Below are positions 1 through 64,000 of a stretch of DNA of 64,000 nucleotides, piece after piece. This stretch comes from Nitrospirota bacterium. GTDB lineage: Bacteria; Nitrospirota; UBA9217. Numbering within the stretch: position 1 is the stretch's first letter; every line of letters starts with the position of its first letter. Made by a program: the position numbers and the translations under genes. The notes under the pieces are model-generated. The model was not told the origin of the DNA, made no database searches, and worked only from the letters and a program-made list of their open reading frames with translations. Location of the stretch: positions 64,001 through 128,000 of the forward strand of contig CAWFSF010000003.1 in NCBI GenBank assembly GCA_963818475.1, in the 5' to 3' direction.

Positions 1-343
1 TCCCTTCAATGACGAGGATAGTGTCGTATATGGTGTGAAGCCTAGCATCTATGGTTATCGGCTCAACCGGAGATACAGAGATGTCAACACTTCGTCGACC
101 GGATTGATTTTCTTGATGGTCGAAACGCACCATCGGAAATTCACTTCGCGCATGTGCATCGAGATATTTGACGAGCTGTAGATTTAATTGATTCTCAGAC
201 TGTGCGTCCCTTCGGTTTGGATCGTCTCTCCATGCTGGTAGTTGTCGCACAATATAAGCGATCGTTTTTGAGACAAGTGTGCCTTTTTGAATACCGGAAG
301 TAATACCGCCTTTGGTTTGCGCTGCAGCCGTTTTTTCGCTCAT
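1..343 (-). CDS. Partial ORF (runs off window edge), putative PD-(D/E)xK-like nuclease partner of the methyltransferase
   Basis: Not in ORF track. ATG at 343, just after the MTase stop, open to base 1: MSEKTAAAQTKGG...QSENQLNLQLVKYL...ENQSGRRSVDISV...TILVIEG(K). The E...D...EGK spacing is restriction-endonuclease-like. Confidence 0.6.
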   Translation of the reverse strand, partial: MSEKTAAAQTKGGITSGIQKGTLVSKTIAYIVRQLPAWRDDPNRRDAQSENQLNLQLVKYLDAHARSEFPMVRFDHQENQSGRRSVDISVSPVEPITIDARLHTIYDTILVIEG

Positions 344-345
344 AT

Positions 346-3207
346 TCAAAAGCCCTGCTCGCGCAAATCTAGAAGCGATTCATCAGCATCCCGTATAGCG
401 GTCGAAGGAATCCAATACCGTAGCCGGTCTGGCTTCACTATCAAAAATACATTTTGAGAATAGAACCGCAATACCCGTATGGTACGAAGAAATTTATACT
501 GCTCTTCGTGATAGATAAGCTTTCGCAAATCAGCCTCAATCCCTTTTTCGATCCAGGTCAGATTTGGCCGCTCTCCGAAATAGAATGGCTGACAAATGAG
601 ACCATCGAGATGAATGGTCGCCGCTGCTTTCAGATTATCGTAAACGCTGCCAAGCATTCGCATGAACAGATTGGCGTAGGCGTTGAGATCGCTTGGAGTC
701 GCTGCATTTTTCAAGAGCGCGGAATTCTGCCCGAGACGCACATAATCAGCCATATATTTAAGGACATCCACTCGTAGTGTTTCTTCCCAGAAACAGAATG
801 TCAACTCGCTCGGGTCTTCAGGAAACGGCAGCACATCTATATCTTGCTTCAGAATTGCTGTCGCCTTGCCTATTAGCGCTTGCGACCCATTTAGCATGCA
901 CGTGAACCGATACATGTCTCGGTTGTGTGCAATAGTGCTATAAATCGAACGGAGATCTGATTCCTGTGAGCGAGGCGCATGGATTCCTACGATTTTGTCT
1001 CGATATGCTATAGAACTCTTAGACCAAAAAGCAATGGGAAGCGACTCTGACTCTTTGATCATTACGAGCGGCGGAGTAAACCGCCTTTCATTTCGAGGAC
1101 TTTCGAATTTTGTTTCATTTACAACACCAATACTGCTTTCATCTATGCCGTCTATTGTAAGCGCTTCCGTAGGCAGGTATTTTTTACCTGTTAAAAAGGG
1201 AGCCTCTGTTTTACCGCTTCCTACAATGAAGCCCTCCCCATAGTCCCAATCCTTTTGCTTGGCGATGAATTCTTCTAATGTGCGCATGCGTCGTAGACGT
1301 TGCGAGAGGTCAAGCAGTCTTCCACCGCCGAGCAGGTTAACGCGCCACACATATGGGTCTGCCACTGCTTGTGCCTGGGTCACGTGATGTTGATCGTAAT
1401 GATCGATCTCAAAGCAAATTCGCTCATGCGCGCTATTCGTCCGGCGGAATGTCAGATGATTAATCCAGTGGTTCTCGTGTGGGGTTTTTGCTTGAACGAA
1501 CATTGCCACTGTTTTGGGGTCCGCCGCATCATATAAATTGCGTATCGAACTGAAATCGAGAATGGCATGCACCTGAAATTTTCGATGGATAGCGGCTCGA
1601 AACGCTTGTGCGTGACGATTATAAAGAATACCAGCGGGTTGAATCAGGCATAGCCGACCGTTTGGCCTAAGCAGGTTCAGCGTTTCCTCCAGAAATAGAT
1701 AGGCTGCTTGTTTGTCCGGCAACGATCCGCGTGTGCTGTCCCGCTGTTTCGCAAGCTTATCAATCTTCTTACCGGCTTCCGACAACTTGGATTCAAAGGG
1801 CGGATTGCCAACAACGATGTCGAATCCGCCCGTCGGGAGAGAAGGCTTGCCTTGTTGCGTATCGTCGCATAAGGTAAAGAAATCAGCTTCAAGCAGGTTG
1901 GATTCGTGGAGAGGATCGAATTTCAGTTCGCGCCAAATAACAGCAGGCTGCAAAGCATCGCAAACCGCGAGGCTCAGGCTGAAAGCCGTAAGATGAACGG
2001 CATTTGGGTCTAGTTCGACTCCATAAATACTTCTCTTCAAAATTCTCTTGAGAGTCTGAACGTCGGGTTTTCTCCACCCATGGCGGCTGCGCCAGACATT
2101 GACAAGTCTCTTGAATGCCCCAACGAGGAAAACACCAGAACCACACGCCGAGTCCAGAACCCGTTCATCGCCCGAAAGTTTATCGTACGGCATGGCATAG
2201 TCAAGCAGCAATGCGGCTAGGAAAGGCGGGGTATAAACTGCACCATGGCCACCATTGACGAAGCGCTGATAAAGGTGACTGATGACCTCGACGGGTAGAT
2301 GTGCAAAGGAGAACCGTTTCCAAAGATAGCGCTGTCTGCTGAGTGTTTTCGCCTCTACGAGTTCAGCAAAGCGAAGAAGCGCTTTTTTTGTAATTTTTTG
2401 CCGACCCTCAACTGGCAAGGAAAAAATATCACCGTTGAATTTTTCTTCCAGTCTAGCAAGCAGACGTAACACTTCCTCAGGTTCGCCTCCTTGCAGTACG
2501 TCAAAAAAGCCTCGAGCTCCCTTTCGATAGGCCCCGAACCAGCCGTCTCCCGGAAATACTCGCCGGTCCTCAAGATATTTGATCAACACCAGCAAAAAAA
2601 GCAGGCGTCGCAGAATCGGATGGTTTTCTCCTTCGAGCTCCTCATCTGCTTCCACTATCGCCTGAATCAGTTCTTGATGGGCAACTTTTGTGTGGTCCGC
2701 CAGCTTGCGGTTATCCGGATCTTCCCAGAAGGTTCCATCGGCAAGCGGAAAAATTGTAAATTTCCAGAGGTTGTCCGATATTTCGCCCGCTGTTTTTAGT
2801 GCGTCGATTTCAAAGGTTTTAGCCGGGATATAGCAGTATTCTTCATTTTTTGATTTCCAAAAGTCCGGGCCTCTTACACACGATAAAATATCAACTCTGC
2901 TCTGCCAGGCAACGTAAATCAACGGAGCCAGTCCGTATAACCAGACCTTCCAGTGGAGCTCAGCCAATTTTTTTTCATCGAGTCGGTGGTTTGAGTTGTC
3001 AACAATATAAGCCGCGATTTGGGACGACCGGCCGTCGGTAAACCGCCGAAAATAAATATAATCGACATGATCAAACGCCTTTGCCTCATTAACGGCCGCA
3101 CGCTCGTCAACGGCTAAATTGGCTCCTGCATTGTCACGCAGAGAGACGAGGCCGGGTGCTGATTTTCCCGCACTGATAAAATCGATTGTTTCAAGCTGTG
3201 TCGGCAT
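346..3207 (-). CDS. N6-adenine DNA methyltransferase (Eco57I/type IIG-like MTase with C-terminal specificity region), 953 aa
   Basis: GAVYTP, motif I VLDSACGSGVFL, YGVELD, motif IV GNPPF. Confidence 0.9.
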   Translation of the reverse strand: MPTQLETIDFISAGKSAPGLVSLRDNAGANLAVDERAAVNEAKAFDHVDYIYFRRFTDGRSSQIAAYIVDNSNHRLDEKKLAELHWKVWLYGLAPLIYVAWQSRVDILSCVRGPDFWKSKNEEYCYIPAKTFEIDALKTAGEISDNLWKFTIFPLADGTFWEDPDNRKLADHTKVAHQELIQAIVEADEELEGENHPILRRLLFLLVLIKYLEDRRVFPGDGWFGAYRKGARGFFDVLQGGEPEEVLRLLARLEEKFNGDIFSLPVEGRQKITKKALLRFAELVEAKTLSRQRYLWKRFSFAHLPVEVISHLYQRFVNGGHGAVYTPPFLAALLLDYAMPYDKLSGDERVLDSACGSGVFLVGAFKRLVNVWRSRHGWRKPDVQTLKRILKRSIYGVELDPNAVHLTAFSLSLAVCDALQPAVIWRELKFDPLHESNLLEADFFTLCDDTQQGKPSLPTGGFDIVVGNPPFESKLSEAGKKIDKLAKQRDSTRGSLPDKQAAYLFLEETLNLLRPNGRLCLIQPAGILYNRHAQAFRAAIHRKFQVHAILDFSSIRNLYDAADPKTVAMFVQAKTPHENHWINHLTFRRTNSAHERICFEIDHYDQHHVTQAQAVADPYVWRVNLLGGGRLLDLSQRLRRMRTLEEFIAKQKDWDYGEGFIVGSGKTEAPFLTGKKYLPTEALTIDGIDESSIGVVNETKFESPRNERRFTPPLVMIKESESLPIAFWSKSSIAYRDKIVGIHAPRSQESDLRSIYSTIAHNRDMYRFTCMLNGSQALIGKATAILKQDIDVLPFPEDPSELTFCFWEETLRVDVLKYMADYVRLGQNSALLKNAATPSDLNAYANLFMRMLGSVYDNLKAAATIHLDGLICQPFYFGERPNLTWIEKGIEADLRKLIYHEEQYKFLRTIRVLRFYSQNVFLIVKPDRLRYWIPSTAIRDADESLLDLREQGF

Positions 3208-3333
3208 TAGTTCCTTTAGCTAAACCAAATGTACCGTAGCATCATATCGACCTCTTGCAAATCTTAGCATCCGGAGTTGGGTCAGTGCGAGTGCATTGAT
3301 CGGTTCCAGGCGACATGTGGTGTTTGTGGTTTT

Positions 3334-3362
3334 ATTATAGGTGAACATCTGTTCATGGTCAA
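3334..3362 (-). promoter_or_regulatory. Sigma70-type promoter for MTase operon with palindromic operator in the spacer
   Basis: TTGACC-17 bp-TATAAT; spacer contains TGAAC-AGAT-GTTCA. Confidence 0.65.
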
Positions 3363-3738
3363 GGAATTTCTCGTTTGTTTTCATGTATTACAGTTGTCGT
3401 GGAGAATCGGATCCTGCTCCGTTGAGCCATACGATAGTTTCTGGACCTCAAGCGTTTTTGCCTCATATTACAAAGAAATCTGCGGGGGCGGTTTTTGGCC
3501 AGTTGGAAAAAGCATCGGAGCACCTGATGTAACGAGGATACTGGATTTGAGAAAAGGGAGCAAGGAAAATATGGGTCTGATCCGGTGATAGTGAAGCCAC
3601 GAGGTGACGCGGGATCGTGAAGCAACATCGATTACGAATGAAACTTACAATGATCTCGACTCTCTGATCACTGTGGAGTAGGAAGAACTGACCATCGCAC
3701 GTTTTACCAAAAATTTTGAAAGGCGCAACTGCCGATCT

Positions 3739-4056
3739 CTAGAGCCGCCATAGGTAAGTAGCAAACCATAAGGAGCAGCCTGACACTGCAAAGATTTTCT
3801 CAAATATATTGAGCCGGTCAGTATTAACAATAAAATAAATACTCAAGGGAGAAGTAAGAAAGCATGCGGTAAGGTAAATGCATTTCGGCAAGACATTCTT
3901 TCTGTCTGATTCTTCGAAAAGCGTGCAAAATGGACATTCGATCTCGTCTTCCAGCCGATGTCCGCACCGAACACATCTGGTCACGCCCACTATTTCGTCA
4001 AAGTTCTGTTGATCTTCCATTGTTTTCTGAATCCGGGTTTTATGGATCAGCTTCAA
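3739..4056 (-). CDS. Small membrane protein with zinc-ribbon (CxxC...CxxC)
   Basis: CVRC...CPFC followed by two hydrophobic segments. Confidence 0.6.
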   Translation of the reverse strand: MKLIHKTRIQKTMEDQQNFDEIVGVTRCVRCGHRLEDEIECPFCTLFEESDRKNVLPKCIYLTACFLTSPLSIYFIVNTDRLNIFEKIFAVSGCSLWFATYLWRL

Positions 4057-4066
4057 ATCTCGCGAC

Positions 4067-4273
4067 CTAGCCCCTCATAAAATAAGGCAAGGCCATGAGC
4101 ACAATACCGACAAGAACGATCAAAAACGAGTTCGTGAAAAAATAGGGGAAAACCATCAGCGCCATGCCGGACAGGAGCGCAATGAACCGTCCTTGTCTCT
4201 TCCCATATACGAAGTAGCCCATGCCGATCGAGCCGAACAAAAGACCCCAGAGTAACGATGCCGAACTATCCAT
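4067..4273 (-). CDS. Small integral membrane protein
   Basis: 68 aa, three hydrophobic helices, GMGYFVYGKRQ and FPYF motifs, RBS AAGGA. Confidence 0.7.
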   Translation of the reverse strand: MDSSASLLWGLLFGSIGMGYFVYGKRQGRFIALLSGMALMVFPYFFTNSFLIVLVGIVLMALPYFMRG

Positions 4274-4336
4274 GGTGTTTTCCTTAAATGAACAAATGGG
4301 TCGCTTTTCGACCTTTGTTCTTCGGCCAGTTCTGCA

Positions 4337-4942
4337 TTATTCTTTCTTCTTCAAATACTGCGGATACAGTTTGGTCGCACACTCGGGACAGAGACCGTGG
4401 CTGAATTCCACTTCCGAATGCTCGGAAATATAGGCTTCCATCTGGGTCCAATAGCCATGGTCGTCCCGGATCTTCTTACAGTACATGCAGATCGGCAAAA
4501 ATCCCCGCAGTGTTTTAATTTCCGTTGCGGAACGTTCCAGTTGAACGAGCAGTTTCTGGCGTCCGATGGCATAGCGTATAGAGCGCCCCAGCAGAACGTC
4601 GGTGATCTGGCCTTTGACAAGATAATCCTGGGCGCCTTTCTCAACAGCCTCGATGGCGAACTCATCATTATCGTAGCCGGTGAGTACGATGATGGGGACG
4701 TCGGGTGCATGCGCATGGGCCCTTTTAAAACCATCGAAGCCCGCTGCCGCGTCCGGCAGGCCGAGGTCCAGAAGCACGACGTCAAAGCCGCCTTTCTGTA
4801 AACATGCCAGCCCCTTGCTCAGCCGGTCAACATGCGTCACGTCATAATGAACGTTCGGCTTGCTGGACAGGTACCTCTGGATAAGTATTGCGTCACCAGG
4901 TTCGTCTTCTATGAGCAGCACCGCAATTGGCTTCGTAACCAT
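4337..4942 (-). CDS. Response regulator with C-terminal Cys-rich (LPICxxCKKIRD...SHGLCPEC) domain
   Basis: IED, DVVLLDLGLPD, GAQDYLVK receiver motifs. Confidence 0.9.
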   Translation of the reverse strand: MVTKPIAVLLIEDEPGDAILIQRYLSSKPNVHYDVTHVDRLSKGLACLQKGGFDVVLLDLGLPDAAAGFDGFKRAHAHAPDVPIIVLTGYDNDEFAIEAVEKGAQDYLVKGQITDVLLGRSIRYAIGRQKLLVQLERSATEIKTLRGFLPICMYCKKIRDDHGYWTQMEAYISEHSEVEFSHGLCPECATKLYPQYLKKKE

Positions 4943-4957
4943 AGGTGTAAACCCAAT

Positions 4958-6433
4958 CTAGAGAGAAACCGGGGTCTCTCGATCCTTTCCTGCGGGGACG
5001 AATAAATCCACCGTGGTCCCTTCGTCTTTCCGGCTCTTCACCGTGATCGTGCCGTTCATCATGGTGAGCATTTTTTTTACGATCACCAGGCCGAGGCCGG
5101 TGCCGTGAGCCTTGGAGGTATGAAAGGGTTTGAAAAGGTCTTTCAGGCGTTCCTCAGGTATTCCGCCTCCGTTGTCCCGTACCCGGATCCGCACCATCGA
5201 TCCTGACGAAGAAACGCTTGCCGAGATCCTGGGATCCTTCCGTTCTTTCAGGGCGTCCGCGGCATTCGTAAAAACGTTCAGCAAAACCTGCTGGAGCAGC
5301 CGGGGGTCCGCGTAAACGCTTGCCGCGTCCTGCTCGATATCGATCGCAATGCCCTTTTTCTCGAAGTCCTCTTTTACCAGGGCGAGGAAATTCCCCAGGA
5401 AATCCTCAAGGTCAACGTCCTGGAGCTCGGGTTTCTCGAACATGTTGAAATTCCTGAGGCTTCGCAAAAGATATTCTACTTTTCCACAACTGTCCAGTGC
5501 GCGATCGATGTATTTTGCGATAGTCGCCTTGTCAAAGGTGTCTATTTTTGCCTTGAGCAGGCTCAGGCCCATAATGACCGCGTTGACCGGATTGCCGATC
5601 TCATGCCGTACCCCCGTGAAGATGTAGCCGATGTTATTCATGGTGTCTACGGCCTGGGCAATCGATTCGAGCCTGAGCTTGTCGGTGACGTCGCGCTTCA
5701 GGAACACATAATTGAGGATCTCGCCCGAGGGGGCCTTGATCAATGAGTAGGTGCACTCTTCCTCATAGGGCGTGCCGTCCTTCTTCGTACTCGTAAGGCG
5801 GCCGGTCCAGGCCCCGTCCCGTTTCATCACGTCCCGCATCCTCCGGGGAAACGGTTCGTCAAGTCTGCCGCTGTCGAGAATGTGGAGTTCCTGTCCTTCG
5901 ACTTCTTGCCGGGTGTGGCCCGAGATCCTTTCGTATGACGGGTTCACATACTGGATCATGCCGTGCGGGTCGGTGATGACCACCGCATCCGCCGCTGATT
6001 CGACTGTGGCCGCCAGGCGAATGCGCTCCTCCTCCGCCCGTTTTCTTGCCCTCCGCGTGTCCGCCTCACGGAGCTCCCGTTCGATGGCGGGCGCCAATCT
6101 CGCCAGATTCCCCTTCAGGACATAGTCGTGCGCTCCCGCCCTCATCGCTTCGACGGCGACGTCCTCTCCAATATTGCCGGAGACGATGATGAAGGGGAGG
6201 TCGAGCCCGCTTTCCCTGAGCACTGACAGGGCGTGGAGACCGCTGAACCGGGGCATAACGTAGTCGGACGTCACGACGTCCCATGTCCGCTGATCGAGCG
6301 CTGCCAGCATCGATTCAGGGGTTTCAACGCGCATGAAGTCGGGCTGGTACCCGCTTTTTCGCAGTTGGACGAGCAGCAGCAGCGCATCGTCCTCCGAATC
6401 CTCGACTATCAGTATCTTGAGCTTTTTGGTCAT
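4958..6433 (-). CDS. Receiver-PAS-histidine kinase hybrid
   Basis: N-terminal REC, PAS, H-box RHEIGNP, DNGGGIP, GTGLGL. Confidence 0.9.
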   Translation of the reverse strand: MTKKLKILIVEDSEDDALLLLVQLRKSGYQPDFMRVETPESMLAALDQRTWDVVTSDYVMPRFSGLHALSVLRESGLDLPFIIVSGNIGEDVAVEAMRAGAHDYVLKGNLARLAPAIERELREADTRRARKRAEEERIRLAATVESAADAVVITDPHGMIQYVNPSYERISGHTRQEVEGQELHILDSGRLDEPFPRRMRDVMKRDGAWTGRLTSTKKDGTPYEEECTYSLIKAPSGEILNYVFLKRDVTDKLRLESIAQAVDTMNNIGYIFTGVRHEIGNPVNAVIMGLSLLKAKIDTFDKATIAKYIDRALDSCGKVEYLLRSLRNFNMFEKPELQDVDLEDFLGNFLALVKEDFEKKGIAIDIEQDAASVYADPRLLQQVLLNVFTNAADALKERKDPRISASVSSSGSMVRIRVRDNGGGIPEERLKDLFKPFHTSKAHGTGLGLVIVKKMLTMMNGTITVKSRKDEGTTVDLFVPAGKDRETPVSL

Positions 6434-6510
6434 AATAAAGCGATAAGGGTACCGGGTACACCGTACAGAGTTTCAAGTTCAAATACTCTGAACTTTTCAC
6501 TTACCTCACG

Positions 6511-6942
6511 TTAAGGTCTTTCATTCAAAAGCAGCCAGTAGAGACCCAGTTGCCTCACCGCTTCCGTAAACTGGTTGAAATCAACAGGTTTGCGGACAAA
6601 GCTGTTTGCACCGAGCTGATAACTGGTAATGCGGTCCTTATCTTCGCTCGAGGTTGTAAGGATGACCACGGGAAGAAGCCTGGTCCTCTCGTCCGCCCGA
6701 ATACGCTGGAGGACTTCCAGTCCATCGACTTTGGGCATCTTTAAATCGAGCAGGACCACCTGGGGTTGCTCCTCGCTGTTTCTGCCCGTGTACTTGCCCG
6801 TGGCGAAAAGATAGTCAAGCGCTTCGGCCCCGTCCTGCGCCACCACAACCTTATTCAGGATATTGCCCTTCTTCAGCGCGCGTACCGTCAGCTCTATATC
6901 GTCCTGATTGTCTTCAACCAATAAAATGACCTTGTTGTTCAT
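6511..6942 (-). CDS. Single-domain response regulator (Rcp1-like)
   Basis: [28 protein letters not shown] near C-terminus. Confidence 0.92.
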
Positions 6943-7052
6943 TCTGCGCTCCTGACTTTTTTATATGCGATCCCGGACATGATGCCTGATGCGGATCCTA
7001 CCCCACCATTATAATCATTTCTGGTTTCATTTCAAAACTTTTTTGGTGATGC

Positions 7053-9885
7053 TCAGGACAGCGTAAAGTAAAACGTTGCGCCCTTGTTCACCTCGCCCTC
7101 AGCCCAGACACGGCCGCCATGGCGGTTGATGATACGCTGGACCGTGGCCAGGCCGATACCCAAACCCGCAAATTCATCTGTTCCGTGGAGACGTTGAAAG
7201 GCCGTAAACAGTTTATTCGAATAGCTCATGTCGAAACCCGTGCCGTTGTCTCGGACGAAGTAGGCGGTTTTTCCGTCGACCTGCCGGACCCCGAATTCGA
7301 CCCGGGCGGCGGCAGATTTTCCCGTGAACTTCCAAGCGTTCGCAAAAAGGTTGTCCATGACGGCCCGCAGCATTACGGGGTCTCCCTGGGCGGTTGCACC
7401 TTCTGCAACAATAAACTCCACCTGCCGGCCGGGATCCGCCTTTCGCAACTCGTCTATCGCCGCCTTCGCCAGCGCGCTCAGATCCACCGGTGCGCGCCTG
7501 AGTTCGCCTCGCGTCAGACGGGACAGATTGAGCAACGCATCGATAAGCTGCCCCATTTTTATGGTGGCCGCGCGCACGCGCTGAAGGTAGTTCTTTCCCT
7601 CGGCGCCCAGTTTATCAGCGTAATCTTCCAGGAGGGCAAGGCTGAAGCCATCGATGCCCCTGAGCGGCGTCCTCAGATCGTGGGACACGGAGTACGCGAA
7701 GGCTTCCAGTTCCCTGTTGGCGGCTTCGAGCAGGGCCGTGCGTTCCACCACGCGCGCTTCGAGTTCCTGGTTGAGCTTTTTGATCTCCTCCTCAGCTTGT
7801 TTGCGCTCGACGATTTTCCAGACCGAATCCATCAGGAGCGTCATTTGGCTGACGTCCCGGTCGGTGTAATCGGTGGGCCTGTTGGCAAAGCCTACGACCG
7901 CAACGATACTTCCTTCGCTGAAAACAGGGACGCTGAAGAACCGAAACAACGGCGCATGGCCTTCCGGGTAGCCTTTCTTCAAGGGGTGGGGAGCGTGAAA
8001 ATCATTTACGATGATGGGCTTGCGCTGCCTGACCACTTCGCCCCAGATGCCGGTTTTTTCAAGCTGGTAATCCGTCTGCGGGTTGGCGATCGTGCATTCA
8101 GCCATTACTTCCTTTGACCACGCGTGCAGGATAAAATCCCGCGTATCTTCACGGTAGAAATAGAGATAGCCGAATCTGCTGCCGGAAAGAGCAATCGCCT
8201 CGTCAAGCGCAAAATCCAGCAATGCTCCTAATGATGCAGCCTGAAATTGTGATATTGCTAAAATACTTTTGTTGCGCGCCTCGTCCAGCTTCTCGATTTC
8301 TTCCGCCCGCTTGCGCTCGGTAATATCGCGGGCCGCGGCAAATACGCCGAGGACGTTCCCGATTTCGTCGCGGTACACCGCGGCATTGTACAGGACCGGC
8401 GTAATGTGCCCGTCTCTGCGTCTGATCTCGAGCGCGTAGTCCATCACCGCGCCTTCCTGAAATACCTGTTGATATCCGGCCCTCGCCTTCGCCGGCTCCG
8501 TGAAGTAATCGGAAAATTCGGTGCCGATAAGCTCTTCGCGGGAACAGCCCGTCACGTTCTCCGTGGCAGCGTTCACATCGGTGATCTTGCCGTTTGTGTC
8601 TATGGTCACCAGCGGGTCGAGGCTGGCCTCGATCAGGCTTCGGTTGTAGGCGTTCGCGAGCTCCAGGATTTTCTCCGCTGCTTTCCGCTCAGCGACGGCA
8701 TTTTCCAGTTCGATCGTCCGCTCCCGGACCCGCCGATCGATCGCGCCCGTCATAGCGTCAAAAGCCCGTGAAAGCCGGCCGACCTCGTCTTGCGCATCAG
8801 TGCCGACGCGGTGGCTCAGGTCGCCCGCGGCGATGGCTTCGGCGCCTTTTTGCAAGGAAGCGTATGGGACCCGTGATCGTTCCGGCGATTTTTGACGCCA
8901 TGAACAATCCTACGAGCACCATGAAGATCCCCACCGAGATGATGATGTTTCGTAACCGCCCGATCGGCGCGTATACCTCCACTGCGTCGATCTTGGTAAC
9001 CAGTCCCCATCGCAGGAAGGGGAGGTAACGCCAGGCGGCAAAGACCTCCTGGCCATGATAATCATAGGTAACGCCGGACCCGTTTTCTCCCTGCGCCGCT
9101 TTTATTGCAGGGACCGCGATTTTATCGCGAAGATCCACGTTCCTCTTTAACGCAGCGTTCGGGTCATGCCGCAGGGGGCTCACGAACAACGTCCGGTCTC
9201 CCTCCCTTCGTGCAATTAACGCTTCGCCGGTCGTTCCCAGGCCGGTCGTGTCCTGGACAAAGGTGAAGATGGGGCCCATATCAAATACAATGGCGACCTC
9301 TCCGGCAAAAGCACCCCGCAAATCCCGTACCGGCGCCACGCCCAGCATGACGAATTGATCCCCCATGGTGAACACATCGGAAAAATAAATATCACTCTTC
9401 CCGTCAGTAAACTCTTTTTTGCCTGGCAGGGGCCTGTCGAGCTGCAGGGCGGCATGTTCGGCATTACTGACATACACGACCCTGCCCTGCTTGTCCGTGA
9501 GCATAACGTCCATGTAGTCAGATGCCTCCTGAAATGTCTTTATCTGATCGTCCAGCATTTTTTTTGCCTTCAGATATTCAGGGTTGGCCCTGCCGTTCTC
9601 ATGCCTGCTTAATACCGGCAGGTTAAGCTTGATATTGTAATAGTTCTGGGCCGCCCTGATGTCGGCCTTGCGTTCTTCAAAAAAAGTCTCGATCCTGTCC
9701 TTCTTTAGATCCGCGATGCTGTTCAGCTGGTCGATACGGACAGTCTTCAGAATGTGTTTGCCCTGAAAATAAACAACCGTTCCGAACACGATCAGCGGGA
9801 GGAGGGTGAACGCGATAAACAGGACGATCAATTTATTTTTGAGAGGCATGGGACTATCGGTCCTTTCGGAAATATCTTTAGCCAC
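7053..9885 (-). CDS. Membrane sensor histidine kinase (Cache-HAMP-PAS-GAF-HisKA-HATPase), frameshifted near 8850
   Basis: ORF 8797-9885 (TM, Cache, TM) joins ORF 7053-8855 (HAMP, PAS, GAF, SHDLRTP, GLGIGL) across a 1-nt indel. Confidence 0.85.
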
Positions 9886-10041
9886 GATAGCAGAGGCAGC
9901 GCCGACCGTGACTACATACGGATGACTTGAACGCTTGCATCATCCATCCTTCAAATAAAGATTAATTTTTCGTTCTCTCTGCGCATCTGCGTCTCTGCGC
10001 GAGTTCAGCCCTTTATTCCAGCTGGTGAATATGCTAAATAG

Positions 10042-10567
10042 GGATCTTCCGGGTTTTGTGTGGATAGTTTTTCACCCTTTATCGATTTTCTTGCATATCC
10101 CCTTCGCAGCCTGAATGAAATTTTTGACCCGCCTATGGCCACATCCGCTCGATCGCGCAAACTCGGCCTTTGGCCTCAGACAGTGCGCGCTCGCCCTTCC
10201 GGGACGCTTCTTTAGGCCAAGACGGGTGCCCAAAATTTCACCTGCACTCCGCGAGTGTAGGGCCGCTCCGTGGACATGCGGGGTTGTTTTAAATACGTTG
10301 CACCAGAAACTTCCCATGCGAAAATCTAGGCATGCGACCGAGTCCGAGGGTGAAGCATTTCGGACTGTCTGAGCCCGAAGGGCGAGTTTCCGAAATGTAC
10401 CGAGGACGACCGAGCATGCCGTAAAGGATTTTCGCCGGGTGCCCTTCTTTCGGTTACCTTTCTAGGGCAAGCAAGAAAGGTAACAGAAAACGCGTAAAAT
10501 GGCGCAAATACTGCTTAAGGTAAATCATATAGGCGCTTATTCCACCCACAAGAAAGCCAGAAGATCC
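10042..10567. mobile_element. Non-autonomous MITE-like element with terminal inverted repeats and 8-bp target duplication
   Basis: Ends GGATCTTC.GG / CC.GAAGATCC; CTAAATAG at 10034-10041 and 10568-10575; internal hairpins, no credible ORF. Confidence 0.75.
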
Positions 10568-11131
10568 CTAAATAGTTACCTTTATCTTTAGATCAATATT
10601 GTCACCCGCTTCGCACTTCAACGTTATGTGAAATATATTGGCATCTTCAAACTTTGCGTCAGGTTCGCATGATTCGAAATATTCCGTGAGTCCGACACCG
10701 GCTGCTTTCGCGCGATAAAACGGCTTATTGCTAAAAAGCCGGTAGAACACGATCTCTTCCTGTTCCAAAGTCGCAATGATCTTATTTTGCGGGTCAACTG
10801 CGATGGGGAGCGAGTAAGACGGTGAGGTGCGTTGTTCACGACAGTCGTAGTAGTAGCTATGGTAGCTCGGAGAGCCTTCGGAAATTAACAGCTCTGCGAT
10901 GGAATTCGACATCCAGTTTACAATGGGACCGATTCTCAGATAGCCCTTGCGGATCAGTTTTTTCTTGCCGGCCGTAATGTCATAAAAAACACCGGCGCCA
11001 CTACTCTCAGCACCCTCATATATTAGATGACAGCTCTTATCTGGTGAAACAAACTTCTGTGTAACGTTGCCTGCAAATGCCATCTGCGAACACAGACCGA
11101 GAAATAGTGCGATGCTCGGAAATAGCTTCAT
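10568..11131 (-). CDS. Secreted hypothetical protein
   Basis: Signal peptide (..QMAFA), strong RBS GAGGAGG. Confidence 0.75.
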   Translation of the reverse strand: MKLFPSIALFLGLCSQMAFAGNVTQKFVSPDKSCHLIYEGAESSGAGVFYDITAGKKKLIRKGYLRIGPIVNWMSNSIAELLISEGSPSYHSYYYDCREQRTSPSYSLPIAVDPQNKIIATLEQEEIVFYRLFSNKPFYRAKAAGVGLTEYFESCEPDAKFEDANIFHITLKCEAGDNIDLKIKVTI

Positions 11132-11480
11132 GATCTGTCCTCCTCAACATACCTGAAGGTTCATTTGGGGCGCACCAAACCGAATGGTTATTTCAGTAGC
11201 GGTATGGAGCGTTTCTAGTCGCGAATCACAAATAGCTTTGTTATACCCCACCATAATCCTTTCAGGGAGGTTCGATTTTATTGTATTAGTAAACTCACGT
11301 TCGATCATGTCGACATTGTGTCGGAGTTCATCTATATCAAGCTGGGTTAATATAAAATAAAATGCTTGGTCTTCTAGAACTAACTTCTTATGAAGGTCAC
11401 GGTGAACTTCATCGGTGCAAAAACTCCCCAGGAATATGCTTTCTGCATGTATTTACCGGTCTTACGGAAGGAACAGACCG

Positions 11481-12452
11481 TCATTCCTTAACCGGCGTCC
11501 AGGTCTCATCTGGATCGTAGGTGTCCTTGTCCTGGGCCGTCTTCAGGGTGTCCGGTCCGAGGTTCTTCTGGTACACCTTGCCTTGCTGATTGACCATAAA
11601 GGTCATTACTCCCGACTTGCCCCAGTTTGAAGGGAACGCAACCAGGGCGAAGCCTCCGACCATGTTGCCGTTTATAATGTAACTGTATTTCCCCCCCGGC
11701 GCATTCTTGCCCTGCTGCGTCAGGATCTTGAAGTAGTAGCCATGAAACGGGATCGGCTGTTCCTTGAAGAGGGAATTCTCCTTCTTATAGCCCGACATCC
11801 TGGCCTGCGCCACGAGTTCACCCAGAGGGCTTACCGGTTCGCCCTGCGCGTGCCTCCAGAAGAGGCCGTTCTTCTTGCCGGGATCGCTTCGGAGTTTCTG
11901 TGCATAGGCGACTATCCCGTCGCCGTCCCAGTCCTTGAGTACATACTCACGCTGTGCCTTGACATAGGTGTGGCAGACCATTATGGCCGTGAGCTCATCC
12001 TCGCCTATCCTGCGGTTCAGGATCTCTTCTTTGCCCGCTTCGGTATCAAAGAACCATTCGCCATTCGCTTTTACCAGGGGAATCGGGAAAGGCCAGTTCT
12101 CGTTGCCTATGTGAATGATCACCTTTGAATCATTCTCTTTCACAAGACTGGTTTTTTCCGCCACGTGCCTGGCAAATTCCGCTGATTCCGTGGTGTCCTG
12201 CACCGCATCACCCGAGAGAAGGTCTTGTGAGGAGGGCCCGAATATCTGGTCGAGGGCAGCCTTATCGTGTATCTTGACCGCTTCAACGAGTCCCTTCAAG
12301 GCATCTTCAGGAGTGGAAAAGCGTTTTTGCGATGCCGCTGCCGATGCCGGCACACTCCAGGCAACTACAAACGCTGCACAGACCAAAAACGCCGCAATAA
12401 AAACCATACCCCGCGATGTACAAAAGAGCCTTTTCTGTCGCCTCGTCTCCAT
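11481..12452 (-). CDS. DUF2950 family periplasmic protein
   Basis: WPFPIPLV, EEILNRRIGEDE, PFHGYYFKIL, GVMTFMVN; adjacent to DUF3300. Confidence 0.88.
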   Translation of the reverse strand: METRRQKRLFCTSRGMVFIAAFLVCAAFVVAWSVPASAAASQKRFSTPEDALKGLVEAVKIHDKAALDQIFGPSSQDLLSGDAVQDTTESAEFARHVAEKTSLVKENDSKVIIHIGNENWPFPIPLVKANGEWFFDTEAGKEEILNRRIGEDELTAIMVCHTYVKAQREYVLKDWDGDGIVAYAQKLRSDPGKKNGLFWRHAQGEPVSPLGELVAQARMSGYKKENSLFKEQPIPFHGYYFKILTQQGKNAPGGKYSYIINGNMVGGFALVAFPSNWGKSGVMTFMVNQQGKVYQKNLGPDTLKTAQDKDTYDPDETWTPVKE

Positions 12453-12517
12453 TGATCTTTCCTTTCTTAACTCAAGGTATTCCGGGTAATTAAAATAGTT
12501 GAAGCAAGCCTTCCCTG

Positions 12518-13942
12518 CTACCTGCGTTTCCTGTCGCCGGAGTCGTCCTTGCCTGCAGGACCACTGCCCCGGCCTGCCGGGGGGGCAGAAGGTCGTGCTC
12601 GTTCGCTGCTTTGACGGCTGGCCTGGCCGCGAAGGCCCTGCGTCCTGGCTTCGCCGGTCCCCCGGTAGCCGCCAAAGGCCTCTGATGGTGTTCTCGCAGG
12701 CTGGGGCTGCTGGACCGCTCGCGACGGACTGGGCTGATTCGAGCCGAAGCTGCCTCCCCGGGGAGCAACTGCTGTCGGCTGACTGTTGCTTGGAGCCGGT
12801 ATCGCCGGCCGTTGGCCGACATTCGGGGTCGGTATCGTTCGTCGTTCACTGATACTCGGAGATGGCATTGTCGGTCGTTGGCCGACGTTCGGAGTCGGTA
12901 TGGCCGGCCGACGGATAACCGGTGTCAAGGGAGCCGGCTGCTGATTGACAATACCACGGCTTTCCCGTCCGCGATCGCTGTTTGCTTGGGCATTCCCTCC
13001 GCGGCCGTATAACCTTACGGCCGGCGGCCTGGTCTGTACCGGAGTGCTCCCCCGGACCTCGCCCATGCGTGCATACCTGTCGGCGTTCGGGCCACTGGGC
13101 CGTCTTGCCAGGTACCTGGCGGGGTCACCGTGTGATCTGTCATGCCTCCATGTCTGATTTGTGTAGGGCCTGCTTCTGTTGACATACACATCCCTTACAT
13201 GAACATAGGGCCTGGCATGGTCGACCCAGCCCGGCCGGTCCCAGCCATGATAGATCACGTGGCGGCGACCCCAGTCAAAGTCCATGCTCAACCAGTCCCC
13301 GACCATCAGACCAAAGCCAAAGGTGACGAACGGCGAATAATAACTCGGAGCCTGAACATAGACAACCGAAGTGTCATACTGCGGAACGTACATGTACTGA
13401 GGTTGGGCCGGGACGATCTGAATATAGTCTCCTTCGATGATGACGGTTTGTTCGGCGTTACTGACCAGATTACCGACGGCCCTCGCCCGCCACCTGAGCC
13501 GCTGGATCGAGGCGGTCACGTCTTCCGGCTGATTGAGGAAGGCGTCTCCCAGATTGGCGGTCCAATCCATATTCTCGGCCATCATGCGCAGGGTGTCTGG
13601 ATAGTGGGCAATTGCCCTGACGGACTCGGCCCAATCCTGCTCGTCAATATATGACGGATCCCCTCCATCAACGAGCCACGCCTCCGCATCGGCAACTTCT
13701 GTCGGATACGTTGAGGCAGGCAACAGCTGGGCCAGCAGAGGGTCCGGGTAGAGCGCGATGGGAGCAAGAAGATCGTCAAGCTCCTGGTCCGTGAAGGCTA
13801 CGTATAATGTCACATCCGGGTCCTCCGCCCGGACTTGCGTGGAGAGGAGCGCTAAAAGGCACACCATCAATACAAGCCGAAAGTCCTTTATAAAGGTCCT
13901 GGTCATTAGTACAGCTCCTTCCTTACTACGGCTCGTTGACAC
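12518..13942 (-). CDS. DUF3300 family protein with Pro/Arg-rich low-complexity tail
   Basis: ELDDLLAPIALYPDPLLAQLLPASTYP, WTANLGDAF, YVPQYD. Confidence 0.88.
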   Translation of the reverse strand: MSTSRSKEGAVLMTRTFIKDFRLVLMVCLLALLSTQVRAEDPDVTLYVAFTDQELDDLLAPIALYPDPLLAQLLPASTYPTEVADAEAWLVDGGDPSYIDEQDWAESVRAIAHYPDTLRMMAENMDWTANLGDAFLNQPEDVTASIQRLRWRARAVGNLVSNAEQTVIIEGDYIQIVPAQPQYMYVPQYDTSVVYVQAPSYYSPFVTFGFGLMVGDWLSMDFDWGRRHVIYHGWDRPGWVDHARPYVHVRDVYVNRSRPYTNQTWRHDRSHGDPARYLARRPSGPNADRYARMGEVRGSTPVQTRPPAVRLYGRGGNAQANSDRGRESRGIVNQQPAPLTPVIRRPAIPTPNVGQRPTMPSPSISERRTIPTPNVGQRPAIPAPSNSQPTAVAPRGGSFGSNQPSPSRAVQQPQPARTPSEAFGGYRGTGEARTQGLRGQASRQSSERARPSAPPAGRGSGPAGKDDSGDRKRR

Positions 13943-14247
13943 CCGATTCTTGTAAGCGCTTTCGCAACCAATGAGATCATTTCCCTGCTCTAAAACAAAC
14001 TGTCCTGCCTGGACATAACTGACTACTATTCTTTAAGACACGGCTTATCGTAAAAAGTTGCATGATCTTTTTATATTACGAACGTTTGTGTTTAGCCAGA
14101 CGCTCAGCGTTTTTTCCTCAAAAGCCTTAGACGGGTTGCTCTACATTCCCTGTGCAGGCCTCAGTCTCCTTATCTTTATGAATCAGTATCTGCGGCCGTC
14201 CCTCAGATCAGTTCCCACCAAAGGGACAGCCATGTTCCACATATGTT

Positions 14248-14718
14248 TTATATACAATTCACAACTTCAGCTCTTTCCTCGAAAAGCAATTCCTTCACAC
14301 TTTCCACTTCAGCAAATTGATAGGGCGACGTTTGCGCTTGCGTAACAATGCAATTGCTACCGGGCTTTTTAATTACAATCGATGCTTTAATAAACTCACC
14401 GTAATCCACTATTTTCTCCACCGCGATTGAATAACCGCCAGTAGGGCGCCCGCCAAGGCTCAGTAAAATTACTCTTCGAGAAGAAAAATCCACTGTGTGC
14501 TCGGCAACTGGTTGTAGGAATAAATACAAACTTGCATTAAACGATGCTTGATCTGTATATACCTCAAGTTTCCTATTTGCAGGCACGCCGCTTATTGTGT
14601 TGTCACCTGCCGCTATTACGGAATAGCTGACCGTTGTGTCAGCGTCAGAATTTAGAGCGCAGCTCACCAACAATGGAGCGACCACAGATAAGAGAAGTGT
14701 AAATATTTTGAGCTTCAT
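14248..14718 (-). CDS. Lipoprotein, PrcB C-terminal-like domain
   Basis: Lipobox LVSC; VDF...GGRPTGGYSI...VTQAQTSPY; RBS AGGAGG. Confidence 0.78.
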   Translation of the reverse strand: MKLKIFTLLLSVVAPLLVSCALNSDADTTVSYSVIAAGDNTISGVPANRKLEVYTDQASFNASLYLFLQPVAEHTVDFSSRRVILLSLGGRPTGGYSIAVEKIVDYGEFIKASIVIKKPGSNCIVTQAQTSPYQFAEVESVKELLFEERAEVVNCI

Positions 14719-14867
14719 GTTTTCCTCCTATAGGCATAATGACATTGATCTCAGAGCGGCTACGCTCGCTGTTTAAAGGTGCTGGGTCTATTCGCCGATG
14801 TCTTCGTTCCAGAGTTTCGAATGCGCCTGCACAAACTCTTTCATTATGGCCACACACTCCGCGTCTT

Positions 14868-14936
14868 GTATGACTGGCGTTGAACGGCGGCAGGGAGGTG
14901 GCCTTTACCGCTGTCCGCTCGAATGCGTGGTTCGGC
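14868..14936 (-). repeat. Degenerate integron attC-like site
   Basis: GCCGAAC-5nt-ATTCGAGCGGAC...GCCGTTCAAC immediately after a stop codon; right core site degenerate. Confidence 0.45.
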
Positions 14937-14941
14937 ATTTG

Positions 14942-15910
14942 CTAGTGCGTCAATTCTGGATTGAACACGCCTCTGAAAAGTGCAATAATTTCCGGGGAGA
15001 CCTCCAACAACCTCTTTTTTTTGTCCTTCCAGTCCTTATCGCACCACTGACCTGTCTTAATGTAGTTCTCAGAACCACTTCCGGTGGAGAGTATTTCTTC
15101 CCCGATGTAGGCGAACTCCTCCACTCCCTTTTCCGCCGATCGGTACCTTTCCCCATATTTCATATTCTTCCAGCTCTCATCCTGAGGCACATCGCTTAAC
15201 CTTTGATAGTTGTACAACTGATACCATACAATAAATTTCATCCTATTGATCGCGAGTGCATCCGGTCTTCGCTCTTTCGTCGTATCGGCATTGACGATGC
15301 CATTGGGAGACGGCATGCCATACCGCGGGTCCCTATACCATCGCGCAACAGCTTCGTAACACGAACGGCTGTCGATTCCCTGGTGGACCTGGAGTATATG
15401 CAGGAATTCGTGTATCAACAAATTCGTCTTGAAGCCATGCATGAATACAGGATCCTCTGGCTTCATTCCCCTTTGTTCATAAATCGCCCGGTACCGTGAT
15501 TGAAGCACCGTATTGTCCCAGTCCGGACTGACGCCAATATAGCCTTTTGCTCGATATGCCTTTGCCGTATTTGCCGAGGAATCCAGAATTATCGGCACCG
15601 ATGCCAGAAAGGATCTCAGTGATGGGTCGAAGACCTCAAACGCATTCTTCAATACACCGGCGTTGCGTTCTCGCGATATTGACACTGCCTCCCTATCGAG
15701 AAACCATCTGGGCAAAAACGAGAAGACCGGAGTCTCAACAATCCACCTGCCAACCCCGGAAGAGCCAAACCCGGCGATAACACGATTCTTCATGTGCATG
15801 TTTGCAAGTATCCCACAACCAAGAAGGAACAACGCAACTAAGACTGCATTTCTCATCCCGTGAGATTTACTGGTCCTCATGTCTATCCTTCCGCCAATGA
15901 CAAAGCGCAA
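14942..15910 (-). CDS. Membrane-anchored protein with HExxH zinc-metallopeptidase-like motif
   Basis: N-terminal TM; LIHEFLHILQ; downstream EEFA. Confidence 0.65.
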   Translation of the reverse strand: MRFVIGGRIDMRTSKSHGMRNAVLVALFLLGCGILANMHMKNRVIAGFGSSGVGRWIVETPVFSFLPRWFLDREAVSISRERNAGVLKNAFEVFDPSLRSFLASVPIILDSSANTAKAYRAKGYIGVSPDWDNTVLQSRYRAIYEQRGMKPEDPVFMHGFKTNLLIHEFLHILQVHQGIDSRSCYEAVARWYRDPRYGMPSPNGIVNADTTKERRPDALAINRMKFIVWYQLYNYQRLSDVPQDESWKNMKYGERYRSAEKGVEEFAYIGEEILSTGSGSENYIKTGQWCDKDWKDKKKRLLEVSPEIIALFRGVFNPELTH

Positions 15911-15996
15911 CCATCACACTACTGGCTTCTCAACTGATGCTTGCTCCAACGCCTGTGCTACTGACAACAAAGGCATGTGACGAAACATCCTTTCAA

Positions 15997-16182
15997 CCTA
16001 AAAACGGCATTTGGACACGGAAGAATCGGAAACATCTGATTACCAGAAGTAGGCGCTTCTAAGCGACGCGATAAATTCTCAAGCAAAGCATTCACCTATT
16101 GGGTGAACCTCTTATAAAAGAAATAATCCGCCATTATCCGGCTCTTATCCGTGTTAATCCGTGTCCAAATGCTTTTTTAAGG
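15997..16182. mobile_element. MITE copy 1 (CCT...AGG ends, 5-bp TSD TTCAA)
   Basis: TIR CCTAAAAA..GCATTTGGACACGGA; near-identical copy at 34521-34685. Confidence 0.85.
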
Positions 16183-16259
16183 TTCAAATGCTGAACCATA
16201 TATTGAATAGTTTTTCTAGAGTGACGAAGGAATGCTCAACTTCTTCAAATAAGCCGCTC

Positions 16260-16958
16260 TTACTTCAGGTATGAGGAAAAATAGGGAGCCATCTCTTTCA
16301 GCATTTTTTCGGCTGCCATGGGGACCATGATAGCAAAGACGTTCAGGTTCACCAGTGCGTGCACATTCGCGTCGCTTCGCGCTGCCTCGATCATCCTCTG
16401 GCTGAAATCCTTGTTCAATATTTTCACTTCCCCGTAGATCTTTGCAAGTCCCTCGATCCCCCATTCGGGCTTTTTGCCTGCCTGCTCCCGTATGAGCTGC
16501 GCCACGAGGAACATGGCGACCGTCCGGTAGGCCGTTTCATCCAGGCTGGCAAAGGGAAGATGATAGCGGGCCATCGGCTTGAGCGGTTCCATGATGGGAC
16601 AGCCGCTCGTAGCCATGATGACGCCGAGCAGCGGGCTCAACCCCTCCTTTATCGACGTGGCCTTGCTATATGTCCGCTCCTTGACCACGACGGTCACGTC
16701 AACGTTGTCCTTGGAGGTGACCCCGCGGAACTCCTGCACGATCCCGGGCAGATTCGCGGCAACAGGACAGTAGAGATGGCGGTCTATATCGAGCGGGCAG
16801 TTCGAACATTGCTTATATTCCAGCCGCGCCCAGGCCGGCAGGTCCTCTTTCCGCTCGGTCACGAACAGCAGGTTTTCCTTGTCAAGGTGGATGTCGAATT
16901 TTTTCGACGTGTAGTCTTGAAACCTGAAATCATATACGATCTTGATCAGCTCAGCCAC
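16260..16958 (-). CDS. Conserved hypothetical Cys-containing protein (DUF6901-like)
   Basis: WARL..QCSNCPL...CPVA, SGCP, PMARYHLPFA. Confidence 0.75.
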   Translation of the reverse strand: MAELIKIVYDFRFQDYTSKKFDIHLDKENLLFVTERKEDLPAWARLEYKQCSNCPLDIDRHLYCPVAANLPGIVQEFRGVTSKDNVDVTVVVKERTYSKATSIKEGLSPLLGVIMATSGCPIMEPLKPMARYHLPFASLDETAYRTVAMFLVAQLIREQAGKKPEWGIEGLAKIYGEVKILNKDFSQRMIEAARSDANVHALVNLNVFAIMVPMAAEKMLKEMAPYFSSYLK

Positions 16959-17004
16959 GACTTGCTCCTCCTCATCGGAACCCGTTCCTCATGCTGCGGT
17001 CCGC

Positions 17005-17274
17005 TCAGGCTTCCTGCACCTCGCTCATCAGGGAATCGATCTTCTCCCAGAGCGTTTTGGACGGCACATACCAGTCTGCGTGCGTGACCGTGATATCCAG
17101 GGTCGCGGTTTCCTCGCTCCATTGCCCTTGCAGCCGCACGCCGTGCTTTCGCGTGTCAATGGACCAGGGATTCTGGCCGATCACGGCGGACCCGTGTGTC
17201 TTCAGTGCATTGATGATCGCTTCCACCCTTTCCCGGTTGATATTTTCGTAAGAATGCGTTCCGTGTTTGGACAT
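17005..17274 (-). CDS. Hypothetical protein
   Basis: 89 aa, RBS AAGGAG, in operon position. Confidence 0.65.
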   Translation of the reverse strand: MSKHGTHSYENINRERVEAIINALKTHGSAVIGQNPWSIDTRKHGVRLQGQWSEETATLDITVTHADWYVPSKTLWEKIDSLMSEVQEA

Positions 17275-17292
17275 CTGCTCCTTACCTCTCGA

Positions 17293-18186
17293 TCAGGATC
17301 GCTCTGTGATAAAGGTGCTCAAACCCTGCTGGAACGGGACCGGCTCTATCCCGAAGGCGTCGCGGATGTCCTTCATGCTGCAGACCATGTCCTCCTGAAG
17401 CATGATGAGCTGGTCCGTGGTGATGGGCGGCTTCGGGAGCACGGTCTCCATGACCCGCGCCATGGAACGCATGAACAGGAGCGGCATATGCAAGGCAGGC
17501 CGCGAAACGCCAAGGGCCGCGGCAATGGCCCGGGTCACCTCTTCGTAGGTAAGCTGTTCCGGTCCGCCGAGCTCGTAGAGCTCGTTCAGATAAGCGTCGC
17601 TGGTCACGGCCTTCAGGAGGCATGCCACCTCGTCGTTGATGAAGAGAGGCTGCACCTTCGTTTTGCCTGAACCGATGATCGGCAGGACCGGAGATAGCCG
17701 GATCATTTCGGACAGCCTGATCGTGAACTGGTCGCCGGGGCCGTAGATGAGCGACGGTCTGAGAATAGTCGAGGGAATGCGGCTGTTGCGCACCAGCTCT
17801 TCGGCCTCCCATTTGGTCCGGTGGTACTGGCTCACGGCATTGGCGCGGGTGCCGAGCGCGCTCTGGAACAGGAAATGGCGCACGCCTGCTTTCCGCGCCG
17901 CCTCAACAAGATTGCGCGTACCGTCCACATGCACGCTCTGGAAGGTGGCGCCCGGAGCTTCCTGGATGATGCCGACGAGATGGACCACGCGCTCGATGCC
18001 CTGGGCCGCTTTTTCCAGGGACGCCTTGTCAGAAATGTCGCCCGGCGCCACCTCCACGCCGAGGTCGCGCAACCCTGTCGCCTTTGCCGGGTTCCTGACT
18101 ACCGCCCTGACAGCCAGTCCTTCCTGCCGCATTCGTTTGATCAGATGACTGCCGATAAAGCCCGTACCACCGGTAACGAGTATCAT
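17293..18186 (-). CDS. NAD(P)-binding atypical SDR, NDUFA9-like epimerase family
   Basis: TGGTGFIG, SALG, YHRTK, LRPSLIYG. Confidence 0.9.
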   Translation of the reverse strand: MILVTGGTGFIGSHLIKRMRQEGLAVRAVVRNPAKATGLRDLGVEVAPGDISDKASLEKAAQGIERVVHLVGIIQEAPGATFQSVHVDGTRNLVEAARKAGVRHFLFQSALGTRANAVSQYHRTKWEAEELVRNSRIPSTILRPSLIYGPGDQFTIRLSEMIRLSPVLPIIGSGKTKVQPLFINDEVACLLKAVTSDAYLNELYELGGPEQLTYEEVTRAIAAALGVSRPALHMPLLFMRSMARVMETVLPKPPITTDQLIMLQEDMVCSMKDIRDAFGIEPVPFQQGLSTFITERS

Positions 18187-18320
18187 GAAGGACCTCCCAG
18201 AAGGGTGTTTTGATGCAACACCGGTCTACTAAACCGCGAATGAACGCTAATACACGCTAATATTTTCCGCGGGTACTGTTTTGACCTTCGGCCTTCAGTC
18301 TATCCACCTTCAACCTCTGC

Positions 18321-21221
18321 CTAGAACAGCGACGGCAGCCAGAGCAGGAGGCCGACCCAACTCTCGCCCTTTTCATCCAGCCCTTTGGCAAGCACGAACC
18401 GCAGCGTTACGGGCAGATTATAGGCAACGGAAATATCCATGCGCAGCTCGGCGCCCACGGCGCGCTTCAGCTCCGATGAGCGGTACTGATCGTCCCAGGC
18501 GTTCCCTGCCTCGGCAAAGACCGCGCCGTGCAGCCTCCTCATAAAGAAGGGCGTCTGGCCGCCGCCCCGTTCGATATTTTTCAGCGGAAAGCGGTATTCA
18601 AGGCTGGCAAGCCCGGCCTTCCTGCCCCGGAACGAATTTTCCGGGTAGCCCCTGAGATACACGGACTGATCACCAACCGCCAGCGTAACATCGCCCGGCG
18701 AATCGCCGCCGAGCGCAAAGGCCCCCTGCGGGAGGGGCCGGCCGGTCGAGATGCCGCCAAAGGCGCGGACAACGAGCACCTGGTGTTTCCAGGGGAAGGT
18801 GAGATATTCGTGCCAATCGGCCGTATATTTGTCGAACTCAAAATCGCTGCCCAGCGATTTGTCGAACCGCTCATAGCCCAGCTCAATGGTCCGCCCGTTC
18901 TCGGGGCTGATCGAAAAATCATAGCGCTGCGCATTGTTGTACAGATAGACCAGCCTTCCCGAGCCCAGTTCGCCCTCCGCCGGTGTGGGAGTGTACGACG
19001 GAGGGAAGGATGCGAGCTTCGTAAGCGAAGAGACTCGTCTGCCATCGGTAGCCGAGCGTTATGATGTGCTGGGTCTGCGTCTTGATGAGCGGCGCGATAA
19101 GCGAAACGCCGTAGCTCCGCTCGCGCTCCACATAATCCCTGGTCCCGGTCGGAAGCGAAAGCAGGTCGGTGTGGGTCGTATCCGTGTCCGATGCGGAAAG
19201 ATGGATCGTGGGAGCGAAGCCGTCGTAAAGATAGTCAAGGGTATACCAGGTGCGTCCTGTCTTGGGGCCGTAGAGGCCGCTCACCACATACTGATGCCGC
19301 TCAACAGCGTCGCCGCCGAAGGTGACAAACCCGCCAAGCGTGCCGCTGTCATAGCTGTAGCCGTACCAGGGGATCCAGAAGGTCGGTGCGAGCGTCGGGA
19401 GCGGGCTGTAGGGCTTTGTCGCGGTTTCGATCTGACGCTCTTCGTACTGCACAGCAGGATAGGGGTCCTGGTAGGCTTCGGCAGGCTTCCAGGAGGCCCG
19501 GTCATTGGCAAGGGTATGGACGTCGAAGCCTTTTGCGCTGTAGGACGTGAATGCAAGCACCCGGTTGTCCGGCGAGGGAGCGGGTGCGAAGGCGCCGCCG
19601 AGGACGTTCGTGATCTGGTACAGGTTCCTGGTCTCAAGGTCAAAGGCAAAGAGGTTGTAGATCCCGGTGCGGTCCGAAGCGAAATAGAGCGTCTTCCCGT
19701 CAGGGCTCCAGGCAGGCGCGCCGTCAATGGCCCGGTCGTGCATCACCTCATCGATCTTTGCTCCCGTGCTGTCAAGGATCCAGATGTCCTTGTACCCGCC
19801 GGGCTGCCACAGGCTGACGGCGATCTTCGAACCGTCGGGGCTGAAGCGCGGGCCCTCGTACTGGAGCTCGCTCTCCGCAGTGAGGAAAACAACGTCCTTC
19901 TCCTTTGCGGGATGCTTCCGGCCGGACGTGAGATCGAGCAGCGCGAGCCTGGTCATGCCCATCCGGTTCGTCACAAAAACAAGCTTGCTCCCGTCCGGAG
20001 AAGGCTGAGGATCGCGGGCGCGAAGCTTTTTGGTGAGCCGCACCTCCCGGTTCTTTTTCAGATCGTAATAATAGAGGTCGTCATAGATAGTTCGTGCCCC
20101 GCACTTCGATCTTGGTGTAGAAGAGCCTGCTGCCGTCGGCTGACCAGGCAGGCGTCAGGCCGGTCGCGCTCGAGGGGGACACGTTCTCCGTCAGTTTGCG
20201 GTCGTTCGTGCCGTCGGCGTTCATGACATAAATGCCGGGGAACTCGTCCCCGTTCGCTTCAAGATAAGCGATGCTCGCGCCGTCCGGCGAAAAGGAAGGT
20301 GCCAGCGTATTGGTAGCCTTTGCGCGTCAGCGCTGTTGAGGGAGTCATTCCTTTGGCCTTGACCGCCTCCTGCTGCCTGACATAGGTGACCCGGAGCTCA
20401 TCCCTCCATTCCCGGTAGAGCCTGCCGTAGTTCTGGCCGAGAGCCTGTTTGGCCGTCGAGTTCACCAGGAAAGGAAACCCCCTGCCGCTGTAGGCGACGC
20501 TTAAGTCCGCAAGCTTTTCCCTGCCGTAGGTATCGGCGATAAAACGGGAAAAAGACCCGCCAAAGAGATAGGGCACGTCTCCCTGGGGCCAGGAATCGGG
20601 GAACACGGTCATCTGGCTGAGCAGCGGGAACGGGCCTTCGAGCGTTGCCATGCGGAGCACCATGTCCGCGCCGGCCGAGCGGTTCCGGCCGCCCATGGTC
20701 TGCTCGGTCTCTTCGTAGACCGCGAGACCCTCGATCAGCCAGAGCGGCTGGAGCGCGTTGGGGAAATAGAACCTGCCGAAGATCGGCTTCATCACGCCGC
20801 CCAATCCTCCGGTGACCATGTCGAGCTGCAGGATGTGCGTGTACTCGTGCGTGATGAGCATCCGCATCCAGTCCTCGTAGGGCGTGGCGCCGAAGCCCGG
20901 TTCGCCCACCGGCTGCGTCAGGAACAGCACCATGAGATTGTACGGGATGGGCGTTGACATGCCGTTCGCCTCGTCCATGGAATCGACCAGAACGACCTGG
21001 GTCTTTGCTTTCGGCTCCCACTTGATGCGCGGGACCAGCCGGGTATGCACGTCTTCGGCTATCTGCGCAGTTTTGCGCGCAAGGGCCTCGCCGCCCTGGT
21101 GATAATGGATCAGGAAGTGCGGGGTCTCGAGCGTGGTCCAGGTGAACGAGGGATCGAACTTGGCGAACGACGGAGCTGCGAGGAGCATGAGAATAAAGAT
21201 GGTGAAGATCGTCTTTTTCAA
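18321..21221 (-). CDS. Outer-membrane protein: signal peptide, HExxH (peptidase MA-like) domain, PD40/TolB propeller, Omp85-type barrel; several frameshifts
   Basis: TTG start with GGAGG; ITHEYTH...WLIEGLA; SPDG repeats; LRGY and terminal F; fragments 20259-21260, 18919-20043, 18321-18779. Confidence 0.8.
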
Positions 21222-21430
21222 CGTGGCCTCCGGAAGTGGAACATGCTGCTTTCTCGTCAAATCATAGCAGAGGCGGCATTCAAGTCAAGACATAAGTCCT
21301 GGAAGCAGGAATGGAACATCATGGGGATCAAAGCAATTGTGCTGTCATTGCACGCTGTGCCCAGGCGATTATAAAGATCATGCCGCCTATCGGACCTGTC
21401 ATATGATACTCGGCGTAGCGATCGCCCCGC

Positions 21431-21660
21431 CTACTTCCGGAAATGCAGTTCGCACCGGAGCGCAACCTCCCCGGCGAGGCGTTTCGCTTCTTCCTCGATT
21501 CGCTTGTGCTCCGTGGGGGAGTGCGTGATGCCCCGCAGGACGAGACCTTCGCCGTCGGGAAGTACATCGAAGACAGGAAGAAAGAACTTCGGATTGGTGG
21601 CGATGCCTGCCTTGACCTTTGCGGCCTTGGTACGGATATGCAGGGAGCGCACGGCTTCCC
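21431..21660 (-). pseudogene. C-terminal remnant of a cytidylate-kinase-like/BON-type protein
   Basis: KAAKVKAGIATNP...LVLRGITHS...LRCELHFRK with no N-terminus. Confidence 0.4.
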
Positions 21661-21684
21661 CGGCAACGGGCATGTTCTTGAGGA

Positions 21685-21800
21685 CTCGTGGGGCAGGGAC
21701 CGAACTGCCATGGCAATGACCCCCGCCAGAATGTGGTCGATGACGACGATGCTGGCGAGCGCGGACAAGAACGACAGGTCGAAGTTGACAGCTCCGAACG
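21685..21800 (-). pseudogene. Remnant of TerC/YjbE-family gene 5' end
   Basis: FLSALASIVVIDHILAG-VIAMAVRSLP matches the N-terminus of 25452-26174 with the DNAV segment deleted. Confidence 0.7.
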
Positions 21801-22045
21801 AACCCGGTCCATTATGCAGCTCCTCGCTGGTGCAGGGCAATCGCCCCGAAAATAAAAGCCTTGGACGGATTATCGTCCAAGGCTTTGCGTGGTGTCAAGT
21901 GATTAATATGGCAGCGGCTCTTCTCCGGGCGCGGCAGGAGCGATGGTTCAGGAAGCGGAGACGGGACCCGGTTAAGAATGTCAATAACACAGATTCAAGT
22001 CTGCCCCCCCCTGCTGTACCTAAGCTTCCAGTTCGGCACACCATT

Positions 22046-22074
22046 AAAAAAAGCCGTCCCGATGAGGACGGCTT
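22046..22074 (-). terminator. Rho-independent terminator after RCC1-repeat gene
   Basis: AAGCCGTCC-TCATC-GGGACGGCTTTTTTT on minus strand. Confidence 0.75.
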
Positions 22075-22195
22075 CATTTCATCTATTCTGTGGCGGAGGA
22101 TTACTTTTCCCTCTACCCTTGTGTCTGCTGCGTTCCGAAGCTCGCGGTCGTGAGCGATTCGGTTTTACATTAAGTTCGGATGCCGTGTCTTATAC

Positions 22196-24771
22196 TCACT
22201 GACACGTTCCGCCTATGCCCATGCTGAAACAAAGGGTATTGCCTGCCAGATCAACCGCATTTCCGGTTATGCCCTGTCCCGGCCACCCTATTAACGAAGG
22301 GCAGGTGAAAACGCCTGAGACAGCATCGTTGCATTCAAACGTAACGAGCGCAGTGACGACGTCGGACGACGGGTTGACAATGACAGTCAAAACTGGCGGC
22401 GTCTTATCTATTTTGACGGTCGGAACATGAAGCGCCTCATCGTTGCCGACATTGTCCTTCGCAAAATAGCTGACGCTGTGAATGCCTTCCGGGCTGACCG
22501 TAAATGAGGCAGTGCTGCCCGACACTATCGTCTCGGTCCCGTCGATGCTGTAATGGATTTCCTTCACCCCGGAGCCGCCGGTATTGTCGGTTGCCGTCAA
22601 GGTGATCTGCATATCGGACTTGTACCAGCCGTTATTCCCCGAAACTCCTCCGATCGCGATGCTCGTGGTCGGGGAAGTTACGTCCACCCCCGTGCCGGTG
22701 AGCGAAATAGTCAGCGTCGGCGTATCGGGATCATCGGAGGCGACCTCCAGTGTCGCGCTCTTCGCGCCCTGGGAGGCTGGCGTAAATGTTACGGTTACCG
22801 TACATGAAGTATTATAAGCTACAGACGTACAATCATTTGTCTGGCTGAAGTGAGTGGAATCTGGTCCGGTAACGCTTACAGAGCTTATCAAAAGCGCTGC
22901 TGAGCCCCCGTTCAAGATCGAAAACGTATATGTGGCCGCACTTCCCAGCTGAACTTCGCCAAAAGCAATCGCAGCTAAACTAGCGGAGATCTCCGGCGAT
23001 GCGCAAACCGGCTGCTTTATATTGGACCAATCAAAAGCATTCAATTGGCCGCAATAATTATAACCCACAGCCACGACGGTTCCACCCTCTTTAAGCCCAA
23101 TCGTGTGATACCCAACTGCTGCTATGGCTGTTATATTCGTCCACGTGGAAACATTCAACTGGCCATAGTTGTTAGACCCCGCAGCTACGACTGTTCCATC
23201 CGCTTTGAGCCCGACCGTGTGAGAAGCGCCTGCTGCAACGGCTTTTATGTTTGTCCAGGAGGAGACATTCAGCTGGCCGGACCCGTTAGATCCCGTAGCC
23301 ACGACCGTTCCATCCGCTTTGAGCCCGACCGTGAAATTAGCGCCTGCTGCAATGGCTTTTATATTCGTCCAAGAATAAACACTGCACTGGCCATTATTGC
23401 AATCTCCCACACCAACAACTGTTCCATTTTCCTTAAGCCCGATCGTGAAATCCGGGCCTGCTGCAACGGCTGTTACGGTCGTCCACGAGGAGAGATTGCA
23501 CTGGCCATAGTAATTATCTCCCACAGCCACGACTGTTCCATCCTCTTTAAGCCCGACCGTGTGACCCTGGCCTGCTGCAATGGCTTTTATATTCGTCCAG
23601 GAGGAGACATTCAACTGGCCGTAATCATTATTCCCCGTTGCCACTACTGTTCCATCCTCTTTAAGCCCGACCGTGTGATTCGCACTTGCTGCAACGGCTT
23701 TTATATTCGTCCACGAGGAGACATTCAACTGGCCATTGTTGTTAAACCCCGTAGCCACGACTGTTCCATCCTCTTTAAGCCCGACCGTGTGAGCTACGTG
23801 CCTGCTGCAACGGCTTTTATGTTCGTCCACGAGGAGACATTCGACTGGCCGTAGCTGTTAGATCCCGACAGCCACGACTGTTCCATCCTCTTTAAGGCCC
23901 GACTGTGTGATAAGTGCATGCTGCAATGGCTTTTATATTCGTCCACGAGGAGACATTCAACTGGCCAGCCGAATTATCTTCCCGACAGCCACGACTGTTC
24001 CATCCTCTTTGAGCCCGACTGTGTGATATTCGCCTGCTGCAATTGCTTTTATATTCGTCCACGAGGAGACATGCACTGGCCATTGTAATTATATCCCACA
24101 GCCATTACTGTTCCATCCTCTTTGAGCCCGACCGTGTGATCTCTGCCTGCTGCAATGGCTTTTATATTCGTCCACGAGGAGACACTCATCTGGCCATAGG
24201 TAGTTAGACCCCACAGCCACGACTGTTCCGTCCTCTTTAAGCCCGACCGTGTGAGAAGCGCCTGCTGCAACGGCTTTTATATTCGTCCAAGAGGAGACAT
24301 TCAACTGGCCATAGAATTTATCTGCCCACTAGCCACGACTGTTCCATTCTCTTTAAGCCCGATTGTGTAACCATTGCCTGCTGCAACGGCTTTTATATTC
24401 GTCCACGAGGAGACATTCAACTGGCCAGTAAGAATTATTCCCCACAGCCACGACTGTTCCATCCATTTTAAGCCCGACCGTGTGAGAAGCGCCTGCTGCA
24501 ACGGCTTTTATGTTCGTCCACGAGGAGACGATCAACTGGCCGAGTGACCAGCAGAGTTCACATTAACCCCACGATCGAGCACTGTGCCATCCGCTTTGAG
24601 CCCAACGGTGAGTTTTCTCCTGCGGCTATTGTCGTAACGTTATGATCTATGGTACGAGCAGCTTTTGCTGTTGAGGGCAGAGGATCAAAGAATAACAATA
24701 AATTACCACCGATAACAAAACATTGAATCGATCTCTCTACAGGTCCTTGAGACATACTTTCTTGCAGTCAT
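22196..24771 (-). CDS. Secreted RCC1-repeat beta-propeller surface protein with ASH/choice-of-anchor-D-like and Ig-like C-terminal domains; multiple frameshifts in repeat region
   Basis: ~14 repeats of ~114 bp (WTNIKAVAAG..HTVGLK.DGTVVA.G.N..GQ), then FGEV...N.G...L.I...CTVTVTFTP and DVTSP/DKTPP Ig modules. Confidence 0.8.
23045..24600 (-). repeat. Tandem ~114-bp coding repeats
   Basis: Recurring CTGTTCCATCCTCTTTAAGCCCGACCGTGTG and TTTTATATTCGTCCACGAGGAGACATTCAACTGGCC. Confidence 0.95.
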
Positions 24772-24838
24772 ACTTTCCCCCTTTTTTCATTATTTATTTT
24801 TAAATATGCGCCACGGATTTCCAAGGTAAAACCTCTAA

Positions 24839-24985
24839 GTAGAGCGGAGAACTGCTCGCTCTGCCCCCCTCATCAAACCATGCAAGCGGTTTTCCCGCAC
24901 AGGGACGCTCCGGGGCGGGGAACTTTCGGGACATCCTATGCTTTCGAGAATCCTGCGACATCTTGCCTTGGTTCTTACGGCGCAT
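24839..24985 (-). mobile_element. Internally deleted group II intron relic (5' end + domain V/VI)
   Basis: TGTGCGGGAAAACCGCTTGCATGGTTTGATGAGGGGGG...CTCTAC resembles domain V-VI and the AY 3' end; ATGCGCCG resembles the GUGYG 5' end. Confidence 0.65.
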
Positions 24986-25082
24986 TTGCGGATTTAACAT
25001 CTGCGATCCAGCCAGAACCTTAAAACATGCCGAGAAACAACGTGCGTGTTATGGATTTAGAATGCTAATGAAAGATTCGTTG

Positions 25083-25110
25083 ATTATAGGGATATCCAAC
25101 CTGTTGTCAA
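25083..25110 (-). promoter_or_regulatory. Consensus sigma70 promoter upstream of intron relic/RCC1 gene
   Basis: TTGACA-16 bp-TATAAT. Confidence 0.7.
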
Positions 25111-25248
25111 GAAGTTTGACGGGGTAATTTCGGAGAAACGCCCTGATTGCGGGTTTCGGACTCGCGAAAAATGGCGTGGGTTGTGGAGCCAGAGTTGAGG
25201 TCCCCCGTGCCGCAGCAAGTAGCCGGGAGATGAGCGAACTTTACTTTA

Positions 25249-25361
25249 ATCAGGAAGTGCGGGGTCTCGAGCGTGGTCCAGGTGAAGGAGGGATCGAACT
25301 TGGCAAAGGCAGGTACGGCCAGGAGCAGAAGAACAGCGCATAGTGCAAGGATTTTTTTCAA
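25249..25361 (-). pseudogene. Orphan 5' end (signal peptide + AKFDPSFTWTTLETPHFLI) of the Omp85-type gene
   Basis: 59-bp near-identity with 21109-21167; similarity stops abruptly at 25249. Confidence 0.85.
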
Positions 25362-25451
25362 CAGGCACCCTCCGCGGAACGGGTCGCGCCCGGCGTGACA
25401 GGCGTGCGGACACTGTTCCTGATTTAAGGATCAACGGGTTTCAGCGCGCGA

Positions 25452-26174
25452 TCAGGGGCGCTCGCGCTCTGTCCGTGTTAGCTTATTCAGGTCCCGCCTG
25501 AGCCAGAACTGCCCGACGCCAAGAACGCCTGCTGCAAAGAGAAGCTTGAGCGCATAGGTGGCGGTTCTGCCCGGGGCAATATGGGCGGCCACAACCGGGT
25601 CCGTCAGGATCATATCGCCGCCCACCACCCCGAGGATGGCCGCGCCGACATAAATGATCGCGGGGTATTTTTCCATAAGCGTCGAGAGCAGGGTGCTGGC
25701 GAACACGATGAGGGGAATGCTGAGGCCCAGGCCGAAGAGCAGCAGGAACAGGTTTCCCTGCGAAGCGCCGCCCACGGCAAGCATGTTGTCCACCGACATG
25801 GTAATGTCGGCGACCACGATGAACCGGACGGCGTGCCAAAGGGAGGCCGACTCGTGATGGGTCGCTGTCGCTTCCTCATCCTCGACAAAGAGCTTGACCG
25901 CGATCCAGAGGATCACGATGCCGCCGACCAGCTTCACATAGTTCACGGTCAGCAGCTCGGCGACAAAGAAGGTCAGGACCACGCGGAGCAGCACTGCTGC
26001 GCCGGCGCCGTACAGGATCCCCCTGATGCGCTGCTCCTTCGGCAGCGACCGGACCGCCATGGCAATGACCACGGCGTTGTCCCCGGCAAGGACGAGATCG
26101 ATGATAATGATGCTGAGGAGGCTTGAGAGAAAAGCCACGTCCAGGCTGGTGGTGCCAAGTTCTGCGAAATTCAT
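25452..26174 (-). CDS. TerC/YjbE family membrane protein
   Basis: DLVLAGDNAVVIA, ADITMSVDNMLAVGGA. Confidence 0.92.
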   Translation of the reverse strand: MNFAELGTTSLDVAFLSSLLSIIIIDLVLAGDNAVVIAMAVRSLPKEQRIRGILYGAGAAVLLRVVLTFFVAELLTVNYVKLVGGIVILWIAVKLFVEDEEATATHHESASLWHAVRFIVVADITMSVDNMLAVGGASQGNLFLLLFGLGLSIPLIVFASTLLSTLMEKYPAIIYVGAAILGVVGGDMILTDPVVAAHIAPGRTATYALKLLFAAGVLGVGQFWLRRDLNKLTRTERERP

Positions 26175-26559
26175 GCGACTGTCGTCCCTCCTGGTGCCGC
26201 GATCGGCACCTCGGTACCCAAGTGTGCAGCTCAAGTGTATATCAAAAAAATAGTGTGGTAAAGAACTTCTTTACCCCGCCTCGGATCAGCCGCTTGCCTG
26301 CGCATTCCGGAGCAAGCTGCCGGATGGCGCGAACTGTCAGCCCGGCATTTGAAGAAGGTTATTAATTTTTCCAATGAACATATTATCCGCTACCCGTAAA
26401 ATACCCCGGCAGGGTGATTTAATTCTTTCGTTTCTTCTACTAACATAATAATTGTTGCAGATTTTGAGCGCGAAGGAGGTGATGAAAAAGTGTCGTGCGT
26501 TCGGCAAAAACCGAACTTATTGCATTTTTATTAAACTTTTTTCCCACAAGGAGAATGTC

Positions 26560-27153
26560 ATGAAGAGAGTCGGTATTGCGGTAATGGTAATGAGCTTTTT
26601 CGCGGCAGTGTCCATGCAGCCGGTCTTTGCAGCAGACATAGATGCTCTCAAGGCACTGGTAAAGGACGAGGCACGCATTGTCAAGGATTACCCGCTCGAG
26701 AAGCAGATCGATGCCGTGGCGGCAAACCAGATGGCAAGTTCTCAGAAGGCGGTCATCGTGGACATACGGACCGCGCAGGAATACCAGCTGATCGGGCACG
26801 TTCCCGGAACCTGCAACATCCCCGTATCGTTCTGGGGCAAATGGGACGACCAGAAGAAGTCCTTTGGCATGGAGCCGAACCCGGATTTCGTAAAGCAGTT
26901 TTCGACCGCATTCCCGGACAAAAATAAGGCCTATATTCTCATGTGCCGTTCAGGACATCGCAGTGCCAAGGCGATCAAGACCTTGCAGCAGGCCGGGTAC
27001 ACCAACCTGTATGATATGTGGGACGGGTTCGAGGGCATCGCGGAGAAAGACAAGGCCTCGCCGAACTTCGGCAAAAAGACGGTTGACGGCTGGAAGAACA
27101 AGAACCTGCCGTGGACCTATGACATGGACCCCCTGCTCGTGGTTGCGAAATAA
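26560..27153 (+). CDS. Periplasmic rhodanese-domain protein
   Basis: Signal peptide, DIRTAQEY, GHVPG, CRSGHRS, DGFEG; RBS AAGGAG. Confidence 0.88.
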   Translation: MKRVGIAVMVMSFFAAVSMQPVFAADIDALKALVKDEARIVKDYPLEKQIDAVAANQMASSQKAVIVDIRTAQEYQLIGHVPGTCNIPVSFWGKWDDQKKSFGMEPNPDFVKQFSTAFPDKNKAYILMCRSGHRSAKAIKTLQQAGYTNLYDMWDGFEGIAEKDKASPNFGKKTVDGWKNKNLPWTYDMDPLLVVAK

Positions 27154-27170
27154 TCGGGATCGCACGTGCC

Positions 27171-27206
27171 AAGCCCTCGTTCCCTAGCGAACGAGGGCTT
27201 TCTTTC
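27171..27206 (+). terminator. Rho-independent terminator between convergent genes
   Basis: AAGCCCTCGTTC-CCTAGC-GAACGAGGGCTT-TCTTT. Confidence 0.75.
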
Positions 27207-27237
27207 TGGATGGATGTCCAGGGCGGATCTCCCAGGA

Positions 27238-29952
27238 TCACCCGGCGGCCGCCCCTCCTGCCGCGCCTTTGCCGCGTCTTTTGAAGAACTTCTCGATCTC
27301 CACGGCAATGAAAACAACTGATGACAGCGCGAGCGTAAAGAGCAGCTCAGCCAGCGACAGCGGCTCTGTTTTAAATATCGGGTTCAACACCGGCAGATAG
27401 ATGGTCGCCATCTGGAGGACGAACGTTAACAGAAAAGCGCCCACCAGCGGCTTGTTCGAGAAAAAGCCCTGGGTGAAGATCGATTCCCGTTCAGACCGTA
27501 TCGCAAGGACGTGCCCCATCTGGCTCAGGCACAGTACGGTAAAGACCATGGTCTGCCAGTGGGCATGCCCGGTCTTCAGGGACCAGGCCTGGGTGAACAG
27601 GGACACGGCGCCCATCAGAAGTCCGACCCAGACAATATGGACGCCGAGACCGTTGGCGAAGATGCTCTCTTTGGGATGGCGCGGCGGTCTTTCCATGATG
27701 CCTTTTTCCGCGGGCTCGGCCGCAAGGGCAAGGCCGGGAAGTCCGTCGGTTACCAGGTTGATCCAGAGGATATGAATGGGCAGCAGCGGGATGGGGAGCC
27801 CCAGAAACGGCGCGAGGAAGATCGTCCAGATCTCGCCGGAGTTGCTGGTCATGGTGTACTTGATGAACTTGCGGATATTGTCGAAGATCCGCCTGCCCTC
27901 CTTCACGGCCTTGACGATGGTGGCAAAGTTGTCGTCCAGCAGGACCATGTGGGACGCTTCTTTTGAAACGTCCGTTCCGGTAATGCCCATGGCAACGCCG
28001 ATATCGGCCCGCTTGAGCGCGGGGGCGTCATTCACGCCGTCGCCGGTCATGGCAACGAACTGGCCCTTGTCCTGAAGCGCCTTGACGATCTTCAGCTTCT
28101 GTTCAGGCGCGACCCTTGCGTACACGCGCAGATGTTCGACCCGCTCCTCGAACTCCTCCAGCGATAGCTGATCGAGCTCTCTGCCGGTGATCACCGCCCG
28201 GGAGTCCTGCTCGAGGATGCCCAGTCTTTTGGCAATGGTCGTTGCGGTCAGGGGATGGTCGCCGGTTATCATCACCGGCTTGATCCCGGCGGTCTTGCAT
28301 AAGCGCACGGCCTCCTTGGCCTCTTCCCGCGGGGGGTCCATCATGCCGACGAGGCCCAGGATGGTGAGCCCGGCTTCAACATGCTCCGGCGACATATCGT
28401 CGGGCAATGCGTCCCAGGTCCTCATGGCAATGCCGAGGACCCGGAGTCCGTCGGCGGACATCCTGTCGTTGACCTTCTGGATCTCCCCGGCGTCAACGGT
28501 CTTCAACCCTTCGTCGGTCAGGATGCCCGCTGACTTGTCCAGCAGAACATCGATTGCGCCCTTGGTAAAGGAGACGAATTTCCCATCCCTGGCCCCGGTG
28601 GAACGTGGTCATGCATTTTCTGTCGGAATCAAAGGGAATTTCGGCCACTCTCGGGAGGTCCTGCTCAAGGGCTTTTTTGTCAAAGCCCCTGTTTTTCGCT
28701 ATGACATACAAGGCGACTTCCGTCGGGTCGCCGATCACCTTGCCTGATGCGTCTCCCTCCGCGTCATTGCTCACGGCAAGGGCGGTCATGAGAAGCGATT
28801 GCGGATTGCGGCTTGCGGATTGCGAAATAGAACCCCCTCTCCTCCTGGGGAGAGGGCTGGTGAGGGGCGATTCCGATCTCCGAACTCCGCACTCAGAACT
28901 ATGCTTCCCATTCACATACACCTCTTCCACGGTCATTTTGTTCAGGGTCAGGGTGCCGGTCTTGTCGGAGCAGATGTAGGTGACGGAGCCGAGCGTTTCG
29001 ACCGCCGGAAGTTTCCGTATCAGGGCGTTCTGCCTGACCATCTTCTTCGCGCCAAGAGCGAGGGAGATGGTGATCACCGCGGGAAGGGCCTCGGGAATCG
29101 CGGCAACGGCGAGCGAGATCGCCGTAAGCAGCATGAGCAGCGGCTCCTCCCCTCTCAGGATGCCGACGCCAAAGACAATGGCGCAGATGGCAAGCACGGC
29201 AAGGGCGAGTTTCTGGCCGAAGGCCGCGAGCCTTTTCTGGAGCGGCGTCTTTACCTCCTCTTCCTCCTGCAGCATGGTTGCGATCTTTCCGAGCTCCGTC
29301 GCCATGCCCGTTGCCGTGACCACGTCCCCTGCCGCGGCCGTAGCTCACGATCGTGCCTTTATAGGCCATGTTCTTCCGGTCGCCGATGGACAGGTGCTCG
29401 TCGTGCAGCGGCTTGGCGTGCTTTTCAACGGGCAGGGATTCGCCGGTCAGGGCGGCCTCCTCGACCTTCAGCTGGGCCGTCTCGATCAACCGCATGTCAG
29501 CGGGAACGATCTTTCCCGCCTCCAGAATGACGACGTCGCCGGGAACAAGCTGCGACGCCGGGATGGTTGACGGGGTTTCCGTCCCGCATCACCAGGGCGT
29601 ACTGGGCGGCCATTTTTCTGAGCACTGCCATCGCTTTTTCCGCCCGGTATTCCTGGACAAAGCCGATGACGGCATTCAGCACCACGATCACGATGATGGC
29701 GATGGTGTCGGAGGCCTCTCCGATAATGCCCGAGATGATCGCGGCGGCAATCAGCACGAGGATCATGAAGTCCTTGAACTGGTCGAGGAACATCATGAAC
29801 AGCGTCTTTTTCTTTTTCTCCACCAGCTCGTTGGGGCCGTGCTGCTCGAGGCGCAGACCTGCTTCAGCGGGCGTGAGCCCGGAAGGCGAGCTTCCCAGCT
29901 GCTTCAGCGCTTCATCAATGCCCAGGCGATGCCATGCTGTTCGTTCTTCCAT
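27238..29952 (-). CDS. P-type IIA (Ca2+-type) cation-transporting ATPase, split by frameshifts
   Basis: [33 protein letters not shown] across ORF fragments. Confidence 0.9.
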
Positions 29953-30144
29953 CGTTGTTTGCTTCCTCTCTGCGGTGTGTGATCGGGCCGTCGGACCTTC
30001 TCTTATAGATATCACGGGATCGTTCTTTTGTAAAGGGAGGCAATTCAAGCGCATTTGAAAGTCGTAACTGATTCGCCCCTCACCTTTATCCTCTCCCCGA
30101 GCGAAGAGGGCAGGGGGAGGGGGACTTTCCTGCCTGTAAAATTT

Positions 30145-30275
30145 GAGGCATACGTAAAAAGTCAAAATCTACCACAGAGACACGGAGACACGGAGAAAGT
30201 CGATTTGAAAACGTTACTGCTTTTCTCTGTGACCTCCGTGCCCTGTGGTGAAAAAAGGTTTGTTACGATTTTATC
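30145..30275. mobile_element. Small MITE-like palindromic element with 5-bp TSD AATTT
   Basis: Imperfect TIR GA......CGTAA.AA; internal CCACAGAGACACGGAG / CTCCGTGCCCTGTGG; AATTT at 30140-30144 and 30276-30280. Confidence 0.6.
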
Positions 30276-30367
30276 AATTTGCGAATCTTGCGTTCAATCT
30301 TTGCTATATTGATTGGTGGGCTGCGGTTGGATTGCGATGAGATCGGTGGGCGGGTGGGCCGGCCAGG

Positions 30368-32899
30368 TCAGGAACGCCGCTCGCCCGGCTTTTTGTCCAG
30401 GGCTGCGCGAACGGCAGCGACAAGCTCCTCGGGCAGAAATGGTTTGGAAAGGAAATCATGCCCTTCGGCATGCACCCGTTTGCTGTCGATAATGTCCGCG
30501 GTGTAGCCGCTCATGAACAGCACCTTGACGTCCGGCCTGGCCGAGCTCGCCGCGTCATAGACCTCGCGTCCGTTCTTCTTCGGCATGATCACATCGAGCA
30601 GCAGCAGCTGGATCCGGTCTTTGTTCTCGGCATATTTGCGCAAGGCGTCCTCGCCGTCCATGGCCTCGATGACCTGGTACCCGGCATCCCGAAGCGAGCT
30701 GCTCGCCATGCGCAGCACTTCCGGGCTGTCTTCGGCAACGAGGACGGTCTCGGTCCCGCGCGTCGGGGCCGCTGCTGCTGCCGGCTTCAGGGCGCTGGCA
30801 GGAAAGGGGATCATAGGCAGATAGACCCTGAAGGTCGAGCCGCCTCCGGGCCTGCTTGCCACATCGACAAAACCGCCATGCTGCTTGACGATGCCGTACA
30901 CGATCGACAGGCCGAGGCCCGTTCCCTTGCCGACCTCCTTGGTCGTATAAAAGGGGTCGAAGATCTTCTCCCGCATGCGCTCGTCCATGCCCGTGCCCGT
31001 GTCCGTGACCGAAAGCAGACCGTAGCTGCCCGGCCTGCCGATCCCCTGGTCCCCGGCCAAAGACTCGTCAAGGTCCGTGCGTTCCGTGGCAATGGTCAGG
31101 GTCCCGCCGTTCGGCATGGCGTCCCGCGCATTGGAGCAGAGGTTCATCAGGATCTGCTCGGTCTGGCCCCGGTCCGCCATGACGATGAGCTCGCCTGCGG
31201 CCGGGATCGTGACCAGCTCCACATCCTCGCCGATGATCCGAAGCAGCAGCTTCTCGACGCCCGACACGATCTCGTTCAGATCCACTGGCCCGGGCGAGAT
31301 CGCCTGTTTCCGGCTGAAGGCGAGCAGGCTCCTGGTCAGGTTCGCTCCCCGTTTGGCCGCCGCGGCGATGTGGTCGCTCACCGTTGCCAGTGCCTCGTCG
31401 TGCTGCAGCTTTTTTTTCAGGATTTCGGCGTAGCCGAGCACGGCGGTCAGGATATTGTTGAAGTCATGGGCGATCCCGCCGGTCAGCGTTCCCACTGCCT
31501 CCATTTTCTGCGCCTGGTTAAGCTGTTCTTCGAGCTTGCGCTTGGCCGTGATGTTATGGATGATCTCGATGGCCGACACGACCGTGCCGGCCTTGTTCCG
31601 CATGGGAAAGGACTTTGTCTCCACAAAGACCTCATCACCCCGGCTGTCATGGTGCGTATGCAGGGCAGTGTGGGATTTCCCCGTTTCAAAGGTCTTCCGC
31701 ACCGTGCACTCCTCGCCGGTCTCATAACAGGGCTGCTGCTGCTTGTGCGAAACCTCGTAGCAGTGCTTGCCGATGATATCGTCCACGTCCATTTTCACCT
31801 GGGCTGCGTAGGCGTGGTTCGCCATGAGGATCCGGAAGTCCCGGCCGATGACCACAAACGCCTCATCCACTGCCTCCAGCACGTTCTTCACAAATTCTTC
31901 GGCATGCTTTCGCTCGGTGATGTCCAGGATCATCCCGGAGAGCGTATCTTTGTCAAGGGTGGCGCTGATCAAAACGTTCTTGATCCCGCCTGAACGCGTC
32001 CTCAGCTCAAGTTCGAAGTTCCTCACCCTGCCCGTCTGCTGCAATGCCGCAAGCAGGGCTTCCCGCTGCGCCGGTCTGCTGTAATGGCTTGCCGCCTTGC
32101 CCGCAGCCATCAGCTGCTCCGCGGAATCGTACCCGAACATGCGCGCAAGCGCTTCATTCGCGTAGAGGAATCGACCGGACACCGTGGTGCGATAGATCCC
32201 GACCAGCGCCGTGTCCACGAGGTCCCGGTATTTTTTCTCGGAATCCCTGAGCGCCTCCTCGGTCCGCTTGCGGCCCGTGATGTTCCGGACGATCTCGATG
32301 CCCGCCATGATCCTGCCGTCTGCGTCACGCACTGACGACGCCGTGATCTCGACAAAGAGCGTTCCGTTGTCCGTCACGGCGCTGCGCTCGACCGTATGGA
32401 CGCCGCCGTCCCGGTACGAAAGGGCAACGGGGCAGCCGTCACAGATCTGGTCGCCATGCTGGTATGCTGCGTAGCAGAATTCGCCCTGGTGGTCTCCCAC
32501 CAGGTCCCGGTGTTTCTGGTTCTGGAACAGGATGCGGAAATCCGCGTCCTGGATGCTGATGCCGTCTCCCATGGCGGCAATGATCGCTTTGGTCCGCGCT
32601 TGTTCCTCTTCAGCCTTCTGCATCGCTGCCTGCAGCGATGCACCGGCATGGCGGCGCTCTTCGGCAAAACGCCGGATGAGGGCGTAGACCAGCGCGGCGG
32701 TCACCACGACGTAGAGCCAGCCTTTATAGGTTTGCAGCCGGGTCAGCGCCAGGGGATCGGCAATGAAGAAGGCAAGCACCCTGTCTGAGAAGAGGATCCA
32801 GAACCCGCCGAGCAGAACATAGATGGCGGCGATCCTGAAAGGGGTGAGGCGCATACGGGGATGTGTTGGGTCTGCTGCTGGAACCGGATGGTCAGCCAT
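30368..32899 (-). CDS. Hybrid sensor histidine kinase (2 TM, 3 PAS, HisKA, HATPase, REC)
   Basis: AHDFNNIL, NARDAMP, GKGTGLGL, C-terminal receiver. Confidence 0.93.
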   Translation of the reverse strand: MADHPVPAADPTHPRMRLTPFRIAAIYVLLGGFWILFSDRVLAFFIADPLALTRLQTYKGWLYVVVTAALVYALIRRFAEERRHAGASLQAAMQKAEEEQARTKAIIAAMGDGISIQDADFRILFQNQKHRDLVGDHQGEFCYAAYQHGDQICDGCPVALSYRDGGVHTVERSAVTDNGTLFVEITASSVRDADGRIMAGIEIVRNITGRKRTEEALRDSEKKYRDLVDTALVGIYRTTVSGRFLYANEALARMFGYDSAEQLMAAGKAASHYSRPAQREALLAALQQTGRVRNFELELRTRSGGIKNVLISATLDKDTLSGMILDITERKHAEEFVKNVLEAVDEAFVVIGRDFRILMANHAYAAQVKMDVDDIIGKHCYEVSHKQQQPCYETGEECTVRKTFETGKSHTALHTHHDSRGDEVFVETKSFPMRNKAGTVVSAIEIIHNITAKRKLEEQLNQAQKMEAVGTLTGGIAHDFNNILTAVLGYAEILKKKLQHDEALATVSDHIAAAAKRGANLTRSLLAFSRKQAISPGPVDLNEIVSGVEKLLLRIIGEDVELVTIPAAGELIVMADRGQTEQILMNLCSNARDAMPNGGTLTIATERTDLDESLAGDQGIGRPGSYGLLSVTDTGTGMDERMREKIFDPFYTTKEVGKGTGLGLSIVYGIVKQHGGFVDVASRPGGGSTFRVYLPMIPFPASALKPAAAAAPTRGTETVLVAEDSPEVLRMASSSLRDAGYQVIEAMDGEDALRKYAENKDRIQLLLLDVIMPKKNGREVYDAASSARPDVKVLFMSGYTADIIDSKRVHAEGHDFLSKPFLPEELVAAVRAALDKKPGERRS

Positions 32900-33087
32900 A
32901 GGGGTCCTTTTTTCTTTTCAGGCCGGAACAAGCAACGGTGCTTTTTACCATAAAGGAGGGCACTGCAAAAAAACTTCGGTTTTACTGCTGTTTTTCTGCC
33001 TGTCCCCGTGGCAGCTCAGATCTTATTACCGGTGATATTATACCTTCCTCACTTGAAAATTCAATACGGAAAACGGTATAGCGATCG

Positions 33088-33310
33088 TACGACTAAAGGG
33101 AGGGGCCCCGATTCACGGTAACCGGACGCAGGAAAAAAGATCAGCAACAGGCAAGAGACCCGTAAAGGGAAGACGCGACAGAAAGGAATGCGCAGGATAC
33201 CGCACCGGAAAGCGAATTTGCAAGAGGATCGTAATCGTTCTCAGCCACAGTCTTCGGAATCTCGCTGGCAGGTCGCTTCATTGAGCTGAAACTCAGCTCT
33301 TTGTTATTTT
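33088..33310 (+). ncRNA. Candidate GGA-rich small RNA (Csr/Rsm-like)
   Basis: TTGAAA-18-TATAGC upstream, 9 GGA motifs, hairpin plus U-rich tail, no ATG-started ORF of note. Confidence 0.35.
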
Positions 33311-33495
33311 CACGTGGGGCCGCAGTTCAGAGAACAGCTGTTTTTTGTTGTTTTCCGGTCGTCCTCGGGAAGATGGCATTTCTTATACTTCTTGCCGCTC
33401 CCGCACCAGCAAAGGTCGTTCCGCTCCGGTTTGGTCGCGGGGCCGGTCATTTCGCTGTTGCCGAACAGCGCGCTTATTTTTTCAAAAAGTCCCAT
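33310..33495 (-). CDS. Small SEC-C motif protein
   Basis: RNDLCWCGSGKKYKKCH; RBS AAGGAG. Confidence 0.85.
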   Translation of the reverse strand: MGLFEKISALFGNSEMTGPATKPERNDLCWCGSGKKYKKCHLPEDDRKTTKNSCSLNCGPT

Positions 33496-33798
33496 ACGAT
33501 ACTACTCCTTTGCAGTTCTCATACAGCAATTGACGGAATTATACCGCACCCGAAACCATGGACACAAGAAAAAGTTACCAACTGATGCGCCCTGCATTCG
33601 GCACAGCGGCATGCATGACCCCGCTGATTTGCAGTATAAGCGGCAGAGTATCTCCGGTCGTGCCCGCGTGCGCTCTGTGCAAACGAAAAGCCGTCAAGGT
33701 CAGCGCCTGACGGCCTTTCAATGGAACATGCAATTAATTCGGACTTTGGCAGCTGAAGCGAGGTTCTCGACTGCCTTCGCAATTGCTTCCGGAAGCGT

Positions 33799-34002
33799 CT
33801 ACCCGCGAACTCTTTTGAGCGTGCCGTTGTTGAGCATCTGATGGAACTGGGCAAGCAGGGCCTGTTCTTCTTTATCCAGATGACCGTCAGCCTGCGCGTG
33901 GTCCATGATCTGCTGATATTCGCTCGGCGTTATCTCAAGGTCGCTGATGGCCTGGTTAATGAGCTCTTTCAGACCTGCTGCGGATTTGCTTGGCTTCTCC
34001 AT
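33799..34002 (-). CDS. Small conserved hypothetical protein
   Basis: 67 aa, RBS GGAGG, DxxIT.xEY...ADG.LD.EE pattern. Confidence 0.7.
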   Translation of the reverse strand: MEKPSKSAAGLKELINQAISDLEITPSEYQQIMDHAQADGHLDKEEQALLAQFHQMLNNGTLKRVRG

Positions 34003-34165
34003 CGATGTCCTCCCGGAAATTCAGTAGTGATTTAAGTACCGTAGTTTACCCGTACCCGCGGCCGCTGTCAACCCTATACCACGGGATGGTGCCGCTTCGC
34101 ACTTTGGTATGACCAGAGACTTTCCGCCCTGGAATAATGCGGAGTCTCAGGTGAGGTACTTTCCC

Positions 34166-34495
34166 CTAGCTGATCGAGAACAACGGCGCATGGATCGATT
34201 CGCTCCGACAGACCGGGCACCTGCCGGGCCTGCTGAGCCGCCCCCGCTTTTCGAAAACGAATCCGCATTTCACGCATTCCGCCGGTTGGACAATAAATTT
34301 CCTTCCCGTTCGGTGGAGCGACGTCCGGATGTGCTCAAGGTGGCCGGCGACCTCTTTTTCCGGGATCCCGACCATTCCCGACACATCAATTGCAGACAGC
34401 AACCCCGACTCAAGGGCATATATGATCGATTGACGGATTGTATCGTGCGCCGCGGGAAGATCGCGCTGGTCGAGATTTCGCTTTGCTTTCCCCAT
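34166..34495 (-). CDS. Transcriptional regulator, HTH fused to zinc ribbon (COG3357-like)
   Basis: EKEVAGHLEHI, PAECVKCGFVF, PGRCPVCRSESI. Confidence 0.85.
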   Translation of the reverse strand: MGKAKRNLDQRDLPAAHDTIRQSIIYALESGLLSAIDVSGMVGIPEKEVAGHLEHIRTSLHRTGRKFIVQPAECVKCGFVFEKRGRLSRPGRCPVCRSESIHAPLFSIS

Positions 34496-34520
34496 CGAGG
34501 AACCCGTGAGAGCCCATTAT

Positions 34521-34685
34521 CCTAAAAAGGGCATTTGGACACGGAAGAATCGGAAACATCTGATTAACGCGGATAAATTCTAAAGCAAAGCATTCACCTG
34601 TTGGGTGAACCTCTTATAAAAGAAATAATCCGCCGTTATCCGGCTCTTATCCGTGTTGATCCGTGTCCAAATGCTTTTTTTAAGG
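34521..34685. mobile_element. MITE copy 2 (5-bp TSD ATTAT)
   Basis: Same element as 15997-16182, 21 bp shorter internally. Confidence 0.85.
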
Positions 34686-34757
34686 ATTATGCTGGCCGGT
34701 TATTCATCCGGCCCCGCGCTGATGACGCATCCGGAAACCCGGTTCCTTTTGCGGCCG

Positions 34758-35198
34758 TCACTTCGCGTACGTCGCGAGTGACAGCCGTTCCATCAGGAGT
34801 CCCTTGCACTGATCTCCGCTCCTGGTCGCGCGCGCGGACGGTCTCCCCGAGCGCAGGAACCCGTAGTGGGTAAAATAGCTGGCATAGCGGGACGCGTACA
34901 GGCGCTTCACTGCTGCGTGTTCCTGCAGGTGCTTGATGATCGTTGAGCCGATGCCTTTCCTTCTGCTGTCTTCGAACAATGAAACGCATCCCGCCTCGTT
35001 TTCCTTTTTAAGGATGCCAAAACCGATAATGCGCCGCTCTTCCGACGCGACCACGACTTCGGCAAGCTTGAGGTCGGAATCCGTATGGTGCTTTCTGAGA
35101 TATTCTTCGACATCCACAAGGTCGCTCTCCGTTGCATGCCGGATTGTTACCATTTTCCCTGTGATGCCCGATATCCCCGTTTTCTGAGGATCAGACAT
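34758..35198 (-). CDS. GNAT-family acetyltransferase-like protein
   Basis: IRHAT..D, IIGFG, RRKGIGS, YF...GF. Confidence 0.75.
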   Translation of the reverse strand: MSDPQKTGISGITGKMVTIRHATESDLVDVEEYLRKHHTDSDLKLAEVVVASEERRIIGFGILKKENEAGCVSLFEDSRRKGIGSTIIKHLQEHAAVKRLYASRYASYFTHYGFLRSGRPSARATRSGDQCKGLLMERLSLATYAK

Positions 35199-35343
35199 AG
35201 TATCCGCCCCCCCTCTTTCCTTCTACTTTCGATCCTGCAAAGCCGCCCGCAACCGCCCTTGGGCGTCCTTAACAGGATAGTTCAACTCTTGTTTTTAGGA
35301 TAACACCTCGTTCGCGTGCTGTCAAGGAGGTCGAGGGTCGCGA

Positions 35344-35643
35344 TCAACACCCCGCGGGTTTCCTGAAATAGGTCGCTTCGTTCTTGCCGTCCCTGTTGAT
35401 GTACCTCACCTTGATGTCATCGTCCACCTTGACCCGTTTTTCTTTCAGCTTGTTCAGGGTCGACGTATCTTCCGGTCTGATCGTGATCGTCACCTCCTGC
35501 CCCTCATAGGTGGTAACAACAACGGTCTTCGTTTCAAGATCGATGCTCTTTACCCTGCCGCTGATCTTTTCTTCCGCTCCGGAAGCACCGGCCAGGAACG
35601 TTAAACACAGCGCGGCCAGAATGAACGCGATCTTCCTTTTCAT
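35344..35643 (-). CDS. Small periplasmic OB-fold-like protein ending in ...AGC
   Basis: Signal peptide, ISGRVKSID, RBS AAGGAGG; follows cytochrome gene. Confidence 0.75.
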   Translation of the reverse strand: MKRKIAFILAALCLTFLAGASGAEEKISGRVKSIDLETKTVVVTTYEGQEVTITIRPEDTSTLNKLKEKRVKVDDDIKVRYINRDGKNEATYFRKPAGC

Positions 35644-35656
35644 AGCAATCCCTCCT

Positions 35657-37453
35657 TTAGTGCGTGAACGCCCCATCCTCGTAAGCCTTCTTTACCCGCT
35701 CATACTGCTTTTTATCCTTTATCCCGGGCAGGGAAAAACTCCCCTTGAGACTCCACGCATCCTTGAGCAATGCGAGCCCCTCCGGTATGGCCCCGCCGGC
35801 GTCCTTGAAATCGGCGACGCGGAGGCCTTGCCCATCGGCGATGATCGTGTACTCGCCGTCTTCAACGTCTTTGTACGACCCTCCCGCGAACTTGACCGTG
35901 ATCCGCTGTGCCGTCGATGCGTGGCAGCTTTCGCAGGCCCTCGCCTTCCCTGTTCCGTGTGCAACCCGATCGACATTCAGCCAGGCCATGGCGTTCCGGT
36001 CAATGTCGTCAAGGCTCCGTATGAGCTTGGTCACGGCGAAGGAGTCGTTCGAAGCATAACGCCGCTGAATAGCAACATCGGGCTTGTTCCGGAAAAGGAG
36101 CCTGCGCGATATTTTTACCTCCTCCGCCTTGACATTGCCCGACAGGTGAGGAACAACATGCACCGGTATCCACAGGCCCTTGGGGTTCCTTATCAGAAGC
36201 GGCGTCGTCGCGCCGGTCAGATAATCCTGGATCCTCGTAAGCGGATTTTCCTTGCCCCGCATGCCCACTGCCGACCAGAAGTTAAAGGCATATCCGCCGA
36301 TCAGGGCTGTGTGGCATGCTGCGCAGTCCACTTTTTTATGCGGGCCGCTGTTGTGGGCCCGGACGACAGGAGCATGGCATTTTTCGCACGCCACGTCCCT
36401 TCGCAGATCTCCGTGAAATCCGGTGGCTTTGTTGGGCTCATGGCAGTCCACGCAGGAGATGTTCTTTTGCATATGGACATCCGTCTGTTCCTTCAGGATG
36501 GCCGTTCCTTCGGGGCTTGCCTGGGTGAACTCCTGCCGGAGATACCCGTCTCCCCGCCGTCTCTCCAGCGGCCCGGCGTGGCAGGCGAACGATCTCCCGC
36601 CGCCGTAACAGGCAAGGGGCGCCGGCTTTTTAACAAAGGTATGGGGCCCGTCACCCGGGTTCTCTGCGCTCCTCTTCCGGACCTCGAGGTGGCAGTCCAG
36701 GCAGCCGACGTGGCACTGGTTGCAGTTCCTCTGCGAATTGTAACCGTCTTTTTCAGAGAGGGGCATGGTGGAATGCTCGTTGTAATACTTGATATTCTCA
36801 TCGCTGAAACGCGCATGGTCCGGCTTCGACAGAACGCCCATCCACAGGCCGCAGCTCTGCGGCCCCGTTCTGCCGGTCCATGTCCGGTACTGGCTCTGCG
36901 TATGCGCGCCTGTTCCCCCGCCCATCGGGCTCTTCAGAAAGCTCCGCACGATCTCAGCGTGGCATTTTCCGCAGGTCTTTTCTGTGATCACGGGATCGAA
37001 CGCAAGGGTGCCGGGGTTCTTATCGTGGTAGATGATGGTCTTATAATCAGGATTGTCTTTGAGCACGCCGTCATAGAGTCGCTTCGGAAAGAGCTGTGTG
37101 GCCCGGCTGTCGCCCCTCGGTTCCAGGTCCGGCCAATCCCTGACATCCTCCGGCGCCATGCTGCTTCTGGCTGTTGCCTCCCACGTCTTCTGCCGCACTG
37201 CCCTGAGCATGAGCATCCCCCCATGCGCATCCTCTTTGGAAGCGGCGCCGGCATTGCCCAGATGGCAGTCCGGGCAAGACGCGGGCATATGGGTCTGGGC
37301 CCTGGCCTCTGCCGGGGACAGGGCGAACTGCGGATAGCCTGAGTCCCTCATCTTTTGGGAACTTCCATGACAGTCGTTGCAGTCTTCAGCAATGGCCTTC
37401 CCGGCGTTCAGCAGGACCGCCATCATCAGCATGAACCATATTGAGTTTCTCAT
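35657..37453 (-). CDS. Periplasmic multiheme cytochrome c (9 CxxCH + 1 CX8CH)
   Basis: Signal peptide; CNDCH, CPDCH, CGKCH, CNQCH, CLDCH, CVDCH, CEKCH, CAACH, CESCH; CYGGGRSFACH. Confidence 0.92.
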   Translation of the reverse strand: MRNSIWFMLMMAVLLNAGKAIAEDCNDCHGSSQKMRDSGYPQFALSPAEARAQTHMPASCPDCHLGNAGAASKEDAHGGMLMLRAVRQKTWEATARSSMAPEDVRDWPDLEPRGDSRATQLFPKRLYDGVLKDNPDYKTIIYHDKNPGTLAFDPVITEKTCGKCHAEIVRSFLKSPMGGGTGAHTQSQYRTWTGRTGPQSCGLWMGVLSKPDHARFSDENIKYYNEHSTMPLSEKDGYNSQRNCNQCHVGCLDCHLEVRKRSAENPGDGPHTFVKKPAPLACYGGGRSFACHAGPLERRRGDGYLRQEFTQASPEGTAILKEQTDVHMQKNISCVDCHEPNKATGFHGDLRRDVACEKCHAPVVRAHNSGPHKKVDCAACHTALIGGYAFNFWSAVGMRGKENPLTRIQDYLTGATTPLLIRNPKGLWIPVHVVPHLSGNVKAEEVKISRRLLFRNKPDVAIQRRYASNDSFAVTKLIRSLDDIDRNAMAWLNVDRVAHGTGKARACESCHASTAQRITVKFAGGSYKDVEDGEYTIIADGQGLRVADFKDAGGAIPEGLALLKDAWSLKGSFSLPGIKDKKQYERVKKAYEDGAFTH

Positions 37454-37541
37454 ATGAGCACCGTGTCCTTTTTATCCTGGAATGGATGACCTGATGCTTA
37501 ATTATACCCAAAACTGACGCAGCTGATCGCGCTGGAGTTAT

Positions 37542-38153
37542 TTAGTGGCCGAAAGAATCGCGAAGGTCCGGACCGGGGGATTCGAGCGTACGCTCCAGAT
37601 CGGGGTCCAGCCTGATATAGGTTCTGACAATCCCGCTCTGCAGGGAGTAGGAAACGAGCAGGACGTCGGTCCTTCCGAACTCCAGCGGGGAATAGAGGGG
37701 CCTCGCCTCATAACCGATCGTTCCGCCGGCTTCATCCATGATCCTGCGGAGCTGCGTCTGGACCACACGCCGGATGCTGCAACGAACAAAAGAATCAGCT
37801 TCCCTGAGGGCCTGCGGTCCGGTCAATCCCTTTTTTACCTGGTAGGAGGTCGGGGTATCGTAAATTTCAACGGGATACCTGCTCCCTTCGTCGACCAGGA
37901 CCGCAAGGTTCTTGATGTCGTCGGAATAATGACAGCCATAAAGCAGAAGGGTATAGGTGCCCTTCAGTTCTGCAGCGTCTGCCGGGCCGGTGGCGAGCTG
38001 TTTGCCGGCAGCACAGGCTTGCAGCGTGAGCGCGAGGAGCGGCACAAGGAACAAGCATCTCGTGGCGTGCCTGATCATTTCGAATCCTTCTTTTGTCACT
38101 ACAGCTGAGCTCTGATAAAAAAGTCCTGCAGATCTGATCCTCTGCTGTTCCAA
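37542..38153 (-). CDS. Putative lipoprotein
   Basis: LTLQAC lipobox after hydrophobic stretch; true start probably at MIRHAT. Confidence 0.7.
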   Translation of the reverse strand: MEQQRIRSAGLFYQSSAVVTKEGFEMIRHATRCLFLVPLLALTLQACAAGKQLATGPADAAELKGTYTLLLYGCHYSDDIKNLAVLVDEGSRYPVEIYDTPTSYQVKKGLTGPQALREADSFVRCSIRRVVQTQLRRIMDEAGGTIGYEARPLYSPLEFGRTDVLLVSYSLQSGIVRTYIRLDPDLERTLESPGPDLRDSFGH

Positions 38154-38231
38154 ACGGCGACCCGAAGAAAAAAAAGAGCATGATTTTCATCATGCTCATA
38201 TTTTCATCCTAACCGGCTATTTCCCTTTCCG

Positions 38232-38501
38232 CTATGCAGCTTTCTTATGGAATGAACGGATCATATCCGGGGTAAACTTCCCAACTTCCACGATCCTTGC
38301 GGTGCTCTGCAGGAAGGTCGGAACGATCTTTACGGCATCTTCGCGGGTATTCGCGTCAACGATCGCATAGCCCGTATGGTCGCCGGCCATGCACCCATAA
38401 TCAAATTTGCCCAGGACGTCCGTTCCTTTTGCCAATTCCTCATCCAATGCTTTGAGACAATCTTCCGCTTTATGCGGTGTCTGGATCAAATAACGTTTCA
38501 T
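38232..38501 (-). CDS. Small conserved hypothetical protein
   Basis: 89 aa, RBS GAGG, PH..EDC...GC..GDH.G motif. Confidence 0.75.
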   Translation of the reverse strand: MKRYLIQTPHKAEDCLKALDEELAKGTDVLGKFDYGCMAGDHTGYAIVDANTREDAVKIVPTFLQSTARIVEVGKFTPDMIRSFHKKAA

Positions 38502-38902
38502 AGTGACCCTCCTCTTAAAGTCCGAAGCGCTAAACCTTCGACCGACCTTCAGACTTGGATACAGGACGCATGTGGTCCTTTTACTATTTTAGTATAGCGC
38601 TCTTGAATGACATTGTCAAAAATGCAGGAATCCTTTAGCCGCAGATCCTGGTACGGTGCCTTCACCCTGCAGTTCTTCATTCTTTGCGGGATTGTGTTCG
38701 TGCTCGCTTCGCCTCCGTAAAAGAAATTAACTGCTTACGAGCTCATCATTGAAGTCTCTTTCTATCAGATAGTTGCAGGTCATCCCGATAGAATTAAATT
38801 TTTTCTTTCGGGAACAAAATCCGTCCTTATCCTGTCTCATACAGTAGAAACAGCAAAAGACGATTGTCTTTATTTCCCACCGGGACGACAAAGGAGAAGG
38901 CT

Positions 38903-39712
38903 ATGAGAAACAGATTGATCGGGATCGTCGTGGCAGTACTACTATCAGCAGCACCGGTATTCGGGCATGGCAGCGCCCCTCTGGCAGGAGACGTGTCTGT
39001 CGAGATCATCTCGGACAGCGGGAGCGCGTTCCGGAACTTTCCGGCTTCAGACCACAGGAAGGACGAAACCCGCCTTATCAAAAAGTATCTTGAGGCGAAA
39101 AAGGGAGAGAACTACGGCATCGTGATCAGGAACAATTCTGCGGAACGCCTGGGCGTGGTCATTGCCGTTGACGGCAGAAACATCATTTCAGGCGCACGAT
39201 CGGACCTCAGGAGCAATGAGGCGATGTACCTGGTGAATGCCTACGAGCACGCGCGATACGACGGGTGGAGGACCACGGACAACGAGGTGCACCGGTTCTA
39301 CTTTACCGAGCCAGCGGACTCCTACAGCGTCCGTACCTTTTCCGATTCATCAGCCATGGGCGTGATAGCCGTCGCTGTATACCGGGAGAAGGACCGGCCG
39401 CAGCCGCTGTTCGATATGAGCAGGAAGGAGGCTGCGCCAGCCGCGCCTTCAATGGACCATACCGGGCAGAGCCAGGGAAAAGCACTCGCCGGCGAGAGCG
39501 CGGGCACGGGTTTCGGTGACTCGCGTTATTCTCCGGTGGTGCAAGTCGCATTCGAACCAGAGAGCGTCCCGGTCCAGAAGACCCTGCTCAAATATGAGTG
39601 GCGGGAAACGCTCTGCAAAAAAGGCATCCTGCAATGCGGGAAGGAGAGGAAGAACCGGTTGTGGGATAACGATGGGTATGCGCCCTATCCTCCGGGATAC
39701 CCGCGGAGTTAA
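38903..39712 (+). CDS. Secreted conserved hypothetical protein
   Basis: Signal peptide, VIAVDGRNIISG, GWR, MGVIAVAVYRE, GTGFG; RBS AAGGAG. Confidence 0.8.
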   Translation: MRNRLIGIVVAVLLSAAPVFGHGSAPLAGDVSVEIISDSGSAFRNFPASDHRKDETRLIKKYLEAKKGENYGIVIRNNSAERLGVVIAVDGRNIISGARSDLRSNEAMYLVNAYEHARYDGWRTTDNEVHRFYFTEPADSYSVRTFSDSSAMGVIAVAVYREKDRPQPLFDMSRKEAAPAAPSMDHTGQSQGKALAGESAGTGFGDSRYSPVVQVAFEPESVPVQKTLLKYEWRETLCKKGILQCGKERKNRLWDNDGYAPYPPGYPRS

Positions 39713-39981
39713 GCAAGCGCTCAATGTGCCTGAACTGCGACAGGCTTGGAAAAGCAAACCAGGCCTGTCGCGATCTTTCAGGGCAGGTGCTGGAAATGAA
39801 ACCACCCAATGACCAGACCTGCTTTAGCCCATAAAACGGGAACATCAAATTAAAGATCTGTTCCTCGAGCTTTCTGTCAGATACCCCGAAAATACCCCAT
39901 CGAAAACCTTGCAAAGACAGTTTGTCTACAGTAATATCTTCCAGCGGATGCATTTTTTCTCAGGGCGGCGAGAGGGAGTAT

Positions 39982-40755
39982 ATGAGCGAGACAATGCCAC
40001 AGAGCACGCCGAAGGATAGGGGCTCGCAGCAACAGATCGTCATGGTCGTGGATGCCCGGCCCCTCCGGCAATTCTATACCAGCATCTTCCTGCAGCGGCT
40101 CAAGTACCAGGTCATCATGGCCAGGACAGCGGAGGACGCCCTGCTCTTCCTGGGGCTGACCGTTCCGCTGATCATCATCGCCAATTACGACCTTCCTCAG
40201 ATAACCGGGCTTGAGCTCCTGAAGCGGGTAAAGCACGACCGCCGGACGCGAAGCGTCCCGTTCATCGTCTACACGTCCAATCGGTCGCCGGAGGTCCGGC
40301 AGGCCTGCGAAGAAGCCGGGTGCTCCGCGTTCCTGCGCCATCCCTGCAGCCTCGAAGAGCTGTATGCAGCGGTCCAGAGGTCCACCCAGGCGAAGCCCCG
40401 TCGCTTCGTCCGTCTTACCACCGCCCTGAACGTGGTCGTGGGGAATGAGCGGACCGCGGACCGCGCACCCAACGAAATCATTACCGCCATCTCGGAACAG
40501 GGGATGTTCGTGAGTACCGCTGTCCCCCTCGCGCTCGGCAAGATACTTCCCTTCACCTTTTACCTGCCGAACGCGCCGGGCTGGATCATCCGGGTCGAGG
40601 GGCAGGTCCTGTTCTGCAACTTCGGCGCGAACAAAGCCAAGATCCCGGGCATGGCCGTGAAGTTTCTGAAGATCGGCGATCATGAGCAGTTGCTCGTGCG
40701 GGAGTTCATCAAGCAGGAGCTGATGGAAGGGATCGTAACCCCTGAGAGCGCATAG
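39982..40755 (+). CDS. Atypical receiver domain fused to PilZ domain
   Basis: REC-like N-terminus lacking canonical Asp; RRFVR...ISEQG...GMAVKF. Confidence 0.82.
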   Translation: MSETMPQSTPKDRGSQQQIVMVVDARPLRQFYTSIFLQRLKYQVIMARTAEDALLFLGLTVPLIIIANYDLPQITGLELLKRVKHDRRTRSVPFIVYTSNRSPEVRQACEEAGCSAFLRHPCSLEELYAAVQRSTQAKPRRFVRLTTALNVVVGNERTADRAPNEIITAISEQGMFVSTAVPLALGKILPFTFYLPNAPGWIIRVEGQVLFCNFGANKAKIPGMAVKFLKIGDHEQLLVREFIKQELMEGIVTPESA

Positions 40756-40827
40756 CACGGAGTGATAAGTTTCTTCTTGTCATGCTGCCTCGAAGCTGCT
40801 CGGAAGGTGTCATCAACAAAGATTCAT

Positions 40828-41889
40828 TCACTTGCGCGTCTTGAAGTTCCAGGAGTAATCCTTCGGCATCGCGTTGCCTGCCAGGTCCCTCACCCCGGCG
40901 CTCACGCGTGCCGTGTACTGCGTATCTTTCTTAAGAGCGCTGGACGGCGTGAAGATTGCCGTGGCACCGCTGTAACTCATCGTGGTGGCCTTCTCCTCCT
41001 CCTTGCCTGCACTGAGCGTAAATACGATGGTTGTCCGGTCCACCGGCTCGCTGAACGTCACGCTGGGGGCTATGTCCACTGCCACGCGCGTGGCTCCTGC
41101 CGCAGGAGTAGTGGCCGTGACAATGGGTGGGGTGATGTCCTCCTCCGATCCGGCAATGGTCGAAAAGCTCCAGGAGTAATCCTTCGGCATCGCGTTGCCT
41201 GCCAGGTCCCGTACCCCTGCGCTCACGGCCGCCGTGTATTGGGTGCCGTATGCCAGGATATTCAACGGAGTGCAGATAGCGGTCGTGCCGCTGTAGCTCA
41301 TCGAGCAGGGAACGGTGGCGCCGCCTGCGCTGAGCGTAAATACGATGGTTGTCGGGTCCACCGGCTCGCTTAAGGTAATAATAAGGGGAGCATTCAGCTG
41401 AACATTGACACTCCCGTTTTCAGGAGTGGTGTCAGCTACGCTGGGAGGTGTCGTGTCCGATGCCGCCGTCCCCGTGCTGAATGAACTGAGGTAGGGAGCG
41501 GCCATGGGAATCCCGTACGAATCCATTACGCTGCTGTCGACGGTGATTTTATAGAGAGTCGCCGGGTTCAGCATGGACGACGGCGTGAAGACAGCAGTGG
41601 AGACACCGGCGCTGTCCTGGTACGTGATCGCTCCCGGGACACTGTTTAGGCCGGTAGTAAGCGCGATCGTTTGATCATTGATGGTTGAGGCATCCATCGC
41701 TTTGCTGAACTGTATCATGATGCCATTACTCAGGTTGACCGGGACATTCACCGATCCGTTCGCAGGAACGGTGGAGTTCACCTGCGGCGGTGTCTTGTCT
41801 GGAGGGGGAAGTGGTCCCTCGCGGCCGCAGACTGCGGTCAATGATGCCACGACGAGAACAACCGCTAACAGAATTAACGATTTTTTCAT
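40828..41889 (-). CDS. Lipoprotein-like surface protein with three Big_5/SbsA Ig-like domains
   Basis: D.TPP.V..T.P, FSEPVD, DLAGNAM...YSWSF repeats. Confidence 0.88.
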   Translation of the reverse strand: MKKSLILLAVVLVVASLTAVCGREGPLPPPDKTPPQVNSTVPANGSVNVPVNLSNGIMIQFSKAMDASTINDQTIALTTGLNSVPGAITYQDSAGVSTAVFTPSSMLNPATLYKITVDSSVMDSYGIPMAAPYLSSFSTGTAASDTTPPSVADTTPENGSVNVQLNAPLIITLSEPVDPTTIVFTLSAGGATVPCSMSYSGTTAICTPLNILAYGTQYTAAVSAGVRDLAGNAMPKDYSWSFSTIAGSEEDITPPIVTATTPAAGATRVAVDIAPSVTFSEPVDRTTIVFTLSAGKEEEKATTMSYSGATAIFTPSSALKKDTQYTARVSAGVRDLAGNAMPKDYSWNFKTRK

Positions 41890-42231
41890 ACCCTTCACTC
41901 TTTTTACCCATGACGGGGGAGGCATTATCAATTGACCTGCATCGGATCAAGAGAAAAGTTCTCGTCTAAGCAGCTACTTACCTAATACCTAGCGCGCAGC
42001 GAACGTAAAGTAAAGTTTCCGAAATGGCATAAAGAGGGAATTCTTTCATTTTCATCCTCTCCATTGCTACATTGGTACTATGACTCAGCCGGACAGCGAA
42101 TCCAAAAAACGACCGTCTTTCCGGGTTGACGTTTTTACTGGAAAAAGGATTTTTTTTATCCGGTTTAAAAAAATAGTGCTATACTCGAACCAAAGAGGTT
42201 GCAAAAGTTGCAAGAAAAGAGGTGACTTGAA

Positions 42232-42642
42232 ATGAAAAAAATTTTATCGATGGTGGCCGTAGTAGGGTTCGTTCTTGCTTTCGGAATGGCCTATGCTGAT
42301 TCCCTGTTGGACACGCTTGATCCGAGCAAAGTTCCCGGCTATGTGGAACTGGAGACCGGGGCGGTTACCCTGCCTGCGTCACACCCGTTTATCATGGAAC
42401 GGGGGTCAGCGGCAGGCGGCATCAGCATGGAGCCTGACACGTTCCTGAACTATATCGACCCGAGCGGGCTTCGCGGTTATATTGATCGGGAGACCGGGGT
42501 GGTCAACGGAGGGCACGTGATATTTACCGCACGAGGGTCGGCGGCAGGCGGCATCGGCATGGAGCCTGACACATTCCTGAACTATATCGACCCGAGCAGG
42601 CTTCCTGGTTTTGTTGACCTGGAGACGGGAGTTGTTAACTGA
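42232..42642 (+). CDS. Secreted small protein with ~44-aa internal repeats (RGSAAGG)
   Basis: Signal peptide ..AYA; DTFLNYIDPS...ETG repeats; RBS GAGGT. Confidence 0.8.
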   Translation: MKKILSMVAVVGFVLAFGMAYADSLLDTLDPSKVPGYVELETGAVTLPASHPFIMERGSAAGGISMEPDTFLNYIDPSGLRGYIDRETGVVNGGHVIFTARGSAAGGIGMEPDTFLNYIDPSRLPGFVDLETGVVN

Positions 42643-42671
42643 CGGGGAGAAGTTTCACCGGCTAGAGTATG

Positions 42672-42702
42672 AGGCCTGCCAGAGCTGGCAGGCCCTTTTT
42701 TT
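42672..42702 (+). terminator. Rho-independent terminator
   Basis: GGCCTGCCAG-AG-CTGGCAGGCC-CTTTTTTT. Confidence 0.85.
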
Positions 42703-42767
42703 GTGTTTACCCTTGACCCGGTTGCGGGAATGGCAAATTTTTCCTGCTGTATTTTTTTACATTCCGC

Positions 42768-43166
42768 TCAGGGGGTTTTCCTCTTTTTGAAATCGTTCAT
42801 CGAAACGACCTGCGCGGCATCCGTTTCGGGCGATGCCGCCGGTTCGCGGCTGCTGTCGCTTCTCATAAACTGCACGCCTGCTTCCTGGGAAAACACGCCG
42901 ACCAGATCATCGTGATGAATGTACACCTCTTCTTTGCGTGCGCCAAAGGCGAGGATGCAGGTGAGATTTCCCTCGGCATCCCAGTCCAGCGCGGCATTGG
43001 TTTTGTCGTTGAAGACCAGGATCAGCCCTCGCTGCATCTCTTCTTCTGTAAAGCCGCGCTTGCCGATACTGGTCCTGCTCGAATGCTTCACGAGGAGATA
43101 GACGCTTCCAAAATCGTTCCAGATATCGTAAAACAACTTCTGCAGATACGCTACTTGTTTCTTCAT
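42768..43166 (-). CDS. Hypothetical protein, SspB-like fold suspected
   Basis: LILVFN...LAFG...I...LVGVFS and C-terminal VVSMNDFKKRK. Confidence 0.65.
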   Translation of the reverse strand: MKKQVAYLQKLFYDIWNDFGSVYLLVKHSSRTSIGKRGFTEEEMQRGLILVFNDKTNAALDWDAEGNLTCILAFGARKEEVYIHHDDLVGVFSQEAGVQFMRSDSSREPAASPETDAAQVVSMNDFKKRKTP

Positions 43167-43244
43167 GATAATTGCCGCCCTCTCCAAACGAAGGGAGTCA
43201 CTCTCCGTGGATGATGCAGGTTGCACAAAAAAAGACGCCGCGTG

Positions 43245-43769
43245 CTACGAGTCCAGACCCCCCCTGACAAATGTGCTCTGCTGAACCGAATGCTCCAGAA
43301 CGGCAATTCGTTTTCCATTCAGGTCCAGCATCGATTGTATATTACTGCCTTTGAGAGCATAGACCTGCGACCAGGAGGACAGGACCGGGACCTCGTGAAA
43401 AGAGTACATCTTTTCCCGGTCCGTCGTATACGCCACATCCGGCATGAGGTCGATCTCCCCTTTTGCCAGGCGGTCCAGTCCCTCCGCCCAGGTGCCGGAT
43501 ACATAGCGCAGCTCCCACCCTTCGCTTTTCGCTATGTGCTCGATGATATCGATAAAGATGCCTGAGGCTTTGCCGGATCCGGAGGTGAAGACCTTCGGGG
43601 CGTTTTCATAGACGCCGACGGTCACGGTCCTGACATCGGCCCCAGCGGGAGTGGCTGCAAAAAATGAAAGGATCAGCAGGACAAAAAAGGTGAAAGAAAG
43701 ATCGGTATGCGGGAAGGAAACAGGGAGCTGGAAAAAGGGGAGGCCCGTTCTGTGGTTACTGATCCCCAT
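43245..43769 (-). pseudogene. Truncated periplasmic binding (SBP family 3) domain, probably the N-terminus of a sensor protein
   Basis: VGVYENAP, GIFIDII, GEIDL, DLNGKRIAV, then ends abruptly. Confidence 0.7.
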
Positions 43770-44131
43770 GCGAGGTCCTCTCAGCCGAAGCAGTCATAGC
43801 GCAGGCCGGCTGCAAAGCCGGCATCCAGGGAAAGCTCAGAAATGAGTTCGGTTTTTGATATGTCCGTTCGCCGGTCCATGGTCGTATCCGGAGGTCCTTT
43901 GAACAGGATCAGCCTGTGAGTAAAACGCCGATCTGAACAAGGAACCTCGTATCCTGGTTCTAAGAATATACCAGAAAGTCGATCACATGCAATCGAAAAT
44001 GTTCCCCCGGCAATCGTGACAGGTGCGACTCGGAAACAAAGCGGCCAATTCCGATCGCTGTTTTTATGACCCTTGAGCGTTTTCGAATTTTTTAACGTAG
44101 TAAGTCTAAAATAAAACACAACTTCCCCGGG

Positions 44132-44581
44132 TCACCCCCGTCGCTTCAATGTCAGGTCGATCATCGCGGAACGGTGCAGCGCGCGGGACCTGCGTTGAGT
44201 CCTGCCCTCCAGGCTCATCGGCCCCGAGCCGAAATAAGCGATCAGGAAGGCTGCGCCGAGCAGGGAGAGGTTCTTCATGAAATCGACCTGTTGGAACGCG
44301 GCCGCGGCCGGATCGGCGATATTCCAGAAGTTATGGTTCAGCAGGGTCACCGGCGCGAGAAAAATAACGATGAGCATGGCGCCTTCTTTTGCCTTATACC
44401 CGACGAGGATGCACACTGCTCCCAGCAGCGAGATGATTCCCGCCAGCGGGACAGAGACCCAGGCCATGGGAACGCCCTGGTTCGCTGCATACTGGATCGT
44501 GCTTTGGGTGAAATGACCGGGTACGGAGAGCAGAAACACCGCGGCATAAAGAATCCTTCCGAGCAGAACCAGCAGGTTCAT
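44132..44581 (-). CDS. DoxX family membrane protein
   Basis: LLGRIL, HNFW, FMKNLSLLG, GSGPMSL. Confidence 0.9.
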   Translation of the reverse strand: MNLLVLLGRILYAAVFLLSVPGHFTQSTIQYAANQGVPMAWVSVPLAGIISLLGAVCILVGYKAKEGAMLIVIFLAPVTLLNHNFWNIADPAAAAFQQVDFMKNLSLLGAAFLIAYFGSGPMSLEGRTQRRSRALHRSAMIDLTLKRRG

Positions 44582-45004
44582 AGCTTATTCCTCCTTATTT
44601 AAAAGGACATGGTGATCACGCGGGCACCAGCAGGCATCGCGGAGCGTCACTGATAGATTACGCTCATTCTTTTTTTTCTGCAGCTAAAATTCTCTCTCCT
44701 TTCAGCACGAACCTTTTTTATGTTCCCCGCAAGTTTTCGACGTCTAGGGTCGAAGAGGCTGCGCCCCAAATTCATTATGATGCTCCTCACAGCCTTATTG
44801 ATCCGCTCGAGAACGCGGCACGTCAGTACCTTAAGAAGGATGGATAGGGGCTCGCGTTTTTTTGGGGTCAATAAAAGAAGGGGCTTCCGGGTTTGGTGTG
44901 GGTGATTTTTACCTGGTTTTAACTCAGTTGGTCAGAGATGAAGTGCATTCCGCGAGTATAGGTCCGCTCCGGAGACGTGCGGGGTTTACGATGCACGATA
45001 AGGA

Positions 45005-45745
45005 TCATTTCCTGGTCGAGAAGCTCAAGAAGAAATCAGTTGCCATCGCATTGCCTGTCAGGTCCATCACCCCGGCGCTCAGCCGGGCCGAGTACCGCGT
45101 ACCTTTCTTAAGATCGCTGTACGGCGTGAAGGTGGCCGTGGTTCCGCTGTAACTCATGGTACAGGGAGTGGTCTCGCTGCCTGCAGTGAGCGTGAATACT
45201 ATGGTTGCCGGGTCCACCGGCTCGCTAAAGGTAATACTGATGGTAGCATTCGGCAGAACGACACTCCCGTTTTCAGGCATGGTGTCTATTACGCCGGGAG
45301 GTGTCGTGTCCGGCGCCGCTCCGGTGCTAAATGAACTGATATAGGGAGCGGCCATGGGAATCCCGTACGAATCCATTACGCTGCTGTCGACGGTGATTTT
45401 ATAGAGAGTCGCCGGGATCAGTATGGACGACGGCGTGAAGACAGCAGTGGAGACACCGGCGCTGTCCTGATAGGTGATCGCTCCCGGGACGCTGTTTAGG
45501 CCGGTAGTAAGCGTGATCGTTTGACCATTGATGGTTGAGGCATCCATTACTTCGCTGAACAGTATCGTGATGCCATCACTCTCATTCAGGTTGATCGGGA
45601 CACCCACCGATCCGTTTGCAGGAATGGTCGAGTTCACCCGGGGCGGTGTCTCGTCTGGAGGCGGAAGCGGTCCCTCCCGGCCGCAGACTGCGGTCAATGA
45701 TGCCACGGCGAGAACAACCGCTAAGAGCAGTGACGATTTTTTCAA
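45005..45745 (-). CDS. Paralogous surface protein with two Big_5/SbsA Ig-like domains
   Basis: High DNA identity with 40828-41889. Confidence 0.88.
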   Translation of the reverse strand: MKKSSLLLAVVLAVASLTAVCGREGPLPPPDETPPRVNSTIPANGSVGVPINLNESDGITILFSEVMDASTINGQTITLTTGLNSVPGAITYQDSAGVSTAVFTPSSILIPATLYKITVDSSVMDSYGIPMAAPYISSFSTGAAPDTTPPGVIDTMPENGSVVLPNATISITFSEPVDPATIVFTLTAGSETTPCTMSYSGTTATFTPYSDLKKGTRYSARLSAGVMDLTGNAMATDFFLSFSTRK

Positions 45746-46000
45746 TGCCAGAACTCCTTCAGACTCCAGCATGCCGCTGGAAAATTAACGTAACAGAGAA
45801 ATACAGTCTTTCAGGATTAGTTCACTTTTTGGATTTCCACATCTACTACCTAATACCTAGCGCAGGCCGGGCGTAAAGTAAAGTTGCCGGAAGGCGTAAA
45901 GATTGAATTTTTCCATTTTCATCCTCTCCAGTGCTACATTGGTATTATGAGTCAGTGGAGAAGTCTGACTGCAGTGATGATCTGAAACAAGTCGCAGCAC

Positions 46001-46993
46001 TCAGCGGCTCTGCTTGCTGTCTATGACGACCAGCCGGTCGCTCCCCGATTCCGCGCCCCAGACCTCTCCCGGCCGTCCCAGAAGCTGGCGCACGTTCGCG
46101 CCTTTGCGGTCACTCGGAAAGCCGGTAAATTTTCCGGTCTTCAGCTCAAAGCGCACAATGGCGTTCGCTCCGAAATCCGTCAACCAGACATCGTCCCGCT
46201 CATCCACATACACAGCGTAAGCGCGGGGAGATCCGCCCGGCAGTTTCCAGCCCTGCCACTCCCTGCTTTCCGGATCATAGACGCTCACCTGTCCCGAGTT
46301 CCATTCGCTTACCCAGATCCTTCCCTTCGAATCAGACCAGACGCGGCGGGCACCCTGGTCCGGAGTGGGCGGCTGGATCACGACGGCCCTGCCCGTTGCA
46401 CTATCGATCCGTGCGATGTGGCTGCCGGCGAGAGAGGCATAATAAACGTCCCCGCGCAACGTCGCGGCGATGCCATAGGGGCCCCGGCCGCGGGGAGCAT
46501 CGAACACCTGCATGCCCCCTGTTTTCGGATCAAACCGACCGTACACGCCGCTCTGGCCGGTGAACCAGAGGATGCCGTTCTTGTCGAATGCCGCGGTGTT
46601 CAGGTTTGCGTGTGCTTTGTTTTCGGGCAGCGGAAAGACCTTGATCGCTTTTGTTTTCGGATCGACGCGCACGATGGCGTTGAGGCCGCTGTCCGTCACC
46701 CATGCCGCGCCGTCAGGACCGACGATCACCCCGTGGGGCGCAGACCCGCTGCCAAGGGGGACTTCCTCGACCTTGCCTGTCGTGGGATCAAGCCTGCCGA
46801 GCGAAGCCCGGGCCTGGGCAGTGTACCAGACCGTTCCATCAGGCGCCGGAGCAACATCATGGGGCTGGGAGCCCCGGGGGACAGAGTAATAGCGGACCTC
46901 CTGCGCGCTGGAAGCTGCACTGAATGTTGTCAGGGCCAGAAACGCGGAAAGAGAGAAGATCGATTTTGCTCGTGTATTCCTGGAGTACAGCAT
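46001..46993 (-). CDS. Virginiamycin B lyase (Vgb)-family beta-propeller, exported
   Basis: PHDVAPAPDGTVWYTAQ, GPYGI, GARRVWSDS, VRQLLG. Confidence 0.85.
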   Translation of the reverse strand: MLYSRNTRAKSIFSLSAFLALTTFSAASSAQEVRYYSVPRGSQPHDVAPAPDGTVWYTAQARASLGRLDPTTGKVEEVPLGSGSAPHGVIVGPDGAAWVTDSGLNAIVRVDPKTKAIKVFPLPENKAHANLNTAAFDKNGILWFTGQSGVYGRFDPKTGGMQVFDAPRGRGPYGIAATLRGDVYYASLAGSHIARIDSATGRAVVIQPPTPDQGARRVWSDSKGRIWVSEWNSGQVSVYDPESREWQGWKLPGGSPRAYAVYVDERDDVWLTDFGANAIVRFELKTGKFTGFPSDRKGANVRQLLGRPGEVWGAESGSDRLVVIDSKQSR

Positions 46994-47117
46994 GACACCC
47001 TCCTTTCCGAAGCATCAGTTTCATCCCTGGACAGAGACAAAGAGAAACCAGCCGAGTTAGGTCAGTACTCCCTGCAATGGTTCTAAGCTGTTTTTGGTTC
47101 GGGTGACAGATTCTCTG

Positions 47118-47738
47118 TCAGAATCCGATGCCGACCGTCAATGCCAGGAACAGGTAGTACTCAACTTCGGTATCCTGGTTGCATGAAGTTCCGACCCGGG
47201 ACGCGGGAGCGGTATATTCGCACGAGGTGGACGAAAAGAATTTACCGATATTGAGCGCGGGCATGATTGAGACAGACGAGGAGCCGATCGGGAAGCGTGC
47301 GCCGATATCCACATTCGCTCTGAGGGAATCGGTGTCTCCTGTGCCCCGAAACTCGTCCGACCTTCCCTTGTTCTGGGTGAACGTCCAGTCCGAGCTCCAG
47401 TATCCCAATGTTCCGCCGATGAAGAGCCCCTGCATGCCGCCGGAGGGATAGTAACGCGCGCCAATGTCGGCGCCCTTCGGCCTTCCTTCTTCAAGCAATA
47501 CACTATCGTCGGACTTGTAGACAACCTCGCTGGCCCGTCCCAGGAACGCGATCTTCGAGCCGAGCATATGTTCGTACTCAAGAATGTAGACAGTCGCTTT
47601 ACAGTGCGGCATGGTCTTTATCACTCCGCCAATGCCGAAATTAATGGAGTTCTCGGGTTCTGCAAATAGGGTCCCCGGGGTCATCGCCCCTGTAGCAACG
47701 GCTGCAACGAGCAGAACGATCGCCAATGGCCTCTTCAT
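47118..47738 (-). CDS. Outer-membrane beta-barrel protein
   Basis: Signal peptide, alternating beta strands, terminal VGIGF. Confidence 0.78.
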   Translation of the reverse strand: MKRPLAIVLLVAAVATGAMTPGTLFAEPENSINFGIGGVIKTMPHCKATVYILEYEHMLGSKIAFLGRASEVVYKSDDSVLLEEGRPKGADIGARYYPSGGMQGLFIGGTLGYWSSDWTFTQNKGRSDEFRGTGDTDSLRANVDIGARFPIGSSSVSIMPALNIGKFFSSTSCEYTAPASRVGTSCNQDTEVEYYLFLALTVGIGF

Positions 47739-48015
47739 GATCTTCTCCTTTCTTTTATCCTGTGTGAAGTCTGCATGTAACCAGTATAGCACTGCATGTT
47801 TCTTACATGGTTCCCATGCGGAACAAGAAAGGTGACAAGGACCACAGGTGCCAGGGGGAGATACCAGATCATCAACACGAAGGAAGTGATGCAAAGACGC
47901 AGAAGTTTGCAATGGGTGGCGGATGAAGATAACAAAAAGACACAGCGAGAAACGTGCAGTTTCTCGCCGCAAGATGACCTTTTTCGCTGAGCCGATGCCT
48001 GAGCTGCTTATGCTC

Positions 48016-48696
48016 CTAATCCTTAAAGAAACCTTTTCTCGGTTTCGGTTCCGGAGACGAGAAAAAACCTCTTCTCGGCTTCAGCTCCTCTTTTTGCACG
48101 GGCTTTTGTTCAAGTTTTTGTTCGACTTTTTGCTCGACTTTTTGTTCGGGTATTTGTTCGGGTTTTCGTTCCAACACCTGCATCCGTATCGCTTCGCCAC
48201 CGGCACGAGTGATCTGGCCTTCCATTTTTGCTCCCTTTTGTATGCAGAGCGTCTCCTTGTAGAAGATCTCCCCCGTGCCTTTCGCGGCGGATCCGAGCTC
48301 CACGTCGTTGCTCTCAAGACTGCCGGTGAACTCGCCGTTTATGTGGATCCTGTCTTTTGCCTGGATCTTGCCGCCGAGGAACTTGCCGGTCACCTTCACG
48401 TACCCTCCGGCGCTGATATTCCCTCCGCTCATTTCGCCTTCGATCTCGACGCTGCCTCCCTTGGCATCGATGTTCCCCTTGTACGTGCCTTTGATGAAGA
48501 TGCTTGCATTGTTCTCGGCAATGATATCCCCCTCGAGGTCGCCGTTCATCTGCAGGTCCTGGCTGACGACCATGTTGCCGGTAACTTTGCTTCCCTTGAA
48601 TATCGTGTTAATTCCCTGCTCGACGGTTTTATCCGCGCTCGCCGCGATATTCTTCTCTGCTACCCTGACCTCGATCATCTCTTCCTGTTTTAGCAT
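48016..48696 (-). CDS. Bactofilin (polymer-forming cytoskeletal protein), extended beta-helix
   Basis: TIFKGSKVTGN, repeated xIxGxxxGxI units, IQKGAKMEGQI. Confidence 0.88.
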   Translation of the reverse strand: MLKQEEMIEVRVAEKNIAASADKTVEQGINTIFKGSKVTGNMVVSQDLQMNGDLEGDIIAENNASIFIKGTYKGNIDAKGGSVEIEGEMSGGNISAGGYVKVTGKFLGGKIQAKDRIHINGEFTGSLESNDVELGSAAKGTGEIFYKETLCIQKGAKMEGQITRAGGEAIRMQVLERKPEQIPEQKVEQKVEQKLEQKPVQKEELKPRRGFFSSPEPKPRKGFFKD

Positions 48697-49038
48697 TTTT
48701 ACCCTCCGAGATCTGAATTTGACGGCTCCGCTGCCGTATCGCACAACCTTGCGTCACATAAGAATTCTGCCTCTCCTTTCAGAATGAGAATAGAGGAATC
48801 TGAGAGAACAATCTGTGACCAAGATCACCTATGACCGAAATGAAATTTGTCAGGCCGCACGAGTTGATTCTAAAGAGGCTCGAAAAGGAAGGGAATGGCA
48901 GAAGGGATTGAGCTGGCGAGTTGCTTCATTGACGACAGGTTTTTCAAGGACCTTGGCGGAAAGGAGCAATTACGGTGTTAAATATCATCTAGCGACAATG
49001 ATGTCATCAGTGAGATTTGATTCCAGAAGTTTTTGAAC

Positions 49039-49242
49039 CTATGAGGTTTCTTTGCGGGTAGTTGAGGCCGCTGGTGTGTCGGCAGAGAGGGATACCTGGA
49101 CTTGCTGTTGGCGGAACCGCGGGCAGAGGGCAAACCAGAGGCCTTTACAATATTCCTCCGATGAGAAAAGAGTGTGCGCGAACACATCTCTTGTAGATCT
49201 GCAGGGTTTCAAACGACTGCTTGGGAGTAGTGGGCAATCCAT
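49039..49242 (-). CDS. Small Cys-containing hypothetical protein
   Basis: Strong RBS GAGGAG; MDCP...C...YC...CPRF. Confidence 0.45.
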   Translation of the reverse strand: MDCPLLPSSRLKPCRSTRDVFAHTLFSSEEYCKGLWFALCPRFRQQQVQVSLSADTPAASTTRKETS

Positions 49243-49598
49243 ATTTTCTCCTCATAAATTTAAAACTCATCACATTTACAAGGGCTATTTCTGCATTCTT
49301 CTTGCCATTTTAATCTGTAGGAAAATTAAGTGGTTTCAGGAAGGCGCTCCGGAAATTGTGCCATTTTTCGCGAGCGGATGACATAATACGGCACTCGAAA
49401 GGAAACAACACGAGTTGTGAAGCAAGGAAAGTACACGAGAGAAAGAAAAGTCGTTTCACGCGGAGGCGCGGAGACGCGGAGAAAACCTTACGATTCGTGT
49501 TTAGCTTCTCATCAATGGATAGTGCTGTGCCTTGACAATATCCTTTAAATGGGTGACCCTACCGCCTCACCATAGTCACCTCGATCTATTTTCAATGT

Positions 49599-51565
49599 TC
49601 AGGATTGCTTTTCCGCTTTAGGGAAGAGCCTGGCGATCACGATCATCAGGATCAGGGTCACCGCGCCGAGCACCGCGTAGAGCCCCCAGCTCTTGTCCTC
49701 GAACGCTCCCACGAAAGCGTTCTTGAACCCAGCGGAGCTTGCCGATTCGACGCTCCCCATCTCCACGGTCTTCGGCAGGACATCGGCCAGGTGCGCCTGC
49801 ACCAGGGTCAGGTCGTACTTCGCCGGCGCTGACCTTCTCGTTCCCGCCGTAGAGCGCGTACTCCCCGGCAGCAGACGCCAGGAAGAGCAGCGCCGGCGCG
49901 GCGTAGCTCGCCTGCAGCTTGCGAAGCTCGATAGGCCGGTTGTCGCCGTGCTCCATGGTGATGCGCAGCTTCTTCGCATCCAGCGGCAGGCCGGCGAGCG
50001 ACAGCCGCAGGACCGATGAGGTCTGCGAAGCGTTCTGCCAGCGCATGGTCCTCCAGACCTGCCACCCCGCGCGCCCCTGGAGCGGCAACTCGAACTGCAC
50101 CGTACGGTCGAAGATCCCGGCGGACTCGGCGGTGAGCTCCCGCAGGTCAGCTGACCGGTCCGGCAGCTCGACGGTCCAGAAGGTCCTGTTTTTCTTCTTG
50201 TCGTACTCAGGCGCTGCCGCAAGGTCGATCACCTGCTCCTCGCTCGGGCCGGAAAAGTAAGGGACCTGGAGGCCGTCCTTCACGATCCGGACCGTGCCGA
50301 AGCCCGCGCGAAGGCTTGCGTCGCGGTTCAGCACCAGCCGGTAGTATCCTGCCTCAGTGACCTTCAGCCGCGATCTGCCAGCGGAACCCCTTCCCGTCAA
50401 AGGGCCCGCCCGCGACAGCATACTTCGCGAGCAGGCTTTCAGGCTGCCACTGGGAATTCTCCTGCATGGGAGAGAATGCGACAACGGCACTGACCTTCCG
50501 CTCCTTGTCCCCCGGCGTCTCCTTGATGTTCACCTGGGTCCCCAGGCCGGTCTGCGCTTGGTAGGTGCCGGCCTTGTCAGCGTAGAAGGTCATGCGCGGC
50601 AGGTTCACGACAATCGCCATGGACTTGACCGCGCCGACGTACCTGTTGCCCGGATCGAGCCGCAGCACGAGCGAGCGCGTGGCCCAGTAGCCGTTCACGG
50701 GGATCTCGAGCAGCGCGCCGTTTTTTCCCACGGTCGTGACGCTGCCGGAGAACAGCTTCTCGAACTGCAGCTTGCCGCCGCTCACCACCTCGGACGCCCA
50801 GCTCCCAGTTGCCCTGGAACTGCGCCTCCGTCGCGAGCTCGATGTTCTTGATCCAGAGCCCCAGGCCCGGCAGGGTGGCAGCGAGGACTCGAACGCGGTC
50901 GTCGGTCTTGTCCGAGAACTTGAGCGGCACGGACTGCTGAGCGTAAGTCCTGCGCAGCGTTCTTGCCCGAAAGGGTCACCGAGGTCACCGGCAGGGTCGT
51001 CTCGCGGAAACGTTTGTCGTAGCCCTTGAAGCTCAGGCGGAGTTTCTCGTAGATGGCTGGTTTGATGATGATCTCGGCAGCAAAGCGTCCCCCGGTCGAA
51101 TAGAGGGCCGCGTTCTCAGCCAGCACGCGCCAGCCTTTTGCGTCCAAGCCCTCGATCTTCACGGTCCCCATGGTCTGCAGGGCATCCACGTCGATCCGGA
51201 TTGTCTCGACGAGCAGGTCCTTCGGCGCGTCGGCTTCCCAGACGAGCATGCGCTTCTTGTCGAAGAGCAGGCGGCTGGGCTTGAGCGCAACGCTGCGCGG
51301 TCCGGTGTCGCCTTTCCAGAAGAGCTCGAAGGAGCGCGGATTGTCGTCCGGCCCGACCAGGGTCAGGTCCAGCTGCGAGGTCTTGGCCGCGCCGTCCGTC
51401 CCGAAGAAGACCCCGGCAGGCAGCACCGTCTCGATCAGCCCCGGCTGGGTGACCTGCGCCGATGGCCTGATAGTGCCATTGCTGGTCGGCCAGAGCGGGA
51501 TTTGGAGATGCGATAAGGATAAGAACGAGGATGATGAAGAACGTTGAAGTTCGGTACTGTTTCAT
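49599..51565 (-). CDS. DUF3999-like exported membrane-anchored protein, multiple frameshifts
   Basis: Signal peptide, LRITMEHGDNRP, LLFLA...YALYGGN...YDL, C-terminal TM; reconstructed from five ORF fragments. Confidence 0.65.
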
Positions 51566-51643
51566 GCAGGTCACCTTTCTTCGAGGCCTTTATGATGTCA
51601 TTGCGATAAGTGAAGCGACAAAGCGCGTTCTGCTTCGATCCGA

Positions 51644-52048
51644 TCAAACGCTCCAGTCCGCAATCTTCAGGTTCTTTATTTGCTTAAACTCTTTGGTATT
51701 ATTGGTAACGAGGGTCGCGCCAAGCGCATGTGCGTGCGCACCGATCAGCATGTCCATCGACCCGATGGGCTTTCCCGCTCGTTCGAGCTCTGCCCGGATT
51801 GCTCCGTATTCCTGTGCCGCCTTTTCATCGAAGTCCGCGATTTCGAGCGAAAGAATGAACTCATCGAGGGCCTGCTGGTTTTTCTCTACGTGCCGGCTCT
51901 TGGATACGCCGTAGCGAAGCTCAGCAAGGGTTATGGATGAAATGCCGATATCGCCGATAGCGTGAGATTTGAAATGTTTGATCACTTTGGCGGGATTTTG
52001 TTTGATGAGGTAAATGCAGATATTCGTATCCAGCATATACTTCATCAA
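51644..52048 (-). CDS. vapC: VapC PIN-domain toxin
   Basis: MLDTNICIY, LAELRYG, IGSMDMLIGAHA, LVTNN..EF. Confidence 0.93.
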   Translation of the reverse strand: MMKYMLDTNICIYLIKQNPAKVIKHFKSHAIGDIGISSITLAELRYGVSKSRHVEKNQQALDEFILSLEIADFDEKAAQEYGAIRAELERAGKPIGSMDMLIGAHAHALGATLVTNNTKEFKQIKNLKIADWSV

Positions 52049-52272
52049 AAGTCCTCCCGTTTTTGCATCTTCGGCTGCTTCCGTTCAACCATGAAGTCAT
52101 CGGAAAATTTATCGAGGCTCTGGATCAGGGTGTCCCATGAGTTCTTTGTCGGGATCAGCACTACGACGTTTCCTGACTTCTTCACGTACACGTGGTCATC
52201 CTCGAAACGAAATTCCTTAGGCAGGCGAACAGCCTGACTTTGTCCATTTTGAAACAGCTTTGCGGTCTTCAT
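52045..52272 (-). CDS. vapB: VapB (AbrB/SpoVT-type) antitoxin
   Basis: AKLFQNGQSQAVRLPKEFRF; ATGA overlap with vapC. Confidence 0.93.
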   Translation of the reverse strand: MKTAKLFQNGQSQAVRLPKEFRFEDDHVYVKKSGNVVVLIPTKNSWDTLIQSLDKFSDDFMVERKQPKMQKREDF

Positions 52273-52460
52273 TACGCACCTCCAATTAGTCTATACGGTC
52301 AATATATACTAATTGAAATCAGATCGCAAGAGGCTTTTAGGTAATTGCAGTGCGATCAGTTGGCAATGTGCAAAGCCTAACATTAAAAGCTGGTCCCGTC
52401 GTCTTCGAGAAAAGGACTAAATGCTACAAAAGAGACTTGACCCTAAGATGTTCCTTCGCT

Positions 52461-53648
52461 CTAATGTTCCAAGCCGGTTACGATACCATTGGCTATGAAG
52501 CTGGAACCCGCCTCCAGCTCGAGTGTAAATGTTTCCTCCGTTGAATCCCGTTCTATGATCTCGCGCAATCTGGCCTGCTGCATTCCTGTTCTGTCATTAT
52601 AAAAATAGAAAGCATCTCCCGGTTGATACAGTCCAACGCTCCCTGCCTGGCGTTTACCCGGTTTATACGAACACCACCCCCTTCCCGCAACCAGAAATGG
52701 ATGGTCCTCGGTTGTCGTTATTTCCGCCCCGTTGTCGAGTTTCAGCGTCAGCAGGCGCGAGTGAACCGCCTTGACAACCTTGGTAACTGTTGCAGCAGTC
52801 AGGGCCGGTTTACTGACATCGAATTGCTTTACCCGGTCGCCGACCGCAATTGCTTCGATCGGCTTTTCCCCGTTTTCCAGCGCGATCTTCGTTCCTCTGG
52901 CAAGGCAGTGCACGTCCAAGCCGTCGAAACGGATCTCGGTGATCACCGTGTCATCGTATGCATCGCCTTTGTACACTTCCATGATCTCGAATCTGAGCAC
53001 AAGATCCTTGCCGTCGCTCGTCCTTCCGAGGGGACCCGCCAGCTTGAACGTCTGGAGCGCACGTGTGTCCTGGAGTTCAAGAATCGCGTACGGCCTGCCC
53101 GTTACCCACAGTTTCAGTTTTTTCACGCGCGAGTTCTTTTTCCAGGCTTCTTCGCTTTTTATATACCCGTTGTAGATCAGGATATCCGTGACCCGCGGAC
53201 TATTGTTTTTGAAGAAGCATTCGAGATACTGTCCTTCTCCATACCCCTGCACGCCCTCGACCCAGGCATTCTTGAAACTGTTGTCATGGGCATTCTCCGC
53301 GTCATAGGTGACATTCCCCGAGGGTTTGAGCGCGGACGACGCGGCCACCTTGTACGGCCCCCCGCCGCAGTACCAGCTGCAGCCCTGATCTTCGATGTCC
53401 CAGATTCCGAAGTCTTCGGATTCTCCCAGTCTAAGCATCAGCTCTTTCTCCCGGTCAGTCAATTCGTCCGAGAGGCCCTTTCTCACCTTTTCAATCGCTT
53501 TGTCTCTCTGCTCGAATTCATTCTGCCTCCGTATGCTCAGATCGGGAACGTCGCCGATTTTCGGCTTCAGAACAGGCAGGTTCTGCGGCTGCCCGAAAGC
53601 CGAAACGACAAACATGAAGAGCGTTAAAAAAAAGCCAAATTTTTTCAT
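52461..53648 (-). CDS. Secreted NADase-type glycan-binding/discoidin-like domain protein with C-terminal Hint domain
   Basis: Signal peptide; CSWYC, AWVEG..G.GEG, NGY.KS...W..NSRVK; H|CLARGTKI, TEDHPF, FIANGIVT. Confidence 0.85.
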   Translation of the reverse strand: MKKFGFFLTLFMFVVSAFGQPQNLPVLKPKIGDVPDLSIRRQNEFEQRDKAIEKVRKGLSDELTDREKELMLRLGESEDFGIWDIEDQGCSWYCGGGPYKVAASSALKPSGNVTYDAENAHDNSFKNAWVEGVQGYGEGQYLECFFKNNSPRVTDILIYNGYIKSEEAWKKNSRVKKLKLWVTGRPYAILELQDTRALQTFKLAGPLGRTSDGKDLVLRFEIMEVYKGDAYDDTVITEIRFDGLDVHCLARGTKIALENGEKPIEAIAVGDRVKQFDVSKPALTAATVTKVVKAVHSRLLTLKLDNGAEITTTEDHPFLVAGRGWCSYKPGKRQAGSVGLYQPGDAFYFYNDRTGMQQARLREIIERDSTEETFTLELEAGSSFIANGIVTGLEH

Positions 53649-53700
53649 TTTGGTAATCTCCCTTGCCGTTGAATATCTGCCCCACGTTAGTTTATTGCTA

Positions 53701-54324
53701 CTATTCCTTAACGGCTAATCGCGCATTCACACTTTCCAGAAATGCGGCAGCTTCCGCTGCATGAGTCATGGCAAGCAAATGACCGGCTTCTTCAACGATC
53801 TCGCATCCGGCTGCCGGACAGGGTATGACGTGGTCCTTCCTGCCGTGAAGGCGGTATATCTTACCTGTCGGACCACCTGGCCATCCCATGAAGGCAGGTA
53901 GGCACACATCGCTCGGATGAATTCTGGATCGGAATCCGCAAACATCGTACTCACCAGACTTCGATGCTTTCCGACGAGAGCCTGAATTATCGTTACAGGG
54001 GCTGCGTTAGCAAGCGGAGACAGCAGCGAAAGCATCGGCTGTACTTCCTTTCGGTTTACGGCACTGCCGAGCAGGATTACGGCCTTCGGACTCGACCAGT
54101 TGGGCGATCTCAAGAGCAACCATGCCCCCGAGGGAAGATCCACCCACAACGTCATCAGCGCCGATATCGTTTTCCTTGATGACTCTCCGGGCCACGTCTG
54201 CGTACGTTTTCTCACCGCGATATTCAGGCCAGTTGAGAAAGTTGACTTTGAATCCCAGCTTATGCTTCAGCCCGTTGTACATGGCATCTGTTGCGCCCAT
54301 TCCGGGCAGTAAGAACCATCTCAT
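53701..54324 (-). CDS. Alpha/beta hydrolase, frameshifted
   Basis: LLPGMG, GSSLGG nucleophile elbow, HG..D.VI, AGH across three fragments. Confidence 0.8.
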
Positions 54325-54539
54325 GATGACTCAGCTTTCTTTTCCAACTCTGGCTAAAACTCACGCAAGGAATCGAGCAATATTGGCGAAGAACGACAAA
54401 TGTCAAGACGCAAGACCCTAAAGGTTCCACTAATAGCTCTTTAGAGCCGATACCATAACAAAGGACCTGACCCTGTTGGGCCCCATGTCTCTAGGAAGAA
54501 ATACTATGAAAAGGGAATTCACTGCGGATTAACGACGTT

Positions 54540-55644
54540 TCATCTTCTTCTGTGAAAACTAATAGTATCAATGGAAAATTCGAGGATCTGTTCTGACCGT
54601 GTATTAAAAATTACACTGGCTTCAAAATCTGCAGAGAAATATGTTTCAACGTGGCTTTCCATGCCTTCTAGCTCTGCATTGATGAACACCTTGTCGAATG
54701 CTATTATATTGCCAAAGTACTCTTCGATAGGAATCACGAGCTTTGCTACTACAGTGAGGAGAGTGAATCGATATTCGATATAGATATCATCGCCGGAAAC
54801 TTCGGTAAAATTAACTATTTCGGGATATTCAACTCCCTCAAAATCAACAAAACTGATTCGCTCCATGTGCTTTATACATTCTTGTGGATAGTCATCCTCT
54901 TCGAGAAGAACCTTGCATTCATGAATAGGCAGCTCGTTCAAAGTGTTTATCCCAGCGTCGGTAGCGAAGTCTTCAAGCATGTTGCCATATTTTTCTTGGA
55001 ATTTATCGTGATTGAAGCTATGTATGCCTTTCTCGATATTTTTTTCGACGAAATCTTTTAGTGAGATGTATAGCTGGAACTCGTTCAATACGTTATTTGA
55101 AGTAAGATCATCACGTAAATCTTTATGCAAAGCGACTGTCGAATCATTGATCTCAAAAAAATCATTCGTATTTGCGTTGATGAATGCGACGCATTCATCT
55201 TTATTAAGTTTTTTTAGATGCTGGATTGTGGAAAGCCAGATCAGGGCATCTCGATATCCTTTTTCTTCGAGCACGAAAGGGTCTCTGACCTTTTATAGCC
55301 TTGCGTACAAGAATATCGTGTGTTACTAGATCGTGTTCTATAATATCAACGTTATCAAATTTTTCTGCAATTATTTTGGCAAAATCATACTCTATGCTGT
55401 TTTGTGCCGGCCCTTCGATTTTCATATCGATTTTAAGGTCGCTACATCTCCTCGATATTTTCTCGATTTCTTCGAGCGTCGCCTTTGATTCGGAATCGAA
55501 CTTATTTTTCAATTCCATGCAAACGACTCTCGGAAGCAGAAGCCTTGCATTCGTATTGTTTGCGAAGTTAGCAAGCAAGGAGAACTGTGGACTCTTCAAG
55601 AACCAGTTGTTAAAGAATATATTGGTATCTATTATAATGTACAT
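54540..55644 (-). CDS. PIN-domain protein (DUF4935-like), frameshift near 55270
   Basis: IIIDTNIF, V..EL, PF...KGYRDALIW, FI..N..DF; AT-rich. Confidence 0.8.
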
Positions 55645-55938
55645 ATCTCTTACCGTCTTAAAAGAATCAACTAAGAGCTAGTCGTCCGTTGCGTTAATGT
55701 ATATATCCCTGATTCTACCATCCCATATAACGTTGTTGTTGAAATTGCATTACGTAATGAAACGCAACGGGTGCAACAACGTCACTCGGGCGCGGACAAT
55801 TTTTATGCTGCTGCGAAATAGGTGCAGAATGTTCAAGGACATCGTATATTCATAACAGTACCTAATTCCCCCTGATGGTTTGTGAAGAAAATCACAAATT
55901 CCATCAACATCCCGGAAACGGTCTCACGCGGCGGTTTT

Positions 55939-58425
55939 TCACTCCCTTCTTACCCTGACAGGTATCGTCGTAGTCACGCCGATCTGAATTGCGACCGGCG
56001 TATAAATATCCACAGCCAGATCGGGGGTATTAATGGAAACAATTAAGGAGTAACGGCATCGTTTATTCCATCGCTCTAGTTGATGTCGTTCCCTCCACCA
56101 GCCAACAGCAGGATAAACGGCAATTAAATTCGATGTTGCAAGATCGGCAGCTGTTCCTTGCCAAATATCGGAGTGTATGGAGCCGACGTTACGGGCTTCT
56201 CCAATAAGCCATTTGTCCCGTGGACCTTCGGTACCCGGATGTTCTCCCTCATCATCTCGTGCTTGCGTATTCACGCGCTGCACAAACTCATCTTCCGTTT
56301 CGCTTGGTCCATTCATTTCAAATCTAAGAGCATGGGAAGCATATCTATAGCGGTTGTCCCATCCGATTTCGCCCGGTCCTGGCTCAACAAAGTAAGAGAG
56401 TGTGATCCGCATTTTTACCAGCGTCTCACCCAATTCAGTTAAAACTTCGGATGGCCACGGCAGTTTGTACAGATGCATATCCTTGGTAACATATCGAGAG
56501 TCTATCTTATCAAAGGGTTGCAAGTCAGTTTCTGAAATCAAAGTCAATGAATTAGCCGCGCAGTATAACGCTCGCTCAAGATTCGGAACGCCGTATCCGC
56601 AAATGCGAAGCAATCTTGCGTAATCTTGTTTGGTAGGTTCAAGAGTGTTTATGAATTGCGCTTTCATCACATCGGTCCAATCGGCGGTGTGCACGATCAT
56701 GGCGCGTACCGTTTCAGGCCAGAAACTCGGATATTGAGTCTGTATTTGTGCAGCCATCCACGCGGCCTGTCCAACTGCGGCGCTTGTAGCATGAAATGGT
56801 GCAAATTGTTCCACATGTGGTTCATGCGACGTGGAAAGTAGCTTAAGATCCTCAGGGTCATACATAGAGTCATTGGGTCCGCGCGCTACATTCCCCCCTT
56901 CAAAAACAACGTCAGGTTTGATAGGCCATTTGCGCGGACTCCAAGTAGAAGAAGTAGTGCTATATGGGGAAAGTCCGCCTGAAGGTGCGAGGGGAGTAAA
57001 AGCACTGAGAGTCACGTCAGCTATATGCGTTTTTTCGGTAAAGGCACCGACCGTAAGGGCATTCCAAGCTTGCCCCGGGTCATGAACTTGGTTCGTAAGG
57101 TTGTCAGTTGGATAATTGCGCCAATTGATCGGATCTTCAACATTACCTGCGCTCAGCACTATGAGCCGGTGAATGTCGCCTTCATATCCCGAGGCTAATT
57201 CATCCACCATGGCCGACCAAGAGGAAGGTCGTCCTCGATCACGGTCTTCCGTTGAAGTTATTGCCAGGCACACAATTCGCTTACGCTGAGGCGCTTGAAT
57301 TTCAGCGAGCGAAATTCCTTGTGAGGTCATGTGACCCCATAATCTTTTTTGATTTTCTGCGGGCGGAGGTGGCAGGATTTTTGCGGATTCCAGACGATGG
57401 CCTACGTAGACCGGGTCTCGGCTATTGAGTAAAGCAAGCAAATCACCATAGGCTGCTGTTCCAGCCATCAGGGTCCCATGACCCTTATGGTCATGCACCC
57501 CCCATGAGGGATCGATTGCGTGGCGGTCGCTGTTGTTCAGGACTGGCTGGAGGAGTAAGTGCCCGTTGTTTACTCCCATGTCGAGAATGCAGATTGACAC
57601 GCCCGCGTTATCATTAAAGTCGGTACGGCTTAGCAATTCCCGTACACGTTCCACTTGCTCGCGATTTTGCAGTTCAATAAAAAAGGTTGCTACTTGCTTA
57701 GCAGCGCGATACTCAGAAATGTCATCAGAAGACTCGGCCAAGCGTTCCAATTGGCTCCGATTTGCTTTTATAAGCATCACTTGTCGTTCGGGAAACTTCA
57801 GGACACCCTCAGATGCCTCGATGTTAACCTCTCTAAGTAATGCTTCAAAGCGCGACAAAATCTCCACCTTATCGCCTTGCAGCCACACTTCGACCCATTC
57901 AGGATCGTCACCTGGTATCAAATCATTTTCATCTGAACGCCAGAAGGATTTCAAGACCGCTTTGCGAATATCGGAAATGCTATCAACTAATTTGGCATTT
58001 TTCGGCTTATTGCTTGGCCCATGCTCCAGCGCGTATGCCTCAATCTTCTTGAGAAAATACCCCCGTTGCCTGTGCGGGACATAAACGGTTGCGAGTGTGC
58101 GTTGTGACGATTCGCCTCCTTCTTTACGAATATTCAGAAGACGAATTCCTGATCGAATATTTTCGAGACTTTGAATTGCTAAATCGAACCCCGGTTCGCT
58201 CTCAAATTCAAGATACGCACCATGACGTTCAACCTGAACAACGGCCAGTTGCCGATCAACTTCACTCCACGTTTGCCGAAGACGCTCTTGCAGATAAGCA
58301 CTGTGAAGATCGCGGTCTCTATTTTTCGGGATGCGGTCGGTAGAACTGCCCCGCCGTGGGTTGGTATACCCCTGAGTGCGTGAAGGTCCTGACAATAATA
58401 TGTGTCTATAATGCTCTCCAGCCAT
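55939..58425 (-). CDS. ietS: S8 subtilisin-like protease, IetS-type
   Basis: ILDMGVN, HGTLMAG, IKPDVVFEGGN, ATSAA, GYGVP; directly downstream of AAA ATPase. Confidence 0.88.
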   Translation of the reverse strand: MAGEHYRHILLSGPSRTQGYTNPRRGSSTDRIPKNRDRDLHSAYLQERLRQTWSEVDRQLAVVQVERHGAYLEFESEPGFDLAIQSLENIRSGIRLLNIRKEGGESSQRTLATVYVPHRQRGYFLKKIEAYALEHGPSNKPKNAKLVDSISDIRKAVLKSFWRSDENDLIPGDDPEWVEVWLQGDKVEILSRFEALLREVNIEASEGVLKFPERQVMLIKANRSQLERLAESSDDISEYRAAKQVATFFIELQNREQVERVRELLSRTDFNDNAGVSICILDMGVNNGHLLLQPVLNNSDRHAIDPSWGVHDHKGHGTLMAGTAAYGDLLALLNSRDPVYVGHRLESAKILPPPPAENQKRLWGHMTSQGISLAEIQAPQRKRIVCLAITSTEDRDRGRPSSWSAMVDELASGYEGDIHRLIVLSAGNVEDPINWRNYPTDNLTNQVHDPGQAWNALTVGAFTEKTHIADVTLSAFTPLAPSGGLSPYSTTSSTWSPRKWPIKPDVVFEGGNVARGPNDSMYDPEDLKLLSTSHEPHVEQFAPFHATSAAVGQAAWMAAQIQTQYPSFWPETVRAMIVHTADWTDVMKAQFINTLEPTKQDYARLLRICGYGVPNLERALYCAANSLTLISETDLQPFDKIDSRYVTKDMHLYKLPWPSEVLTELGETLVKMRITLSYFVEPGPGEIGWDNRYRYASHALRFEMNGPSETEDEFVQRVNTQARDDEGEHPGTEGPRDKWLIGEARNVGSIHSDIWQGTAADLATSNLIAVYPAVGWWRERHQLERWNKRCRYSLIVSINTPDLAVDIYTPVAIQIGVTTTIPVRVRRE

Positions 58426-58444
58426 GCGGCTTTTATCCTCTTAA

Positions 58445-59401
58445 TTACTGGTGAATGCTCTGACGTTCCTTCAGCATTTGTAGCAAGAAAGCTGGGCTAA
58501 CCTTCTCCTTATCAGAGAGAATGGTCTGTTTTATCGCATCCCGACAGGCTTGGTCGATTTCAGCATGACTCAAACCATTCGATTCAGAAACCGCATCTTT
58601 CCATGAAAATTTAACCGCGAGAAATGAACTCAATAGATTTTGCATTAAGCGCTTCCTGGCCTGATCATCCGGTAGTTTATAGTAGAGCACATCGTCAAAG
58701 CGGCGAAACAGTGCCCGGTCCAATAATTTTGGGCTGTTTGAGGCAGCGACTATCAAGCTATCTGAAGTGTCCTGTTCGATGAATTGCAAAAAAGCATTCA
58801 GAACCCGGCGCATTTCACCTACGTCGTTGTCCATAGATCGCTCACCGCCGATAGCATCGAATTCATCGAATAGATACACCCCTGGCTCCTGCTGGATCAG
58901 CTCGAATATCTGTCTGAGCTTGGCACTGGTTTCTCCCATGAACTTTGTAACCATCTTGTCGACCTGAACGGTATTAAGAGTTAGTCGTAATTCATTTGCC
59001 AATACCTGAGTTGTCATTGTTTTGCCCGTCCCGGGTGGCCCTACAAGTAATATTTTTCGCCGATGGGACAGACCGTGGCTCTTCAGTTTTTCCTGCTGCC
59101 GATATTCATGAATAATCCGATCAACCCGGTTCATAAGACTGTCCGGCATCACGAGGGTCGCCTTGGACGTTTTCGGTTGCTCTGACAGCACGAGACCCCG
59201 CAAATCTTGAGGAAACTTCAGTACTCGCGGACCCCTTTCCTTCCGTGCCTTATCAACAATTTCACGGATATCGACCGCTAAAGCACCGTGCCCCTGCTGA
59301 GATTCATGCGCCGCTACCTGAAGAGCTGTAGTGAAAAAACGCTCAGGATCGCTGCTGAAATGCGATCGGATAAGTGCTTTTAATTGTTCCGCAGTCGCCA
59401 T
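58445..59401 (-). CDS. ietA: AAA+ ATPase, IetA-type
   Basis: GPPGTGKT, LFDEFDAIG, LDRALFRRFD. Confidence 0.88.
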   Translation of the reverse strand: MATAEQLKALIRSHFSSDPERFFTTALQVAAHESQQGHGALAVDIREIVDKARKERGPRVLKFPQDLRGLVLSEQPKTSKATLVMPDSLMNRVDRIIHEYRQQEKLKSHGLSHRRKILLVGPPGTGKTMTTQVLANELRLTLNTVQVDKMVTKFMGETSAKLRQIFELIQQEPGVYLFDEFDAIGGERSMDNDVGEMRRVLNAFLQFIEQDTSDSLIVAASNSPKLLDRALFRRFDDVLYYKLPDDQARKRLMQNLLSSFLAVKFSWKDAVSESNGLSHAEIDQACRDAIKQTILSDKEKVSPAFLLQMLKERQSIHQ

Positions 59402-59613
59402 ATTGTTACCTCATGCCTACATATAAAAGCTCAATTTGTAGTAGATTAACACACCTCACTAAAGATTTATAGTTTTTTTCATCTACGAATTCAGGGGACG
59501 TTGTGGCCCAGGTGTCGTTTCGTCCCACCCCCAAGAAGAACTCAAAGGGTCTTTTGATATAACGCTTCCGTTTCTCTCGGCGCGACTCCGTTGTTTCTAA
59601 TTATGCTTCCCCC

Positions 59614-59904
59614 CTACGCTATCTTCAGCTCTTTGCGTATATTTTCCGCGACCCACTGCCGCACCAGGGTTTGATAGGGAATTCCCTTCTTCGTGGCGAC
59701 TTTTTTGATCGACAAGAGATAGAGCGGGTCTAGTTTGATCGTTATGTTCCGCAATTTTCTCTTTCGTTTTCCCGAGAGAATATCCTGCTTGAGCGCGTCT
59801 TCAAGACTCAGCGCGACTTCACCTTCCACGATTTCACCGAGAATACCTCGTTTATCGTAGTACTCCTCATCAGTCACTTTTTTCTTTCCTGTTTTCGCCT
59901 TCAT
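59614..59904 (-). CDS. BrnA/CopG-like antitoxin
   Basis: ITIKL...IK..A..KGIPYQTLVRQW RHH motif. Confidence 0.82.
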   Translation of the reverse strand: MKAKTGKKKVTDEEYYDKRGILGEIVEGEVALSLEDALKQDILSGKRKRKLRNITIKLDPLYLLSIKKVATKKGIPYQTLVRQWVAENIRKELKIA

Positions 59905-59922
59905 AGCTTCCGCCTCCTCGCA

Positions 59923-60195
59923 TCAACCTCGATGTTTCTGCCAGTACCTGATTTCCGCTTTATCCATGTCCCAGCCCGTTATGACCCGCGCCACGCCGTT
60001 CTTTTTCAGGACAAACACGACGGCAAGGTAACGCCCTTCCTCTGTCGGCCCCATCGCGACGTAGTGGCCCTTCTTCGTTTTTCGATATAACGGCCTGCTC
60101 GCGAAGACTTCTTCCGCCTCTTCGGGCTTTACACCATGACCAAGCTCGATATGCACGACATTGCCCTCGTCCCATTCAAATTCCTTGATGAACAA
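59923..60195 (-). CDS. BrnT-family toxin
   Basis: FEWDEGN..H...HGV...EAEEVF, RVITGWDM...E. Confidence 0.85.
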   Translation of the reverse strand: MFIKEFEWDEGNVVHIELGHGVKPEEAEEVFASRPLYRKTKKGHYVAMGPTEEGRYLAVVFVLKKNGVARVITGWDMDKAEIRYWQKHRG

Positions 60196-60211
60196 TGTAG
60201 TCCCTCCCGAG

Positions 60212-60228
60212 GTAATACATAGTATTAC
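60212..60228. promoter_or_regulatory. Probable antitoxin operator palindrome
   Basis: GTAATAC-ATA-GTATTAC just upstream of the brnT RBS. Confidence 0.55.
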
Positions 60229-60362
60229 TATTTTTTCCGAAAGTCAACGGGTCGATACGTATCAACGACAGGATTGCCACGCTCCCGCCCGGTCGCTCGG
60301 GGACCGCCAAGGGGACGTAGTTGCGCCCGTTGCGCGGCGGTTTAAAAACCTTAACAGTCCGC

Positions 60363-61589
60363 CTAAAGTATGCTTTGCCCTATTCTCTCCCAATTCACCC
60401 TTCCATCCACCCCGTCCCATGACCAATAAAGCTTCAAAGCTTTCCCCTCAATTGTATTCCTCGGCACCGCTCCCCATACACGGCTGTCCTGGCTGTTATC
60501 CCGGTTGTCGCCAAGAACAAAGACCTCGTTGTCAGGTACGATCCACGGCCCCTGGTTGAAGGTTGCCAGATCATCCCTCAGGTATTGGATACTATGAGCT
60601 TTGTCACCAAGTTGTTCCTCGTAAACCATTATGTTTGAAGTCCTGCCAGGGAGATTACCCGGCCGTGTCTGAATAAGTTTTTTTGGAACGATATTGTCAT
60701 TTATATAGAGGTCGCCGTTTATGAACTGCACTTTGTCACCGCCGATTGCTATTGCCCGCTTAATGAAGTTCTTCGCTGGATTCTCAGGATAAGGGAAAAC
60801 AACGATATCTCCGCGCTGAAGACCGTCCACTGCTTTTTGTCTCTTGTCGATCAGAAGGTGATCGCCGATCTGGAGCGTAGGGACCATGGAGCCGGCCGGG
60901 ATTTTATAGGCCTTCAGGAAATTTTCCTTTATGATAGGCCCATAAGGCATCGTTTTCAAAAACAACATTACCATAATAAAGACCAGCAAGCCGTTGCCTT
61001 GATTTAAAAACCGTTCCGATGAGCCATTGCGTTTCTCAGCTGAATCAAAAGCGTCCTTTATCGAGAAAAAGTACAGCGCCAAAGCCAGGAGGGAAAACTG
61101 ATAAAAGATATCTTCCCCTGCAAACACGCAAAGAAGAGCGACAACAAATCCAATTCCCTTCACCACCTGCCCGTTATAAAACTGGCCCATTCCCGGAAAC
61201 AAAAATAAGGACAGGAACGTTGCCATCCATGCTTTCTTCCGTCCTGTCGTGTCAACGATCAGACCGTAAACGCTATTGAATTTCCCGGCCACTTTGTAGG
61301 CATCGAAGAGAGCAGCAATATGAATCACCGAGATAAGAAGCAAGGAGCCGAGACTGACAATCAGGGAGGCCCTTGCCGCAGCCTGAGCATCCAAGGCGAG
61401 GAAACCCGCCATACCCCCAAAAGCCGTGAGGGCAAGAATGATCGCAAATGCGATTAAAAAGATCCCGCGTAATCTTGCCCCTGCGTAGAGATGCCCTGCT
61501 CCCGTAAACAAACCAGTGAGAAATACTGCTTTCCAGGGATGCTTGATCGCAGCTATGTCATCCATCTGCCCGCCCTTATTCGTTTCCAT
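60363..61589 (-). CDS. lepB: Signal peptidase I with extended multi-TM N-terminus
   Basis: GSMVPTL, FIKR, LGDNRDNSQDSR; two (P)GxG(H/Q)xY membrane repeats. Confidence 0.88.
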   Translation of the reverse strand: METNKGGQMDDIAAIKHPWKAVFLTGLFTGAGHLYAGARLRGIFLIAFAIILALTAFGGMAGFLALDAQAAARASLIVSLGSLLLISVIHIAALFDAYKVAGKFNSVYGLIVDTTGRKKAWMATFLSLFLFPGMGQFYNGQVVKGIGFVVALLCVFAGEDIFYQFSLLALALYFFSIKDAFDSAEKRNGSSERFLNQGNGLLVFIMVMLFLKTMPYGPIIKENFLKAYKIPAGSMVPTLQIGDHLLIDKRQKAVDGLQRGDIVVFPYPENPAKNFIKRAIAIGGDKVQFINGDLYINDNIVPKKLIQTRPGNLPGRTSNIMVYEEQLGDKAHSIQYLRDDLATFNQGPWIVPDNEVFVLGDNRDNSQDSRVWGAVPRNTIEGKALKLYWSWDGVDGRVNWERIGQSIL

Positions 61590-61687
61590 AGATTTGTATT
61601 ACAAAGCCCCCGTTCCCACACTTGCAGAAACTCCTGAGGATCAGGTGCTAAATTTTGATGTTCGCCTCTTCCGTGGCGAAGCTGCCC

Positions 61688-61819
61688 TTATCCTTTCTGC
61701 TTCTCTTCCTCATTCTTCCCCGTCATGAACTGCTGATACAGGAACGACACCAAGATCAGCACCGCGGCGAGGCCGACGAAGGATGCCACGCGGTAGAGCT
61801 GGCCGAGCCCAGAGGTCAC
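61688..61819 (-). pseudogene. 3' remnant of DUF2339-family membrane protein gene
   Basis: Manual translation SGLGQLYRVASFVGLAAVLILVSFLYQQF...*. Confidence 0.65.
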
Positions 61820-62307
61820 GGCATAAACGCTTTAGCCGGCACGACCTCTCCGCGCCATTTGCGAACTACTTGTTTGCCTCCCCAGACAAACCATCCGAAG
61901 AGACGTACCGCGATCCAGTAGACATACCGCCACAGAAACTCTGACTTCCCCATGAGCAGGAGGAAACATTTATCTGCCTGACGTCGTTTGATCGGCGTAC
62001 CTTCGCGAAGGAACTGATAGAGCGCATCATGCACCAGTGACGCATAGTAGGCCTTCGGCTTCCCGGTCTCCGCAGAGACAATCCCGTCCGGAGTACCTAT
62101 ACAGAGATCGAGCAGACAAAACTTCGGGCTGCAGCCATTCCAGGTGTACCCCTTCATCACGGTCAGCTTTCCACTTACCTCGATGATCAATCGCACTTTT
62201 TTCTGCTCATCCCGAAAGACGAGGTCTTCGCTGACCCGCAGCGGGGAATCCCAGGTATAGTTCTTCTCGATGCGATACAGCCACTGAACTGCATTCCTGC
62301 ACATCAT
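61816..62307 (-). CDS. DUF1353-like protein
   Basis: GYTWNGCS, ASLVHDALYQ, R.QAD..F, AVRLFG. Confidence 0.72.
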   Translation of the reverse strand: MMCRNAVQWLYRIEKNYTWDSPLRVSEDLVFRDEQKKVRLIIEVSGKLTVMKGYTWNGCSPKFCLLDLCIGTPDGIVSAETGKPKAYYASLVHDALYQFLREGTPIKRRQADKCFLLLMGKSEFLWRYVYWIAVRLFGWFVWGGKQVVRKWRGEVVPAKAFMP

Positions 62308-62429
62308 GATGCATCCACCACCTTTCAGGGAACCCGGAGGGTTTTGAATGTTGATGTTCTTCTCTTCTATGCTTCCCGTTTCTCTTCCTCGAAATTCTAA
62401 TGGAACTGATAGGGTCAGGTCCATACTGT

Positions 62430-63203
62430 TTACCTCTGGACTTCGACTTCCCTCGTTCCATTCTGGTCAATGACCCGCACCTTGTTTTCCGCATAACTTC
62501 TAATGTTGGCCTGTATTGGTATGTTTCGGTCATCCTCGTAATAGAAATCGGTCCTCACAATCGGTTCCCTGGTGTCCGGCCCGTACATGATCATCTCACG
62601 CAGCTGTCCGAGGTCATTATATTCATATTCGGTGTACGTAACGATCGCCTCCTGCGCTCGCAGTATGCTCTTTTGTGTCTCTTCAAAAGCTGAAGGTGTG
62701 CTTGCCGCCAATCCGACCACGAACCCGCCTGCTGTGCCGACAACAGCCCCTGCGACCAGGCCTCCGGCCATCAGTTCCAGATCGTTGCTGCTGTTTTCCT
62801 CGGTCGAGGCGTCCGCCAACGCGAGGGCCATGACCAATCCAACCGCCGCACCATTCTCGAACCCCTTACCGGTCCAGTCGTACACGATTCGCAAAGGGAC
62901 CCTGAAATCGCCATGAGACCGCTTGATCGCGATATCAAACGTCTTGACAGGAGTATCGCCACGAAACAACCCTACCGTGAACCGTTCTCCCGGATCGACA
63001 GGCCGCTTGTTCAGCGTCTTCACAAACAGGGGCAATCCCCTCTGATCATATTCCACTTCCCTCAGGATGACCGTCCGGAGAGAGCCAGAGGACTGATCTG
63101 CCAGGTTCACCTGTTTGGTGCCGCAGGCGGTAAGAAGAATCAAACAGAGGCTCGAAACAAAGATTGCTCGCATATCAACCCGCATATTAATTAGTCGAGA
63201 CAT
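62430..63203 (-). CDS. Putative lipoprotein
   Basis: LTAC lipobox, internal Gly-rich hydrophobic hairpin. Confidence 0.7.
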   Translation of the reverse strand: MSRLINMRVDMRAIFVSSLCLILLTACGTKQVNLADQSSGSLRTVILREVEYDQRGLPLFVKTLNKRPVDPGERFTVGLFRGDTPVKTFDIAIKRSHGDFRVPLRIVYDWTGKGFENGAAVGLVMALALADASTEENSSNDLELMAGGLVAGAVVGTAGGFVVGLAASTPSAFEETQKSILRAQEAIVTYTEYEYNDLGQLREMIMYGPDTREPIVRTDFYYEDDRNIPIQANIRSYAENKVRVIDQNGTREVEVQR

Positions 63204-63396
63204 TTGAAGTTCATGTGTTCTTTGAGCACCGAGAGGACGATGTTACTTACATTCGGTCCCCGCCCCAGACATTCCACGTTGCCTGCCTTCTGGAGATCGC
63301 GAAGGACTTCGCCGAGGTCTTGCCAGATACCACGACGTGATCATGGAGATCGTCTCGGGCTTTGCTGTGAATTGTTTCAAGGTCATCATGGTTTTT

Positions 63397-63744
63397 GTAG
63401 GGGCGAACGGCCGTTCGCCCCTACGATACAATACGATCGGGGTTATTTTCATCCATTTCCCATTTCATTGGATTGTTTTGTATGTATTCTCGAATTCGCT
63501 GCATTTCTTCCGGATTTCTTATGATATGTTCATAATAATTGCGCTGCCATACCGGCGAACCGGGCGACAATCGTTGCTCGTTGATTCTTTTTGTAACCAC
63601 GGATTTGAAACCCGCCATAAACGATGACAACGATTTGGGTTTCATGCATACAATCGGTTCATTGCATGTCTGTAGGGGCGAACGGCCGTCCGCCCCCGCA
63701 ATATGCCGCGCATCAAATTCAGGGCGGACGCCGTCCGCCCCTAC
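63397..63744. repeat. GTAG-type REP palindromes (63397-63424, 63672-63699, 63721-63744)
   Basis: GTAGGGGCGAACGGCCGTTCGCCCCTAC and variants. Confidence 0.88.
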
Positions 63745-64000
63745 ATGATGTATCAATAAAATACCATGAATGTGATTCGGCATAACGATAAATTCATCCA
63801 ATTTCTATTTCCCGCCGGATCGCTGTTGACCGGCTCCATTCTTCCTTTACAGTCCTTCCCTGTTCGTTCAAACAGATATTGCCATCAATAATATCTCCAA
63901 ATAAACATTCCCGGTTCCATGCGCATAGTGTCAGAAAATACGCTCCTGACTGGGAATAATCATACGTCCTCAGACGTATCGATTGTCTATGATGTTTATC
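63421..64000 (-). CDS. REP-associated tyrosine transposase (RAYT, IS200/HUH), partial, frameshift near 63802
   Basis: HHRQSIRL..YDYS..GAYF.T, MPNHIHG, WQRNYYEHIIR, YI..NP..W. Confidence 0.92.

What the first reader, a model, noticed from the sequence alone, without database searches (positions are those of the whole stretch)
21109..25361. ~4.1-kb cassette bounded by a 59-bp direct repeat that swaps the signal peptide of the Omp85-type gene
Seen: 21109-21167 and 25249-25307 differ at only 2 positions and encode the mature N-terminus AKFDPSFTWTTLETPHFLI. Each copy has its own TTG start, RBS and a different signal peptide. The copy behind intact terC is truncated; the complete gene lies behind a decayed terC remnant. 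Between them is a self-contained unit: consensus promoter, intron relic, RCC1 surface-protein gene, terminator. Inference: Campbell-type integration of a circle, or duplication then decay. Recombination between the repeats would excise the surface-protein gene and re-couple the OMP to the terC/ATPase region, a possible integrase-free surface switch.
Basis: partly seen in the sequence, partly recalled or inferred. Interest (0 to 1): 0.7.

Follow-up and report, generated by a model that had tools for sequence, protein, structure and literature searches.

The report
Old gene-capture scar, not a switch
The start of an outer-membrane protein gene occurs twice because a second, divergent version of the neighbourhood, carrying an extra secreted-protein gene, was recombined in long ago; it is a tidy evolutionary scar and nothing shows it acts as an on-off switch.

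Summary
The 59-nt blocks 21109-21167 and 25249-25307 match at 57/59. Each follows its own TTG start, RBS and 20-aa signal peptide. Between them lie a 12/12 promoter, a group II intron 3' relic, an RCC1-repeat gene and terminators.

- The "terC remnant" plus the adjacent 80-aa ORF are the two ends of one long-form terC gene (about 527 aa in relatives) with about 1.1 kb deleted inside.
- Short and long terC are alternative alleles of one locus. Only this genome has both.
- The 59-nt block is simply the most conserved stretch of the gene family.
- Copy A matches same-genus G002 and copy B matches same-genus G003.
- The frame breaks in the Omp85 and RCC1 genes look like consensus errors.

Best reading (0.6): a divergent allele of the terC-peptidase locus plus the RCC1 gene was integrated without an integrase, anchored on the conserved 5' block. 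The route was a Campbell-type single crossover or homology-facilitated illegitimate recombination, probably before G000 and G003 split.

No evidence supports a switch. Deletion between the repeats would be one-way, and the reads had no power to detect it.

The parts
25452..26234 (-). Intact short-form terC (260-aa ORF). Resident gene upstream of truncated copy A.
   Evidence: Pfam TerC E 9.3e-48. 91% aa identity to G003. Aligns to its last residue with the terC of four other genera, G019, G016, G020 and the TerC part of G006.
25249..25361 (-). Copy A: orphan 5' end of the peptidase-PD40-Omp85 gene. It has a TTG start, signal peptide A and the conserved block 25249-25307. Homology ends at 25248; the ORF reads on into unrelated sequence to 25107.
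   Evidence: 86.7% identity over 128 nt to the 5' end of G002's full-length gene. A 151-nt contig of run X1 covers 25184-25334 across the junction.
25083..25110 (-). Consensus sigma-70-type promoter TTGACA-16-TATAAT reading towards the RCC1 gene. Member of a dispersed promoter family with an AAATTACCCCRTC box.
   Evidence: 12 of 12 matches. 10 sites of the box-plus-promoter pattern in the genome, this one included.
24839..24904 (-). Relic of the last ~66 nt (domains V-VI by recall) of a group II intron, between the promoter and the RCC1 start.
   Evidence: Aligns with the 3' ends of 7 intron copies elsewhere in G000 up to the shared end ...CTCTAC. The three copies tested hit Rfam RF00029 at 51.6-54.2 bits (gathering 40) at that place. 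The relic itself is below Rfam's reach.
22196..24755 (-). RCC1-repeat secreted-protein gene: signal-like N-terminus, about 14 repeats of 38 aa, Ig-like C-terminal domains. The 544-aa part 23830..22196 is open; 24755..23830 is frame-broken as assembled.
   Evidence: RCC1_2 E 7.5e-63, ASH, DUF1573 and CHB_HEX_C. In the 6 broken units analysed, 9 insertion and 2 deletion events and no stop once they are set aside. GC 0.47-0.53 against 0.60-0.62 in the flanks. Best relative G050, 64% aa, not near terC or the peptidase gene.
22050..22075 (-). Terminator of the RCC1 gene (the hairpin also reads as a terminator on the + strand).
   Evidence: 11-pair stem and T-run.
21855..21905 (-). Leader of the long-form terC: a 13-pair hairpin with T-run, overlapped by an 11/12 promoter-like site.
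   Evidence: DNA homology of 21685-21905 to the terC 5' region of G050 (74% over about 221 nt) and others.
21685..21804 (-). N-terminal piece (about 40 aa) of a long-form terC gene, lacking 4 residues (DNAV) relative to terC.
   Evidence: tblastn 44-58% to the terC N-termini of 9 relatives. Translation.
21431..21688 (-). C-terminal piece (about 85 aa, the '80-aa ORF') of the same long-form terC gene, in another frame. About 375 codons between the two pieces are missing.
   Evidence: 62% identity to residues 442-526 of G021's 527-aa TerC + Cytidylate_kin2 + tail protein. Same architecture in G010 (528 aa) and G014 (525 aa).
21261..21288 (-). Promoter B (TTGACT-16-TATGAT with TG) in front of the full gene. 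Homology to G003 begins at 21278.
   Evidence: 10 of 12 matches..
18321..21236 (-). Copy B and the full peptidase-like (HEYTH) / PD40 propeller / Omp85 barrel gene. Signal peptide B 21236-21177, conserved block 21109-21167. Frame breaks at about 20309, 20088 and 19037.
   Evidence: G002's ortholog is one 968-aa frame with PD40 E 3e-27 and Omp85 44.3 bits (cut-off 24). The three breaks are 1-nt insertions. A short-read contig lacks one base at 20086.

Best explanation
The cassette is the scar of an old, integrase-free capture of DNA.

Resident locus (inferred): ATPase, rhodanese, short terC, a 90-nt spacer, then the peptidase-PD40-Omp85 gene with signal peptide A, then the epimerase gene.

Incoming DNA (inferred): from a lineage with the other allele of this locus. 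It carried the RCC1 gene with its own promoter and terminator, then long-form terC, promoter B, signal peptide B and at least the first 113 nt of the Omp85-type gene.

Recombination step (inferred): the invariant 5' coding block served as the homology. Two routes give the same layout. One is a single crossover of a circularised fragment, which duplicates the block. The other is homologous exchange at one end with an illegitimate join at 25248/25249.

Result (shown): an orphan resident 5' end (copy A) behind terC, then the captured DNA, then the resident gene body running from a foreign promoter and signal peptide (copy B).

Later events:
- The now redundant long terC lost about 1.1 kb internally (shown).
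- G003's lineage replaced the whole 4.2 kb with about 110 nt of other sequence (inferred from the breakpoints).
- G002 kept the A-type gene and lost terC (inferred).

Consequence (inferred): the outer-membrane gene is uncoupled from terC by two terminators, and the signal-peptide change is probably neutral. RecA could still delete between the repeats (38-bp perfect core). That would restore the ancestral form once, irreversibly.
For: 1. Two alleles of one locus. In 15 relatives' loci, terC next to the gene is short in 6, long in 4 and absent in 5. The long form is one 525-528-aa gene, TerC + Cytidylate_kin2 + tail. 5 of 5 genomes tested have a single close terC. The kinase-tail part gave no match in G003, G019 and G008, only weak ones in G016, and in G000 only the last 85 residues.

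2. Copy A is the resident type. It is 86.7% identical over 128 nt to G002's 5' end, about the G000-G002 level elsewhere. In G002, 44 nt of the terC leader sit 21 nt away. G000's terC tail aligns to its end with four other genera, whereas G003's does not.

3. Copy B's promoter and signal peptide are shared with G003. Informative sites at 21301-21157 are 46 to 15. The gene body shows no excess of G000-specific changes.

4. Both flanks are collinear with G003 at 87-89% identity, with 4.2 kb extra in G000.

5. The RCC1 segment has 0.47-0.53 GC against 0.60-0.62 in the flanks. Its relatives are not at this locus. G014 has a different secreted-protein gene at the same junction.

6. No recombinase: 8 of 8 further ORFs have no Pfam hit.

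7. Junction A exists in a short-read contig.

8. Both mechanisms are documented. In E. coli, 56 of 60 integrants were single crossovers duplicating part of lacZ and 4 were HFIR (PMC3240628, passages).
Against: - No donor is known. The long-terC pieces are only 60-77% identical to any relative, so the foreign origin of the B side rests on architecture, not on a close match.
- Which side was resident is inferred, not shown. The reverse is not excluded: B resident, with the A side and ATPase imported.
- The RCC1 gene may have arrived in a separate event.
- The crossover point cannot be placed. Sites at 21156-20414 are ambiguous (55 to 50), and G003's error-rich sequence adds noise (47 indel events against G002).
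- Microhomology at the illegitimate junction cannot be tested without the donor.
- Only junction A has read support, from one 151-nt contig at depth about 2 that may come from the window's own sample.
- Only three genomes of the genus carry the locus, so the order of events rests on few taxa.
Confidence: 0.6

Rival explanations
1. Local tandem duplication of terC plus the 5' end of the gene in this lineage, followed by divergence, decay of one terC and a separate insertion of the RCC1 gene.
For: Direct repeats flank the region, and terC-like sequence occurs twice in the same order.
Against: The two terC copies are of different architecture, a short form and a long kinase-tail form. Each matches a different set of genera. 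Signal peptides differ at 26 of 60 nt, while each matches a different same-genus genome: B to G003 at 4 of 60 different, A to G002 at 15 of 60 different. A tandem duplication would put the terC upstream sequence, not an RCC1 gene, at the junction. All other genomes tested have one terC.
Confidence: 0.12
2. A working population-level switch. RecA-mediated deletion between the repeats removes the RCC1 gene, puts signal peptide A on the gene and re-couples it to terC; both forms coexist in the population.
For: The 57/59 identity includes a 38-bp perfect stretch, above the roughly 25-bp minimum for RecA recombination in E. coli (recalled). G002 carries exactly the predicted product type, an A-type signal peptide on a full gene. 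Copy A keeps an intact start, RBS and signal peptide.
Against: Deletion is irreversible, so this is loss rather than switching. No joint was seen, at about 2x depth and so without power. No alternative-allele contig exists in the assembly. The composite seems older than the G000/G003 split. G003 lost the region through other breakpoints. The near-identity of the block is explained by family-wide conservation.
Confidence: 0.07
3. Assembly artefact: two strain haplotypes of the locus were concatenated by the assembler.
For: The genome is a 7-contig MAG with 6.2% contamination and many consensus indels. The two copies correspond to alleles found separately in related genomes.
Against: A 59-nt repeat is too short to mislead a long-read overlap. 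Copy A continues into unique sequence, and that junction is present in a short-read contig. All 8 listed contigs of that run agree with the window, with 0-3 differences each. Both flanks are collinear with G003. No second contig of the locus exists.
Confidence: 0.05

Closest known systems
Campbell-type single-crossover integration of a circular DNA carrying a truncated gene fragment (as with suicide vectors; seen for re-circularised fragments in E. coli, PMC3240628, passages read)
   Same: The homologous segment ends up as direct repeats around the insert. One copy is truncated at the end of the donor's homology and the other reconstitutes the whole gene with the donor's upstream region. No integrase is needed.
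   Different: This is a natural event with no replicon or marker. The usable homology is only about 59 nt (38 perfect). The donor carried a divergent allele of the same locus. No circular form has been seen.
Homology-facilitated illegitimate recombination (de Vries and Wackernagel 2002; Prudhomme et al. 2002; Meier and Wackernagel 2003, known to me only as cited in PMC5361080 and PMC3240628)
   Same: A conserved stretch anchors foreign DNA at one end and the other end joins without homology. Foreign genes are captured without a recombinase.
   Different: HFIR usually deletes recipient DNA of similar size and shows 3-10 bp microhomology at the junction. Neither can be checked here because the donor is unknown.
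Displacement arrays of Rhs, CDI and T6SS effector loci, with 'orphan' modules (Kirchberger et al. 2017, PMC5361080, passages read)
   Same: An incoming allele recombines through the conserved part of a gene. The displaced old part stays beside it as an orphan fragment, and the structures persist and differ between relatives.
   Different: In those loci the conserved part is 5' and variable 3' ends are pushed downstream, with toxin-immunity selection. Here the promoter and signal-peptide end is displaced upstream, only once, and no toxin or immunity gene is involved.
Surface-protein variation by recombination between conserved 5' regions (Campylobacter fetus sap genes, Neisseria pilE/pilS; recalled, no call)
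   Same: A conserved 5' coding block shared by copies is the recombination substrate that decides what is expressed.
   Different: Those systems have several full silent cassettes and reversible inversion or gene conversion. Here there is a single 113-nt orphan and direct repeats, so only a one-way deletion is possible.

Membership tests
Campbell-type (single-crossover) integration product | Direct repeats of the homologous segment flank the inserted DNA | tested here: met
   57/59 block, extending to 113 nt with the signal peptide, 4140 nt apart. These are the only two copies in the genome.
Campbell-type (single-crossover) integration product | One copy is truncated and the other restores the whole gene | tested here: met
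   Copy A loses homology at 25248. Copy B continues for 2.9 kb and is collinear with the 968-aa gene of G002.
Campbell-type (single-crossover) integration product | The two copies are reciprocal hybrids of resident and incoming sequence | tested here: inconclusive
   The A upstream part resembles G002 and the B upstream part resembles G003. The crossover inside or after the block cannot be placed.
Campbell-type (single-crossover) integration product | A circular donor molecule | not testable with these tools
   No circle junction was seen. The only run has about 2x contigs.
Homology-facilitated illegitimate recombination | Microhomology of 3-10 bp at the illegitimate junction, with a coupled deletion of recipient DNA | not testable with these tools
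   The donor sequence is unknown. The junction lies at 25248/25249.
Recent tandem duplication | Both copies descend from the same local sequence and share its architecture | tested here: not met
   Short against long terC. 26 of 60 signal-peptide positions differ. RCC1 sequence, not terC-upstream sequence, sits at the junction.
Phase-variation or surface switch | Both alleles coexist within one population | tested here: inconclusive
   No joint in run X1, but depth is about 2. No alternative contig in the assembly.
Phase-variation or surface switch | A reversible mechanism: inverted repeats with an invertase, slipped-strand tracts, or silent full cassettes | tested here: not met
   The repeats are direct. 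8 of 8 further cassette ORFs have no Pfam hit. Only one 113-nt orphan is present.
Omp85 superfamily (the gene itself) | C-terminal Omp85 beta-barrel domain | tested here: met
   G002 ortholog: PF01103 44.3 bits against a cut-off of 24, residues 695-933. The window fragment alone scores 21 bits.
Omp85 superfamily (the gene itself) | N-terminal POTRA domains, as in BamA and TamA (recalled) | tested here: not met
   No POTRA hit. Instead there is a weak Peptidase_MA_2 match with an HEYTH motif, and four PD40 repeats. It is an atypical member.
Group II intron (the relic) | Match to the domain V-VI model, Rfam RF00029 | tested here: inconclusive
   The relic gives no Rfam match at E up to 1. It does align with 7 genomic copies. 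The three copies tested score 51.6-54.2 bits at the same place.

The most novel reading that the evidence does not exclude
The orphan 5' end is kept as a standby. Rare RecA deletion between the two conserved blocks throws out the RCC1 secreted-protein gene, re-attaches the outer-membrane gene to its older promoter context and signal peptide behind terC, and so gives the population a bet-hedging, integrase-free way to shed a surface protein. The conserved 5' block of this gene family would then act as a general docking site for accessory surface-protein genes (compare G014).
Probability: 0.07. Interest if true: 0.55.

Novelty: new member of a known kind. Interest (0 to 1): 0.3.

Why it matters
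This is a clean natural example, in uncultured Nitrospirota, of how a very short invariant coding block can anchor the capture of an accessory gene together with a foreign promoter and signal peptide, leaving an orphan 5' end. It shows that the terC/peptidase-Omp85 junction is a recurrent site of gene gain and loss: three architectures occur in three genomes of one genus, and another genus has a different insert there. It also shows that apparent "decay" in long-read MAGs can be consensus error. It opens no new mechanism.

Tried and rejected
- Reads. Only one public run held any of the locus (7% of the words), as about 2x 151-nt contigs. It showed no joints, so it says nothing about an excised allele or about the parts it does not cover.
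- Metagenome contig scans found nothing, either for the 50-nt core or for junction A. The genome-contig scan returned only G002 and G003.
- Rfam on 20500-27000 at E up to 1 gave no family: no riboswitch before either terC, and the intron relic was not detected.
- Global alignment of the two copies' upstream regions was uninformative beyond the 113 nt.
- Gene conversion between the copies, as an explanation for the sharp 57/59 block, was rejected as unnecessary. The block is almost invariant across the family: 0-1 differences to G003 and G002, and 85-88% to other genera against 70-74% gene-wide.
- Ancient tandem paralogs in the family were rejected. Every other genome tested has one terC and one locus.
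- G003's roughly 110-nt filler is not derived from the cassette.
- The search for a donor context of the cassette's unique parts in 64 family genomes found only intron ends, a promoter-like 50-mer and terC homologs.
- Earlier notes of this scan held nothing for this place or for the promoter sequence.
Full report
OBSERVATION

All genes of the region lie on the minus strand. The 59-nt blocks 21109-21167 and 25249-25307 differ at two positions, and none of 100 shuffles gave even one match. The repeat finder extends the pair to 85 nt at 87%, with 4140 nt spacing. The genome holds no third copy.

Aligned as genes, the homology runs from a TTG start through a 20-aa signal peptide into the mature N-terminus AKFDPSFTWTTLETPHFLI. 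Copy B is 21236..21109 and copy A is 25361..25249. The signal-peptide codons differ at 26 of 60 positions by my count.

Copy A loses homology at 25248. It lies 90 nt behind an intact TerC gene. Copy B continues into a gene whose pieces carry a weak Peptidase_MA_2 match with an HEYTH motif, PD40 repeats and an Omp85 barrel. On the intact 968-aa ortholog of G002 the Omp85 domain passes Pfam's cut-off (44.3 against 24 bits).

THE CASSETTE

Read along the minus strand it holds:
- a 12/12 TTGACA-16-TATAAT promoter (25110-25083);
- a 66-nt relic of a group II intron 3' end (24904..24839);
- the RCC1-repeat gene (24755..22196);
- a strong terminator (22075-22050);
- a second hairpin with T-run (21886-21855);
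- terC-like sequence;
- a 10/12 promoter with TG (21288-21261) in front of copy B.

The relic aligns with the ends of seven intron copies in this genome, which are identical to each other up to ...CTCTAC and diverge after it. The three copies tested are called Intron_gpII by Rfam at that place (51.6-54.2 bits). The relic alone is not detected. Eight further ORFs in the cassette have no Pfam hit, so there is no recombinase.

1. The terC remnant. In G021, G010 and G014 the gene before the Omp85-type gene is one frame of 525-528 aa; for G021 Pfam shows TerC + Cytidylate_kin2, followed by a C-terminal tail. The window's remnant (about 21804..21685) is its first roughly 40 residues. The neighbouring '80-aa ORF' (21688..21431) is its last roughly 85 residues, in a different frame. 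About 375 codons are gone. It is one gutted gene, not a remnant plus a small gene.

2. Two alleles of one locus. Among 15 relatives' loci, terC next to the gene is short in 6, long in 4 and absent in 5.
   - Short: G019, G008, G017, G016, G020, G003.
   - Long: G010, G014, G021, G006.
   - Absent: G002, G009, G011, G029, G038.
   Five of five genomes tested have one close terC only, with open frames of 540-550 aa or 256-300 aa. The kinase-tail part gave no match in G003, G019 and G008. G000 is the only genome seen with both forms.

3. The block is simply conserved. The mature N-terminus is nearly invariant in 14 orthologs of the family, while every signal peptide differs. At the DNA level the block is 85-88% identical to other genera, where the gene as a whole is 70-74%. 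It differs at 0 and 1 positions from G003 and G002. The sharp edge between the 57/59 block and the diverged signal peptide needs no gene conversion.

4. Each copy has a same-genus counterpart. Copy B's promoter-proximal region and signal peptide match G003 (4 of 60 differences). Copy A's match G002 (15 of 60, and 86.7% over 128 nt including the RBS). The record titles of G002 and G003 call them Nitrospirota MAGs.

COMPARATIVE HISTORY

G003 is collinear with the window on both sides: 16254-21278 at 86.9% and 25488-30034 at 89.0%. It has about 160 nt where the window has 4.2 kb.

G003's terC loses homology about 12 codons before the stop. The window's terC tail aligns to its end with four other genera. 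G003's filler resembles a dispersed promoter-like motif, not the cassette. So G003's compact form is derived.

In G002, 44 nt of the terC leader (window 26232-26275, 90.9%) lie 21 nt from the A-type RBS. There, terC was deleted from a short-terC/A-type arrangement.

Informative sites among the three genomes:

| Region | G000 = G003 | G000 = G002 |
|---|---|---|
| Flank 18931-16386 | 250 | 104 |
| Promoter and signal peptide B, 21301-21157 | 46 | 15 |
| 21156-20414 | 55 | 50 |
| 20413-18932 | 86 | 197 |

The last row is an excess of G003-specific changes. G000-specific changes stay uniform throughout.

The most economical reading has four steps:
1. The ancestor had short terC followed by the A-type gene.
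2. The composite arose before G000 and G003 split.
3. G003 later replaced the 4.2 kb.
4. G002 never had it.
This rests on three genomes, one of them error-rich (47 indel events against G002 in 5 kb).

MECHANISM

The layout is: resident 5' end, then foreign DNA, then a foreign promoter and signal peptide on the resident body. Two routes give exactly this:
- a single crossover between the chromosome and a circularised fragment whose homology ends 113 nt into the gene;
- a linear fragment exchanged homologously in the gene and joined illegitimately at 25248/25249.

Both are documented. In E. coli, 56 of 60 integrants were single crossovers that duplicated part of lacZ and 4 were HFIR with deletions. 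HFIR is described there as usually showing 3-10 bp microhomology (PMC3240628, passages). Displacement of gene parts with retention of orphans through a conserved anchor is proposed for T6SS, Rhs and CDI loci (PMC5361080, passages). I cannot tell the two routes apart without the donor.

Several points fit an accessory, imported segment:
- The RCC1 segment is about 10 GC points below the flanks.
- Its best relative (G050, 64% aa) is not at this locus.
- G014 has another secreted-protein gene, of 405 aa with an N-terminal lipobox, at the same junction.

QUALITY OF THE ASSEMBLY

The 'complete' gene is in four pieces because of three 1-nt insertions outside homopolymers, at about 20309, 20088 and 19037. 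A short-read contig of run X1 lacks one base at 20086.

In the six broken RCC1 units analysed (24520-23830) I found 9 insertion and 2 deletion events. With these set aside, every unit is a clean repeat with no stop. The stretch 24755-24521 was not analysed that way.

I therefore read the breaks as consensus errors. Earlier notes on other parts of this genome said the same.

A 151-nt contig of X1 covers 25184-25334 across junction A with 3 differences. The run may be the window's own sample, so it is not independent proof.

THE SWITCH IDEA

Nothing supports it:
- The repeats are direct, so recombination deletes once.
- There is no recombinase.
- No alternative contig exists.
- No joint was seen, though at no useful depth.
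- The structure seems old.

A 38-bp perfect core does allow rare RecA deletion (threshold recalled). G002 shows what the product would look like, so I keep a small probability for it.

VERDICT

The switch half is unsupported. This is an ordinary kind of event in an unusually legible state.

Noticed in passing
L029:11406-12989 (G021), L025:7422-9008 (G010), L028:8861-10438 (G014): A conserved 525-528-aa fusion of TerC with a cytidylate-kinase-like domain (PF13189) and an ~80-aa C-terminal tail that has no Pfam family. It alternates with plain short terC at the same locus across genera. I did not look for a description of this architecture.
   Followed up: partly
G000 C6:243145, 268677, 270804, 273638, 277877, 882674 and C2:837693 (L040-L046): Seven group II intron copies with identical 3' ends. 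Four of them lie within 10 kb on C6, and a 444-aa ORF lies just upstream of the RNA end in L041.
   Followed up: partly
window 25083-25133 and nine other G000 sites (e.g. C5:174087, C5:463667, C3:213118, C3:52589): A dispersed promoter family: an AAATTACCCCRTC box 7-9 nt upstream of a TTGACA-type -35 (10 sites by regex).
   Followed up: partly
window 26257-26275 and 21855-21886: Both terC forms are preceded by a hairpin with a T-run in their leader. The one before short terC is conserved in G002 even though terC is gone there, and the one before long terC is conserved in G050. This may be an attenuator. No Rfam family matches.
   Followed up: no
L034 (G003), opposite window 20413-18932: G003's gene body carries about three times more G003-specific differences than its flanks. 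This is either its own recombination import or a poor consensus there.
   Followed up: partly
L028:7085-8302 (G014): A 405-aa gene with an N-terminal lipobox, so probably a lipoprotein, sits between long terC and the Omp85-type gene, without any duplication. It is another accessory gene at this junction.
   Followed up: no
window 27238-30165: The P-type cation ATPase is split into three ORFs as assembled. This is probably the same kind of consensus error, but I did not check it base by base.
   Followed up: no
window 25107-25361: The orphan copy A remains an 84-aa ORF with an intact start, RBS and signal peptide. It could be made as a small exported peptide. No relative has it.
   Followed up: no

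Follow-up and report, generated by a model that had tools for sequence, protein, structure and literature searches.

A secreted CBM32-like precursor ending in a BIL-type Hint domain predicted to cleave its own N-terminal junction

The gene described here lies on the reverse strand of the window, by which we mean the whole stretch of 64,000 nucleotides that was analyzed. It occupies positions 52461..53648 and encodes, in a single open frame, a precursor of 395 amino acids followed by a TAG stop (52461-52463). A Shine-Dalgarno-like AAGGGAG was read from the sequence on the same strand at 53658..53664, 9 nt 5' of the ATG. The promoter and terminator scan around the gene gave no candidate above shuffles or chance. 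Homologues of near-equal length numbered 630 at E <= 1e-3, the most part of them in Bacteroidota, and the window's genome held no paralogue of the protein. PADLOC, which covers defence systems, returned no match for the 395-residue protein, and an ESM Atlas search recovered the family's own clusters and nothing else. No conserved neighbour was found when 863 ORFs from 80 loci were clustered; no operon partner emerged, the commonest cluster besides the family itself being present in only 7 of the 80 loci.

The first 19 residues, MKKFGFFLTLFMFVVSAFG (53592..53648, reverse strand), have the features of a signal peptide that signal peptidase I would probably cut before Q20. By its form, the N-terminus MKKFGFFLTLFMFVVSAFG followed by QPQ is probably a type I signal peptide. 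A hydrophobic leader is common to the homologues, and lipobox-like motifs occurred in 4 of 134 long forms (those with a Hint domain) and in 2 of 74 short forms.

Residues 20-91 (53376..53591, reverse strand) form a helical region; the AlphaFold2 model of the protein (mean pLDDT 91.1) places helices at residues 39-56 and 65-74. At its end begins the near-invariant motif G-C-S-W-Y-C-G-G-G, which contains C90 and C94; in 121 family sequences, C90 was conserved in 115, W92 in 120, Y93 in 121, and C94 in 118. The domain that follows, residues 92-247 (52908..53375, reverse strand), is of the CBM32 or F5/8-type-C kind (NADase translocation type) and ends in ...FDGLDVH. Residues 92-242 matched Pfam NADase_transloc (PF25302; E 5.5e-47, 160.1 bits against a cut-off of 27), and residues 103-240 matched NCBIfam NADase_discoid (NF047619; E 5.3e-40, 136.5 bits against a cut-off of 38). 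The family profile matched PDB entry 7ji1, the translocation domain of Streptococcus pyogenes NADase, at E 1.2e-9, and model residues 90-245 matched CBM32/discoidin structures, the fold of galactose-binding CBM32s, with Z 13-15. The N-domain is thus homologous to the S. pyogenes domain. However, it has no attached NADase or other catalytic domain, and it is set apart from the NADase domain and from CBM32 modules by two features of the present family, the G-C-S-W-Y-C-G-G-G motif and the terminal ...DVH. We regard it as glycan-binding in type, by homology only. Passages of a published article (PMC9887584, citing Velarde 2022) report that the NADase domain recognises carbohydrate. Our search of the open-access literature found no paper on NADase-type glycan-binding, nor one on a bacterial Hint domain together with a discoidin domain.

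The remainder of the protein is a Hint domain of BIL type, assigned by BIL2 fold and profile matches (residues 248-393, with Glu394 at the +1 position and His395; 52464..52907, reverse strand). The first-pass annotation had proposed a NADase-type glycan-binding domain joined to a Hint domain, and both calls agree with the Pfam and NCBIfam matches and with the folds; its placement of Cys248 (TGC, 52907..52905) and of TEDH at residues 313-316 was also right. The predicted scissile junction His247/Cys248 (CAC TGC, 52905..52910, reverse strand) is marked by conservation and by the ends of the short forms described below: of the 121 sequences, 115 have H247 and 120 have C248, and all 134 long forms have Cys1. 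Block B, T313-E-D-H316 followed by P317 (52701..52712, reverse strand), was equally well kept (T313 120, D315 116, H316 121, and P317 121 of 121). A further histidine, His296 (Hint residue 49; 52761..52763, reverse strand), was invariant in the 121. The features that define the Hint superfamily were all found, namely the Hint fold, the block A nucleophile C248, and block B T313-E-D-H316. As judged from residue conservation, the N-terminal catalytic set and the Hint fold are intact and under selection.

Among domain models, TIGR01445 (intein_Nterm) matched residues 248-320 with 39.3 bits (cut-off 24.5), and Pfam AXH (PF08517) matched residues 250-332 with 34.6 bits (cut-off 33), the sole Hint-related Pfam model to pass. 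Pfam Hint (PF01079) scored 20.7 bits, under its cut-off of 29.7; Intein_splicing scored 32.3 bits, under 35.8; Hint_2 (PF13403) scored 22.1 bits, under 28.4, and covered residues 248-277 only; and the PT-HINT model also fell under its cut-off.

The best relatives by structure and profile were A-type BIL domains. Model residues 241-395 superposed on BIL2 of the Tetrahymena BUBL protein (6tmm) with Z 23.1 and rmsd 1.8 over 148 aligned residues, and Foldseek gave a target-normalised TM of 0.89 to a second BIL2 entry (6y75). The Clostridium thermocellum BIL (2lwy) gave Z 20.9, and Hedgehog (1at0) gave Z 19.1 and rmsd 1.8 over 135 residues. The family profile reached E 9e-16 for BIL2 and 5.4e-9 for 2lwy, against 0.02 for Hedgehog. 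The domain also shares C-[FL]-x-x-G-T, T-x-D-H-P, W325, and NF-x-A-N-G-x-x-V with 131 relatives of the His-Asn type. By predicted fold and by sequence, the Hint domain is therefore nearest to A-type BIL domains and not to Hog. The first-pass description of the protein as Hedgehog-like holds for the architecture, in which a secreted N-domain precedes a C-terminal Hint that has Cys1 and TxxH but lacks the final Asn; it does not hold for sequence or fold. Hedgehog differs also in possessing a sterol-recognition region, and the present protein has nothing like it, ending two residues past the Hint. The Hedgehog junction is Gly/Cys; here it is His/Cys. Nothing about the domain implies an acceptor, sterol or other. 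Hog motifs K and L lie in the SRR, according to parts of a published comparison (PMC2362128).

The AXH match extends beyond the Pfam score. The family profile matched structures of ataxin-1 (1.2e-9) and HBP1 (2.6e-6) over profile positions 244-353, but AXH spans only the first two-thirds of the Hint, and no AXH entry was among the 50 best fold matches. The AXH domain is nuclear and non-catalytic. On BIL-type relatives in bacteria the Pfam AXH model reached scores as high as 118 bits, so it fits a bacterial Hint clade no less than the eukaryotic domain. Open-access literature searches for AXH with Hint, bacteria or inteins gave irrelevant papers only.

The splicing machinery lacks its C-terminal half. 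The protein's final residues are ...FIANGIVTGLEH, and its degenerate block G, F384-I-A-N-G-I-V-T-G-L-E394 (52467..52499, reverse strand), was aligned with relatives ending in VHN[KS]. In the alignment to the His-Asn-bearing relatives, G392 takes the position of the His, L393 that of the Asn, and E394 that of the +1 residue, so that the Hint is followed by only two residues, E394 and His395. Among the 121 sequences, F384 was kept in 117, N387 in 116, and E394 in 117. Position 392 was G in 106 and A in 11, and position 393 was V in 65, T in 26, and I in 21 (112 of 121 together), so that none of the three commonest residues there is Asn. The family's degenerate end is thus V-G-[VTI]-E, after which come 0-18 unconserved residues. 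The absence of His-Asn and of a C-extein, first noticed from this one sequence, is real and family-wide (G-[V/T/I/L] instead). Because Gly-Leu (in the family, Gly-[Val/Thr/Ile]) replaces His-Asn, splicing and Asn cyclisation are impossible, and the few unconserved residues after E394 leave no space for a region that would recognise a substrate.

Read support for the 3' end was limited to contigs covering part of it; no single contig among those listed crossed all of it, and depth over 52402-52452, just past the stop, was nil in each of the four runs. Contigs of related strains from other runs covered 52454-52585 and differed by substitutions only, with no indels. A protein 90% identical has the same C-terminal end. 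An assembly error or truncated 3' end was ruled out by this homologue, by the family-wide degenerate end, and by the indel-free contigs; the end is genuine.

Homologues with and without the Hint domain both exist. We defined short forms as homologues of less than 300 amino acids (n=75). In 74 of the 75, the last residue was the His that aligns with H247, directly ahead of the Cys1 position: 72 end in ...DVH and two in DDH or DTH. The lone exception breaks off 43 residues into the Hint domain. Three short forms were read from DNA (loci L043, L048, and L082); in the ORFs listed there, no Hint remnant was visible 3' of the stop. The stop after the His was TGA in L043, and one TGA and three TAA in four other short-form matches (n=5); no short-form genome match ran past residue 249 through its stop. 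No compensating lipoprotein anchor was seen in the short forms, as the lipobox-like count given above shows. Five genomes were checked, and each had one full-length copy, long in four and short in one; the long and short forms look like alternatives.

The family is sparse. It was present in 8 of 301 sampled Bacteroidota genomes, a count that includes the genome around which the sample was drawn (G031), and in none of five same-genus relatives of the window's genome. It spans Bacteroidota classes, with deep divergence (about 40% identity). Genomes of cultured strains that carry the long form include those of Aquimarina, Flavobacterium beibuense and Chryseolinea serpens. On an N-domain tree of 208 sequences made with FastTree, 134 of them with Hint, the presence of the Hint changes 22 times, or at least nine times when branches with support below 95 are collapsed; shuffled Hint labels gave a mean of 37-61 changes. 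The identity between two sequences in the N-domain correlated with their identity in the Hint (r 0.77, reached by none of 500 permutations), and this co-divergence fits a single fusion followed by repeated clean losses. Mean identity was 0.445 for the Hint and 0.526 for the N-domain, and about 15% and 36% of their columns, respectively, were conserved at 90% or more. Since the short forms end at H247, each genome checked has a single full-length copy, long or short, and Hint presence changes repeatedly on the tree, the Hint would be a dispensable, precisely excised C-terminal module.

The self-cleavage at H247/C248 that had been proposed for this protein is strongly suggested by the conservation of Cys1 (134/134), T313 (120/121), and H316 (121/121), together with the 74 short forms that stop there. 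The mechanism we favour, with confidence a little above even, is that the Hint is a traceless and dispensable C-terminal pro-domain of a Sec-exported precursor, which removes itself at this junction, probably by hydrolysis of a thioester. The working part would be the CBM32-like domain ending in ...FDGLDVH(247), and the final 148 residues would be a self-removing BIL-type Hint domain. After export and folding, Cys248 would attack the carbonyl of His247 in an N-to-S acyl shift aided by T313 and H316, a step that conservation and the established behaviour of Hint domains point to. The thioester would then most likely be resolved by water. In canonical inteins, the +1 position holds the nucleophile that attacks this same N-terminal thioester; here the near-invariant Glu394 at +1 may aid its hydrolysis. 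The products would be a free N-domain with a ...DVH-COOH end, the end native to the Hint-less homologues, and a spent Hint fragment of 16 kDa. The invariant free ...DVH end of the short forms argues that plain hydrolysis already yields a functional product, although the His-only ends could instead reflect the route of Hint loss, for example a stop at the Cys codon. The benefit of such a Hint to the cell may lie in the timing of maturation, in folding, or in export. A lone catalytic Cys might be blocked in the oxidising periplasm.

Cleavage at the N-terminal junction is reported for B-type BILs, which do not have the intein's C-terminal motif, and retention of His-Asn with cleavage there for A-type BILs, in portions of a BIL article that also describes BIL hosts as secreted or variable proteins and not conserved housekeeping ones (PMC7765530). 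The present protein resembles the B-type in lacking the C-terminal motif, and N-terminal autocleavage would be compatible with its sequence, but it missed the membership score of the B-type model Hint_2. It differs from A-type BILs in the conserved Glu after G-[V/T/I/L] in place of His-Asn, and in being always terminal and predicted to cut the N-terminal junction only; from BIL2 in block F, where Thr375 stands in place of the Zn-binding His125; and from inteins in its +1 Glu with only His395 after it, without His-Asn or C-extein. Secreted proteins of bacteria whose C-terminus is a Hint-like domain are already in print (Buerglin 2008, Dassa and Pietrokovski; Myxococcus, Stigmatella, Photorhabdus, Serratia, Yersinia, and Reinekea), as parts of PMC2362128 relate. 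Like ours, these combine a signal peptide and a Hint-like domain at the extreme C-terminus with a conserved upstream region in which two cysteines are conserved; they come from other taxa, and the likeness is one of published descriptions (PMC2362128).

Transfer of the thioester to a lipid, glycan or protein is less likely than hydrolysis, and we hold it to be unlikely overall. It would have the Cys248 thioester captured by an envelope nucleophile, tethering the glycan-binding domain through His247, and the Hint-less homologues would then be a free-floating, soluble version. Acceptors named for such a transfer were peptidoglycan or phosphatidylethanolamine/lipid amine, a glycan hydroxyl, and a protein lysine. 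Precedents exist in Hedgehog, whose transfer to cholesterol is described in parts of a review, and in BIL2 of Tetrahymena BUBL, the nearest solved relative, whose thioester is converted to an isopeptide bond with lysines without ATP, as passages of PMC8616854 report. The Hint is one nonsense mutation from traceless loss and yet is kept in 134 of the 208 sequences, which suggests a role beyond falling off; a transfer role would explain this retention. The mature domain has no other anchor, the lipobox-like motifs being rare in long and short forms alike. However, the short forms have a free ...DVH end with which they function, and they lack a compensating anchor; neither past the Hint nor next to it is there a region that could recognise an acceptor; conserved partner genes are absent; and evolution is faster on the surface of the Hint than in the N-domain. 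In Hedgehog, an Asp or His at the D46 position activates the acceptor. The invariant His296, which lies two residues past the Zn-binding H48 in the alignment with BIL2, would favour transfer, but the position is also His in 62 of the 131 His-Asn-type relatives (Arg in 28), so it is not specific to the present family.

A near-neutral passenger, quite unlikely in our judgement, would also cleave, but would have no role; its catalysis would be kept since a non-cleaving copy cripples the host protein, and it would be intein-like and in the course of being lost lineage by lineage. Traceless removal to a product equal to the short forms, the 9 or more presence/absence changes (22 on the full tree), the finding of one form or the other in each genome checked, and the sparse distribution of the family would all suit such a passenger. 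But it has no homing endonuclease or other means of spreading, and co-divergence at r 0.77 over about 40% identity would be hard to keep up without benefit when loss takes a single mutation; the +1 Glu, gained and kept in 117 of 121, looks like an adaptation of the module.

The eukaryotic AXH domain is understood as a binding module. That the Hint is likewise a non-catalytic binding module, the intact two-domain protein being the working form, would fit the sole passing Hint-related Pfam model, the profile match to ataxin-1 AXH structures, and the loss of the C-terminal catalytic motif, but is very unlikely, given a (near-)invariant Cys1 and block B Thr and His, residues superfluous in a domain that only binds, short forms that stop precisely at the junction, and a whole-domain fold match to active BILs and inteins.

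Self-removal by hydrolysis thus remains our preferred reading, and the Hint tail is most likely a variant of a known self-processing domain and not yet the new anchoring route that the first-pass annotation had envisaged. It is doubtful, on the evidence weighed for transfer, that the Hint acts as a one-shot ligase that plants a CBM32-like lectin covalently on the cell surface or wall without enzyme or ATP; if it did, bacteria would have an equivalent of the cholesteroylation of Hedgehog or of the isopeptide bond made by BUBL. The strong match between the bacterial Hint clade and AXH (ataxin-1, HBP1) hints at an origin of AXH. A compact 148-residue Hint predicted to cleave at its N-terminus, with a +1 Glu and no Asn, could interest protein engineers. 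To our knowledge, self-cleaving Hint domains at the end of secreted proteins from bacteria, although frequent among known sequences, are almost unstudied. The family offers a natural experiment, the same glycan-binding protein with and without a Hint tail, in which the tail-less form ends at the predicted cut site, so that both the site of cleavage and the mature product are fixed ahead of bench work. The question whether terminal bacterial Hints simply detach or hand their cargo to a second molecule would come down to one mass-spectrometry measurement.

The Hint gene (52461..53648, minus strand) is open throughout and encodes a precursor of 395 residues, P0001. A Shine-Dalgarno-like AAGGGAG lies 9 nt before its ATG on the same strand, and the product ends in ...FIANGIVTGLEH before a TAG stop. 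Residues 1-19, MKKFGFFLTLFMFVVSAFG, resemble a type I signal peptide. Residues 92-242 matched Pfam NADase_transloc (5.5e-47) and NCBIfam NADase_discoid (5.3e-40), and galactose-binding CBM32 and discoidin modules superposed on residues 90-245 (Z 13-15) of an AlphaFold2 model made with 88 family sequences as input (mean pLDDT 91.1). Cys248 (TGC, 52907..52905, minus strand) is the first Hint residue; TIGR01445 intein_Nterm matched residues 248-320 over its cut-off, and block B with the next residues reads T313-E-D-H316-P-F. Model residues 241-395 superposed with Tetrahymena BUBL BIL2, a bacterial intein-like (BIL) domain (Z 23.1, rmsd 1.8, 148 aligned), with the BIL of Clostridium thermocellum, 2lwy (Z 20.9), with many inteins (Z 17-21), and with Hedgehog 1at0 (Z 19.1). 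Translation, profile matches, and superpositions, all far above chance, therefore bear out the ORF, Cys248, TEDHPF block, N-domain, and Hint domain proposed in the first-pass annotation.

That annotation had also noted the missing terminal His-Asn, and the absence is genuine. The GLEH end is identical in a 90%-identical protein, and related-strain contigs from independent runs that cover the 3' end of the gene show substitutions only, so no canonical HN plus extein is restored. In an alignment to His-Asn-bearing relatives, G392 and L393 occupy the places of His and Asn, respectively, and E394 follows as the +1 residue. The Hint part alone, searched against 1.84 billion representatives, gave 2172 matches at E<=1e-3. 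The best-listed proteins contained 203 full-length Hint domains, of which 131 end in V-H-N-[K/R/S], 15 in x-N, and 57 in neither; +1 is Glu in 52 of these 57 Asn-less domains. Tandem arrays were frequent among the closest His-Asn-type relatives, with three to seven BIL domains head to tail (...VHNK|CF...) in one protein (P0122, P0127, P0128, and P0133). A family variant of 546 aa, P0147, carries TonB_C at residues 466-539 (2.2e-7), C-terminal of a His-Asn-less Hint; this arrangement suggests a periplasmic setting in which the Hint side would be tethered and the glycan-binding domain released.

A search for near-length proteins found 630 homologues at E<=1e-3, and a genome scan gave 446 family loci. 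The 80 kept included 71 from Bacteroidota, three from MAGs labelled Bacillota, two from Elusimicrobiota, one from Calditrichota, and one from Nitrospirota, the last being the closest (65% identity). Conservation among 121 aligned family sequences was high at the junction (D245 in 117, V246 in 119, H247 in 115, C248 in 120) and within the Hint (H296, H316, and P317 in all, T313 and W325 in 120, D315 and N387 in 116). Position 392 is Gly in 106 and Ala in 11, position 393 is Val in 65, Thr in 26, and Ile in 21, and E394 is present in 117. The motif G-C-S-W-Y-C-G-G-G (residues 89-97, window 53358-53384), just N-terminal of the CBM32-like core, is near-invariant (C90 115/121, W92 120/121, Y93 121/121, C94 118/121); it occurs in homologues with the Hint (long forms) and without it (short forms), and is probably a disulfide or metal site.

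The gene is single-copy in its genome (4.66 Mb, 7 contigs) and was absent from the five same-genus genomes searched (65-92% complete). Among 30 relatives, two had fragments of the architecture only. When the phylum of an Aquimarina genome was sampled evenly, matches came from 8 of 301 genomes, the Aquimarina one counted (four long forms, three N-domain only, one Hint only). This low frequency and the absence from same-genus genomes indicate that the family is accessory and patchy.

The neighboring genes described here all lie on the minus strand. Directly downstream is a VapBC-type toxin-antitoxin pair (51644-52272), a MazE/AbrB-type antitoxin (75 aa) followed by a PIN-domain protein (134 aa, 1.2e-19). 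A thioesterase/alpha-beta-hydrolase-like gene directly upstream (53701-54324) seems fragmented, with pieces of 105 aa (Thioesterase match, 5.3e-6), 68 aa, and 149 aa that do not share one reading frame, and is probably a pseudogene. A PIN_12 domain is divided over two overlapping ORFs (54540-55644; profile positions 1-139 in 55204-55644 and 140-172 in 54540-55274), which points to a frameshift or sequencing error within one gene. An IetA/IetS-type anti-phage defence pair spans 55939-59401, with an S8 subtilase (55939-58425; PADLOC IetS, 7.9e-33) and an AAA ATPase (58445-59401; IetA, 1.7e-74). Across window 49500-56000, G+C is 0.63-0.65 at 49.5-51.5 kb, where long ORFs had no Pfam matches, 0.49-0.54 in the Hint gene, and 0.38-0.40 at 54.5-56 kb. 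The neighborhood is probably a variable mosaic island, horizontally assembled, and no functional link between the Hint gene and the VapBC-type pair, the split genes, or IetA/IetS was seen at the locus.

B-type BILs have no intein C-terminal motif, yet their N-terminal junction is reported to be cleaved (PMC7765530), and the P0001 Hint is predicted to behave alike. However, it scored 22.1 bits with the B-type model Hint_2, under the 28.4 cut-off, whereas profile comparison gave E 9e-16 to BIL2 and 5.4e-9 to 2lwy among A-type BILs, and only 0.02 to Hedgehog. By sequence and fold it belongs with the A-type-like BIL clade, though its behavior would be that reported for B-type; our reading is of an A-type-like BIL in which His-Asn has been lost and a +1 Glu acquired. 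The sole Hint-related Pfam model over its cut-off on P0001 was AXH, the ataxin-1/HBP1 module (34.6 bits vs 33; related stretch, residues 246-351), whose scores on BIL-type Hints of bacteria (relatives P0129, P0174, P0176) were as high as 118 bits. The family profile matched the AXH structures of ataxin-1 (E 1.2e-9) and HBP1 (2.6e-6). These matches suggest that the eukaryotic AXH domain derives from this clade of bacterial Hints; no such derivation was stated in the literature searched.

Homologues of 248 aa, with 58-59% identity to residues 1-247, are encoded at two Elusimicrobia loci; each ends in ...FDGIDVH before a stop. A search with one of them gave 915 matches and 92 newly listed proteins, 75 of them <300 aa: 72 end ...DVH, two have DDH or DTH as their last residues, with the His aligned to that of the others, and one is cut short after 43 residues of a Hint domain. 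A genome from the taxonomic family of the source organism encodes a 207-aa version, which also ends ...GVGVH. The Hint starts with Cys in 134/134 long forms, so that homologues with and without it agree on the H247|C248 junction of the first-pass annotation. Of five checked genomes, four had a long form and the fifth a short one, in each case as the only full-length copy. A FastTree phylogeny built from the N-domains of 134 long and 74 short forms (208 in all; P0014, P0023, P0044, P0084, and P0282 were left out because the N-part was short, the junction motif missing, or the tail incomplete) had 22 changes of Hint presence. The minimum fell to 17, 11, and 9 once branches with support <70, <90, and <95 were collapsed (shuffled-label means 57, 45, and 37), and 9 is the figure to trust because FastTree supports are optimistic. 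Pairwise identities of N-domain and Hint correlated (r 0.77, reached by 0/500 permutations); therefore, both parts travelled together. The simplest history would be a single fusion, then repeated clean losses of the Hint. One change turns a Cys codon (TGY) into TGA. TGA directly follows the final His in the single short-form locus read as DNA, and four further short-form matches have one stop each at the same point (one TGA, three TAA); these five cases of possible loss by nonsense are too few for a test.

The mature functional product is most likely the CBM32-like domain ending at His247, and the Hint most likely a module needing, and able to undergo, exact removal at H247|C248. An N-to-S acyl shift by Cys248, with the block B Thr and His, would be the only chemistry remaining to it, Asn cyclisation being impossible with His-Asn replaced. 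For the thioester, we lean towards hydrolysis, with the Hint as a functional pro-domain. Short forms do with a free ...DVH end, unextended in 74/75, and no compensating lipid anchor was seen in them. Nothing after the Hint resembles an acceptor-recognising sequence (tails of 0-18 unconserved residues, two in P0001 with E394 included), no neighbor gene is conserved (best cluster in 7/80 loci), and sequence change is faster in the Hint than in the N-domain (mean identity 0.445 vs 0.526). The E394 carboxylate could plausibly activate water from the site where canonical inteins attack the thioester. Transfer to an acceptor, the ligation raised in the first-pass annotation, seems unlikely overall, even though most sampled lineages have kept a Hint that one mutation would remove tracelessly, and BIL2, the closest solved relative, passes its thioester to lysines without ATP (PMC8616854). 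His296, invariant in the family, also speaks for transfer, but its position is His in 62/131 His-Asn-type relatives as well. Hydrolysis in which the Hint is a near-neutral passenger is a little less likely still, and a non-cleaving Hint serving as a binding domain is quite improbable.

Already in print are the Hint/BIL type of domain, autocleavage at its N-terminal junction, and secreted proteins of bacteria with a Hint-like end; PMC2362128 describes a group of the latter from Proteobacteria, with credit to Dassa and Pietrokovski. Open-access text yielded no paper on the CBM32-like/Hint family. New here are a Hint variant with G-x for His-Asn, then a +1 Glu, the constant pairing of this variant with a CBM32-like domain, and Hint-less homologues whose end is the junction.
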